Origin: Minutocellus sp. GHC0000111
Lineage: Eukaryota
Reading direction: 5' to 3'
Assembly: GCA_977018835.1 (NCBI GenBank)
Contig: OZ361260.1
Location: 868,001 to 932,000 of the forward strand
DNA length: 64,000 bases
In this document: positions 1-64,000 of the stretch, piece by piece
Numbering within the stretch: the first letter of the stretch is position 1
Layout of the letters: each line of letters opens with the position of its first letter
Program-made: the position numbers and the translations under genes
Notes under the pieces: generated by a model
Seen by the model: only the letters and a program-made list of their open reading frames with translations
Databases searched by the model: none
Told to the model about the DNA's origin: nothing

Positions 1-14
1 TACCTCGACCACTT

Positions 15-2288
15 GTGGCAGAAATTGAAACGATTGAGATCTTTTGGAAGGCAGGCATTCAACCTTTTATGTTACCGACAGATAAATGGGAGTTGGTAGA
101 TGATTGGAGATTGATCACTGTGTATGAATGGAGGGGAGAAGTGGGATCAGACGGTGGTCTTTGCTGTGTTGGATGTCATCCGCATCGTCACTTTCCGGTG
201 CGAACTGCGTGGAGAATAGTTTCGAGAGCGGGGCGAAGAGGGCGATCAAGAGTGAGTATTCGTATTTCATATGGCTGCATGCTTTGTTGTACCACCGCAT
301 CAGCTCTCACCCAATTCTTTTTCAATGCTCCCCTTTTGCAGATCGACCGTCTCACTCTGGACTTTGGTGATGATGGAAGCACGAAACATACACGGAGAAA
401 GGCCGGCACTAAATCCTCTTTGGTGACTCCGTCTCCATCAATTCCATCGCCGAGACCTGGAGGAGCAAAGCTTAAGCGCCCAAACATGAAGATGAACGTT
501 TCTGGGGGAGGCGTCAAGCCCGGCCGTAGCTCAGGTTCTTCTCCTGTTCATGGCGCTTCTAGCGGTGTCCGGACAACCAAGGCCGCTGCTTCCTTTACTG
601 CCAACTCCAAGTATGTTGGAAGACGAGTGTGCAAGTGCTTTGATGGCGTAATACATTTTGGCACAGTGAAGAAATATCTCTCTTCAGTCAATGCAAGGTG
701 GGCAATTCATTATGACGACGATGATACAGAAGATATGAACAAGAGAGAGCTTGATAGGGCCATTGAGCTTTATGAGAGAAAGAAGAGTGAAGATGTGGGA
801 AATGCATCGACGGCAAGAGAAGATGTTGACAATGGTTGGGACTTTGGCGAGGATGCTGAAATCGATGATGATCTTTCTCTACTAGTAGCGCCTCAGAAGC
901 CCATCGGTCTGCCGCAAATAGCTTTGGAGGAAACAATTGAGTTTTTGTGGGAGAAGGGCGTATTTCCTTTTGCGTACAGCGAGAATAGGGCCGAAGTGGT
1001 GGATGACTGGAACGATTACCAGATCTTTCATTGGCACGAGGGCTCAGGGGGGGGCACTGCTATTGTTAGCTACAAATCGCATCCCAAAGTCAAGGTCCGA
1101 GTAAAATGGAGACCCATGAAGGGCCGGCGCCGAAGAAAGGTGAGTGATTGATTATTGTCTATCGGGTATTTATTTGGCGTCTTTATGTACTAGATATGTC
1201 TTGAAGAGTTAAACTTTTCTTGTTCTCTCAATGCAACAACATCTCTTTCCGACCACTGCTATAACATAGACCAATTTTCTGAAACCAGCAAAGGACGTGT
1301 CTTTGAAGAAAGCCTCTCGAGCGCAAGCGCACGCACGCCGTCATTCGCATGGCCGCGCCAAAAAGTCTGCGATCACCATGCTTGAGTTATTCAGTGGATC
1401 AGGTGTTTTGTCCGACTCTTTTCGAGAAAAAGGCGTAGAAAGCTTAACCTTGGACGATGACCCTGCGTGGGAACCAAATCACTGCATGTCAATCGCAGAG
1501 CTAAGAAAGCGGATCGAGGACGACACCGTACCTGAAGGGTTGAATCAACCAAAAGACATTGTTTTTGCGGCGCCGTGTTGGTGAGCTCACTATTATCTAT
1601 CTATGAATGCTTTCAATTTCGTCCGGCTTGCAAATTCTTGTAAACAAGGTTTTATTCGCGGGCTGGCCTCTTACAAGTATCTTTCCTTCGCCCTTTTTTC
1701 ATCAGCACAACCTTTTCAAGAGCGTCCAATGGTCGACACCGCAATGGAGAGAACCTTGGTGGGCACTCGCCAGAAGCGGAAGCGGCAAATGTAATGATCA
1801 ATGATTTTATTTTCGTTCTGAAATTCTAAAAAAGGCTCAATCCGAGATGTCTTATGGTAATTGAGAACCCCGCGAATTATCTTCAAGAGATGGAATATAA
1901 CGAAATATTTGAGAAAGAAGGCGATGATGAGTTTAGTCTCAAAAGGGTTACTGTCAGCTACTGTATGCTATCAGAAGAAAACAAACTGCCGCGAAAGGAC
2001 ACCCATCTCTGGACAAATTCGAAGAACCTGCATCACATCTGCCGCAACGACTCCCTCAGATGCTATCATGACTGCAATGTCCGTACGAGCGATGGACGAC
2101 GCCATCAGAAGCATGTGCAAGATAAAGATGATCGTTACGCTTCTTATCCCGCTGAGTTCAATCGATTTGTTCGACACCATCTACTTGCAGATGTGCGTGC
2201 CGAACAGTGTGAAGTGAGCCAGTTGTCTGCCTCATTTACGAGTAGTAGTACCGCCTCGAGTAGCAGTAGTGGCAGCGAATGCGGTTGA
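15..2288 (+). CDS. 5'-partial spliced gene: duplicated unknown domain + Tudor-like domain + C5-cytosine DNA methyltransferase-like domain; in-frame TAA at 1827-1829 (possible pseudogene or base error)
   Basis: GT-AG introns 252-341, 1140-1269 and 1581-1705 keep one frame. Tudor-like KYVGRRVCKCFDG..FGTV..WAIHYDDDDTEDM. MTase motifs ELFSGSG (I), FAAPCCTTFS across the splice (IV), IENP (VI), V.YC..RKDTHLWTN. Confidence 0.65.
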
Positions 2289-2349
2289 GTGATCCTACAT
2301 GTATCATATTACCTCGCTCGTAGTATCTGACAGTAAGCGCTTAGTAATT

Positions 2350-5300
2350 TTATATTGTAGGTGGCGTCGAATAAATCGGTGGCCCAAAGCCAGCCTCATT
2401 GGAAGCGGAAGCCTGGAAATAATATGGGCTTCGCTTCCTTGGAATCTCGACGCTCCAATGGATCCAACCATTGGCATCGGCTTTGGCTTCCGCTTCTCTG
2501 GCACTCACGACGAGACTCCCGTATGAGCTGCCCGTCATCGGTGGGAGCTGTCCCTTGGCAAGTTCACCGACGTACACTCTGACCTCAGAACGAGGGTCAA
2601 CTACTGTTTGAAGCAGAGGAAGGTCTCCAAGAAGCGAAGTGAAGGTGACCATCCACTCATAGCCTTGGATATTGCGATCGGTCCGTCGAGAAACCTCGAC
2701 CTCCCCGATGCCAATATCTCGAAGAGCTGCCTCCAGTGCGGATGGGGTAATCGAGAGAGGCAATGCTGCTGTAGCATTGCCATTGTAGGACAGCCGAAAG
2801 GACTGTTCTCGTTGTGCACCATCGAGACATCTTTCGCATGTCACTGATTGAACCTCATATCCTTGAAAGGCCTCGACCACAAACTCTACCGCCGCAGTAG
2901 AATCACCACCACCAAGTTCAATCTTCATCTTGTCCATGTGGCGAAAGTTGGGGAAGGTAGCGAGCCAACTGCTGGTATAGGTTGGTCCCTCGTCACCACC
3001 ACTTCCTACTACAACGTCTTCTTTGAACACCTCGGCGCTTCCAACGGTCGGTAAACTCTCCAGTGCTTGTTTTATTTTTTGGCACTGGAATCAGCAGCCA
3101 AAATCTTGGTTTTGTGGCCCTGGAGTGATAATCGGAAGGACCCACTTGCTTGAATTCGCTGCGTCGTGTAATCTTGATAGAGATTGGTTTCTACCCACTC
3201 CACTTTGTAGGCGGTTGTTGGACTCACGATGCTGCCGCTTTCATCGCCCCTCCTTTGCCACGACACATTGACAATGTGTTGGCCATTGTTGCCGTCGTCT
3301 GTGGCAATATTCACTCGATCAAGCCGGTCGGGCGGATTCAGTGGAGCCAACGATTTGGGTTGAGAGATAGCAGTCCTTGAAAAGCCGTAAGAGTTACCGG
3401 CAAAAACTCTGACGTAATAGGACATGCCTTCCGTCAGGCCTAAAATGGCATGACGACACCGTTGGTTGTCTTGACAATCCACCTTGGTGTATGCCCCAAA
3501 GTCTGTAGACGAGGGAGAGAAATCTTCGTCTGTCGAATGTTCCACTAGATACTTGCTGATGGCATCTCCTCCGTCACTTGCTGGCGGGTCCCAGGAGACA
3601 CTGAGCGACGATCCGCCCCCATCGCCGCCACCGCCGACCCTACTCAATTGCACGTTGATAGGCTCCGATGGAGGTTGTCTCGGCGGCGCAAGTTCATCGG
3701 GAATGGCCACCGTGGCGGTACTCAGCCCGAGTACATTCTTGGCATAAATCCTTGCACTAATGGGTTGTCCTGGAGACGAGCCCGTTAGAGTGCAATAATT
3801 ATCTTCATGAGCATCAATCTCGATGGTCTTTATTCTTGTTGGTTCCATCGCCGATGATGACTCGGCATCTACATTGGCGACGAAGTATTCCAATACATAT
3901 TTTTCAACAGCAAAACCGTTGTCGTCGCGAATGGGATGAATCGGCCAGGATGCGAGGAGGGACGTGGAAGATTCGCCGACCGTTACCACAGAAGCATCGT
4001 CATCGGTGCCATCCCCATCCCCATCACCATCACCGCTGGCCTCAATGATGCGCAGCATGAAACGATTTTGTTCGATTGGTTCTGGCTCTGATCCAGGAGC
4101 AAGCAGTGCTGGCATGGATGACGGTGGTCCAGCACCTACCGCATTGATTGCAGTGACACGAACATGATATTCCTGGCCTGGCTTTAGCTCTTGGATCTCG
4201 TAGAGTAGAAAGTTGCCATTATCTTGGCTTGATGACGACAGTGTCGCTTTCTCCACAATGGCATTGGTGGTCGAGTCCATAGTAAAACCAACTGATTCAT
4301 CGGTCGACCATTCAATGCGGTAGTGAGTTACTTCCGATCCGTTGGCCCGTTCTTCGACAACGGGGTCGAAACTGACAATGAGACTTGTCGGACTGGTGGG
4401 GTGTCGATCGACCAGAACGGTCTTTACTGCCATTGGTTCCGACATTGGCGCCACAAGTACCTGCCGGCAGAATGGACCATGGTCATCTTGAGAATTCCCG
4501 GCCGATACTTGGACGCCATACTGTTTTCCAGCAATGAGTAGTGGAATCGATACTGCGGATTCTACTCTCATTTCCTTGTTATCATCCCCAATGTCCAGAG
4601 AGTACATGGACGAGATACTACCAGTATCATTATTATACGACGCCATTGGCATCATGTCGACCACATCTTGTGCCAGCAACGTCTCATCAAAGACAACAAA
4701 GGATGCCTCGATATCTTGAACGACAACTCTGTAGCTCTGAACGTCTTCTCCACCGTCATCTTCCGGCTCCAACCAATGGACTTGGATGGATTTGGCACCA
4801 ACAACGTTAGCTGAACAATTTCTGGGTTCCGTCGGAGCAATTGGCCGAGTGTGAACGATATATGGCGACTCATCTACAGACTGTCCTTCGTGAAAAAGAC
4901 GATAAGACTCCACCACAGACCAGGGCTGCGTCTCACTGGACCACTCCAGACGTACGGCAGCATCCCCACGATTTTGTTGGAACTCAATCTTGATGGCGGT
5001 GAGTCTGGTCGTCTCCAACGGCATGGTTGTGTTGCCTTGATATTCGTGGTGCATATCTGCCTCTTCTTCTTCTTTCTTCTCAATGATGGAATCAAACTCA
5101 TCAATAATGCGCTCGTCTCCAATCCAGAGCCTGGCACCGTCATTGACTCGCATACGGAAGGAGTAGACCTCATTGAACGCAGCCTTGATATATCCAGTCC
5201 AACGGACGCTAATGAATTCGTTTCCAATGGCCTCATTGACGGGATGTGTGTCGTTCCAAATGAAATCAATTGTTTCGTCAACACGTTCCTCAATAGGAGA

Positions 5301-8300
5301 TCCAAAGAGCCATCGGTTGTTGTAGTACCGCCCGTGCAGTCCGCCTGAGAGAGCAGTGTCGATGTGCAGCTTATACTCTCCAACTCTTGGCGACTTGTAC
5401 GAAGCTTCATACAATCCATTGGCTACGTAATGTGCCTGACCATGGACGATGGATGACTGATGATCTTCATCTGAACCTTGATCTCCGACGCCAATCAAGG
5501 TAATGTTGAACTCTTGGCCGCTTCGGCCGGCAAGTGATGGAGCCTCCAGGAGGGAGTCACCGTAGGACGCAATCGGACAAACTGCCGTCACGGTGATGCT
5601 CCCCGAAGATAGCAAATGACCTTCGGCAAACAGAAGACTCGGTGGATCATCTCCATCATAATCGTCGAGCCTCACATTCCATCGCTTGGTACCACGTTCC
5701 AAATCCACCTCTCCAAGAACTGTCACCTTCCGAATACCCCCGTCTATTGCCGAAAAGGTCTCCTCGACAATGGCCTCCAGAGATGCAGCATCAATCGAAG
5801 CCGACAAATCAGGTGTCCTGTGGCCCTTGTAGCTGAGATAAAAGGTGCCCGAAATGGATGGCAATGCTCCGGGGTCTTCTGAATTGCTATCATGAGCATG
5901 GGTTTCAATGGTTTGGTACACATGGTGGTCGCATGAGGTGACGGAAATAGTAGTTTCATCGTTGCCGCCATCCAAGTTTTCTCCATCAACCTCGAGGGAT
6001 TCGATATCGCCCACGGTGGAATCAAATGACACAATGTACTGAAAGCCAAAGGGTGGCCCGTGAAGAGATTGGCCGTAGATTGCCGCAGTGGAATCAGATT
6101 CTCCCATATATGCCGAAGACAGCGCGACGGTAAAGGGGGTGGCGGTTGACATGGCGACAATAGTAAAGACGGGACCATCGTCTCTGCTTCCAATTCGAAT
6201 CCAATCGCCCACACTGAATTCATCGTCGAGTCTTTGAGATGGAACAAGAGTGTCGAGACCGGTAGTGACAGCGACGGTCCTACCATCGGCGGCAGCGACG
6301 GTATCTTTGGCGGCATTGGTCGTGACTGTTACATCCCCGATTCCTGGCAGAGTTTGGATAGCCCGTTCAACTTCAGCAATGCCAGCACCGGCGGGCAAGG
6401 TGACCTTGTTATTCCCGTACGATATATCAAAGGTTCCACCCAAGGGTGATAGGGACCACATCTCAATGATCTGGACCTCCGACTGTGGCCCTTCGGGTAC
6501 CCCGTTACCAAATTCATCGTAAAGCTGGATGGAAAAGTACGTTTGAGAATCGTATACGCCGGTCGATAGGCCTTCGTGATGAATTACACCGGGAGAGTCA
6601 CTGGCGATACTAATCGTTGCATTGATTGGAGCTGGATCCACGAGGACTCGAAAGGGACTCTTTTTGATATGCATTGGTGCATTGCCGCCGGCCGTTGACT
6701 TGACAACAACATTGATTGTATGAGGACCACTCTTGATAGGTGTGTAGCTGACACGGTAACGACCGTCATCCTGGGCGACAACCATTCCAACAATGGTAGC
6801 TCCGTCGTCGCCGTCCTCGGGCGTAACGGTAACCTCAAACAAGGCATCGGGATTGTCTACATTGGACAACAAGTCGTTTCCGGCGTCATCCTTGGCTTGG
6901 ATGGTGAATTCGGCCTCGACGCCCGCCGTCGCAAAAACCAGTCCCTGTCCATGAGCTGTTGTCCATGCTGGATCAATGGCATCTGGAACTATAGTCACTG
7001 TACGGGGAAATCCGCTGATGGAACGAGCAGGTATGCCCGTCCGGAGCTCTGTTACCACAACAGTAGCACCGAACAAATCACCATCATTGGGCATGAGCAA
7101 TTCAACGTCTCCCTCGAGGTCGGGACCAACAAACGTGACCTCCCACGAACAAGCGCTCGTAGGGTCGCCATCAACAGCGCAAGAGTGTGTATCAAGACCA
7201 AGCTCGACCTCGGAAAGATTGGAAAGACTCTTGAGGGCCTCCTTCAACTCATCGATATTGGCATCATATGAAATATCTGCAGTGGTCTGCATGTCGCCAT
7301 CGGTAGATCGGTAGGTGAGAGCAAACGTTCCAGATGGAGTAGACAGTGGTGCCGAGTTTGGACCTTCATCTGGCGCCACAATTTGAATTCGCTGTACTTC
7401 GGGGACCGGAGGTAAGCGGACATCTAGCGCGTACTCTCCTCGAATTTGTGGTGTGTACGTGATGAGGTGCTTACCCGTATCACAACCCAATCCAATCTTG
7501 TAAAGTGCGGCGGACGGCATTGATGGACCAACAATCAGTTCATCGAGTGGCACCGTCGTTTCGTCAAACGTTCTATCCAACGACGAAGACACCGTGTAAG
7601 TCTGCCCTGCGACAATCACATGATCTCCTCGTTTGAGACCCTTCGATAGTAGATTATTACCCGTCGTCAGCTGGTTTGACCCGAGAACAACTTCCACCAT
7701 GTCCAGATATTGCCAATCCAATGGAACAGACACAAGGGGAGAGACTTCGATTGGTTTGGTAGAATATGTCAAATCGTCATTGACCCTTCCATCTCCAGCC
7801 CATCCACCTGTGCCGGTCATACTCAACAAGAATGCTGGGTCGGTACCATCGTTGTATCGATTGTTTCCTTCCGAATCCTTGGTTTGGATCACAAACGAGC
7901 ACTCTGTCGTTGCCACGCATGTGTTGAGACCATCAATGATACTAGCAGCACCTTCCTTATGGACGACGACGTCAATGTTGGAGGAAGGAGAGCTGGTGAG
8001 ATCAATGGCACCTGGAAGAACCTCGACAGGAAATGGACTCGACGGGTGGCTGATACTGTTGTTGGTATTTTGGTTGCCTTGATTTTCACCATCATTACCC
8101 AAGTGTCGAGTGTAGTACAAGGCCGACGATGGCACTGCTTCCTTCTCGGCAATGTTCCAAGATGACCATTCCAGTTGAATCAAAGCCTCATCGGTGTGGT
8201 GAATGTATTCCATAGTAATCGGATAAAACGCATCCACAACCAACTCGATTGTCTCGCTGGACACTGTCTTGGACTGCGATGGATTGGCCATGGTATCAAT

Positions 8301-9388
8301 CAAGACGGATTCGCCAACCATCAATTTCGCTTGGCCATTCAACGTAACATAAAAGGTGTATTCATCCGTCGCCGGCACCTTCAGCTCGCCTACCCATTTA
8401 GCTGAAAAGGAATCAATGGGGAACTTGTTATTGTCGTCGTCGTCGTCGTCATCGTCGTCGTTGGGCGCTACTCGCAATGGCGATCCAAATCCCCAATCAA
8501 ACATTACATTTGTATCGAGACGCGTCGAATCACATTCCACAACATCTGGCTCACACCACGGAATGTTGGCAGGATGACTATTGAGCACGTGGTCGGAATT
8601 GCCCCAAGCCGGCCGGGTAAAGTCGGTATTTCGAAAGTAAGTTCCAAGAAGACCCCCGACACTTCGAATTCGGATGGATACTTGGTGCGTGCCGGCCAAT
8701 GTTGGCGTATACGACGCTTTGTACAGACCACCAGAGCCAGAGGACTCAGCGTCAGCCTCGACATCGCCCACTTCCGGTGAGTACTCCAAATCTGCAGGAT
8801 GAGCAATGGCATCGCCCTCTCTTCCACTGCATACGTGGGGCGCTCCTTTCAAGTTGACCAAGAATTCGTCCTCCTTTGAAGGTAGCTCAGACCACAGCTC
8901 ATTGCCAAATCGATCAATCGCTTGGATGGTAAAGGTCTCGTCAATACCCTCCGTTACGAGAGGACTGGCATTGTGGGTGCTCTTGATGGCATCGGCTCGG
9001 GCGGGTCGAATGGTGAGGCCATTGGAAAGGTTGGTAGAGATTTTGTCACCTTTGATGGTGATTGAAGCGTCGTACTGCCCCGAGACGATAGGTTTGTACG
9101 TCACTCTGTAAAGGCCACTGTCGACATGATCTATTGAGTCGATGAGAATGTCATTGACGGGGGATTGGTCCGATGAGCCAACGAGACGGCAATGTGCTGC
9201 AAGTCGGTTCCGTCTTCCCGTGGATTTCCGGTTGTGCCCCTTTGTACCTCACGGATTCGAAGATATGGCTTGACTGCAGCAGATGATGCTGACGAAAGTG
9301 CCTCCGTATTGATCGAGAGAAAGGCGGAAACACTGTCAGCGCAACGCAGCAGCGCCAAGAGGACGAGAAGGAGCGCCGCCCCCCTCAT
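2350..9388 (-). CDS. Giant secreted/surface protein with filamin-Ig, PA14 and fibronectin type III repeats (frameshifted at ~3075 and ~9160)
   Basis: Signal peptide MRGAALLLVLLALLRCADSVSAF at 9388. ORFs 3072-9104 and 2350-3030 carry filamin motifs (FTIQAKDDAGN..Y.VSYTP..SG.H), two PA14 domains (FSAKWVGEL, ISVRWTGYI) and FN3 repeats (VSWDPPASDGGDAISKY..YYVRVFAGN). Frames rejoin by adding one base at homopolymers. Confidence 0.75.
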
Positions 9389-9688
9389 TTGTTCATTTGG
9401 TTGCTTTGGTGCTGGGTGGTGGTGCTGGGTGGTGGCGGTGTGGGCTGGAGCGCAGGGGTACGTCACCCAGGACTGCTCAGTTGGAAAAAATGACGGGTCG
9501 GAGAATGAGGCCTGCAGAGAGCCTCTCTCCATCGAATGCGAGGCGAGAGAATAGATCGATTCCGCCGTATTGTTATTGAGGTAAATGGGGAAGCAAAGAC
9601 GTTCGATGGAGTACTCAATAGACATGGGAGGGTTGATTGTTGATTTATTTGCAATCCAAATGCAACAGTTTCATTTTATGTGTCTCCT

Positions 9689-10429
9689 TCAACGATCCTC
9701 CTGACCGTCAATGTCGACCACCTCCTCATAATAAGTCACGGTCCATGTGTGCCCACCATTCTCCGTCGATTCTCGAGACACTTCGACATTCCGAACTCCC
9801 TTTAGCTGCTGCTCTATCGCTTCTCGCAATTCCTCTGCGCTGGCATCTACCGCAATATCACGTGTAGTCTCCTCTCCAATACTCAAAGTAAATGTCCCCT
9901 CGAGCCCCGGTTCCGCCTCAATGACTTGGATGGTCGGCTGTGCCACATCTCGGGCCTGGATGTAAAATACTGCCTCATCACCAGCCCTACCTCCGCGAAG
10001 ACCGCTGCCGTATGCAGTGGAAGAGGCAGCGCTCACTTCTCCAGGCTCCACATTGACTGTGTACGTCGATCCCGAAACTACTTCACCACTACCACTATCA
10101 CTACCATCAGGCAGCGTCACCGTCCTCACAGTCAACTCGTAGACGCCCTTGTAATACAGGGTGTAGCGAATGGGATGAATGCCATTGATACCGCTGCTAC
10201 TCGTGGAATTCACCGTGTATCCCCCTGGACCAGTCAAAGTCGCAACAAACACATCGTCATTGTTGCCCGTCCTTAAATTGCCATAGGCATCGCGGCTTTC
10301 AATGATGATTCCGCTTTCCACGCCAACAATGGCATCGCCAATGTCTGTCACGACAGAGCTGCCACCATTCAATCCAGCATGACCAACGCGCAAAGTATCT
10401 ACATTCTTCTGGACCTGTTGCAGGTCTCG
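9689..10429 (-). CDS. Fragment of a filamin-Ig repeat giant protein (paralog or displaced segment), running into the assembly gap
   Basis: ORF 9689-10393 has ESRDAYGN, FYIQARD and GTFTLS..T.DIAVDASA motifs of the same kind as the downstream gene, and ends abruptly. Confidence 0.6.
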   Translation of the reverse strand, partial: RDLQQVQKNVDTLRVGHAGLNGGSSVVTDIGDAIVGVESGIIIESRDAYGNLRTGNNDDVFVATLTGPGGYTVNSTSSSGINGIHPIRYTLYYKGVYELTVRTVTLPDGSDSGSGEVVSGSTYTVNVEPGEVSAASSTAYGSGLRGGRAGDEAVFYIQARDVAQPTIQVIEAEPGLEGTFTLSIGEETTRDIAVDASAEELREAIEQQLKGVRNVEVSRESTENGGHTWTVTYYEEVVDIDGQEDR

Positions 10430-10629
10430 NNNNNNNNNNNNNNNNNNNNNNNNNNNNNNNNNNNNNNNNNNNNNNNNNNNNNNNNNNNNNNNNNNNNNNN
10501 NNNNNNNNNNNNNNNNNNNNNNNNNNNNNNNNNNNNNNNNNNNNNNNNNNNNNNNNNNNNNNNNNNNNNNNNNNNNNNNNNNNNNNNNNNNNNNNNNNNN
10601 NNNNNNNNNNNNNNNNNNNNNNNNNNNNN
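10430..10629. other. Assembly gap (200 N)
   Basis: Run of N. Confidence 1.
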
Positions 10630-10632
10630 AAG

Positions 10633-11718
10633 ATGCATGCGTCAGTAGCAGTGGTCTGGGCGGTAGCGCTCATTATTATTAGCGCCGTCGCCCCCGTTGT
10701 GGCATTCAACCCCATCGTATCCCACTCCACTTTTCATCGCCAAAGCTCTACAGCACTATTTTCTGAAGCACATGATGACAGGCGCTCGTTCCTCGAGAGA
10801 GGAGCTACCATCGCTGCAGCAGCGGCAGGCGCAGCATCTTCCTCCTTTGCTCTTGGGCCTACCATTCGCCCGGCGTCGGCAGCATCTAGTACCGATCAGC
10901 CCATCTGTGTCATTGGATGCAATGGTCGGACAGGTACCGAGGTAGTGTCGTACTGCCTCTCAAATGGCATCTCCACTGTGGCCACCAGCCGAGGTGGCGT
11001 CTACAATGCCAAGGAGGATGTTGTTACGAACAGCAACGCCAAATTGCTAAAGGAAATGGTTTGCGACGTCACTGTCCCATCGACAATCGAAGAGGCCGTG
11101 ACAGGTTCGCGTGGCGTGGTATTTGCCGCCAGTGCCAGTAAGCAGGGTGGAACCCCAGCGGCCGTGGACAACATGGGCCTGACCTCAGTCGCAAAGGCTT
11201 GCATTGATGCCAAGGTCCCTCATCTTGTCATTGTATCGTCTGGTGCGGTGACCAAGCCATCATCACCCGTGTATCAGTTCTTGAATTTGTTCGGCAAGAT
11301 TATGGAGGAAAAGATCAAGGGGGAAGACGAAGTTCGGCGACTTTATGCGGAACACAATATGAAAAGTGATGAGAAGCTAACCTACACCGTGATTCGACCA
11401 GGTGGGTTGACACTGGACCCACCCCGAGGGGTCAATGCGCTTGAATTGAACCAAGGTGACACAAAATCAGGTCGCATTTCGCGAGCGGACGTTGCAGCAC
11501 TTTGCGTTGAAAGTATCAACTACCCTCAACTCACCGGCGGCACGACATTTGAATGCTACGACGCTGATACTGGTGCTCCCCTCGCAACGGTCAGTCTCAG
11601 CAATATCGCCAAGAAGAAGACTGATGGAGAGGCATTTGTGTCGGGTAAGGAACGGAGAGGTGCTACGTACAAGGAACTATTCACTGGTTTGGAAACAGAT
11701 GTCGGCTATGCTAGCTAG
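10633..11718 (+). CDS. Plastid (likely thylakoid lumen) NAD(P)H-binding atypical SDR / TIC62-like protein
   Basis: Signal peptide ending VVAF, twin-arginine DRRSFL + hydrophobic + ASA; VIGCNGRTG Rossmann motif; YTVIRPGGL; GRISRADVA. Confidence 0.8.
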   Translation: MHASVAVVWAVALIIISAVAPVVAFNPIVSHSTFHRQSSTALFSEAHDDRRSFLERGATIAAAAAGAASSSFALGPTIRPASAASSTDQPICVIGCNGRTGTEVVSYCLSNGISTVATSRGGVYNAKEDVVTNSNAKLLKEMVCDVTVPSTIEEAVTGSRGVVFAASASKQGGTPAAVDNMGLTSVAKACIDAKVPHLVIVSSGAVTKPSSPVYQFLNLFGKIMEEKIKGEDEVRRLYAEHNMKSDEKLTYTVIRPGGLTLDPPRGVNALELNQGDTKSGRISRADVAALCVESINYPQLTGGTTFECYDADTGAPLATVSLSNIAKKKTDGEAFVSGKERRGATYKELFTGLETDVGYAS

Positions 11719-11728
11719 CTAATATACA

Positions 11729-12172
11729 TGTTAGTCCCAAAATGCGCACTGTCCCAGTTCGCGAACTGGGATCCCAGTTTGCGAACTAGGATTTATTTAT
11801 CCCAGTTTGGAAACTGGGATCATAGGCACAATCTCAGTTTGCAAACTGGGATCAATCGAGAAATAATGAATATTTAGCATGGATGATATCGCCTTTGCTT
11901 CTCCTCGCTTCATTTTTTCATAGTGAAGCAACACAGCCCAAACCTGGTCCAGACGACATTAGTGCCGGAGCTGATACTCAATAAATTGGCATTAGCTGAT
12001 ACTAAATACATATAGTGAATAAATAATAATATCTAGCTAGCTGCTTCTGGCAAATATAAGTCATGAACTGTACATGCATCTGTGCTATGCCGGCATCATG
12101 TTGCTACTGTACCAGTACATGTAGCTTGCAAATTCAAGATATGATGCACAGTGCAACTTGTATTGTAGATAG
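11729..12172 (-). mobile_element. Truncated MITE copy 1 (one TIR), inverted relative to copy 2
   Basis: Starts TGTTAGTCCCAAAATGCGCACTGTCCCAGTT. It is a near-exact reverse complement of ~17426-17859 and breaks off at 12172, directly against LKR/SDH coding sequence. Confidence 0.9.
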
Positions 12173-15100
12173 GAATCAGTATACCCTTTCGATTTTCCAG
12201 ATTACCGCTCAGCAAGTGATCGGCACCAACGGCGGCAGTATAACCGACCGTCTTGCACATGGCCGACATTTTGTCATCCCCGTAGAGCTGAAGGCTCGAA
12301 AGGTGTGTTTCCTTTCTACCGATGTCGAAGGTGGCCTCAATGTTGTGATGCATCAGCACCATGTCGCGCTCGTCGTCTTCAAATCGCAACTTGGCTTCAA
12401 GCTGGTCGCAGAACGATTGGGCTACGCTAAGTGGATCTGAAATGGCAGCGTCTCCTGTCATGTCCAGAAACTTGAGGCAGGCGGCGGCCTTGGATGCAAC
12501 GGCCTTGTCTCCGTCCGAGCACGAGATTAGGAAGCTCTTGAGGTCGGGAAATCCTTGCTGATCCTGGAGGACCGAAAGCGTCTCGCTCCAGGTTCGTGCA
12601 TCAACTTCGAGAATCCGTTGAAACGGAGGGTTCCACGAAAGATGGTCTCGGCGCCTTGGATACCATATTTATCGGCATAGATGAGAGAGTTACGATTGGG
12701 TAGAACCTCAAGGTGGAGCTGTGGCCAGGCTTCAAAGGATTGAGCGGAGGCCAGAAGATTGGCGCCCTCAACGCTCACAATGTCACTGTTCATCTTGTAC
12801 AGGGCATCATTTTGACTTGCCCTGAGCACTCCCATGGGACTCCAACTGAACTTGTACATGAGGGGATTGTTCGCAGCCTCCGGCGCAGGAAGACCGCCAC
12901 AGACACTTGAAAAGCCGATGATGGTACCGCCCCGGTCCTTGATGCCATCGATGATCTTCATTGCCGACATGTGATCCATTCCTATTCATGATGGTAAGGT
13001 GGGGGGTACCAGATAGAATTGATGGCAAGAATGTAAAATAAATTATCGACTGGTATGGTTGAAGCGAAAAAAAGTACAAAGGAAACCAATGCGAACTCAC
13101 CAGGATCAAGACCAACTTCGTTCAAAATGGAAATGTCAGCTTGCTCGCAGCTCTCTTGTAATTCACTAATCTCAGGACTGACGTAGGACGCAGTTACAAG
13201 ATTTGTTCGATTTGTGATGCATTCGTTTGCAACCAGGGGGTGCATTGGGGCCGGCAGTAACGAAACTACTACATCCGCATTCTTCACTAGTTTCGATAGA
13301 CCCGATATGTCAGAGCCTACATCTAGAGTGACTGGCGTTCCTCGGAGAGCTTCGCCGGCGACTGATTGAGCCTCGTTCTCCAGTTGGGATGCTACGACGA
13401 TATTGCGCCTTGTTGACCGTCCAAGGTATTCGGCGAGGCTAGCGGCAACTCGACCCGCCCCAAGAACAAGAACGGTCTCTTCCTTCTCCTTCTTAACGAT
13501 TGCCTTTCCTTTCTTTCTCCCCTTTTCGATAACAAGGTCGAATGTCTGCATCGAAGCTTCTGCCGCGACGATAAGATCCACCAAAGCCTTTACCTTCGAA
13601 TTCACCTTGTTCACGACGCCTTTGTCCTTTGCTGATACCCTAAGCAACACATCAGACTTCTCTGGCATCCCCTCGACTTTGCGCTTCACATTACACTCTT
13701 GAAACTCAAAGTGACAATCCTCGTGCTCCATGACATCCAGCACTTGGTTGATCAAGCCTGAATCGAACAAGTGTCCTTGAAGAGAAATCAACATATGAGG
13801 ATCGTGCGTATCAACGCCTCCCGCATGATCTCGCTTCTTCAAACACTCGGTGATATACTCGAATGCAGGAGTCAAGTAGCCCTGAGTGGCTATGCAAGCA
13901 TTGGCGAGCTCGGCCGGCATCCCTTCACCTACATCTTGTAGACTCTTGGCCTTGCTGGTGCCCTTGGCGACAATAAGACGTTCCATGAGCGGAATCAGAG
14001 CATCGCCAAAGTGTTTGCTGCTCTCCCTGGGAAGTTCGGTCGGTAGAATATCAACCCCCATGACTGCAACGCCATCGCCGGAGATGTCGTCGGACACCTC
14101 ACCCGTGATGGGGTCATACTCGAAGTATGGCTGCTCAACGGTAGTTGCCTTTTCAAGGAATTCTATGCATCCCTCCACGTCGCAGCTAATATCAGCAACC
14201 GCGAAGAGGCGGCGGTTACCCTTCTCGTAGAGCTCTCGCATCTGGTCCTTGGTAAGGAGGCGAGGGAATCGTTCATCCCAGTAGATACCGTTGACAATGA
14301 CATTGATATGAGGAGCAATCTCCTCAAAGAATGTGGACTCGTAGCACTGGGGACTCGTTAGGTAGTGTTCCTTGTTGAACTTGGCCTCGGGAGATGGGTT
14401 GGATTTCCGGCGGACAAGATCCTCTGCATTGAGCTGGATTCCGTACACCACCTTTTGTGGTCCCTTGAGTTTGCGGATTTCCGAAATCTCGTCTTTCGTG
14501 ATCATCTTGTGAGGTAGAAGCTTAAATATCTCGAGAGAGCCCTGGGTACCATTGCCCCGTCCTGTGTAGGCAAAGATGAGTGGTTCCAATCCCTCGGGAA
14601 GACCGCCAGAACGTTCCATCAGTTCACCGATACGGGCTATTCCTGCCTTGGCATCGTCTAAATTGTCGTACATGTACGCAGGGGGACAATTTAGAAAGGG
14701 AGTGGAGTAGCCACTGGCAAGCAATCGGCGACCAAGTGCTTGAAGTCCGTCAATCATACCGGCAATACCAGCATATTTGCCAAATGCCACCAGACGCCAC
14801 TTCTTGTTGTCGTCGAGCTCTTCGTTGATGCATTCGTAGTCAAAAAGCTGGATGTTCTTGTCTAGGATGGACTTCATCAGCGGCATTGAGGTTGGTTGGC
14901 CCTTGATTACTGCGAGTTACAGAAATAAATCGAATGCAGGGAAAAAATTGAATTAAAATCAAAAATATCCAAATACCAGAACTGCATGGTATATCTAGCT
15001 AGCTACTAGTCAGGTAGTTGTAGATAAGATATCGATAACGGTCGATTCACTGACCATGAGAAAAGAACATGTATGACTTGTCAGGAATGAGATGGTCCTC

Positions 15101-15540
15101 TTCGACCTGCTTGACTCCAAGGATGAGGTCGGCAGTAGACAAATCCTCTGAAATCGTCGCACCGGCTCTGCGGTACTCCTCATCCGAGAAGATTCTGAAG
15201 GAAGCTGCCTGAACTACGACATTGGACAGCAGATCGCGACTTCCACCGAATTTGGTCAGGAGCTGCTCCACGTGCGAGGGGCAGAGAGGTGTCCTGCGCT
15301 CCCACTTATCATAGGTCTCGCGGACGATGCCAATGGTCAGTCCATCATTGCTGGCGCCAGCAGAATTCTTTTCGGGCGACGTCCCAAAGTAGCGAGCAGT
15401 GCGAAGGGCATGTTGCACAGCTGGAATGGGTAGGCCTGAAGCCGCAATGGAAATAATCGAAGGAGCTCTATAAAAAAAAACGTTGGCCGAACCATGCGCC
15501 TTGCAGCGGTGGTAGCGGCCATGGTAGTTGTGGACATCAT
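12173..15540 (-). CDS. AASS: Bifunctional lysine-ketoglutarate reductase/saccharopine dehydrogenase (alpha-aminoadipic semialdehyde synthase); this copy appears damaged
   Basis: GIVRETYDKWERRTPL, FFSH|VIKGQ, VAFGKYAG, DISCD, VLVLGAGRV, NEVGLDPG|MDHM, CGGLPAPE, YKFSWSP. Introns ~14910-15054 and ~12982-13101. Frameshifts at A9 15472-15480 and at ~12595; C-terminus replaced by a MITE. Confidence 0.92.
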
Positions 15541-15985
15541 TTGAGAATTTCGTACGATTGTCAATCTCAATCAAGCGGAAGATATTGTAGGAGCGAAGGG
15601 CGCGGGAGATGACAAGAAGATGTTGTTTCGTTGCTTTTGCGAAAGTTCGAACGAATACGAGGCAAATAGAGATGAGAATTGGACGATCGGCTAATGGAAG
15701 GACCAGGGGAGAAGGACGGCAAAGATCGTTGGCTACGACGGCCTCGACTGCAATTTCGTCATGCTTTCTGCCTCTCGCTCGGCGCCGCCTTTCAGAACAA
15801 TTTTTTTTGCGCGTTCCGGATGAGAAAGCGTCAAGCCTTGCAACAGTCGAATAAGTCAATCTCCAAAATGAGGCTCGACCAAAGCACGCAAGCATGAATC
15901 TTTGCATAGCCCACCGGTATTTTCTTTTCTTCTCGCCGTTCTTCGGGAAGGCAGCAAACATACTGAGCTCTAGAGTAGACCAACC

Positions 15986-16921
15986 ATGGCGGCGATCGGC
16001 ACCAGAGCGGCATATTCTGCTCTCGTTCGCCAGGGATGTCTTATCCCCAGCCGTTTCGTCGGCGTTTCCTCCACGCCAGCAAAAACAGCACAACTCACCA
16101 GACACACAACATTGCGACACACATCAAAAACGTCCGCAACAAACTTCTGTGCGGCCCACCCGGAGGATCGTCTCAAGGCGGCAAGGAGGAAGGCGCGGGC
16201 TGATCTTGGTTTGCCGGATGATGGCGATGACAAAGATACCGCTGATGATCTTTCCACAGCAGCAGCACGAGATGTGTCCGTATCAGCGAAGGCCCATCCC
16301 GAGGACCGTCTCAAAGCGGCACGACGAAAAATGCTGGAAAGCATGGGGCTGACAGTCGATGGGGATGGCAATGTCGTTGAATCCCGGGCGAGTGCACCAA
16401 CTTTAACATCCGTCGGAAATTCCAATTGCAAGGATACCGATGAATCTGCTCCTCTGCCGATCTGCGCTCAAAACAACCACCCAGATTATCGGCTGAAAGT
16501 AGCAAGGGAGAGGATGTTGGCCAAGGTGAAGGGAGATGCTGGGGTCGGCACTGATATTACTGCTGCTGGTGGCTCGAGCCTTTTGCTGAAGCCGCCACGG
16601 ATCGACCTGGAAATGTCCCCCGATCGGAGGCTGCGTCTGGCCCGAACCGAACAGGCGGCAAAGCCAATCCAGACCTTCAAACCTATGAAAAGGAAAAAGA
16701 GACGTCTCAAGAAAGGCGCTCTCCTTTCGAGACTTACATGTAGCACGGAGCAGCCGCCCCTCCTGCGCAACGATGGGTATTCGTCTGGATCGGTAACTGC
16801 CATGAGATTGCGACAGGCAAGGCACGACGCCATTGAGCGTCTCTTGGTTTCTTCGTCGTCGGCTGATGCTTCCTTGTTGTCGTCGTCTGCATCGTCGAAA
16901 GAAAAAGACACAAGATCGTAG
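15986..16921 (+). CDS. Hypothetical protein with HPEDRLKAARRK-type repeats
   Basis: 311-aa ORF with 4-5 copies of (H)P(E/D).RL(K/R).AR; start codon uncertain. Confidence 0.55.
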   Translation: MAAIGTRAAYSALVRQGCLIPSRFVGVSSTPAKTAQLTRHTTLRHTSKTSATNFCAAHPEDRLKAARRKARADLGLPDDGDDKDTADDLSTAAARDVSVSAKAHPEDRLKAARRKMLESMGLTVDGDGNVVESRASAPTLTSVGNSNCKDTDESAPLPICAQNNHPDYRLKVARERMLAKVKGDAGVGTDITAAGGSSLLLKPPRIDLEMSPDRRLRLARTEQAAKPIQTFKPMKRKKRRLKKGALLSRLTCSTEQPPLLRNDGYSSGSVTAMRLRQARHDAIERLLVSSSSADASLLSSSASSKEKDTRS

Positions 16922-17130
16922 CGAGGTGGAATTCTTGTAGGAATTCCTACATGTAGCTTTTGTAATTAACACATTGTAGACCCAAGGATGATTCAATGCA
17001 ATCCACAAGCACAGTGCATGTATTATAGTACCGGTGCCGGTACCAGTACATGAAGGAACTTACCGGCGCCGCAGATCAAAGAAGAAAAGCACCAGGTATT
17101 TATTGCCTGCTGTTGTCCATTTTATATATA

Positions 17131-17859
17131 TGTTAGTCCCAAAATGCGCACTGTCCCAGTTCGCTAACTGGGATCCCAGTTTGCGAACTGAGATTCATTT
17201 ATCCCAGTTTGCGCACTGGGCCCCAGTTCCCAAACTAGGATCTCAGTTTGCGCACTGATACTACCAGAATGGAAACTGAGATAAACACGCCAATCCGAAT
17301 TTGGGAACCAGACGAGTTCGCGAACTGGAACAAAAATGAATACCAGTTTGGAAACTGGCATTCTCGGCAAGTGTCAGAATGGTAACTGCCGGTGTTGGCT
17401 CATGCACAATGATTATGTACTGGTAGATCTATCTACAATACAAGTTGCACTGTGCATCATATCTTGAATTTGCAAGCTACATGTACTGGTACAGTAGCAA
17501 CATGATGCCGGCATAGCACAGATGCATGTACAGTTCATGACTTATATTTGCCAGAAGCAGCTAGCTAGATATTATTATTTATTCACTATATGTATTTAGT
17601 ATCAGCTAATGCCAATTTATTGAGTATCAGCTCCGGCACTAATGTCGTCTGGACGTCTGGACCAGGTTTGGGCTGTGTTGCTTCACTATGAAAAAATGAA
17701 GCGAGGAGAAGCAAAGGCGATATCATCCATGCTAAATATTCATTATTTCTCGATTGATCCCAGTTTGCAAACTGAGATTGTGCCTATGATCCCAGTTTCC
17801 AAACTGGGATAAATAAATCCTAGTTTGCAACTGGGACAGTGCGCATTTTGGGACTAACG
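17131..17859 (+). mobile_element. Full-length MITE copy 2 (non-autonomous TIR element, ~730 bp)
   Basis: ~30-bp TIRs TGTTAGTCCCAAAATGCGCACTGTCCCAGTT ... AACTGGGACAGTGCGCATTTTGGGACTAAC(G); subterminal palindrome arrays; TA at both flanks; no coding capacity. Confidence 0.93.
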
Positions 17860-18193
17860 TACATATTGTAAAGTACAAAATGCCTAAAGATATACGAGCG
17901 AGCCGGCCATGCATTTCTGCCTCACAATGGTTAATACATGATGGTCGAGGGAACATGCGCCGTCCATCGCGCTCCTCTTTTGACCAAGTGATGACTAAAA
18001 CTGGAGAGGTGCTCTCCTCGACCCATTCCACCAAGAAGAGGAAGAAATCGCATTGGGCGGAGACTGTATGCCTGTGCTGAGCGAGGAGGCCTACAATTTT
18101 CACTGTTGGCCGCAACTGTTCCTTCTTGCTACCGTTCGATCATTCAAAGATAAACCTGCTCCTGCCTCCATCCTGACTGACTGATCCTTCAAT

Positions 18194-21100
18194 ATGATAC
18201 TCTTTCTTCCAAAGGAGTGGCGTTCCGGGCCGAGCCTTCGTCTTATTTCTTTGCTTCTGATATCGACCAAATTACTGGCGGTCGTTGGTGCGGAAGGTGA
18301 TGAAGTGACGACCGACTTTGTCCTTGCCCCCGATGAGGCCAGGCCCAACCAAAGTAATGTCGACATTACTCTTGATGAATTCCAAGGCCTGCTCTTCACT
18401 CACGTCAACAATGAAGTGAGCGAGGTAGATGACAAGACGGGTTCTATCAACCGCGCCGCTGGGGCGGACAGCATCTGGTCAGGGCTCGTCCAACACGGAT
18501 GGGACATGGCAGCATCAACAACTTCGAATGACGACGAAATTGTAGTCGACGGGGTCGGCGAGCGATCCAGCGCTCACACCGCGGCGGCAGAAGAAAGGCA
18601 ATCTTCGTTCCTGGTTTGCGTCAGGGGCAGTGATATGTCTGGCTACGAGCGCCTCCGGCCCGTCCTCGAAGGCTTTGGGGTGGACATATCGGCCACAATG
18701 GTGGTATCGAACTTGCCGGAGGAGACCTGCCGCTTCGTCACAACAGCTACCAGCAAGGCTCAGTCTCTGGCAGGTAAAGTAGTCGACGGCCTAACATTTG
18801 CAATCATCCCAATTTTCGACATGATAAAAATCTCCCTCGGAACGATCGACGAGGTATCCAACGAGAGATGGGCAATTCCTCCGTCTTTGAGCAACAACAA
18901 CCGAGCTCTGGCCGTCCTTTCCAATGGCACTCGGCAAGACGATGATAGCAATGACTGGGATCGTTCCATCATGGTCGGTCTTGCTCCTGGAGTCGGTGGC
19001 AAATCAGATCTCGAATGCGAAACTATTGCCGGTGCAATCATCGCCGATATCAAGGTGATGGCGGAAGAAGGTCTTTTACGTCGTCGTCGCCAGTTGCAGG
19101 GTTCATCGTCTACTACCTCCTCCGTCAATCTACGTGGTGGCACCAAGCAAACCCCAACTTCAGGTTTGTCCGTGAGCGATGCTTTCTCGGCAACTTCAGC
19201 CCGATTTGACAACCCAAATCGCCGCCATCTCCTTGATTCTACCTCTAATGTTTGGTCTCGCGCCCTCGAGCGCGGCCTTGAGTCTCACCACATGTGTGCC
19301 TCTATGTTCGACGACATCGACATTCGCCTGAGACATGGTAACAAGGGTTTTGAATACATCCTCAATCCCATGAATGCAATCACTGCTGACGACGAATCCT
19401 CCGCGTCCAATACCGACTGCGTCATCTCTTTCATCGCTGCCCTTTCAACACATCCTTATGTCGTCACTGTTGAATCCAACGGGGAAGTTACGTCTGACAG
19501 CAACACCAACGCTCAATGGATTACTCAAACGAGCGAGGAGGGCCATACTCCTTTCTTTGATGCTGGTATCACCGGAGAGGGAGAAATTGTTTCCGTCTCT
19601 GATAGCGGAGTCGATCTGCGTAGCTGCTGGTTCAAAGACGAGAGAGGCAACGGCGATATTTTCAATGGAGTGAGTATAAATGCAGCCAGAATGTTCTGTT
19701 GTTATTTTTCTCTCAACCTCTCCTTGATTTTTCTCACTATTAATCCTCCCTGATCACTTTCTTTGTCGTCGCTCTTTCGCACTCCTTCCCTCGCCATGAT
19801 TTTGCTTTCAGAACTGGGATTTCTCTCGACGCAAGGTTGTCAGCTACGACAACACCTACCGCGATGACATCGACCAGATTGGTGGTCATGGCTCTCACGT
19901 CGCTGGAACAATGATGGGTAACCGACCTGACGGTAAGGCAGATAAAGGCCAGGGTATTGCCCCCGATGCCAAGCTTCATGTTTTTGATATGAAACCTGGA
20001 AACGGAGGTATGAGCGATCCCGGTGCCAAGCGATTATTTGCTTCTATTTACAACAATGGTAATGGTGCCAAGGTCCACAATGGTAGCTGGGGACGTTCCG
20101 GTCGTCCCTACTCTAGCCATTGTCAAGATTGGGATGGCTCTCTATCTGGAGAATACGAAGATCTTCTCTACGTTGTATCGGCCGGTAACACTGGAGGTGG
20201 AGCGAGAACAGTCAAGAACCCTGCCGACTGTAAAAACACCTTTACGGTTGGATGCAGTCAGAGCATCGAAGAAGATTTGGACAGCAGAAACGACATGGGA
20301 TTGGGGTACATGACGTCTTGGTCTTCTCGTGGTCCCACTTACGATGGTCGAACGAAGCCTGACATCGTAGCTCCTGGTTATAACATTCATTCCGCCAATG
20401 GCAGCGTCGGGAAGGACACCTGTAGTACTCTTGATATGGCGGGGACAAGCATGTCCGCGCCTGTGGTGGCAGGTAATGCTGCTCTGGTGAGGCAGTACTT
20501 TCGTGACGGATTTTACCCCTGCGGAGTCAAGGGATGTGGAGAGAGTATCACGCCGAGCGGATCGCTCGTAAAGGCAGTTTTGGTGAATGGCGCACAGAAT
20601 CTCAAGGGCGTCCAGTTCGTTCCCGGTGGCTCTGTGCGAACCATTTCGGAATACGACAATACTCAGAATATGGGCGAAGTGAGATTGAATAGATCCATGC
20701 CGCTCCAGGGAGAGAACGATATCAACACATACATTGTCAACAACAAGGAGATTGCCGTGGGAGAGACCGACTTTGTTGACATTGAAATCAACACCAACGG
20801 TCGGTCAGTCAACGAAATCAGTGTTGCTTTGGTATGGTACGACCCACCGACGGCAGCATATTGTTCCAACTGCATTCGGAATAATCTGGATTTGAAGGTA
20901 GAAAAGACTAGCGGCGAATCGGTTCTGAGTACCTTCTATCCCAATGGACTATCGAGCCCAGATATCAAGAATACCGTCGAAAGAATTCGTTTGAGCGACG
21001 TCTCTCATGGTGATACCTATCGCATTTCGGTGAGGGCGGCCAATTTCGACGATGCCAGTCAAAAATATTCACTTGCCCTCACTGGAAGCTTTGAGCTTGC

Positions 21101-21884
21101 CGCCGATGTTCCAATCGAAACATCTGATCCAACGGCTTCGCCCACAGCCTTGCCGACGTCGAGTCCGAGCAAGTCACCGACGGCCTCACCGTCGTCGAGT
21201 CCGAGCAAGCTACCGACGCCTCTGCCTACAATTACATATTCATCAAATCCCTCGGCAAGACCAAGCAAATTACCCACCCCAAAGCCATCGTCCTTCCCAA
21301 CCCTGAGCCCCATTACCAGTACCGCAAGTCCTACGTCTTCACCCGAAAGCCAGGCACCCACTTCAAGGCTTACTCAAGTTTCAACAACACAGTTGACGCA
21401 GTCACCAACAAATACTGGTGTCGAGGCAAGAACCGAGAGTGCAGAGACAGGAGCCCCTACTTCTAGCCCATCTGTGGCGGCAACCCTGAGTCCAGTGACA
21501 ACTGCTCCGGCGACCAGTCCACCTACAAAGGTCCCGTCTTCATCTCCAGTGTCCAAGAGCCCGACTCTAAGCCCAAGCGATTCCCCGGCCACCAATCCAC
21601 CGACGAAGAGCCCATCTTCCTCTCCAGCAACCAACCCACCGACAAGAAGTCCCTCATCATCTCCAGTATCTCGTAGCCCAACTTCCAGCCCAACCATAAC
21701 ACCGGTTCAGTTGCCAGCCAATGGCGGTATAGAGACGAGGACCGAAGGTGGGGAGGCAGCAGGAGATAATGACGAAGACGCAGAGTACCATCAGTGGTGT
21801 CTACAAAATGAAAAGGAATGCAAGAAAGCAGAAAAGGAGAAACAGAAGCAAAAGGAGAAGGCCGAGAAGGAGGTGAATGATTGA
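18194..21884 (+). CDS. Secreted subtilisin-like serine protease (S8A) with C-terminal P/T/S-rich repeats
   Basis: Signal peptide; intron 19670-19811; catalytic triad VSDSG, HGSHVAGT, GTSMSAP; GRTKPDIVAPG; SPTxSP repeats at ~21120-21710. Confidence 0.92.
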
Positions 21885-22459
21885 ATCTCCCTTCTTACTA
21901 GATCTATGTCATAGCTAGACTCAACAGTGCCGCTATCATGCTGCACGAGGAACGTACATTGTACTCAAATTTCATTTTGTTGACTCATCGATGCTTATTT
22001 GTTTATCATTTCAATTCCATCAAATTTGCTTCTCCCCGCAATGATGCAAAACAAAAGGCTGCAAAGGCACAAAAGAGCGGCGGTAGCGGTCGGTAGTTTC
22101 TTCTTCATACGTACCGGTAGGCTAGAGTTCCCCTAGCACCGTAGGCCTCGTCTTATCAGAAGTGACAATGGATGGACCTGACCTCTTCACAAGGAAGGAA
22201 AAAAAATACATGTAAAGAGATGTAATTTTAGAGAATTGATTGCCGCCACAGTGTACAGATGCGCTGATGGGCATGAGTTATCCACCATTTTGCCTTAGCA
22301 ACAGTCTCATACCGGTAACGTTAGATCTAGATCTGCATCTATTTTGCTTGACTTGTTACCTGCAGGAGGTGGTGTTGGTTCCTGAGACTGACTCACTCGA
22401 CTCGATGACTCGACTCGGCCTCATAACCCATTGCAGCCGCCGTTCGTGTCGTTGGGCGC

Positions 22460-23899
22460 TTGCTTGATGTTGCTGTGACCGATATGCCAGCCGCCATGGT
22501 GCCCAGCAGTTCCACCGCCGTTCTTCCCGGATACGAGGCACAGATATCAGACGGTGGTGTCGAACACTCGGAGGCGAAACTTAGTACAGCTGCCGCTGCT
22601 CTTCGAGAACAGCTTCGTGAATGCTCGGCGGGAAAGTCTGTCGACATCTGTGAGAGACCCTGTCGTCGAGAGGACGAAACTCTGTCGTATCGATGCCGCG
22701 TAACATTTCAATTGCTCTGTAGTGGTGGTGACGGAGTTTGGGAGTACGCAATGCGGACCAACAAAAAAGCTGTCTCGATCAATTGTTCACGCTTTCCAAT
22801 TGCTACGCTTCGAATTCAAGTGGCAATGGATGAGCTCATGCATTTGTTCAACGATGATACAAACGAATGCGCCACCCTCCTCTCGGCTCGACCGGCCTCG
22901 ATTTCCTTTGCATCTTCTTGGGTGGATGACAAAGATCTCACAGTCACAATCAATTACACCGAGCAATTGCCAGCACTATCAACTGATGAGGAATCTAAAT
23001 GGTTGAGTGAAGCCGATGAAGTTCGAAGACAATGTAGGCTGACAAGTTTGACAGGCCGTTCTCGAAAACGCAAGCTAGTTTCGTATGACCAAAACAGCAA
23101 CGACGAGGGCAATATTGTGATTAGGGACTCAATCACTATTTGTTACGATGTTGCACATGGAAACAAAATCGATGTTCTTGTTGGAGATTGCCAACCTCCT
23201 CACGAAGGGGATATATGCATCAAATATGAAAAGCCGGAGGATGCATTTGCTCATCCAAATGGCAATGCAACGAAAATGGCATTAAGCTGGATCCTCACTC
23301 GCATGACCCTGATATCAAGTGAACTCCGCGACAACGACATTGGTCTCCTTGAGATGTACTGTGGTTGTGGCGCGCACACGGTGCCCATAGCAAAAGTTTG
23401 TTCGAACATTTCATTTATCTCTTGCGTCGAACTGGATGAAAGGCTAATTATGGCTTGTCAGAAAAACTTGCGACTGAACCGAATTGATGCCGAATTCAAA
23501 AGACCAGGCAAAGGGTTGGAAAAAGAAAGGAAATCATCCGAGCCCGTTGTTCAACTATTCCGTGGTGATGCAGGGGAGTGGGCAAAGAAGTCAAGGCACA
23601 AATTGAACAGCAGGAAGAAAACGGAAGAAGAGTGCAATAGTAACACCACATGGTATGGACAAGATTATACCATTCTGTTGGTGGATCCTCCAAGAGCTGG
23701 TCTTTCACCAGATGTATGCCGGATGGCAATTGAGGGCAGCTTCCAGCACATAATTTACATTTCTTGCGGAAAGGAGGCATTGCTGAGGGATCTTACAATA
23801 TTGAGTAGTGTGTTTGAGATTGCTGACTGCACGCTGATTGATTTATTTCCCCGAACAGATGCAGTGGAAAGTCTCGTGCATCTACGAAGACACAAATAG
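22460..23899 (+). CDS. tRNA (uracil-5)-methyltransferase, TrmA-like
   Basis: YRCRVTF, F.HPN, LLEMYCGCGAHT, VDPPRAG, IYISCG, DLFPRT..VE. Confidence 0.88.
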   Translation: MLDVAVTDMPAAMVPSSSTAVLPGYEAQISDGGVEHSEAKLSTAAAALREQLRECSAGKSVDICERPCRREDETLSYRCRVTFQLLCSGGDGVWEYAMRTNKKAVSINCSRFPIATLRIQVAMDELMHLFNDDTNECATLLSARPASISFASSWVDDKDLTVTINYTEQLPALSTDEESKWLSEADEVRRQCRLTSLTGRSRKRKLVSYDQNSNDEGNIVIRDSITICYDVAHGNKIDVLVGDCQPPHEGDICIKYEKPEDAFAHPNGNATKMALSWILTRMTLISSELRDNDIGLLEMYCGCGAHTVPIAKVCSNISFISCVELDERLIMACQKNLRLNRIDAEFKRPGKGLEKERKSSEPVVQLFRGDAGEWAKKSRHKLNSRKKTEEECNSNTTWYGQDYTILLVDPPRAGLSPDVCRMAIEGSFQHIIYISCGKEALLRDLTILSSVFEIADCTLIDLFPRTDAVESLVHLRRHK

Positions 23900-23956
23900 G
23901 CGCATAATACATATGTCAGCAATCGCAGTTATGTAGTTATTGCCGCACCACTCTTC

Positions 23957-24175
23957 TCATGAACGAGTGGACGACGATGTCCCGTCGTGATAATCAGTAG
24001 AATAATATTCGTTTTTTCCTCCGAACTTCGTGAGTGTTCCATCCGCAAGACGCAGTGTACCGACACAGCCGTCGCCGAAGGAGTCATTCAGCCATGTACC
24101 CTCCCACCGAGCACCGTCATCAAAGGTGCAGGTCCCAGACCCGTGCCTGATTCCCCTAATACATGTACCGGTAGC
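23957..24175 (-). CDS. Short MORN-repeat fragment
   Basis: GTCIRGIRHGSGTCTFDDGARWEGTWLND; no convincing upstream exon found. Confidence 0.4.
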   Translation of the reverse strand, partial: ATGTCIRGIRHGSGTCTFDDGARWEGTWLNDSFGDGCVGTLRLADGTLTKFGGKNEYYSTDYHDGTSSSTRS

Positions 24176-24552
24176 AATAATTTGTACATGTAAGATAGTA
24201 GACAACATGTTTTTTTAGACTTGGATAGAAGCGATGCATGGAGATCTGCCTATGCCTCTTCTACCAATTGGTACTAATACTCGTACATGTAGTACATGGT
24301 AGGCGAGGAGGAGCCACCACAGGCCAGCTGCTGGCGCTGGGCAGGCTGCGAGGGAAAGTAGACTCACTCGATCGACTTGCTTGCAGTGCGCCCGGACGCC
24401 TTCTCGCAAGTGATGGCATCCCTTGCTTCTCGATCTCGGCTCTCGGCTCTCGGCGTACGAGTATCCTGCAAGCTCAGTCAGCAGACCCTGCACAACCCAA
24501 GCACGAGCACAACGGCACCACTCTACATAAGGCAAAAAGTAGACATTTTCAC

Positions 24553-27101
24553 CATGGACGACGATCCGTGGGGAGAGGAGCCGTCCTGGGCCAGGGGCGA
24601 TGGAGGAGATGAGGATGACGATGAGGGCGAAGATGAGGGTCCCACGATCGGTGCGTCGCATGTCCTGGTGATGATTGATTGCAACCCCAGCATGTTCGTT
24701 CCCAGTATTCGTCTCACCTCCGACGACGATGATGATGGAAATCGGGACGATGTGGAAGCAGAAGACAATAGTGACCAGCAGGGCGGAGATGACGAAGGCG
24801 CGGCCATGGTCATCGACGATGAGAATGCTACTCGTACTTCAAGGCAGCAACAGCTGGTAACACCATTCGAGGCGGCGCTTCGGGCCACCGAGAAGCTGAT
24901 CAGGGGAAAGGTCAATTCCGTCGCCACGTCCCGGGGTGGGACGAGAGATGGTGTCGGTGTCATGCTGTTCGCAACGAAGAAGTTCAATCCCGATGAGAAG
25001 CTCCGCGACGGTGCCGATGGGGAGAAAATGAATGGAGATGGCACTGCCTTCAAGAAGTCTGGAGACTACAATGAGAATGGCCGGCCCAATGCCAGTGGAG
25101 ATGACAGCGACTCGGACTCGGATGAGGATGGGGATGGTATTGGTGGAGACGCGTACCTCACGTCGTTTTTTATCACCTCATCCCACTGGCACCGCCTGGA
25201 ACGGAGCAGACTCTCCAGATCCGTGGCTGTATCCCCGGCTTCGGCGGGAGCGGCAGCCGTGTGCAGCAGAAGTATCGACGGGATCTGGTGGAGGAGTTTG
25301 CCGATATCGAAAAAGGGGATGGAACGAGCACGGAAAATGATGGCATCGATTCGTTTTGTCCCCTCCGAAGCGCCCTTCATGAAGCATCGAAGGCGTTTTT
25401 GGAGGCAAGGTGAGTAGACTTTCCTTGGAAACTTATGCGTAGTGCATTTATTTATGTTGGACAATTGATTGATATCATTGCTTGTGCTCTCTAATACCTC
25501 ATCCCTTATTAAAACATACCAACAGATGCGTCAAGAAGCAGGCCGCAACCTCCAAGAATCCAGGTGATTCGAAGTCCTTGTGGATATTTACCAACGAGGA
25601 CAGTCCTTGCAGGGAGAACGAGGATGAGAAGAAGCAGGTAGTCACCGTTGCCAAGGATGCCGTTGAAAACGGCCTCCAGATAAACGTATGGCCCCTTCCT
25701 CGTCGGAATGCATCGTTCGACCGTTCCAAGTTCTATGCTGATATTACGACCAAGGATGTGTACTCGGAGCCCTCTGGCATGGAGACAACTGAAGAGTTTG
25801 CTCAGGGAGAGATTGATCTCGACGACTTGCTCCATGATATCGACAAGTCGTGGAAAAAGGTCCGCAAGGCCTCTACTATGGCCCTCTTCCTGCCTGGGTG
25901 GGAGAGCCGTCCTGCCAACCCTGGAATCGTGATGGATCTTATTCGTCCCGTTCAAATTAAACGCAAGCCTGTGGCCGTTATAATCAATCAAGAAACGAAC
26001 AAACGCACCGAAAAAATTACCACCCTCTTGGTGAAAGACGGAGATACCATGGGCGACGAAATCAAGAACAAAAGTCGCTTGAGACACTTCAGTGAATTCG
26101 GTGGGGCTCGAGCTCCTTTCACCCATGCTGAGGTGGACCTACTCAAACAGAAGGCTAACGCGAACGAAGAAGTCCATTGCGTGATTTTGAATGGCTTCAA
26201 ACCTATGAGCACTTTGCCCTGGAAGAGTTTTGAGAATACGTACTTCACGTACCCAAACGAAGAGAAAGTGCATGGCTCTAGGGCAGCTTATACCGCTCTG
26301 TACGATGCAATGATGCGGAAGCAGGTGTGGGGGGTCGGAGAGCTTCTACTCCGTGCCAAGAAAGCGTCAAGTCGGTTGGTCGCTATGGTACCCCAGGAGG
26401 AGGTTGTAGATGAGGAGGATGGGACGCAAGTGACGCCACCGGGAATTACTCTATATTCTTTGCCCTTTGAGGATGATATTCGGGCCATTGAGGAGCCCAC
26501 CGAGGACGTCGCCGATACGGATCTGGTTGATAAAGCTGTTGATCTAATCAAGGGACAAGCGTTGGTCGGTGTTGACTTCGGCTCTAGTTTTGAGAATCCA
26601 GCTCTCACCGCATTCTGGAACTACATTGAATCTGTGGCGATTGATATTCCTGAGCAGGAGGTTGAGAATCAGGTTGAAATGAATGCTGATGCGATTTTGG
26701 CCCATGCCGGTGCTCAGATTGAGGCCCTGAAACTTGTTTTACCAGAGGAAGAGGTGAAGGTGACCGCAAGTCGGAAGCGCAAGGCACCTACAGCTGATGG
26801 TTCTGGAGTTGATTGGAAAGAAAAGTATGACTCGGACAGCATCGCGAGCTGCAACGCTGCCACGCTCAAGAAGTATCTGTCATCTCAGGGGGAAAAGGTC
26901 TCTGGAAAGAAGGCTGATCTCGTCGAAAGGGTGCAGAGCAGTATCGCCGCACGCATTGCAGCCGGAACTATGCCAGGTTCGTCTGCAGCAGACGAAAATG
27001 ATGACGCCAATGCGGGCGATGCGGCAGACGGCGCTCCTGCTGCTGCTGCGGCGGCGGCAGATGCCATGGGTGAAGACAATGAGGAAGAGGTGCATGTCTA
27101 A
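24553..27101 (+). CDS. XRCC6: Ku70 (vWA + Ku core + SAP domain)
   Basis: VLVMIDC..SMF, DGVGVMLF, intron 25410-25525, WIFTNEDSP, LNGFKP, GSRAAYTAL, LPFEDDIR, FENPAL, SAP motif LKKYL..GEKVSGKKADLVERV. One frameshift at T6 25166-25171. Confidence 0.92.
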
Positions 27102-27358
27102 AAAAGAAAATGCAACGGGGAGTTCTATCTTGTATTTGTCTTGTGTGGTCCGAGCGGATAAACACACGACCTGGCTCCGAATAGTTGGAAGTAGGAATTC
27201 GTACATACCTCCATCTCTAACTGGAGCCACGTAGCATGTGGGTGCCGTGCATGCGGCACCCCAATATCAAGTAGAAAAGGACGATAGTACTACGTAGTAG
27301 CAAACAACTCATATTCACAATTCACGTGGCCTTTTAAACCCTTCTGGCTTTATCTTAG

Positions 27359-29858
27359 TTATCCCGTTTTCTCGGTGTCCGATAGCTCGTCAATATCTCC
27401 GGCACACCCACCCCCAAGCGACAAAAATGGCATCACACTCGATTCTAAGCTCGCAAGATTCGTTTCTGATAGAGTCTTTGTCATGGTTTCCAGCCCTGAC
27501 GATATCTTTGAACTCAGTTCAGAGGTTGCAGAACGGATCATGTCGTCGATAGCCTCTCCATCTGCCATTTCAGATGGCATTCCTTGGGGAGGCACAGTAC
27601 TTGTTACTTCTCTCTGTTTTTCACTCTGCTGCAAGATGTCCGCCAAGACTTGAGATCTTCTATCTCCGCCCCCTTGCTGCCTTATCGATGCCTCGACATC
27701 GGAATCGTTTTTATGCACCGAGCTATTGAAGGATGAATTTGGCGCTCCCGGGGTAATGTGCGCTGCGCTTGCATCTCCACTGTCTCTTCTCAAGTAACAA
27801 GTATCGGCCTTAATCTCTTCAAATGGGGGTGGAGCTCCATGATTTTCAGCTTCTGTTCCGGTCAGTTTTCCGTTGCGCCGGCGCCTTGATGCAAACCAAA
27901 ACGCCACAGCCCCAAGAGCAGCCACAATCCCCAAAACTATACCTACTGCAATCCCGGCAGTGTTGGTATCTTGACTGGTGCTTTGTGGCTGCATTGACGT
28001 CGATCCCTCATGACCGGCTGGGTTCTCTGCCGTGTGCATCGTGGGTGATTGAGTTGGTCTCGGTCCCATAGGTTGAGACGGGATCGTCGGGACAGGAATG
28101 CTTGGATCACGTGTCGGCACAGCAATTGGGCCCGTCACTGTTGTATGAGTGCCAATTTGCAAGGCATTTATGCGCCCAAAGATGTCGCCATAGATTAAAA
28201 GGTTGTTGTTGGGTGAAATGGCAAAGAGTGCCTCCACCGAATCCTGGCAGCCATCAAGGCGTGATAAATCTCGACAGTCAAATTGCCATCGGCGTTCTCC
28301 CGTGGCAGCATTGTATGCAATGACCTTTCCACTTGCATGCTGAATGGGTGTGAAAATAAATGGTCGAAAAATTGAGTTTAGAGAAGGGGGGTGTTGAATC
28401 ATTGGGGGCATTGGGGAACAATTGCTACGTAGTATCTCACCTCAATAGCGTAGACAGTACTTTGAATGCCCCTCGAAATCTTCGGCTCAGAAATGAATAA
28501 ACTTTCGCTGTTGCTATCAGTCCACTGGACATTGCCTGTCATCGCATTGACAGAGTTGAACGTAGTTGAACCCCCCGCAACGAATATACTCGTTCCATCA
28601 TCTGAAAGAGCCCCTGCCGCTCCCAGTGCTGCACCATTTGAGTTGAAGAAGCGAAATGAGGAAGAAGATACGAGTAGAAAATTTTGCGTGTGAATGTGGA
28701 CTGAGACTCTTTTCTAACCATACATTCACAAATCGAAGAAGCATGCCCGAATAGGAATTCCTATCACTTCAAAAACTTACGCTGGGTATCATTTCGGATG
28801 CTGGCCGATATCGTCCCCTCCCATTTGGCTTCAATCATTTCTTTTTCACCGATGCTCGTGACGAAGGTCCCCAGGTCAAATGCGGCGAGGCTAGATCCAG
28901 CCCCTCCAGCGTATAGTTTATCCCCATCCGCACTGATCACGCACGGAGCAATGGAACTTCGCAGCCATCTGCTCAAAGTTCGCAGTTCATATGCACCATT
29001 TCCACGGCCAAGTCTCAAATCATACTCTTCAGTTGGACTGAGGACGTAGATGCCACCAGCAAGAACATGGCCACCCCCTCTGTTTTCCGTAGCAAAAATA
29101 ATATCTCTTGTCTGTCCACGAATTTCCACCATGCGCAATGCGAGAGGACCAAACGGTACCGGCTGACTTTGCTTGGACGCCGTCACTTCGACACCCCCAG
29201 CCTCGGCTCCAGCTTCGTTCAGGACCACTACGCTTCCTCTATAAACATCAGGATCGTACACATTGCCCACCGCTTCATCTGGAACGTTCAGGGATACGTA
29301 CACTTTGGTGGGATCTGCTTGGCCAATGAGGGGAGTACCTTCGACATATCCAGACAAAGACACTTCCCAACGCAAGCTTCCATCTGAATTAACTGCAAGA
29401 ATGCGACTCTCAACATCTTCCTCTTCGATTCCCGACGCTATGAAAATCATTTCTGCCGTTTCGTCATTATATGCCATTGGCTGATTTTGTACAATTGGCA
29501 CATCGGAGACTGCATAAACGGCGAAGTGGTCTCCATCGTCGGTCTCGTGCAGGCTCACACCAGAGCGACAGTCTATGCGCCTGCCCTCAATCGGTGTAGG
29601 TTGAAAAGCGACGATATCCGCCACTCCACCAAACCCAGTTTCATCCTGCCACTTGCCATCCGCAACTGTTGCTCCATGCTTCGGCCCATCCTTCAGCGTA
29701 ATGATGCTCAAGGTTCCATCGTCTCTCGTGATGTAAAGACGACGACCATCTCCTGACGGCACAACGGCATTGTTCTTCCGAAGAAGTCCACTTGAACTTA
29801 TTCTCCCGTTTGTATGCGGTAGAGCGAACGACCAACGATGACTGGGCGAAGCAGTCAT
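27359..29858 (-). CDS. Multi-exon PQQ-like beta-propeller protein with a C-terminal transmembrane helix
   Basis: ILAVNSDGSLRWE..GTPLIG, AYNAATGERRWQF, LIYGDIFGRINAL; TM segment IAVGIVLGIVAALGAVAFWF followed by RRRR. Donor sites near 28780 and 28440; start uncertain. Confidence 0.6.
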
Positions 29859-30296
29859 TATTGCACTTCACGCCACTAAGATGCGCCAAACCACACGCGG
29901 GACCGGCCGGTCCCTCGCTGTCGTCTCTTCCCGTCCCAACTGGCCGGTCTATTCCGTCCGGTCGTTCCAAACCGAACAGGTTGCAGGTTGCAATGTGCCG
30001 ATGTTGCAATGTGCCGATGTGCCGATGTCGAAATTCGTTTCTGTGCTCTGTCCGTCGTCAGGGCGCTCGTCGACATGACGCTTCGCTTGCTTTGGGCAAG
30101 AGAGGACGACCGAATGCAAATTTGTTAGGAATCCTACATGTATGATCATTACCGAGAGCAAAGTAGATCTAGATCTACCATGGCACCATTATGCTGCTAA
30201 AAAAAGGCTTGGGCTTGATTTGAAGAGAAATCGCTGAGAAATTGTGCCTACATGTATTGCATGTTAAGTCCCTTGTCAGGTCACCACATGACACAT

Positions 30297-31535
30297 TTAT
30301 GCCTCAACGGCGCCATCACTCTTCTTGAGGCTTTGCGAGCCGTCATTATTGCTACTGACATTAGCCTTCCAAAGACCACTGGCGAGCTCAACAGCCGAGG
30401 CCGCCACGTCGCCATCATCTCCCGTCATGCGATTATAGTCGCTCTCAATGCTATCTCGATTCGCATGAAGGATAGACGGGTGGTACTTGTTCAGTAGGAC
30501 AGCATAGGACAGATATGCAAGACCGAAAGTGAAGCATACGAAGGAGAAGAAGAGTGAACCGGCAGGACCCTCGGGTCCCCCACGACGTCCATCTGCAAGA
30601 GCCTCCAGGGAGAAGCCACCGTAAAGACCGGCCATCGCAAATGCTGATGCGCAGAAGAAATAGAGACAACCTGTGAAGAAGCCAACCTCGAGCTGGCTGA
30701 TGATAGGACTTCGCTTGAATACTCGCCATCCAGCGAATCCCAATCCGACGACAACCAAAGACATCCAGCCAGCGATCATGAGGAAGTTATAAACATCGCC
30801 CTCTTCTCTCATGCGCTCACCTTCCTCAGCAAATAGCGATGTTATTCCAACCAGGAACGAAATGCCAACTCCAATGACTGAAAAAGCTGAGAGGTGCCTG
30901 AACCCATCACTCAACACATCAACATGACCGCTGGTTTGCGATTCTGCAAGGTCATCCACGCCATGATCTTCCTCCCCTGCCACTTTGGAGCTGCTCAAAA
31001 GCGTGAACGCCGAAAGTGAGGCGTAAAGCAAAGTGGTCACCAAGCCGAATACCGATAACATCTTCTGACCACGTCCCTCTTCATCTTCCTCCCTGTAATT
31101 GTTGTTGTTATTGTTGTAGTACTGGTAATTGTTTTGCAGGTATCTTCCATTGTTCTCTTCGCGTCTCTCAAAGTTGATGAAGTAAAAGCAAATGCACAGG
31201 CAGAGATTGGCATACAGCGCGAGCGATCCGCCGAGCATGCCAAGGCGGAACGTCGTTGGGTAACGGAACGTTTTGTACCCAACAATCGAAAGAGCAACGA
31301 GAACGATAATGGACCAAACGCACGCAAATATGAGTTGGCCCCGTTCTTCGGCCTCCGGTCCTTCCCACCACCACTCCCTCTCGCCGTTGTTGTTTTGTCC
31401 ATTGTTATTGCGATTCCTGTCATTGTCTTGGTTCCCTCCGAAGCTCGCCAAAATCGAAACAAGAACAATGACGCTGGTCGCCGTTAGAAAGGAATAGGCC
31501 CCGATGAGGGAGCGGAAGAGCAATTGGGGTGACAT
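30297..31535 (-). CDS. Multi-pass membrane protein of unknown function (two internally similar halves)
   Basis: 412-aa ORF with about 8 hydrophobic segments and Asn/Glu-rich loops. Confidence 0.75.
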   Translation of the reverse strand: MSPQLLFRSLIGAYSFLTATSVIVLVSILASFGGNQDNDRNRNNNGQNNNGEREWWWEGPEAEERGQLIFACVWSIIVLVALSIVGYKTFRYPTTFRLGMLGGSLALYANLCLCICFYFINFERREENNGRYLQNNYQYYNNNNNNYREEDEEGRGQKMLSVFGLVTTLLYASLSAFTLLSSSKVAGEEDHGVDDLAESQTSGHVDVLSDGFRHLSAFSVIGVGISFLVGITSLFAEEGERMREEGDVYNFLMIAGWMSLVVVGLGFAGWRVFKRSPIISQLEVGFFTGCLYFFCASAFAMAGLYGGFSLEALADGRRGGPEGPAGSLFFSFVCFTFGLAYLSYAVLLNKYHPSILHANRDSIESDYNRMTGDDGDVAASAVELASGLWKANVSSNNDGSQSLKKSDGAVEA

Positions 31536-31824
31536 GATCAGATCAGGAGTGTATCAGGTTGGTATATTGCAGCGAACCTCTTCAAGGGAGCGATCGCAGC
31601 ACGATGCAAGCAACTCTTCTACAATTCTGTTCTTCGGATCTTGTATCGGCCGAAAATGTACGGCGTAATCTGGCTGCAAATCTGCGAAACTGCGAAATCG
31701 TCTCTCTCGTCTTTCCGTCGCTCGCCCCTTGGCGCTCACCACGAGTTTTGCCTCCGTCCCGCGCCAAAGAACAAGCCAGTCGGCCCAAACTTATCCAACT
31801 ACAAAGCCAACACGCAAGGAAATC

Positions 31825-33021
31825 ATGAGCAAGACGCTTCACCGCAGCCTCGAGGCCAAACTGGCCGCCCTTGATGGTAGGTACATAAATCTCCATGGCT
31901 CTGGTCGCTCTTTGAAGTTCCAACACATCTTGTGTCGATTTTTATAATTTACTCTTGCTGCATCCAATATCTCATCATTCTTTCATTCTCTACTTTCTCC
32001 AACAATCATCAATGATGAAGGTCCCGAGTGGGATAGCAGTGACGATGAAGAAAATGTCCAGGTGATTTCTCAGGAGGCCGGTAACAAGGGAAAGAAGGCG
32101 AAGAAACAAAAGGGTGAATCTAGCAAGAGCAATGCCGACGGTCAGCAGCAGCCAAAGGCCAAGAAGAGCAAGGCAGAAAAGGCTGCCACCAAGGCCTCGA
32201 AGCCATCGTCTGTTATCTACCTCGGACATCTTCCTCACGGGTTCGAGGAGGCTGAGATCCGCGGCTTCCTCAACCAGTTTGGCAGTATCCGCAAGCTTCG
32301 TCTGTCTCGTTCCAAAAAGTCCGGCAACTCCCGTGGTTATGCCTTCGTCCAGTTCGTCGATCCGGAAGTTGCCGCCATCGTGGCCGATACCATGTCTGGC
32401 TACTTCCTCATGGAGAAGCGGCTGGTTTGCCACATCATGCCCCGCGATAAGTGCCACCCCGAACTGTTCGCCGGGCACGATCGCAAGTTCGTCAAGATCG
32501 ATTGGCAGGGCCTCAACAGGGAGCAGGTGAATAAGCCCCGAACGGCAGAGGGGATGAAGAAGATCACCGCACGGCTCGTCAAGAGGGAGGCCGCGAAGCG
32601 TAAGAAGCTTGAGGCTTTGGGCATCGAGTATGACTTTCCTGGATATTCGGCTGGGGTAGAGAAGGGTGAAGCTGCCGGCAGCACCGGTGGCAAGCGCAAG
32701 CGTAAGGCGAGCAAGGATGAAGGAAATGAAGATGGCGGTGATGAGAATGCACCAAAGACGCCCAAGAGAAGAGAGAGGAAAGGATCCGAGGTAAGCACCG
32801 ACGGAGAAAGCAGTACCAAGGCTAAGTCTGCCAAGAAGAAGTCCAGCAAGAAGAAGCGCAAGACGTCGGATGCCGAAGAGTTGGATGCCATTGTTGAAGA
32901 GGAGGAAATCCCCCAGACCAAGACTCCCAAGCAAAAGGGCGCATCGAAGCGAAGCGCCAAGACCGAGGTCAAGAAGTCAAAGAAGTCAGGCAAGAAGAAG
33001 CGCAGAGATTCGGTGCCCTAA
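31825..33021 (+). CDS. NOP15: Nucleolar RRM protein, NIFK/Nop15-like
   Basis: VIYLGHLPHGFEE..FLNQFG..RLSRSKKSGNSRGYAFVQF..TMSGY; Lys-rich tail; probable first exon from 31825 and intron ~31877-32020. Confidence 0.88.
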
Positions 33022-33166
33022 GAAAGTAGGAGTGGGCGTGCATCAATAAATTTGATGTATTCTATTCATGGTCTTGGTAAAAATATTAATTTTGCACTCA
33101 GTTTTCAGGTTGCTTTGTTCACGTAGGTACATGCAATAGCTGGTTTGCATCAAATATACTCCATAT

Positions 33167-33652
33167 TTACTTTATCCCACCTCCACATAATGCAATGAGC
33201 GAATCGGCACGTTCCATCATACCTACCAATTTGTCCGACAAGCATTTCTTCCTCCTCTTCACTTCTACATTGCCATGCGATTGAACAGAATCCACCTCCG
33301 CCGCCACTTTGTCCAACCGATAGCTCACCATACTCAGATCCTTCTTGATTTGTGGATATTGCTCCAGTATCTGGTCGTCAGATCCATCGACGGAGTTCAA
33401 TCTAGCAGTTTCAATGGAAATTTCCACCTGTTCCAATCTGTTCATTTCTCGAGGCACCGCGTTCGCCTCCAGCCCGTCCAATGCATCCCATGCCTCGCGA
33501 ATGTTCGGCTCGAGATGATCCCCTTCCCATACGAGACGAACAAAGCCTTTAGCGCCATACTTTGATATTGCCTTGGAGAGATAATATGTTACAAAAGCAG
33601 CCGTTACGCTCCCGGCAGCAGCGATTGCCAGGGTCTGGGAAGATGATCTCAT
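33167..33652 (-). CDS. BAG-domain protein with N-terminal membrane anchor
   Basis: LDKVAAEVDSVQSHGNVEVKRRKK.L resembles BAG helices 2-3; hydrophobic N-terminus. Confidence 0.65.
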   Translation of the reverse strand: MRSSSQTLAIAAAGSVTAAFVTYYLSKAISKYGAKGFVRLVWEGDHLEPNIREAWDALDGLEANAVPREMNRLEQVEISIETARLNSVDGSDDQILEQYPQIKKDLSMVSYRLDKVAAEVDSVQSHGNVEVKRRKKCLSDKLVGMMERADSLIALCGGGIK

Positions 33653-34301
33653 TTTGGCTTGGTGGGTTGGATGGCCTTGCAATTAAAAAATGGATGGTTG
33701 GTCATAGATGAAAAAAGAAGAGAAAAAGGAGATTAGAAGATAAGGGAAAAATCTCATTGCACATGCGACTTGGATTTGCGAGCATTTTTCACAATCAGGT
33801 GGCGCTCGAACGCATGCCCAAAAAAACGCCGGCATAAAAAGCGAAACGGAAGGAGGTGAGGAATCAACGCGTTTGTGGCCGCCGGTGTGCGTAGTTCGGT
33901 GCCGATTTTTCACCAATGGCGCTTCGGTGGTCACTGTACATGGCGCTGCTTTCGGCATATTTTCCAACGGCGGCGTATCATGGAATGACCCGCGATGAGA
34001 CGAGAGGTCCATCGTTCCCACAGAACTCATCGAAGAGAAAGTTGTCAGGGATTCTGCTATTGAGTCGAACAAGTCATTTATCTGCGTGATGGTTCGCCTT
34101 GCTTTCGCGTTGGGTTCGCTTCGATGCGATGACACTCATCATGCATCCATCTCATCTCCCGTTCTTTTTCACGCATTCGCACCTCCCCATCCATAATCTC
34201 TTTTACCACACAGATACTCAAAAGAAGATATTGCACTCGATCGATGGACGCGCAAGCCAAGCAGCAGCCAATTGAAATCCATTCCAAAATCCCACCAGAA
34301 G

Positions 34302-37106
34302 AAGATGCTTCGACGCAACAAAGTTAGCAATTACGAACCCAACGAAGAGCCTCCACCGCCCGACGATGGAGTCGTGAAGAGAGGACTGCCACCGCCGTCG
34401 GCAGCGAACGGTATGCCCCACTTGTCGTCCGGGGTGCCACGCAAGTTAGCCGGGAAGGAACCGATGGCGTTTGGTGCTTCTGAAGAAGATGACGACAACA
34501 TGGACGTGAGTGCAGACGGTGATAGTGAGGACGAGCTCAAGGTCAACGATGCTGGACGTCCCCCCGCGACCGATGAAGAGGGTGGTAACGACGACGACGA
34601 CGATAGTATCAACGATACGGATAGTGACGACGATGATTCGGACGATGGTGTTGAGCACCGTCCTTGGGACATTGTGTCGGGGAAGGTAGCAGCGGTCGCG
34701 GCTCTGGGCCGTAATGTTCAGAGGCCTCTTCCCGTTGGAGGATCCAGGGAAAATAGTGTCGCCGATGACGACTCAAGCAGCTCGTCGTCGTCGTCATCAT
34801 CATCGTCTTCGTCTTCCTCCGAAGACGAAATGGACAGCGATGGCGGCGATGATGACGATGATGACGATGAAGATATCGAAGGAGAGGGAGATATTGCGAG
34901 AGCAGGCACCGGTACCAGTGCGTATGGCGAAGACAGTAGCAGCAGTAGCAACAGCTCGGAGTCGGAAAGTAGTGATGACGAATCAGATGTCGAGGATGGT
35001 AACAAGATTCTCATTCACAAGAAAAAGATCATTGACGAAGGCTCTGCTGACGAAGATTCTGACGAAAACATTGAATTGGAGGACGAGGACGAAGAGGAGA
35101 TTGAAAGTGATGACGACGAAGCTGCTCGTATTGATGCAGAATTGCAGCGAGAGATTGAAGAGGCAGAGGAGGATGAGGACCAAAGCGAGGACAAGGACGA
35201 GGACCCTGCAGCCATCGAGGCACGTGAGCTAATGAAAACAGAATCCATTTCCGTCGAGGAACTCGAGGAAATCATTAATGGGTCTTCTCCTTCGTCGCCA
35301 AGTGAGCGTAACATTGACGCGGGTTCTGATATGGTAAGTGTTGACGTGCGCCTTACACATCTGCAGCTTATTCCTCGTGCATGTAATGTCGAGGGATGAT
35401 TTTAACCTCACTTTCATTTTTGCCGTATCACATGGCTCCACTTCCCAAAATGTGCCAGGAACTCTCGGATGCCGAGGAATTAGTAACAGCCATCGCTGAG
35501 ATGACTTCTGACGAAGAGATCGATGAGTTACTTTCGGATGCCTTTGAATTCGACTACATGAGCCAAGACGTCCTCTCTGCCGCCGTCAGGCTCCTTACGA
35601 CTTCCCAAGAAACCAGCGACGACCTCGCGTATGCTAGGTATCCAGTTCGCTTGCCTTCCAAGGATAATGCAGTGTTCTGGGTAGACGAGATGCTCACTAC
35701 AGTCTCACCGCAGTCCCCTGCCTTGTCTATTCTTTCGGGATCACAAGAACGTCGGGAATACGCCTCGAAGAAGATCCATGGCATGTTTCACTCCCAGTTA
35801 TCGGCTCTCGACATATCTCACATTAGTTTCCCCACCAATGATGCTCAAGAGTCGTCGGTGACCTTGAAAGGTCATCTCTTCGTGGGCTCATTTGCCGCTG
35901 CAGAATCGCGCCTTGCATTAGCTGCTCTTCATGTGACGCACGTCATTCAACTATCTTGTCATCCTCTGGATGAGCTCTGGATTGGCGACGGGGTGCGATA
36001 CTCAACAAACATTCTGCCCGGCTGCGAAAGCAAGGGCACTGATGCCATCTCTTCCATCATGGTGGAATCCGCTGGCCAAGTTGCCTCAACGCTGCAAGAC
36101 CCTCGCAAAAGCATGTCTGGGGAAGACTCCTCTGTTCTCGTAACTTGCTCCACGGGCGATGAGTACTCTCCATTAGTCTGTGCCTTGTTCTTGATGCAAA
36201 CGTTTGGGTGCGACGAGGACACTGCGATGGAGTATATGGTACGTGACCACGCTGTTTTGGTGAATGCTGGGTCTATTGTTATGGCTGCCGAGTGGTATTT
36301 CTTTCCATCTCGCCCATATATCATCCGCGCATGCTCATAGCCCCTGTTTTTGTTTGGCTTGTCACTCTTCTCTCCGCTTATTGCAGACCAAGCAACGGAC
36401 ATCTGTCAACATCGACTTAGCTCTACTCAAAGCGACACACGAGCTTGCATCGAAGTCGTCGAAGAAGGTGTCGCCGCTGTGCCCGAAGCGAATGTTATCC
36501 TCTCAAATGCTTTCGGCCATGCTCAAGGGCGAGAAAGGTGATTCTCCAAAGAGGCAGCGGATCAAGTTTAGCGAGTCTTTGTCTACATTGGACCAAAATA
36601 TTGAGAAGGGCGAGGCTCAGCGACCAGTAGACATCACCCTTCCAGAGCTTCCCCTCTTCGACCTTGGAGAGCCGGCTCATCCGTCATTCGCGCAGATGCG
36701 AGGTATGGAACGCGATGCTTCGTCATCGGAAGATGAGTACGAAGTGGAGATGGACAGACAGCTAGACGGAGAACTTCACGCAAAGGGCTCGGACAACGAG
36801 GAGTCAGAACCAGTGCCATTGCTGACACCGCCGGCCTCGCCGTTGACCATTCACGGAGACAAGGGCGATACCACCGTCTGCGAATGGCCATCGAATGTGG
36901 CAGTCGATTGCGCATACTCTACGGCAATCAACGAGACTCGTCCGCTATCACCCACCTCATTACAGAAACAGGAGCAAGATGAAGAAATACGTATACTGCA
37001 ATCACCGAAGTACCGCCAAAAGGCGTTACCGGATCCATCCACGGGCTTAACACCAAAAATCACGGGGATCAGCGTTGGATTTCGACCGCCTACTACATCG
37101 CAATGA
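34302..37106 (+). CDS. Acidic low-complexity protein with a degenerate dual-specificity phosphatase-like domain (3 exons)
   Basis: Introns ~35334-35458 and ~36239-36387. HLFVGS..A....L..LHVTHVI and VLVTCSTGDEYS..V.A.FLM; the P-loop Arg is absent. Confidence 0.6.
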
Positions 37107-37225
37107 AAAATTGAATTAATCTACAAAGTATGCATGCATGAAATAGGAATGTACCAATAGGATTATATGATCTTTACTAATTCGGGACATTATTTTGACT
37201 GTTGCTTGCCATTGGTGTGCTTTAC

Positions 37226-48651: not shown

Positions 48652-49491
48652 TTAATCTTTGGAAAAGAAATCAGATGCGAAATGACGCCATAGTCCTTCG
48701 GGAGCATCGGTGAGCTCGGCATCGCGACGTCTCTTCTTGGCAGGAGAGCATGATTGGTCGTGATCTGTGGGGAAGGAGGGTTTCGTCGGAACGTGATTAT
48801 GAACCAGAATGCGGCTTTCTCCTGTCCGTTGCCGGGTCTGCACCAATTTCCTGGACATCTCGTCAATCTTCGCCTTATTCGAAGTAAGTGATGGCAAGTG
48901 GAATTCGGTGGACATTTTCGTTGAATCGATGTTGATCCTGGTGGCAACTTCTTCTTCTTCATCGTCGTCGTCTGGTACCATACGCAACGTTTGTGTTTTG
49001 ACATCACCTTGATGAGCAGCGATGGCATTGGCATCGCCGATATTTCTTGTTGCTGAAGATATGGCCCAAGAGAAACTTTGATTTTGTTGGCTCTGTCGCC
49101 GAGAGCCACTCAAAGCTGCGAGTGCCTCAGGGGAAAGACCACCGTCGTCTGCACCCATGTCTCCCCAGAGCTCTCGGGCAACATTGATAGAAGAGCGACG
49201 ACATGATACTAGTACATGGTTGTCGTCATCGCTTGTGAACAAGTCTTGGGAGAGCTTGTTGTCTACTTTGCTGTCGACTATGCCTACCAGCACATCGCTT
49301 TCCTTGGTGGTCGTTGCGTGGTCGTCGTGCTCGTTATTAGTATTATCCTTCTTCAGGGCAATTGTCAGGCTCAACCTTCGTTTTGGCCTGCTGCTCGAAG
49401 TGATGATGCGACCCGATGACGACAAAGGCCGGACAAGAAAGTTGGCGAAGACTGACGATGAAGAAGAAGAGTTGGCGTCGTTAGTATTCAT
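48652..49491 (-). CDS. Hypothetical low-complexity protein
   Basis: 279-aa ATG-initiated ORF followed by an AT-rich 3' region; no motif recognised. Confidence 0.5.
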   Translation of the reverse strand: MNTNDANSSSSSSVFANFLVRPLSSSGRIITSSSRPKRRLSLTIALKKDNTNNEHDDHATTTKESDVLVGIVDSKVDNKLSQDLFTSDDDNHVLVSCRRSSINVARELWGDMGADDGGLSPEALAALSGSRRQSQQNQSFSWAISSATRNIGDANAIAAHQGDVKTQTLRMVPDDDDEEEEVATRINIDSTKMSTEFHLPSLTSNKAKIDEMSRKLVQTRQRTGESRILVHNHVPTKPSFPTDHDQSCSPAKKRRRDAELTDAPEGLWRHFASDFFSKD

Positions 49492-50384
49492 GCAATGATG
49501 ATGGAAAATTACGTTGTAATGTTGTAATGTCGAAAATCGCCACGTCGCTTGATGTCCGATAGGTTTGTCCGATGCAAATGGGCTATTGTGGGCGCTTTCC
49601 TCGGGTCCGTAATCGGGGAAATTTCCCCGTCATTTTGTTCCCCGTCGCTTCATTTGAATTCCTATTTTTCATTTTGACATGTTGCACTGTTCCGCGTAGG
49701 AATTCCTACGTAGCAGCATTGAGCAGAGCGCATACCAGGTACACAAAAGAAATCTCGGCTTTCTGGAACAGTGTTCTGGATTGTGATTTCGTCACCGCGG
49801 GAACATTCCCGAAATTGTCACCATCCACATAAAATAGCCCCCGCCCGCCACCTTTTGCTGAACACAAAAAGTACACACTTTCCTTTTTTCGTTACCGCTC
49901 CTACCGGAAGCATGACTCATCAACGCGTCGGCAGACACACAGGCGCAATGCAAACTCGGCCTCGGCCTCACTTTCCTGAAAACATTAACAGACTGATTGT
50001 ATTCCACCTACTAGTCTCTAGTACCACGTTCTATTCCTCTCAAAATCTACACCTTTCACTACAAGCCATGAACGCCAATCGCAACGAATTTAGATCTACA
50101 AGTGCGACTCCTCGCTTAGCATCGTTTGGTGCATCAGATCGCATCGCTCCACTGGCATCAGCACCATCAGAAATTGGGCAAAACTCCCTCGGAAACTTTC
50201 CTTCTCATCCATATTCGTCACCGCGTCAGACGGGCCAAAGAAAGGAAATATCTACAACCCACAAAAGCAGTGCTCATCGTCACATCTCGATGAAACAAAG
50301 CACGATGCCAACAAGAAGATCGCGCCCTCCTCCCAGCAACCAGAAGATTTCTCAATCTCAATCGTTGACCTCGTCCCCATCCCC

Positions 50385-51005
50385 GTGACCAAGCCAGAGA
50401 AGAAAGTACCGGTAGCAGGACAACAAGACGAAGGCCAACAGACCCCACACATACCAAAGAGAGAAGATTCAGCAAACTCCGCTACATGCTGCATGACTCA
50501 AGACATCAGTGAAACTGATGGACTTTCATGTTTCTCTGGAAGCCTCAACGACGTCGATGGCACCCCGAGTACCTACCGGATATCCCACGAAATATGCTTC
50601 ACCAAGTACGCCGGAGATCACCTCCTTCACCTTCTGGACGAAAACGAGCATGAAGGTAGGATCTCCATCCAACGCAATAGCACCGATACCTATCGCCTGT
50701 CCCACGAAATTGGACATCTGTCCTTTGCTTCAAGTCTCTCCATTGACATGGAGGACGACGACTCGACCGGCGCCACCGTCTCCTCTCTCGGCGAAGATGA
50801 CGAGTCATCTCTTGCCGAAGGCGAGGTATTTCGAATATCTCTCAACGATGATCATCAAGGCAGCCCTGGAGTAGAAGATCGCCAAGAAAGCAGCAGAAGT
50901 AGCCATCGATACTGTGTGTCGTACGAGCGAGGGCATCTCTCCCTTGGCGACGACCTCTTACAGGGCCTTGACTACGAGGAGGATAGTGTTGGTGGGACAA
51001 TCTAA
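50385..51005 (+). CDS. Hypothetical protein with short YR(I/L)SHE(I) repeats
   Basis: TYRISHEI, TYRLSHEIGHL and RYCVSYERGHL; start uncertain. Confidence 0.45.
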   Translation: MTKPEKKVPVAGQQDEGQQTPHIPKREDSANSATCCMTQDISETDGLSCFSGSLNDVDGTPSTYRISHEICFTKYAGDHLLHLLDENEHEGRISIQRNSTDTYRLSHEIGHLSFASSLSIDMEDDDSTGATVSSLGEDDESSLAEGEVFRISLNDDHQGSPGVEDRQESSRSSHRYCVSYERGHLSLGDDLLQGLDYEEDSVGGTI

Positions 51006-51079
51006 TTCCAAAAAAAAGAGAAAACAACTTGAATTCATACAGACGACGCCTGTATATTATTATATATAAAATGTATATA

Positions 51080-51823
51080 TGTTAGTCCCAAAATGCGCAC
51101 TGTCCCAGTTCGCGAACTGGGATCTCAGTTTGCGCACTGGGATTTATTTATCCCAGTTCGGAAACTGGGATCCCAGGCACAATCTCAGTTCGCAAACTGA
51201 GATCGATTGACAAATAATGAACACTTAGCAAGGATGATATCGCCTTTGCTTCTTTTCGCTTCATTTTTTCATTCGGCCAAAGAATGGAAAGCATCGTCAT
51301 TTGCTCTGATCCCGGCGGCGGCGGTGACAACGGGGTAATAGCAATGTTGATGTTGCTGACATTTGTATTGGCCACCGCCGCTTTTGTTATTGTTGCTTTT
51401 CGTTGATAATTTACATTTATTTTATGATGCACAGTGCAACTTGTATTGTAGATAGATCTACCAGTGCATGTGCATGCATGCAATTTAGTTGATAAACGAT
51501 TACGTAGATTCTACTTATACATGTACCTAGGTACAAAATAATCATTCTGCATGAGCCAACACCGGCAGCTACCATTCTGGTACTTGCCGAGAATGCCAGT
51601 TTCCAAACTGGTATTTATTATTGTTCCAGTTCGCAAACTCGTCTGGTTCCTAAATTCGGATTATTTTATTTATCTCAGTTTCCATTCTGGTAGTATCAGT
51701 GCGCAAACTGAGATCCTAGTTTGGGAACTGGGGCCCAGTGCGCAAACTGGGATAAATGAATCTCAGTTCGCAAACTGAGATCCCAGTTCGCGAATTGGGA
51801 CAGTGCGCATTTTGGGACTAACA
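51080..51823 (-). mobile_element. Full-length MITE copy 3, inverted relative to copy 2, with a different interior
   Basis: TGTTAGTCCCAAAATGCGCACTGTCCC ... GGGACAGTGCGCATTTTGGGACTAACA; flanks GTATATA| and |TATATAC. Confidence 0.93.
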
Positions 51824-52184
51824 TATATACACCGGAAGCCTGGCTGTTAGATCTACATGTACATATTCAGCAAGTCCACATCATCCACAAAATATAGATA
51901 GCACTCGATATTTATAAATCCTATAATATATTGATAAAACCTCAACTCTTACACCACACTATGCTACATATGATACGGGCCATTGATTAGGCAGGCGCTG
52001 ATCTTCATGTGCAAGTCTCACTTTGAGACTGGCCGATGCTCTGAGGGAGGTGGCTTCTCGGCTCGTCACTCCAACAAAGGACATGGTCATTATGAGCAAT
52101 TCCGAGGTTATGAGAAGTGGCCCAGAATTCACTACGAGTAGAACAGGCGAATCATTGATGTTTTGACTTTGTGACCTATTGTCT

Positions 52185-53006
52185 TTATGCCTTATGCGAC
52201 TTCAAGATAGTTGGAAATCTATAATAGAATTTAGTTACACACCGTGATTCTCTGCGTTCTTGGTTCTTGGTTGCCAAGGCAACAATAGTAAATCGCAGTT
52301 CTCCCGGATCTCTCTGCATAAATTTATCAACGACGCCGCAGGCATCTCTGAGAAATGATGCCTCCTCTGTAGGTCCATGATGAATCGGCGCTTCCTTTCG
52401 TCCATCTAGCTCGTAAAGTCCTCCGTCGACGTTGACCAGTGCGACGAAATGGGTATTGACAGCATCCTCCAGGCTACCACGGCCAGTCTGATTGGCATCA
52501 TCAGAAGTCGCGGCATCGTGCATGGTCTCAATTTCTTGATCTGATTCCAGAATCGAAGCCTTCTCGGTTGGGCTAAGGGTGTGAGGACACTTCGAGTAGA
52601 AGCGGTCCATCCAAGAGCCCTGTTGGATGAGGCCGTCCTTCCCACCTCCCGGTACAGCCGTGGAGAGGTTGCCAAGTGCATGGAGGATTCCGATGGTGCC
52701 ACAAGCGTTGCCAATCCGCTGCTTCATGTACCAAACCTTATCGGACACCTGCTGCTTGGGTGTCACATCCGTGTTCTCGGCCGCCCTGTGCGCCTCTTGC
52801 GGCGGAGAGATGGGGTAGAGCATAATAACAGCCGCCACCGGTTGCGGCACCATTTCCAGCGCCCAATCCTCAGTAGAGAAGACATCGACGAACTCCAACT
52901 GGTTGGTGTCGAGACCGAGCTTGCTGATGTATGAATTGAGCAGAGGGGGATTCGATTCGAGGGGGAACCACCGCCCAGCGTCCACTCGTTCCTCCTTGTC
53001 GGTCAT
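52185..53006 (-). CDS. Ubiquitin C-terminal hydrolase, family C12 (UCH-L3-like)
   Basis: WFPLESNP, MKQRIGNACGTIGILH, HFVALV, LYELDGRK. Confidence 0.93.
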   Translation of the reverse strand: MTDKEERVDAGRWFPLESNPPLLNSYISKLGLDTNQLEFVDVFSTEDWALEMVPQPVAAVIMLYPISPPQEAHRAAENTDVTPKQQVSDKVWYMKQRIGNACGTIGILHALGNLSTAVPGGGKDGLIQQGSWMDRFYSKCPHTLSPTEKASILESDQEIETMHDAATSDDANQTGRGSLEDAVNTHFVALVNVDGGLYELDGRKEAPIHHGPTEEASFLRDACGVVDKFMQRDPGELRFTIVALATKNQERRESRCVTKFYYRFPTILKSHKA

Positions 53007-53111
53007 GGTCGTGCTGTGCGGAGATGATATCGATATGAGGGAATTGTGGGTACCGCACGGTGGGGATGAGCTGGCGACGGTGGTTAGCAGCAGGCACTAA
53101 AACTGCATTCC

Positions 53112-53277
53112 TGTAGTGCCCAGTTTTTCTGCTGACCACCACCTTCGCCTCCTCTCGTCTCAACTGACCAAGCAAGCCACAACCATCTGCGATTGCTGCC
53201 GTTGCAATTGCTAAGTCAGCTTACAGTACCGGCTCCCAGAGCCTGTCTCTCTCTCTCTCAGTAGTTCGTTAGTTTTA
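53112..53277 (+). repeat. Left terminal inverted repeat (166 bp)
   Basis: TGTAGTGCCCAG...GTTAGTTTTA is the reverse complement of 59511-59670 apart from a 4-bp duplication, one extra TC unit and one substitution. Confidence 0.97.
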
Positions 53278-53304
53278 AATTCCCTCAAACCCGTCTAAGA
53301 AGTT

Positions 53305-55441
53305 TCATTTGCCGGCGGCATCACGAGAAAGAGAATCAGCCTCCGGATTGCGCTTCCCCTGGAACCACTGTGAGTGCAGCATGGTGTTGGTCTCGATGAG
53401 CATGTCGGCTAGTTTCCGCGCCGTGGCCAGCTTGACCGCTACGTCAGCATCCTTCTCGCCGTGAGACACGAAGTTCGACTTCCTGAGCCATCCCTCGGCC
53501 GTGGTGCTGTCGGTCCCCGACAGCACGCAGGAGAGGGGGTTGGCAGGTAGGTTGCCCTCGATGTGGTCGATCCATGGGCCGATGACGGCGGCGAGGAATT
53601 CCAGGTAATTGAGGGTGAACCGGCCCCATAGCTCCTCGGGGAGGGCAAATCTCCACGCTCTGCCGGATGAGGACCATCCGCCGATGCCGTGCTCGCAGGA
53701 GGCGTCACTCATGCACTCGTGGGTGGGGCAACGGCACGTGAGGAGGTTCATGCTCATGCCATCGGCGGCCCTTCGGAGGAAGCGGAGCCATAGGTTGAGG
53801 TCTTCTGCATCCTCAGAGTCGAACCGTTGGCGGCCGTGGCGGCGGGCCTTCCAGAGCAGATCCCGAAGGCGGCTGAGGAAGTGTCGTGCGGCTGGAACGA
53901 TGCATCCGACGTGGTTTAGCCTTCCGACCAAGGTGTCCAGCTCTGATCTGGTGGCGCCGCGGGCTCTGAGGAGCCGAAGTGTGTCATCGCGCCAGGCCAG
54001 GTGCTTGCTCCAAGGGAGCCTCAGCAGGAGCCGCCGGGTGTCAGCATCCCACCCCAAGAGACACAGTGCTTCGGAAGGCAGGCGTCCCCTCGGCGAGCAG
54101 CTTCTTGATGGAGGCAAGGTCATCTCTGGGCAGTGGCTCGCTGTCGGATGCCGGTCGGCCAAGCGCGTGGATGGCGAGGAGGGTGGCAGCGGATGTCCGA
54201 TCCTTGTTGTCGCCCAGGTCAGGGGCTGCGGCGATGGGGTCATCGATGCACGGCTCGACGATGCCATCCTTGTTGTCGGGAAGGGTTGCGATCATGTCCA
54301 GGGCCGGCGCGAACGGTGCATCGTCGCCCTCCACCTTGGGGCGACCCAAGTGCTTCTGCTGGGGGCCATGGAGCTCTGATGGGTCCCAGTCCAAGCATTG
54401 CAGGAGGGCCCTGGCCAGGTCGGCCGCCGATTCGGACACATTGCACCATTCGCTCGGGCAAGGGCAGCCGCCGAAAGTCAGCCGGAGGGACATGAGGGCA
54501 ATGCCATCCAGGGTGGTGATCGTTTTGACGGCCGTGCTGGGAGCCAAGTGGGCCCGGCGACACGCAGCCTTGAAATCGACCTTCTGCAGGAGGATGGGAG
54601 CACGGGGATGCTTGTGACGGGCGTCTGCGATGTAGTGGATCACTCGCCGGAGGGCATGGCCGAACACCACTGGCTGGTGGTCCTCCATGCGTGCTCTGTT
54701 GTTGACGGACCGTGCGGCACCGATCTCGAAGGATTGGTCGTGAGTCAGGCGGTCCTTGGGCATGATCTCGCCAGCCTCGCTGATCGTGTTCTGTGCTGCC
54801 AAACCCATCGGAGCCACCTCCGCTCCAGGAATGAGGGGCGCGACCTTTGCTGGCAGAGGGAGGGCGAAACTGCGGGTCACGTCGTCGAGAACTTGGTCCT
54901 TGAGCACCTCCGGCCTGTCCCTGGCCGATTTGTGGTTGCCTCGGCCGATGCTCTTTGTCACGCTGTCCAGTCTGCTTTCGTCGCTCACCGGATCGAGGGC
55001 CCAGTCGGATCCACTGTCGAGAATGGAGCGGAAGCGGGACCACAGCGGGTGCCGGCCAAGAATCGGCTCCAGAAGACTCAGGTCTCTGAACTCCGATCCC
55101 GGTTGGAGTGGCGACCCGCCCTGCGCCTCGAGTGCCCTGCTCAGAGAACGATCGCATTTCTTGAGGACCGACCAATTGTGAGCGGCGGCCTCCGTCAAGA
55201 GCTCAAATCTGAACTCCGTGGGCTTCGGTGTGGCCGACGGGGAGACTCGACTGCTCGTCGGACGTGCTGCACCAAGGTGGAAACATCGAAGATGGGCTCT
55301 AGTTCCCACGTGGAATTGCATGAGGCGAGAAAAAGGTGAGATGTGTGCATGCTGCACGTTCACGAGCATGCGGGTCTGTCCGACCGTGGTGGGCCCATTG
55401 TGGGCGCTGGGCTGCCCCGTTTGTTGCAGGTGTTTCTTCAC
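53305..55441 (-). pseudogene. Reverse transcriptase-RNase H of DIRS type, inactivated
   Basis: KDRLTHDQSF, KVDFKAACRR, LRLTFGG, CIDD (for YIDD), LLGW, LVGRLNH, SDAS, NYLEFLA, TDSTTA, NPEADSLSR. Frameshift from a 4-bp duplication at 54076-54083. Confidence 0.88.
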
Positions 55442-55954
55442 CTGTTGGTCTCACTTGCCATTTTGGCGTGTCGGTTCTGCTTCCTTGCTGTGCGTAGGGG
55501 AACCAGGGGGAGACTGTGCTTCGGGTTGGGGCTGCTTGCCTAGGAGATCCTTCTCTCGCTGGCCTAGCCGGTCGAAGAGGTTGTCGGTGGCTTCCGCACC
55601 GCCAGCGTCAGTGGTGCTGGAGCCAGAGCCTGAGATGCTGTTGTCGGCGCAGGCATCACCGCTGGTGTTGGGGGGACCAGGACCCGACCGAAGGTCACTG
55701 CTAACGCCTCGGCCTTCTGCTCCGGCATTAGGGGCACCGGAGAGCCTGGATTGGTTGCTGATGTCGTTGCGACCGCACACGCCGGATTTTGGGGTGCCGG
55801 ACAACCTTGGGCGGCTGGAGCCACCGGGGCGGATCGACGCCGACGTGTCTGGCTGCACTCGACGGCGCTTGGAGGGACGAGCTCGGCCGGCTGGCCGAGA
55901 TGTTTCTCCAGCATCCTCCGAGGGTGGGCCACGCCTCCGTGCCCACCCGATCCG

Positions 55955-57922
55955 TCATTCCTCCGCCTCCTCGCACTTCCGATCGCATTTCTCGACGCAC
56001 TGCTCGACGGGTCCTCTCTCCGACGCCTTAAGAGGCTTCTTGACATGCGACTTCTTGAGCTCACACGAGGATCCGGCGCCGCAGACACCTATCAGGATGA
56101 ATGGAGGGCAGAATTTACAGCCATTAATTTCAGGTCTGTCCTCATGGGGCTCGGATTTCTTGCCATGCCGTTTTGCAAAGTTGCCGGGGTTGATGTCGAA
56201 CGTGACGAAGTGCTCGCACTGCTGGTGGGCTCTGCCGCTGGCGCCGCCCGTCTTTTGCTTCTTTTTCGGACTGGTTCTTGGCTCTGATTTGTCGGAGTCG
56301 GAATCCGAGGAAGGGGTGGGAGCGTCGGCCGATTGGACGAGCTTGATGTGGCTGGGGTAGACGAAAGGACTCTGAGTCTTCATCATCTTTTTGGACTCGT
56401 CGGCCATTGAGAAGCAAGAGAGGTCGTTGCCGGCGTCGTCGGGGGAACGGAGACAAGCTTTCCAGAATGCATGGATGGAGGCGTCGACATTGTGGAACAT
56501 CGCCAGCCAGAACTTCTCGCCATGGCTCTCGGCGATGTCGCGGTGCTGGTCCTCGTGTGTCTTCATGTGACTGAGGACCCTGGCGACGTAGCGAGCGGGC
56601 TCGGAGTCCTCTCCGGCAAGGAAGGAAATGCCAGCGCCGAAGGCCGAGATGTGACGTTTGGCACCGTCGTGCTCGGTTGGGGACCGGCAGCTCTGCTTCA
56701 GAAGAGCCTTCACCTGAGTCGAGGCATGTCCTTTCTTTTGAGAGGCGGCGAGGCAAAGGGGCGCATTGCTGCTGCTGGAGTTTGCCGGGCTAAAGGCGAA
56801 GACAGAGAAGCCATCGCAGATTTTCTTGTCGCTCTTCCCGAAGCCAAAGAGGCGGACGTAAGTGGTGAGGCCCTGGAGAGATGTCCTGACTCCGGTCTTG
56901 CCCTTTACATGCAGCTCGAGGCCGACGGCTGCTTGCGTGAGGTTTGACTCTTCCAGCAGTGCTTTCAATCCTTCGGGAAGATTCGAGTCGATCGCTGCTA
57001 CATCATCGTCACACTCGGTCGAGACCCGGCAGAAAGCGGCACAGGCCTTGAGGATGGCGCCATTCATCGAGTGCTTCTTGTCGACCTTGTCAGTGCAGGC
57101 CATGACTGCGCCGGTGAGGGAGGATGCTTCGGACGCGGCCCTAGTCATGGCGTTGGCCGCGGTAGCAACTGCAGAGTCGGTCGGGGCGCCACCGGCTGGT
57201 GGTCCGTCGCCACTGGCGCCAGTGATGCACCGAGCGTGCATCTCACGGGCGCATGTCTTGAGAGCCGGGTCCGTCGTTGGGTGCAAGCTGACGGCCGGGA
57301 TGTCACCTTGGTCGGACGTGGCGACGAACCACAGCCACTTGACGACGTGTTGAACAGCCTCATTGGAGCGAAGACCTGCTGCGCCATGACCCTCGTCGTC
57401 ACCGCTGTCTGATGCGTCGTCGCTGCCGGCGTCCTCATCCAGCCGACGTTTGATGGCGGACAGGATGGCCCAAGGCGATGCCTCGTGCTCTTCCAGAACA
57501 TTCTGCAGAATCGAAGGTGGCAGCAGCACAAGGGACTTAAACTTCGTGGAGGCACTCCGGTGGCGGGTGTTGGAGCCTTCCTGGGTGAGACCGGTTAGGG
57601 CGGCTTCTGACGGTGCCCCCAGCATGGCTTCCACCGATGGGGCTAGGACCTCCTTGTGCCGCAAGAGGCTAGGTTGGGCCAACGACATTGCCGGGGCTAC
57701 ATCGTCGATCCCGAGGAGCCCACCCAACCTGAGGTCGGGCTGCATGGTGGTGCCTCCCTGAGCCACGGCATGGTGAATCACCATGACTTTCCCTTCTGGA
57801 TGGTGGGCCAGCATGGACAAGCCCTCGGCGTCGCGGATTTGCTGCTGGATCGCTCGGGCATGGCTCTGGACCATGGCGGCCGTGGGGTCGGTTTCACAGA
57901 CGTTGTCAGGCAAGGTGATCAA
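55955..57922 (-). CDS. Gag-like ORF of the retroelement
   Basis: 655-aa ORF upstream of RT with a C-terminal Cys/His knuckle (FCPPFILIGVCGAGSSCELKKSH); only 3 Tyr. Confidence 0.6.
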   Translation of the reverse strand: MITLPDNVCETDPTAAMVQSHARAIQQQIRDAEGLSMLAHHPEGKVMVIHHAVAQGGTTMQPDLRLGGLLGIDDVAPAMSLAQPSLLRHKEVLAPSVEAMLGAPSEAALTGLTQEGSNTRHRSASTKFKSLVLLPPSILQNVLEEHEASPWAILSAIKRRLDEDAGSDDASDSGDDEGHGAAGLRSNEAVQHVVKWLWFVATSDQGDIPAVSLHPTTDPALKTCAREMHARCITGASGDGPPAGGAPTDSAVATAANAMTRAASEASSLTGAVMACTDKVDKKHSMNGAILKACAAFCRVSTECDDDVAAIDSNLPEGLKALLEESNLTQAAVGLELHVKGKTGVRTSLQGLTTYVRLFGFGKSDKKICDGFSVFAFSPANSSSSNAPLCLAASQKKGHASTQVKALLKQSCRSPTEHDGAKRHISAFGAGISFLAGEDSEPARYVARVLSHMKTHEDQHRDIAESHGEKFWLAMFHNVDASIHAFWKACLRSPDDAGNDLSCFSMADESKKMMKTQSPFVYPSHIKLVQSADAPTPSSDSDSDKSEPRTSPKKKQKTGGASGRAHQQCEHFVTFDINPGNFAKRHGKKSEPHEDRPEINGCKFCPPFILIGVCGAGSSCELKKSHVKKPLKASERGPVEQCVEKCDRKCEEAEE

Positions 57923-57929
57923 TGCTCGA

Positions 57930-59474
57930 TCACCTTGCCTGTCGCCTTCGGCGTCGGTCCTCTCGGCGCTGGATGTGGTTCAGATCGGCCGTGAGGGTGA
58001 GGATGCGGTCGGCGATGTCGGGCTCTCCAAAGGCGGATAGAAGGATGTTGAATGCCTGACGCGGTGGCTCTGACACCAAAACATCGGCGGTGACATCTCG
58101 CAGGCGGATAGGTGCCTCGAGATCGTCGGGGCGCCGGTGAATTGATGCTCTTGGCCAGACGCGGTAGTGGGTGCCCTCCCAGCGATTTGGATCGGCCGTG
58201 TCGTCTAGCCACCTCGGACAGACTCGATGGTAGGTGCCTACCCAGCGGTGTGAGGGGGACGCCGTTAGGTCTGCCAGCCTTCCCCAACATTCGTGCGGGT
58301 TGACCTCCACTCGGTGTCCAAGAGGATTGCTGTCAGGCCGAGTGTGTCGGAGTCGAGCGCTGGTGAGGCTCTCGAATCCACTGTCCCAGTTGATAATAGC
58401 TTCAGTGAGTTGGTCCGGTCGTAGGCACTGCCGTCTCTGGAACGGGTGCGGCGAATCCAGCGGGAACTGGGTGATCAGGGCGAAAGGGCCGATGAGATCT
58501 CCCCTCGCTCCAATGCCACACTGACGCCAGCCCGCTCGGTTCGGTCGTGTGCGTCACGTGGGTAGAAGAGTGGCCTTACCTCCCACTCGAAATAAGTGAG
58601 CGGCAGCGTTGGTGGAAGCTCGCTCCCCCGTGAACCTGTGCAAGTGCACGCTCTAGAGGTCTGCCCTCTCTGGCCGCGATGCGCCGTCTTTCTTTTCGGC
58701 CTGGTAGTGGAGGATGCACTGCGTGAGCCGGCAGAGCTGGGGCCAGATGCAATGGTGTTGCCGCGCTGCTGCTACCGATGCCTCCGGACACCTTCGCCCC
58801 CGACACTGTTGAACCACGACGCCTCCGTCTGCCCGTGGCAGTCGGCACAGTGCACTGCTCAGGTCCAACTCAGTTGCCGTCTCGTGTGCCCGGCGGATCT
58901 CAGGCTCGGCAAGGCGCGTGGCTATCAGCCAGATGTTGACGAGGTGCGTGGGCCAGTCCGGTGACACCAAGAAGGCTTGTTGCTCGAGGCACTCGGCGAC
59001 CAGACCGTGCGCTACTGGAGTAAGGTGTGAAACGGCTGCTGCTGGGGATGGCTGGTACCCCGTGGCTCTCGATGGGAGGTAGCCTGTGGCGCGCTCGACG
59101 AGATCGGTGAGGTGCTCGGTAACGTCGATTCGGCCCTCGGCAAAACTTTTCCACCAATCCAGTGCGTCTGTGGTCAGTCTCTCGGACAACGCCCTGGCTG
59201 TGAAGAAACTTCTGCGCCCGGGCCGAATCTGACGTCTGAGTCTGTCCCAGCCTCGTGGAAGGTCAGGAGAGTCTCCTCGGACGATGAGGTCTCTTGCCAC
59301 TCCGAACAACACGTGATCCAGTTCCGGTCGATCTGGTTCGGCCATGCACTGTTCTGCCGTCGTAGAGACTGGTGTCGGATCTACGTGCACTATCAACGGA
59401 GCTGAGCCGTGGCCGTTTGACTCCGGAGTCGACTGCGGTCTCTGGACTAACAGCAGTGGTGGTGTGTCGGCCAA
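57930..59474 (-). pseudogene. Interrupted unknown first ORF of the element
   Basis: Co-oriented ORF pieces 58653-59474 and 57930-~58550 inside the TIRs; no motif recognised. Confidence 0.35.
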
Positions 59475-59510
59475 TAATTACGAACTCGTAGAGTAGCACC
59501 AACCTAATGC

Positions 59511-59670
59511 TAAAACTAACTAACTACTGAGAGAGAGAGACAGGCTCTGGGAGCCGGTACTGTAAGCTGACTTAGCAATTGCAACGGCAGCAATCGCAGA
59601 TGGTTGTGGCTTGGTCAGTTGAGACGAGAGGAGGCGAAGGTGGTGGTCAGCAGAAAAACTGGGCACTACA
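59511..59670 (-). repeat. Right terminal inverted repeat (160 bp)
   Basis: TAAAACTAAC...CTGGGCACTACA. Confidence 0.97.
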
Positions 59671-59904
59671 CATTTACCGCCAATGCCAGCTCCAGTTCAC
59701 GTAGTTAAATTGCATTTCATGTTCTACTAAGTTGCATAGAGTTGGGAGAATCAGCGGAGGGAGGCACTGTGTTCGATGTATCATCGTGAGGGGCGCGGCG
59801 GGCGGCGGGGGGCACTCGAGATTATTGCTGGTCCCCGCCAAGAGGAAATCCCGAAATCGATCCCAGACACCACCATGCTCCATGTGATGAAGGAGAGGCA
59901 GGGA

Positions 59905-60915
59905 ATGAAGTGGTCGATGTTACGAGCTTTGCACCGGCTGGTTTTCTTGCTACTCACAACCACTTCCCTGGTTCAAAGCTTCGCAATCCAAACATCAGCT
60001 GATCTCGTCACTCTGAAAACGGCCATCCTTACACCCAGTCGCAACAAGGACGCCACGTCAGTACCTTTCCATGCAATAGTCGAACAACAAGAAGGTTCCA
60101 CCATATTGTTCTCGTCTGACTTTGTCCCTCGAAGAGAAATTAGCTTGTCCAAGCACAATGTGGGAAGAATCAGTCGGCACAACGATTGCATAAGTCTGTT
60201 TGACGGGTACTCTTCAGAAGTCAAGCGATGCCAGGCGATCGACGACAACACACTCAACGTTAGGTGGAGGGCAACGTGGATCCCAGCTGGGTCCAGCTGG
60301 TTGTACAATTTGGCCAATTCTTGTGGGTGGACTATCGAGAGTCGTTCGGCAGATCCCTGCAAAGTCTCCGCTTTCTCTTGGAAGCCTGTCTATTCCATGT
60401 TTGCCAATGCTCTTGCGACTGGAAACATTACTTTGCCAATAGCGGAAGCGGAAGGCAATACGGTCGTTGCAATACGAGATGATGGTGCGATAGCAGTAAC
60501 TGAATCAATTGACTTGGTCAAGGAAGCGGATGCTGGGCGCTTACTGAATAGGCGCGTTGCTCAAGAGTTTGCATCCTGGTTGGATGTGTCTCGCCGACCA
60601 GACGAATGTGGGATTAACGAAGACGAGTGGGCAGGCATGGTCCGCGAGCGAATATTGTTGGGCGTTCCAGGGGCGGGATCGCTTGATGTTGACCCCAACG
60701 AGGATGATGGAGAGGATGCCGCAGCGCTGCTAATATTTGGCGCCTTTTGTTCGATAACTCTTGCCCTTTCCTTTCAGTACTTCGTTGCTCCAGAGATTGT
60801 AGGTGGGACAGGCACGATTTCAGCTCAATGCGATGATGCAGCTCGAATTGAATTTGGATCTGGCTATTTGAGCGAATGCTTTGGTCCATACGGTGATGGT
60901 CCTTTTGTAAGATGA
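59905..60915 (+). CDS. Hypothetical protein with signal peptide (possible plastid presequence) and C-terminal TM helix
   Basis: MKWSMLRALHRLVFLLLTTTSLVQSF; LNVRWRATW; TM segment AALLIFGAFCSITLALSF. Confidence 0.65.
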   Translation: MKWSMLRALHRLVFLLLTTTSLVQSFAIQTSADLVTLKTAILTPSRNKDATSVPFHAIVEQQEGSTILFSSDFVPRREISLSKHNVGRISRHNDCISLFDGYSSEVKRCQAIDDNTLNVRWRATWIPAGSSWLYNLANSCGWTIESRSADPCKVSAFSWKPVYSMFANALATGNITLPIAEAEGNTVVAIRDDGAIAVTESIDLVKEADAGRLLNRRVAQEFASWLDVSRRPDECGINEDEWAGMVRERILLGVPGAGSLDVDPNEDDGEDAAALLIFGAFCSITLALSFQYFVAPEIVGGTGTISAQCDDAARIEFGSGYLSECFGPYGDGPFVR

Positions 60916-60962
60916 TATCTACATAACTTATAATCTATTGTAGTGCTGAACAATTTTGACGA

Positions 60963-61409
60963 TCATTTTGTGGTTACAATCTTTGCACAGCACATGGGAC
61001 AATCATCTCGGTTTTGCAGAAGCCAAAGCGTGACGCAATTTCGATGATAAATATTCCCACAACATTTGCCTTGAACTATTCTCCCGGAATTTTCTGGCTG
61101 CTGATAACCACAGAGGCAAAAACAACATACATCATCTATCGCCACATTACTCGATGCATCCACGGTGAGAAGATCTCGATCAACAACCTGCTTCATCGCA
61201 ATCTCCTGCTTTCTAGTTAATGCAACTTCTTCATGTGGGCACGTCATCCATGGACATTCAGGCCAGATTATCCCCTCACTTTCATGCCATCGCACCTCCA
61301 AAAATCGCGTTGAGAAGTACAAAGACATGGCGAGGATGAACCAAATGACGGAGAGAATTGACGCATAGTTCGCCAGAACAGTAGTGAGATTGCATGTGTT
61401 GCAATCCAA
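60963..61409 (-). CDS. Membrane-anchored RING-H2-like E3 ligase (5' end unresolved)
   Basis: CCFCL...CCGNIYHRNCV..WL....DCPMC downstream of a TM segment. Confidence 0.6.
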   Translation of the reverse strand: MDCNTCNLTTVLANYASILSVIWFILAMSLYFSTRFLEVRWHESEGIIWPECPWMTCPHEEVALTRKQEIAMKQVVDRDLLTVDASSNVAIDDVCCFCLCGYQQPENSGRIVQGKCCGNIYHRNCVTLWLLQNRDDCPMCCAKIVTTK

Positions 61410-61705
61410 GAAAGATGCGTGGCAGCAAGAGCACTGCTGTTGAAGGTGCTGCGATCATGATGATGACAAAATGGAAATGGCATGCGCTGGTGTAAAAGAA
61501 GGAAAGGGGGCTTTTAGATTGCTCGGACAAGCAAGACGAATGCATCGCATATTTCCAGTCATCGCCATGCAAGCCAAGAAGAATATCGTGGGCGAAGAGG
61601 AGCATTTTTGGGTCGATTTTTGGCTCATTTTTGCAGACCTGAGTCGATCGAGTCGAGTCGTCCCTGCTTCGTGCGTGGTCGGTCAGCGCCTTCGCCTTCG
61701 CAACC

Positions 61706-63520
61706 ATGATGAGGGCCCGAGAGGCAAAGACGGGTCATTCGCGGCCCTACCCAGAAGAAAAAATGCACCAGAGATCACGGAGAAGGGACAGCAGTGACGG
61801 GAAGGCGCGCGGTTCCCCACCATCCCAGCTTGGCGCTGTCTGGACGCTCACCGCATGCTGCCTTTTGGGCTGCTGCCTCTCGGCGGTTCCGGACCTTTGT
61901 TCCGCCTTCGGCACCGTTGGCACCGCATCAACTGCTGCCAGAAGTAGGAGCAGTTATGCCAGCAATAGACTTTCAAGCATCTTATCAGAAGAAGGCTCCT
62001 TATTAAAAAGTCATGATGTTGCAGCCACTGCCTTAGGGGCGGCAACGACGGCAACTTTTGAGGATGTCGCGGCCTTGTCGCAACCGGAAGCCGATGCGAT
62101 CGATGATGCCGACGAAACGACCAAGGTGGGCGTCCTTCTGCTCAACCTGGGAGGTCCCGAGACCGGAGAGGACGTGGAAGGTAAGCTTATAGGAGTCTTT
62201 TTGCGATGAGAATTTGCTTGCGCTGAATTTAATTGCACGATATAGTATGTCTCAATAACTAACTCCGGCTTCGGCTTCTCATTCATATGACTCGACTCGA
62301 CTCCTTTCGCAGTATTCCTGTTCAATCTATTTGCCGATCCGGATATCATCCGGCTGCCGAAGCCACTGGCACCGCTACAGAGCGTGATTGCCAAATTTAT
62401 TTCGAAGCGAAGAGCACCAAAGTCCCGCGCGGCGTACGAGTCCATCGGCGGCGGGAGTCCGATCCTCAAATACTCCAACGCGCAGGCCGACCTCGTTGCC
62501 AAGTCGCTCAAGGAGCGGTATGACATTGACGCCAAGACATACGTGGGGATGCGATACTGGTATCCCTTCACGGAGGAGGCACTGGAAAAGGTCAAGGAGG
62601 ACGGGATCAATGCTCTGGTCATCATCCCGCTGTATCCGCAGTTCTCCATCTCGACGTCGGGGTCCAGCCTGCGGGTACTGCAGGAGGAATTCGCACGGAG
62701 CAAGGAGGAGTGGGGAGAGCAGAAGCTGGTCCACACGGTCGTTCCGTCGTGGTACGACCGGCCGGGATACGTCGGGGCGATGGCGGACCTGATCAAGAAG
62801 GAGCTGGACGCGTTCACCCCCGAGCAGATTGCCCAGGGCACTGCCGATGGAAAGCAGGACTGCGCGCGACACGTGCTGTTTTCGGCTCACGGGGTGCCGC
62901 AATCGTATATCGAAGCTGGAGATCCGTACCAGAAGCAAATTCAAGAGTGCGTCCGTTTGATATCGGATGCCCTCCCGGGAGAAGAGGACGGCGTCAAGAT
63001 TCATCTCTCGTACCAATCCAGAGTAGGACCGATCGAATGGCTCCGACCCTATACCGACGATGTCCTTCCAGAGCTTGGCGAGGCCGGTGTGAAGAATCTG
63101 GTTGTGGTTCCCATCAGCTTCGTTAGCGAACACATTGAAACATTGGAAGAAATTGATATCGAATATCGCGAGCTTGCGGAAGAATCTGGCATTACCAACT
63201 GGAGGAGATGTCCCGCTCTCAACACGGAGTCTGCCTTTATTGACGACATGGCCGACATGGTAGTGGAAGCTCTTAGCGAGCCCAGCCAGACGGTGACCGA
63301 AGCCTGCGTGGCGAACAATGTTGGCAACTTGGACCTTCAGAGCGTCGATGGTCAAGCCGAGATCCAAAGCGCGGGAGTTGGTGGCGTCGGAGGTGACTCT
63401 GAACTGCGGATGAGGATGGGTGAGCGATTCAACGGCCGAGTGGCAATATTCGGAGTCCTCACCACACTTCTCATTGAATTGCTGAGTGGCAAGCCAATCA
63501 CCAATCTACTTGGCTTCTAA
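61706..63520 (+). CDS. hemH: Plastid ferrochelatase with C-terminal CAB-like helix
   Basis: VGVLLLNLGGPET, intron 62181-62312, IGGGSPI, LYPQFSISTSGSS, FSAHGVP, YQSRVGP.EWL.PYT, SEHIETLEEID, ERFNGRVA. Confidence 0.96.
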
Positions 63521-63667
63521 AATGGCTGCCACTGTAGCGACATGAAATAGATTCAATTTGTCATAGTAGAAATCGCTAGTATTATATTGAAATTTGCGAT
63601 GCAGTGTGCATCGCCATTTTCTCCAATGCTTCTAAGCTACGTGTACTACAGTACCGATATCGGTGTC

Positions 63668-64000
63668 TCATGTCGTTAGAGACATGATGGCATTGACCAG
63701 ATCGCCGTCGTTCTCCTTTAGAGCGGCAACAGCCTTGGCCCGGGAGCAGGAGGCCTGGGACATGACGAGCTCGATGTCCTTGGCCTCAACGCCGCTGTCA
63801 TCGACGGCCTCGTCGGCGTCGTCATCCAAGGTAGGCACATCACCGCTGCCATCCTTGTCCTGGAGGGCAGCAGCGGCCTTGGCCTGCTGCATAGCGGCTT
63901 GTTGCATGGCGGCCTGCTGTCCGCCGTGGTACGCCTCGCCAAAGATAACATAGGATCCATTCTTCTCATACACGTCTGGAGAGTCGATGGCAAAGTACCC
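63668..64000 (-). CDS. NACA: Nascent polypeptide-associated complex alpha subunit (3' part; runs off the window)
   Basis: SPDVY....[11 protein letters not shown]-like [33 protein letters not shown]. Confidence 0.93.

Follow-up and report, generated by a model that had tools for sequence, protein, structure and literature searches.

The window analysed here, a stretch of 64,000 nucleotides, carries a degenerate retroelement inserted between a ubiquitin C-terminal hydrolase (UCH) gene and a second host open reading frame (ORF). The features of the locus, in coordinates of the window, are as follows:

52185–53006, − strand: UCH host gene (Pfam PF01088, E 5e-58)
53044–59786, no strand: whole inserted unit, 6,743 bp, delimited by the empty-allele joint 53043->59787
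53044–53111, + strand: segment Y, a true terminus; outer 68 bp of repeat A (rE if read as in DIRS1)
53112–53277, + strand: segment T, copy 1, the left terminal inverted repeat (TIR) of the first-pass annotation; likely the inner part of repeat A2
53278–53314, + strand: 5-bp spacer and start of repeat B, from alignment to segments b and X
53315–53320, no strand: breakpoint, from loose contig ends and sister proteins
53317–55341, − strand: reverse transcriptase (RT)–RNase H pseudogene with frameshifts near 55242 and 54076
55342–57900, − strand: gag-position ORF, called gag-like from its position only
57907–57941, no strand: 35-bp imperfect palindrome found by self-BLAST, where the family has 102 other letters
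57930–59477, − strand: ORF1, an extra ORF upstream of gag, frameshifted in the window and ~450 aa long in a relative
59511–59670, − strand: segment T, copy 2, the former right TIR, lying upstream of ORF1; likely corresponds to the inner portion of repeat A1
59671–59786, + strand: segment X, a true terminus formed by the outermost 116 bp of repeat B (lE if read as in DIRS1)
59875–60915, + strand: flanking host ORF with no assigned function, head-to-head with the UCH gene and at single-copy depth

Insertion site and ends of the element

The empty site, for which the first-pass annotation had proposed to search, was found in contigs of public runs: position 53043 is joined to 59787 in X1 (depth 85.2) and likewise in X5 (depth 6.83 of 13.5), while in X4 the left-flank contig continues into the unit up to 53068. 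The insertion, which lies 37 bp upstream of the likely UCH start codon, is polymorphic between samples. Comparison with the empty allele revealed no target site duplication (TSD) at 53044/59786, one T being ambiguous; no TSD had been seen at the ends of the inverted repeats, and it is absent at the true ends as well. These ends sit 68 bp (left) and 116 bp (right) outside the repeats that had been taken for the ends of the element. In other contigs different flanks are joined at 53041–53044, one X5 contig joins the end of X to 53044, and the sister protein P0083 translates across the exact 59786|53044 junction, terminating in the translation of 53046–53069 within Y. The ends of the window copy match this end-to-end junction of the family to the base, so the copy was probably inserted by the normal route. 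They also speak against the proposal that a TIR pair of a DNA transposon had captured a retroelement.

Repeat segments

The two copies of T align as an inverted repeat over 166 columns (53112–53277 and 59511–59670; E 1e-71) with 1 substitution, a 4-nt and a 2-nt indel, which confirms the three differences first reported. No further copy of T was found in the window. T reaches a contig depth of 7,135 in X1 and 10,921 in X4; with flanks at 85–116 in X1, and with T missing from the empty allele, the concern that one repeat is an assembly fold-back of DNA upstream of the UCH gene can be set aside. The left copy was also where a full-depth T contig was placed, although this required a 4-nt gap, which is weak evidence for split direct repeats.

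To the right of T copy 1 and the spacer, a 20-nt piece termed b with three extra bases (53283–53305) is followed by nucleotides 1–9 of X, in which one A>G change is present (53306–53314). Aligned to b+X, the region gives 28 matches in 32 columns and a score of 44, compared with a mean of 25.9 and a maximum of 36 for shuffled sequences (n = 100). An X4 contig starts exactly at the first base of b, and loose contig ends of 17 and 20 nt were found before 59671, the X1 end having 17 nt and not 20. The X4 joint 53314->59761 was considered as a deletion allele of the window locus, but an 80-bp deletion inside b+X fits equally well, so this joint was set aside as evidence; so was the X5 joint 53318->59523 (depth 4.8). 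Searches with Rfam and ARAGORN gave no match, so X and Y are not tRNA-like or other known RNAs.

Collapse of repeats by the assembler at a real insertion site is an extremely improbable explanation of the inner arrangement. Many similar copies exist (see below), and the private junctions 53315 and 59670|59671 are spanned by no contig among the 32 of 4,364 pieces listed; however, the two outer junctions are consistent with the empty allele, the left one with support from X4, and an assembler would not invent a 9-bp breakpoint duplicate with a TpA>TpG change or microduplications in the copies of T.

Coding regions of the window copy

In the pseudogene, the YIDD-type motif of the RT reads CIDD, and RNase H ends with ADSLSRDAAGK*, ~28 bp from the left repeat, as the first-pass annotation had described. 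Direct Pfam and PDB sequence searches for RT and RNase H gave no match. RVT_1 is carried by 37–52% of the members in Atlas clusters, and a structure model of the relative P0012 (47% to the window RT) matches the RTs of CaMV, MLV, foamy virus and Ty3 (best E 6.6e-9). By these matches, RT and RNase H are of the LTR-retroelement type.

From 53315–53320 on, the window copy lacks three parts that the family has, namely the tail of RNase H, the ORF for the recombinase and the internal B1-A2 junction; the family's continuation of RNase H is seen on loose contig ends that precede 53321 in X1 and 53316 in X7. No recombinase domain was seen in the window, in agreement with the earlier reading: in the tblastn output of the first ~41 of 118 relatives, closest sisters included, only the non-coding end segment was hit.

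The gag-position ORF comprises a 674-aa open stretch (55955–57979) followed by stops and has no significant Pfam match; a Cys/His-rich stretch near 56050–56120 was noticed by eye. For ORF1, 12 relatives were obtained at E<=0.001, including P0321 (451 aa, 47%), with neither a Pfam nor an Atlas match. The palindrome at 57907–57941 is a private rearrangement of the window copy, and a joint 57907->57914 is seen in contigs of X1, X4 and X7.

Related copies and their tyrosine recombinase

Interior contigs have depths of ~2,100–2,900 versus the 85–116 of the flanks (X1), ~20–30 times the flank depth; as a rough guide to copy number, this gives a multi-copy family of about 25 similar copies. Each of the 23 sister proteins containing the ADSLSRD motif extends beyond it and none ends like the window copy, a count biased by the retrieval of most proteins with the RNase H tail or its clusters. 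In several sisters, RNase H is followed by an overlapping tyrosine recombinase (YR) and then by an internal copy of the 59786|53044 junction. The recombinase is linked to RNase H in P0065, P0069, P0072, P0074, P0079 and P0080, and the recombinase-bearing sisters show 93–99% protein identity; it was on the absence of such copies that the first-pass annotation had made its reading depend. Eight sister tails run from YR through b to X, and P0083 goes on from X to Y. X+Y as a separate small element entered by the TIR unit is ruled out, since in sisters it lies after the recombinase. The family often shows internal deletions, for example in P0320, where ORF1 is fused to the recombinase on one strand.

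Among the recombinase relatives, the residues R, K, H, W and Y are invariant (53 of 53) and the arginine of HxxR is present in 50 of 53. The predicted fold of the downstream ORF is Cre-like (pLDDT 87.5; match to 4crx with E 5.1e-8). PF00589 matches 8 of 13 recombinases, only below the curated cut-off (best E 7e-6), and neither of the two closest sisters; PDB sequence searches were blank. The motif HSIRSGAA...GRWSS...YIR is presumably Ngaro/PAT-like. By the predicted fold, the invariant catalytic residues and the linkage to RNase H, the family has a tyrosine recombinase instead of a DDE integrase, and the window copy is without it.

The methyltransferase (MT) motif [NDS]PP[FYW] occurs in 0 of 11 RNase H tails and Dam (PF05869) matches none of 18 proteins, limits that a very divergent MT could escape; the RNase H tail is disordered in the structure model. 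Scans of viral and prokaryote contigs gave no related locus. A metagenome match (L001) to the first 20 nt of the repeat was a 22-nt chance match with nothing else shared.

The window copy belongs to the DIRS order and has lost its recombinase. To this extent the idea of a YR-deleted DIRS element mobilised in trans holds; its trans mobility is unlikely because the internal junction copy is lost and, in the available part of PMC7192593, DIRS-1 requires its internal complementary region (ICR) to complete retrotransposition. More generally, it is highly improbable that the recombinase-less inverted-repeat form is itself mobile, be it as a non-autonomous family moved in trans, as a TIR pair with a dead retroelement or as a new architecture. 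Whereas the polymorphism between samples suggests a recent insertion, the unit has its ends beyond the TIRs, at the junction of the retroelement itself and without TSD, its truncation is shared by none of the sister proteins of the biased sample mentioned above, the junction required in cis (shown for DIRS-1) is gone, and the window holds no other T. A new TIR-retroelement architecture is not supported.

Decay of the window copy

X1 and the window differ at 81 sites over a 9.1-kb stretch, ~1.2% of the element, and the two T copies differ from each other by 3 events in 166 columns. With an interior only this far from the family, the contrast of near-perfect ends and a heavily mutated interior, on which the first reading had relied, disappears. 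Judged from the sequence, TpA>TpG/CpA hypermutation is part of the decay; TpA is depleted whereas CpG is not (o/e 0.9), which rules out CpG decay as the sole cause of damage. The 9-bp duplicate of X at the breakpoint took a later TpA>TpG change, and the T copies differ by microduplications typical of the family.

Origin of the inverted repeats

The window shows the order Y-T-spacer-b-X(1-9), followed by an opposite-strand block T-ORF1-gag-RT-RNase H and by X(1-116). An inverted, 3′-truncated block thus lies between two copies of the 9-bp piece of X, inside an A-B shell. We consider it probable that the element is a dead, recombinase-less Ngaro-like copy in which the block from A1 to RNase H was inverted inside this shell. 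The inverted repeats would then likely correspond to both A repeats of an element with split direct repeats, brought into head-to-head orientation by a single rearrangement event, and the inverted arrangement is probably secondary. In no other copy does a contig or read phase an outer segment (X or Y) to the interior through the 160-bp T, and we therefore infer the native orientation, with a layout A1 (Y+T, ~230 bp)-ORF1-gag-RT/RNase H-YR-B1 (b+X, ~136 bp)-A2-5 bp-B2.

According to the mechanism in the literature, the intact element would be transcribed and reverse-transcribed, a circle would be rebuilt with a B|A junction equal to the internal B1-A2 junction, and this circle would be inserted by its own recombinase without TSD. 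The inversion may have arisen, likely via template switching in replication or repair, followed by decay largely through TpA>TpG/CpA changes and 2–4-nt tandem duplications. Split direct repeats are suggested by b+X(1-9), whose place after the left T on the + strand is the one expected of B2 after A2; the X4 contig start at b is where B1 and B2 would merge. Against this, a contig start at b is also expected if b+X is part of a longer inverted repeat in intact copies, and the inversion takes two or three template switches.

The main alternative is an element with native ends of the DIRS1 type, that is, reverse-complement X, inverted T repeats, an ICR (X+Y) after the recombinase and reverse-complement Y, from which one post-insertion deletion removed the RNase H tail, YR and ICR. 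The X+Y junction of the sisters is indeed the reverse complement of both window ends, in the order lICR-rICR as defined in the part of PMC3266345 at hand; a single deletion accounts for the window copy, and such internal deletions are frequent in the family (P0320). We nevertheless regard this origin as unlikely, though deserving serious weight. Three features lowered its rank: the direct copy of b+X(1-9) next to the left T calls for an explanation of its own, no MT was found in the family, and, as regards repeat lengths, the 116- and 68-bp extensions and an ICR of up to 184 bp were all counted as beyond the ranges in that source. In addition, the NTT trinucleotide would fall on the strand opposite to the usual one. 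Rather doubtful is a variant in which the whole family has DIRS1-type inverted ends and an ICR on an MT-less Ngaro-type core, the start of B by the 3′ inverted repeat being an inversion scar.

Implications

As a dead copy the window element matters little, and the claimed new architecture is removed. For YR retrotransposons it gives the caution that the best self-matching repeat need not mark the end of an element. On the preferred reading of a one-off inversion in a Ngaro-like copy, an element with split direct repeats can acquire a DIRS1-like outline through a single inversion; should intact copies have this outline too, it would bear on how DIRS1 ends originated. If the whole family had such DIRS1-type ends on its MT-less Ngaro-type core, it would be a living intermediate from split direct to inverted repeats, not observed so far according to the accessible part of PMC4157794, and, within the literature searched, the first stramenopile element of DIRS1 shape. 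From a probable diatom, the family adds a Ngaro-like group that has an additional conserved ORF; among the papers listed in searches on diatom or stramenopile YR retrotransposons, none described one in diatoms. The element also adds a further case of mobile DNA affected by TpA hypermutation.

Comparison with known systems

TIR DNA transposons have TIRs at their very ends and a TSD, whereas here the ends lie outside the repeats and no TSD exists. A TSD-less insertion at a junction copied inside the element, as in the DIRS order, is documented by the empty allele, P0083 and the X5 contig.

As assembled, the window copy resembles DIRS1-like elements in its inverted repeats, outer extensions complementary to the internal junction of the family, and lack of a TSD. 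In contrast to them, the family shows no MT domain in pol (a very divergent one could escape) and has longer extensions and a longer junction copy, and the window copy keeps a direct copy of the start of B but neither ICR nor YR. DIRS1-like elements, in the portion of PMC3266345 available, have lE up to 28 bp (among the rows listed), rE of 9–75 bp and ICRs of 85–130 bp, compared with 184 bp for X+Y, and HSTR in 13 of 28.

TpA-directed hypermutation has been published for Bigelowiella natans, in the passages of bioRxiv 10.64898/2026.01.13.699255 searched, where the word "diatom" does not occur. Both cases share TpA>TpG/CpA changes on both strands and TpA depletion in mobile versus host DNA, but the target here is a retrotransposon family of a probable diatom and the evidence a standing footprint, not a rate.

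Ngaro elements are defined, in the part of PMC4157794 seen, by split direct repeats, by internal repeats that follow YR and by the lack of an MT. Stramenopile examples are Ngaro1-4 of Cafeteria burkhardae (PMC8547959, in part) and the 15 families of Ectocarpus, for which the available part of PMC12477816 lists Ngaro and PAT-like but not DIRS1-like families. The present family likewise has a gag-position ORF, RT-RNase H and an overlapping YR with HxxR and the catalytic Tyr; no MT was found after RNase H (11 tails, 18 proteins; a divergent one could escape), and internal repeats, including the end-to-end junction, lie downstream of a same-strand YR (8 sister tails; P0320). GC-rich insertions of 6–7 kb, 10–30 copies, deleted variants and A-B remnants are further likenesses. 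The family differs from Ngaro by an additional ORF of ~450 aa that precedes gag and by a long insertion ahead of the YIDD motif of RT; the window copy differs further in having lost YR and in carrying its coding block in inverted orientation within the A-B shell. The layout A1...B1-A2-B2 is not present in it as assembled, with an A-B succession at the left end. The family is probably Ngaro-like by domain content and inferred repeat layout, not by placement in RT or YR trees.

Ends of the element and insertion site

Contigs from four public sequencing runs (X1, X4, X5 and X7) were compared with positions 51900-61000 of the window. In X1 and X5, an empty allele was found in which 53043 is joined to 59787, while the left junction of the insertion is present in X4. 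The inserted unit is 53044-59786, and the insertion is polymorphic. The two inverted-repeat copies (T; 53112-53277 and 59511-59670), taken as terminal inverted repeats in the first-pass annotation, are not the ends of the element: the unit extends past them by 68 bp on the left (Y, 53044-53111) and 116 bp on the right (X, 59671-59786). The absence of a target-site duplication (TSD) noted there holds for 53044-59786.

Features of the inserted unit and its site
53007-53043 + 59787-59874: insertion site, a ~125-bp gap between the UCH gene and a head-to-head ORF
59477-57930, minus strand: ORF1, broken frame upstream of the gag position
59670-53315: T-ORF1-gag-RT-RNase H block, between two X(1-9) copies and probably inverted (Ngaro-type reading)

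The insertion may split a promoter common to both head-to-head genes. Depth of the X1 contigs was ~2,100-2,900 in the interior versus 85 and 116 in the flanks, and the family therefore comprises very roughly 20-30 copies. In the RNA run X7, element depth also exceeds flank depth, although contigs cannot establish expression.

Coding content

Self-alignment of the window confirmed the near-perfect inverted repeat, with one substitution and two indels in 166 aligned columns; no T copies beyond these two were found across the window. The minus strand between them carries three broken reading frames, namely ORF1, a gag-position ORF and RT-RNase H, none of which received a name from Pfam. The identity of the RT is backed by 68 relative proteins, of which a single one has a named source, Fragilaria crotonensis; Atlas clusters that carry RVT_1 and the predicted fold of a relative also support it. 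Taken together with the gene context, this named relative makes a diatom the probable host. GC content is 59-64% in the element versus ~50% outside. ORF1 is an extra ORF conserved in a 451-aa relative (47% identity), with no match in Pfam or Atlas. In another ORF1 relative, P0319 (69% identical), the C-terminal end corresponds to the translated start of Y, suggesting from sequence that this terminal segment was kept in a related family via internal deletion or nested insertion.

Recombinase in the family

This copy is truncated. Its RNase H frame closes at ADSLSRDAAGK*, in line with the stop just after ADSLSRD described previously, and contigs of X1 and X7 depart from the window at 53321 and 53316, carrying the RNase H continuation. 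The RNase H end motif occurs in 23 of 328 proteins, all 23 of which continue (22 in frame, one shifted); the window's stop is shared by none of them. This sample is biased, most having been retrieved with the RNase H tail or its clusters. A second, overlapping ORF follows RNase H in six of them. Among 53 relatives of this recombinase ORF, R166, K217, H303, W329 and Y337 show no variation, with R306 present in 50. Its structural model (pLDDT 87.5) has Cre as its best match (E 5.1e-8, TM 0.52/0.64), and PF00589 was found in 8 of 13 proteins tested, each time under the cut-off. The reported lack of a recombinase thus stands for the window, where tblastn with the first ~41 of 118 queries gave no match to a recombinase domain, but not for the family, whose sister copies carry a tyrosine recombinase (YR).

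Age and decay

Between the X1 contigs and the window there are 81 differences (79 transitions), corresponding to ~1.2% of the element. As the T copies differ by three events in 166 columns, the ends are no younger than the interior, contrary to the earlier picture of young ends around an old interior. TpA observed/expected ratios were 0.06-0.24 in four 1-kb windows from 53316, followed by 0.34, 0.41 and 0.63; across 53 windows outside the element they averaged 0.59 (sd 0.12), the lowest being 0.30. CpG in the element was at 0.9. This TpA>TpG/CpA hypermutation (53316-57315) is weaker in ORF1 and the terminal repeats. The 31 events at 38 listed places in the element comprise 15 TA/CA/TG, nine CG and seven others, with 54 further places outside the count. 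Relative to the intact-looking P0084, 37 of 57 Tyr positions in nine sister proteins were changed, to His (22) or Cys (15) and nothing else, counted as aligned cells and not as independent events. In some copies (P0072-P0091), the losses include the RT YIDD motif and the catalytic Tyr of the recombinase. Excerpts of bioRxiv 10.64898/2026.01.13.699255 report the same pattern in Bigelowiella natans.

Most of 10 window-specific insertions examined in context (sites including 53169, 53538-53545, 53697, 54076, 55242, 56217 and 58501) are 2-4-nt tandem duplications, and doubled residues are frequent in sister proteins. Such duplications could have been left by repair connected with the hypermutation, or else reflect a type of assembly error.

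Other features of the window and runs

An inverted-repeat element of ~750 bp with TA-rich flanks is present in three pieces (11721-12172, 17124-17867 and 51072-51831). Pieces 11721-12172 and 17429-17867 form near-identical inverted arms enclosing ~5 kb of host genes, possibly an element-mediated inversion. The left arm adjoins the 3' end of the minus-strand ORFs 12096-16123, which by eye resemble a lysine-ketoglutarate reductase/saccharopine dehydrogenase. An N run (assembly gap) lies at ~10430-10630 within ORF 10309-11718. Runs covering at least half of the stretch, RNA runs among them, carry the labels organism A, sponge metagenome or marine metagenome.

Internal junction and comparison with known YR elements

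Eight frameshifted sister proteins extend beyond the recombinase stop, first through a 20-nt piece (b) and next into X. P0083 reads the whole of X directly into Y, with the crossing exactly at 59786|53044; the identical join is present in a contig of X5. The family therefore holds an internal copy of its own end-to-end junction, matching the ends set by the empty allele. In the window's orientation this copy is complementary to both ends, like the DIRS1 internal complementary region (ICR) described in part of PMC3266345. The parts also fit the Ngaro layout A1-ORFs-B1-A2-B2 (PMC8547959, section 11, and PMC4157794, both in excerpt), taking A = Y+T and B = b+X.

We regard a native Ngaro-type layout, with the T-ORF1-gag-RT-RNase H block inverted inside the A-B shell, as the probable arrangement. 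It is favoured because the left end carries Y, T, 5 bp, b and X(1-9) all on the same strand (score 44, versus a mean of 25.9 and a maximum of 36 in 100 shuffles), because a contig in X4 begins at base 1 of b (3 nt further on in X1), because a methyltransferase was found in none of 11 RNase H tails, because segment lengths exceed DIRS1-like ranges, and because the YR families listed for Ectocarpus in an excerpt of PMC12477816 are Ngaro and PAT-like. Native DIRS1-type ends followed by a deletion, to which we give rather little credence, would explain the complementarity of the junction copy, and the X4 contig start would likewise be expected if intact copies had a longer inverted b+X; moreover, no other copy phases X or Y with the interior across T, and the native repeat order of the Ngaro-type reading is one that we infer. 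The one-strand b and X(1-9) after T, the missing methyltransferase and the long segments speak against such ends. The boldest reading, in which the family as such stands midway from split direct repeats to inverted ones, has a slightly lower probability again.

Under the favoured Ngaro-type layout, the recombinase would have inserted the element via a circular intermediate, and template switching would have inverted the coding block. Instead of the new architecture raised initially as one option, the window holds a broken copy of an ordinary kind of element, a new family member from a host group with few descriptions. Further movement of this copy is very unlikely because it no longer has the junction template; according to the available portion of PMC7192593, DIRS-1 required the ICR to complete retrotransposition.

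Follow-up and report, generated by a model that had tools for sequence, protein, structure and literature searches.

Context-dependent loss of TpA dinucleotides in a DIRS-like retrotransposon family of a Minutocellus diatom

Copies of a retrotransposon family in the diatom Minutocellus sp. GHC0000111 have lost nearly every TpA dinucleotide that is flanked by a 5' purine and a 3' pyrimidine, through A-to-G transitions falling on either strand, and comparison of the family's proteins indicates that each ancestral TA became TG or CA separately in each sister copy. That a targeted mutational process is at work here we hold with very high confidence. As its agent we favor, with rather more assurance than doubt and with the enzyme class counted in that judgment, a DNA adenine deaminase of the host, most likely an enzyme of TadA/ADAT type, that edits TA in the element copies.

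The TpA desert and its sequence context

The starting point was one element copy in a 64,000-nucleotide stretch of genomic DNA (contig OZ361260.1, positions 868,001 to 932,000), referred to below as the window. The following features are needed for the counts.

41078..42364, minus strand: RPN9, host gene, GC-matched control and taxon marker (TA observed/expected ratio, O/E, 0.49; 91% identity to Minutocellus polymorphus, Cymatosiraceae)
53941..55260, no strand: core TpA desert (1 TA against 42.5 expected)
54248..54250, minus strand: catalytic-motif codon, TGC (Cys); relatives Y58/F21 of 79, sisters H22/C7 with Y absent
54560..54562, minus strand: KAAxRR codon, TGT (Cys); relatives Y67/F13 of 80, sisters C25/H3
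54632..54634, minus strand: Tyr codon with the sole surviving TA of the core desert (CTAC context; sisters Y17/C9/H2)

An earlier note on this DNA, made from the letters alone, had counted a single TA in the 1,320 nt of the core desert, and our recount gave the same number (one TA, at 54633, O/E 0.02). Host DNA retains the dinucleotide: over 531 windows of host DNA, each 1,320 nt long, the median TA O/E was 0.57 and the minimum 0.37, and RPN9 (1,287 nt, GC 0.66), to which the note had credited at least 15 TAs, contains 18. At the RPN9 rate, the Poisson probability of finding one TA or none in 53941-55260 is 2e-8, a value that applies to a stretch picked post hoc. The two longest TA-free runs of the window (716 and 667 nt) both overlap this stretch, and the third longest is 395 nt. 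The protein products are correspondingly poor in Tyr, with one residue in the 469 aa of the reverse transcriptase (RT) ORF and three in the 674 aa of the gag-like ORF, each read from stop to stop; these are the counts that the note had reported. It had also proposed that Tyr was replaced by Cys or His in three motifs, and the codons bear this out, being TGC in CIDD, TGT in KAACRR, and CAC (at 53376) in LHSQWF. Among the best 80 of 389 distant relatives, Tyr or Phe occupies these positions in 79 of 79 aligned xIDD motifs, 80 of 80 KAAxRR motifs, and 59 of 60 LxSQWF motifs (Y56, F3, and L1 in the last).

The erasure is bound to sequence context and spans the whole element interior. Writing RTAY for purine-TA-pyrimidine, YTAR for pyrimidine-TA-purine, and mixed for the remaining flanks, we found one RTAY against 55 expected in 53305-59440, and in this one 64-kb window the RTAY O/E was 0.81 for host DNA and 0.018 for the element interior. 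In the same interval YTAR stood at host level (O/E 0.33 vs 0.27 in the host), so that the window DNA agrees with the rule derived below from the copies. Mixed-context TAs are kept in the element's 5' quarter (57980-59477) and are nearly absent in the RT region; the intensity of erasure is maximal over RT and declines toward the element ends. The TA at 54633 survives in CTAC, a slower context, and TAG is the best-surviving TA context in the element. The note's claim of a saturating mutator is thus borne out at RTAY sites only.

Architecture and identity of the element

The element copy, its parts, and the basis of each assignment are as follows.

53044..59786, minus strand: the full repeated unit, a putative retrotransposon copy of the DIRS order (tyrosine-recombinase type), assigned from the ORF order of relatives and delimited by loose contig ends at 53044 and 59786/7 and an empty-site join 53043-59787 (run X1)
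53112..53277, no strand: left inverted repeat (aligned with the right arm over 166 columns at 95.8%; TA O/E 0.71)
53305..54076, minus strand: RT end and RNase H-like region (matched by tblastn, E 1e-72, in the corresponding region of relatives)
54041..55450, minus strand: RT ORF, of which the homologous part starts at about 55242 and runs to 54076 (model pLDDT 91; fold matches)
55955..57979, minus strand: gag-like ORF, named by position, with all RTAY gone (0 vs 20 expected; 57-member cluster at 97%)
57980..59440, minus strand: 5' region with unassigned ORFs at 58653-59477 and 57930-58553 (RTAY 1 vs 13.4 expected; mixed 21 vs 26.8)
59511..59670, no strand: right inverted repeat, pairing with the left arm (TA O/E 0.82)

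The predicted structure of the RT ORF has a retroviral-type fold, the top matches of the fold search being MMLV RT (E 1.9e-4) and HIV-1 RT (E 5.3e-4), and it is from this search that the RT assignment comes. A PDB sequence search with the RT alignment gave no match. Neither did a Pfam search of the element ORFs, and the 5' region ORFs found no counterpart in 80 relatives (best 80 of 389). The region at 53305-54076 is labeled RNase H-like by its motifs; a 4-nt duplication near 54076 separates it from the RT ORF, and no recombinase ORF follows. In relatives the gene order is gag, RT/RNase H, and an ORF with recombinase motifs; six of eight such third ORFs matched PF00589, weakly and below the curated cut-off, and the R...HSxR...GRW...Y/F motifs are present. 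A recombinase match sought across the window was not found. In the place that the recombinase occupies in relatives, after the RNase H-like region, the window copy lacks about 850 nt or more near 53310, and a contig carries about 850 extra letters before 53316. About 100 nt are also missing at the gag start (57907-57914).

Inverted repeats, a gag-like ORF, an RT of retroviral-type fold, and an RNase H-like region are shared with the DIRS order, and the gene set of relatives closes with the recombinase ORF, which the frameshifted window copy lacks. The unique segments outside both inverted repeats set the element apart from that order. The (Y/F)xDD feature, intact in all aligned relatives mentioned above, is mutated in the window copy. 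With no recombinase in the window copy, the element is filed as a DIRS-order retrotransposon partly on the evidence of its relatives.

Several further observations concern the structure of the copies. The repeated unit overruns both inverted repeats, at 53044-53111 and at 59671-59786, and contigs link the right end to left-end letters and, in four runs, internal letters to 59671 onward; these joins suggest a circular intermediate or tandem copies and hint at an internal complementary region. In run X1 the depth of the element's main contigs exceeds that of the flanks about 30-fold, a ratio that fits tens of copies without being a copy number. Relative to the read majority, the short insertions of the window copy are tandem duplications of 2-4 nt (at 53169, 53538, 53542, 53697, 54076, 55242, 56217-56219, and 58501), a few of them at or beside a former TA; they possibly arose from nicking at edited bases. 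Frameshifts also occur in many sister proteins.

Independent changes in sister copies

Besides P0005, at 84% identity, the RT search returned nine proteins that are 93-96% identical; a second look-up of the clusters brought no further members. For the comparisons we used sisters covering 42 of the 58 members of the RT cluster and 15 of the 57 members of the gag cluster, with P0005 (RT, 84%) and P0110 (gag, 87%) as near outgroups for polarity. The sister proteins sit on many contigs, mostly over 0.4 Mb, and are assumed to come from the window's genome or a close strain; since they were compared as proteins, silent changes are invisible. A frameshifted sister, P0109, enters no sister count, and P0098, identical to P0003, was left out of the rare-variant spectrum only.

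The direction of change is read from the outgroups, of which P0110 still has 16 Tyr in 399 aa. Tyr columns of the two outgroups correspond in the sisters to C98, H86, Y71, and Q7 (the Q all in one indel column), and eleven control residues in the same test were changed in 0-3.4% of cells. Columns of the Tyr type hold only H158, C151, and Y74, with no transversion among 309 Tyr replacements. The catalytic motif is hit throughout, none of the 29 listed sisters covering it having kept Tyr or Phe (H22/C7). The DNA level agrees: of the 101 differences that separate run X1 from the window, 99 are transitions, and adjacent CA/TG doubles make up 16 of the 40 listed difference rows; differences of these kinds recur in four runs, which come from four studies.

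The changes were independent between copies. At 17 sites of the RT/RNase H region, 25 long rows displayed 23 distinct patterns, and both repeated patterns were pairs from contigs of the same length. Linkage reached p<0.05 in 4 of 136 site pairs and p<0.01 in none. Strand events at 35 codon sites were 209 on the coding and 208 on the template strand, per-copy strand bias was absent (p=0.86), and so were same-strand runs in the distance classes of 0-40, 40-120, 120-400, and 400-1,500 nt (p 0.15-0.82). The earlier note had read TA>TG and TA>CA as one A>G change on either strand, to be sought as an excess in copy-to-copy differences; the restriction to transitions, the equal strands, and the independence of copies all accord with that reading.

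More distant relatives, recovered by a metagenome scan at 38-48% identity (best 80 of 389 kept), show neither the loss nor the Cys-type motif. Their RT regions have TA O/E values of 0.29-0.97 (median 0.635), the GC-rich ones among them (0.60-0.64) lie at 0.29-0.63, and no second TpA-erased lineage with an O/E under 0.29 was found in these best 80 of 389. The note had reasoned that intact, active copies with CIDD and without TpA would speak against a mutator, as would a TpA O/E equal to that of GC-matched host coding sequence; the relatives keep Y/F at the motif and contain TA, and GC-matched host genes retain theirs. Relatives were also sought in viral contigs, where none was found. One distant relative (L010:2756-3904) shows strong CpG depletion (CpG O/E 0.24) with a normal TpA O/E of 0.66; CpG decay thus proceeds in its host without the TpA process.

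The context ladder

At the 35 codon sites, which are those where both products are visible and which were chosen as polymorphic, 318 of 322 RTAY but only 99 of 185 mixed contexts had changed; the counts in the window DNA are free of this choice. Within the mixed sites, the strand with a pyrimidine 3' of the A takes 78 of the 99 changes. The rare-variant spectrum, in which only unambiguous changes were counted, extends the rule to other bases 5' of the A, with 24 variants per 1,000 for AAY (18/738), 11 for CAY (8/756), and 2.2 for GAY (8/3630). When a purine follows the A, the changes nearly vanish (AAR, CAR, and GAR together 2/5275; AAR 0/1459 and GAR 1/3221), as they do at AAA (0/438) and GAA (0/1099). 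Transversions occur at 0.2-0.9 per 1,000. The ladder by the base 5' of the A is therefore T >> A > C > G with a pyrimidine needed 3', and the fastest site is R-T-A-Y.

The hazard at RTAY is at least 1.6 per strand, against 0.2-1.2 per 1,000 for the background classes. From these values we infer a rate at least about 1,000-fold above background, as a ratio and not as a per-generation rate. CpG transitions are also raised, 3.4-fold (22/5382 vs 15/12475 elsewhere, or 4.1 vs 1.2 per 1,000), so that the process may have some link to methylation. Comparison of the two rates within the family places TpA loss hundreds of times ahead of CpG decay.

Sequences that are spared

Three copies of a MITE family and one host gene adjoining the insertion served as comparisons within the window.

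11721..12172, no strand: MITE copy 1, partial, control (TA O/E 0.96; RTAY 15 vs 10.2 expected)
17124..17867, no strand: MITE copy 2, control (TA O/E 0.87; RTAY 21 vs 15.5 expected)
51072..51831, no strand: MITE copy 3, control (TA O/E 0.78; RTAY 15 vs 15.8 expected)
52185..53006, minus strand: ubiquitin C-terminal hydrolase (UCH), host gene adjoining the insertion (PF01088 E 5e-58), with a candidate leaked change at 52762

The MITEs, which have long inverted ends and TA-rich flanks, are 91-95% identical over 199-460 aligned nt and together hold 51 RTAY against 41.5 expected. Their differences fall at TA in 11 of 37 cases, a mild bias with no consistent direction. Because all three copies are spared, repetition alone is insufficient to attract the process, at least for short repeats; there may be a length threshold. 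The earlier note had also stated that the terminal inverted repeats of the element and the neighboring genes keep their TAs. For host genes this stands, and for the repeats it stands by O/E, with one RTAY site per arm, which makes their sparing thinly supported. Of 958 nt of flank compared with the empty-site contigs of run X1, 957 are the same. The single difference, G vs A at 52762 in a GT-A-T context, which is of the favored RTAY type, lies 282 nt from the element and exchanges Thr and Ile in UCH; it could be leakage of the mutator into the host gene, and seven further RTAY sites in the same flanks are unchanged. Elsewhere in the window, 10430-10629 is an assembly gap of 200 N within an NAD(P)-binding gene region.

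Candidate mechanisms

A deaminase acting on DNA would convert A to inosine in the element, and the inosine would be read as G. Its substrate would be inserted, presumably silenced copies. That the loss is strand-random, unlinked, and transition-only suggests that edits were set one by one in chromosomal DNA in the course of many divisions. A silencing mark, not repetition, would guide the targeting, the edits would together inactivate the whole family, and the process may in this way serve as genome defence.

Engineered enzymes offer a partial match for the context. In the portions of the source papers available, the TadA-derived editor ABE7.10 is described as best at TAC and failing at AAA (PMC12595020), the latter paralleling the absence of changes at AAA in the family, and ABE8e off-targets are given as 94% A>G/T>C at TA (PMC13225742). 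Both enzymes are engineered, however, and the match extends to these two motifs. BjADAT2 of amphioxus, the sole natural ADAT for which activity on DNA was assayed, favors GAA and acts on the C of TCG as well, as far as the accessible text states (PMC10354150), which counts against the deaminase fit given the 0/1099 at GAA. The purine preference at -2 is likewise left unexplained by deamination.

A second explanation, which we consider unlikely, is a mutagenic mark on TpA in silenced DNA, either 5hmU/5fU made by TET/JBP or a methylated adenine that is deaminated, decaying to C:G much as 5mCpG decays to TpG/CpA. A chronic mark of this kind would yield the site-by-site, strand-random, transition-only decay that we observe. 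The base 5hmU still pairs with A, which tells against its being mutagenic in this way, and a four-step ladder 5' of the A is better suited to an enzyme pocket around the A. According to the available text of PMC11572971, in which diatoms do not appear, the transposons of dinoflagellates carry 5hmU, and the T of TA and TC is the one preferentially replaced by it; in the diatom family the T of TC, read as GA on the complementary strand, belongs to the coldest class (GAR 1/3221, GAY 8/3630).

It appears quite improbable that a polymerase like Pol eta, filling gaps with errors while silenced DNA is repaired, produced the A>G changes at WA. Pol eta is error-prone at template TW, hence WA hotspots, in the text of PMC6423074 that is available, and the ranking of TA and then AA at the top of our ladder suits it. 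But AAR gave 0/1459 and the CAY rate is nearly half that of AAY, none of the 309 Tyr replacements is a transversion, and the same-strand runs that patch synthesis should leave were not seen. Moreover, a quarter of its in vitro errors fall at C/G by the same text, while non-CpG G/C changes here are at background.

A-to-I editing might also have acted on the element RNA, with reverse transcription fixing the edits ahead of insertion. The element does copy itself via RNA, and at least four-fifths of the element is found in contigs from RNA libraries, which does not prove transcription. We regard it as very improbable all the same: the strands are equal within each copy (209:208), and ADAR2, whose hot spot is UAG in the available part of PMC10661471, favors the very context that survives best here as TAG. 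A 4-nt duplication at 53542, in which one unit has TA where its partner has CA, is an anecdote fitting mutation after insertion, and the changes described for Bigelowiella natans (see below) arise, in the portion of that report available, in resident DNA.

Inherited TA-poor composition, ordinary CpG decay, or assembly error can be set aside almost entirely, for even though the family is GC-rich, CG too decays to TG/CA, and 7 of the 40 listed read differences are of the CpG type and private to the window copy, the C/H columns are Tyr and never Arg in the outgroups and some sisters, GC-rich relatives (best 80 of 389) still have O/E values of 0.29-0.63, and the same kinds of differences recur in four runs from four studies. 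As the source of the CA/TG splits in particular, CpG decay was ruled out by the retention of CGN Arg codons in 531/534 and 243/248 cells.

Returning to the deaminase, a wider proposal can be framed, which we offer tentatively and would hold somewhat short of an even bet: diatoms may naturally possess a DNA adenine deaminase that is guided by chromatin and has a TadA-like pocket (best site R-T-A-Y; T>>A>C>G before the A; pyrimidine after). It would edit silenced retroelements in place until a whole young family loses the catalytic tyrosine of its RT, and it would be the same system as in Bigelowiella, a defence common to stramenopiles and rhizarians from which natural adenine base editors could readily be drawn.

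Relation to known systems and implications

RIP makes TpA from CpA and tends to give same-strand runs. The diatom process resembles RIP of ascomycetes in being transition-only, dinucleotide-specific, active on both strands, and directed at mobile elements; it differs in its opposite direction, TpA being lost, in its lack of same-strand runs, and in sparing repeated MITEs of 91-95% identity. The earlier note had spoken of a reverse RIP. The direction is indeed the opposite, whereas the trigger is not RIP-like, since the MITEs are spared and, by the available text of Mettrop et al. (bioRxiv 10.64898/2026.01.13.699255), a single-copy region is affected in B. natans.

The note had also left it open whether the process was undescribed; it has in fact been described. 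The accessible part of the same preprint reports TpA>TpG/CpA mutation in mutation-accumulation (MA) lines of B. natans, with a rate near 6e-7 per site and generation, some 1,000-fold over background, in two viral regions of which one is single-copy. The changes arise de novo in resident nuclear DNA and in some lines only, TpA-poor coding sequences are enriched in RT and DDE domains, and an adenine deaminase (ADAT) is proposed, as yet unproven (10.64898/2026.01.13.699255). Both cases share TpA transitions on both strands, confinement to foreign or mobile DNA, and the insufficiency of repetition alone as a trigger. They differ in that B. natans is a rhizarian alga in which the changes were caught de novo in MA lines, while ours is a diatom in which they are read from copies; further, its viral regions are far from saturation (Rho 0.45), while the diatom retrotransposon family is saturated. 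The main text of the preprint treats TpA only, without flanking context or diatoms, and the diatom family adds the RTAY preference and a weak AAY/CAY/GAY tail. A literature search for TpA>TpG/CpA mutation in diatoms or under the name of reverse RIP, with most subscription papers outside its coverage, found none. The diatom family is therefore a new member of a recently described kind, whose published case is a single unrelated alga, and is not a new kind.

The diatom family contributes the demonstration that each copy was changed on its own, a ladder that covers all contexts, spared controls in the window, and evidence that the process is almost independent of CpG decay. Each copy of a young, many-copy family is an independent replicate, the host is close to the culturable Minutocellus, and the site ladder provides a yardstick for assaying candidate enzymes; if a natural enzyme is responsible, it would be of relevance to base editing. 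For the biology of the family, the process can strip a catalytic residue from every copy seen, outruns CpG decay, and passes over short repeats, and it would bias the GC content, the Tyr content, and the age estimates of diatom transposons.
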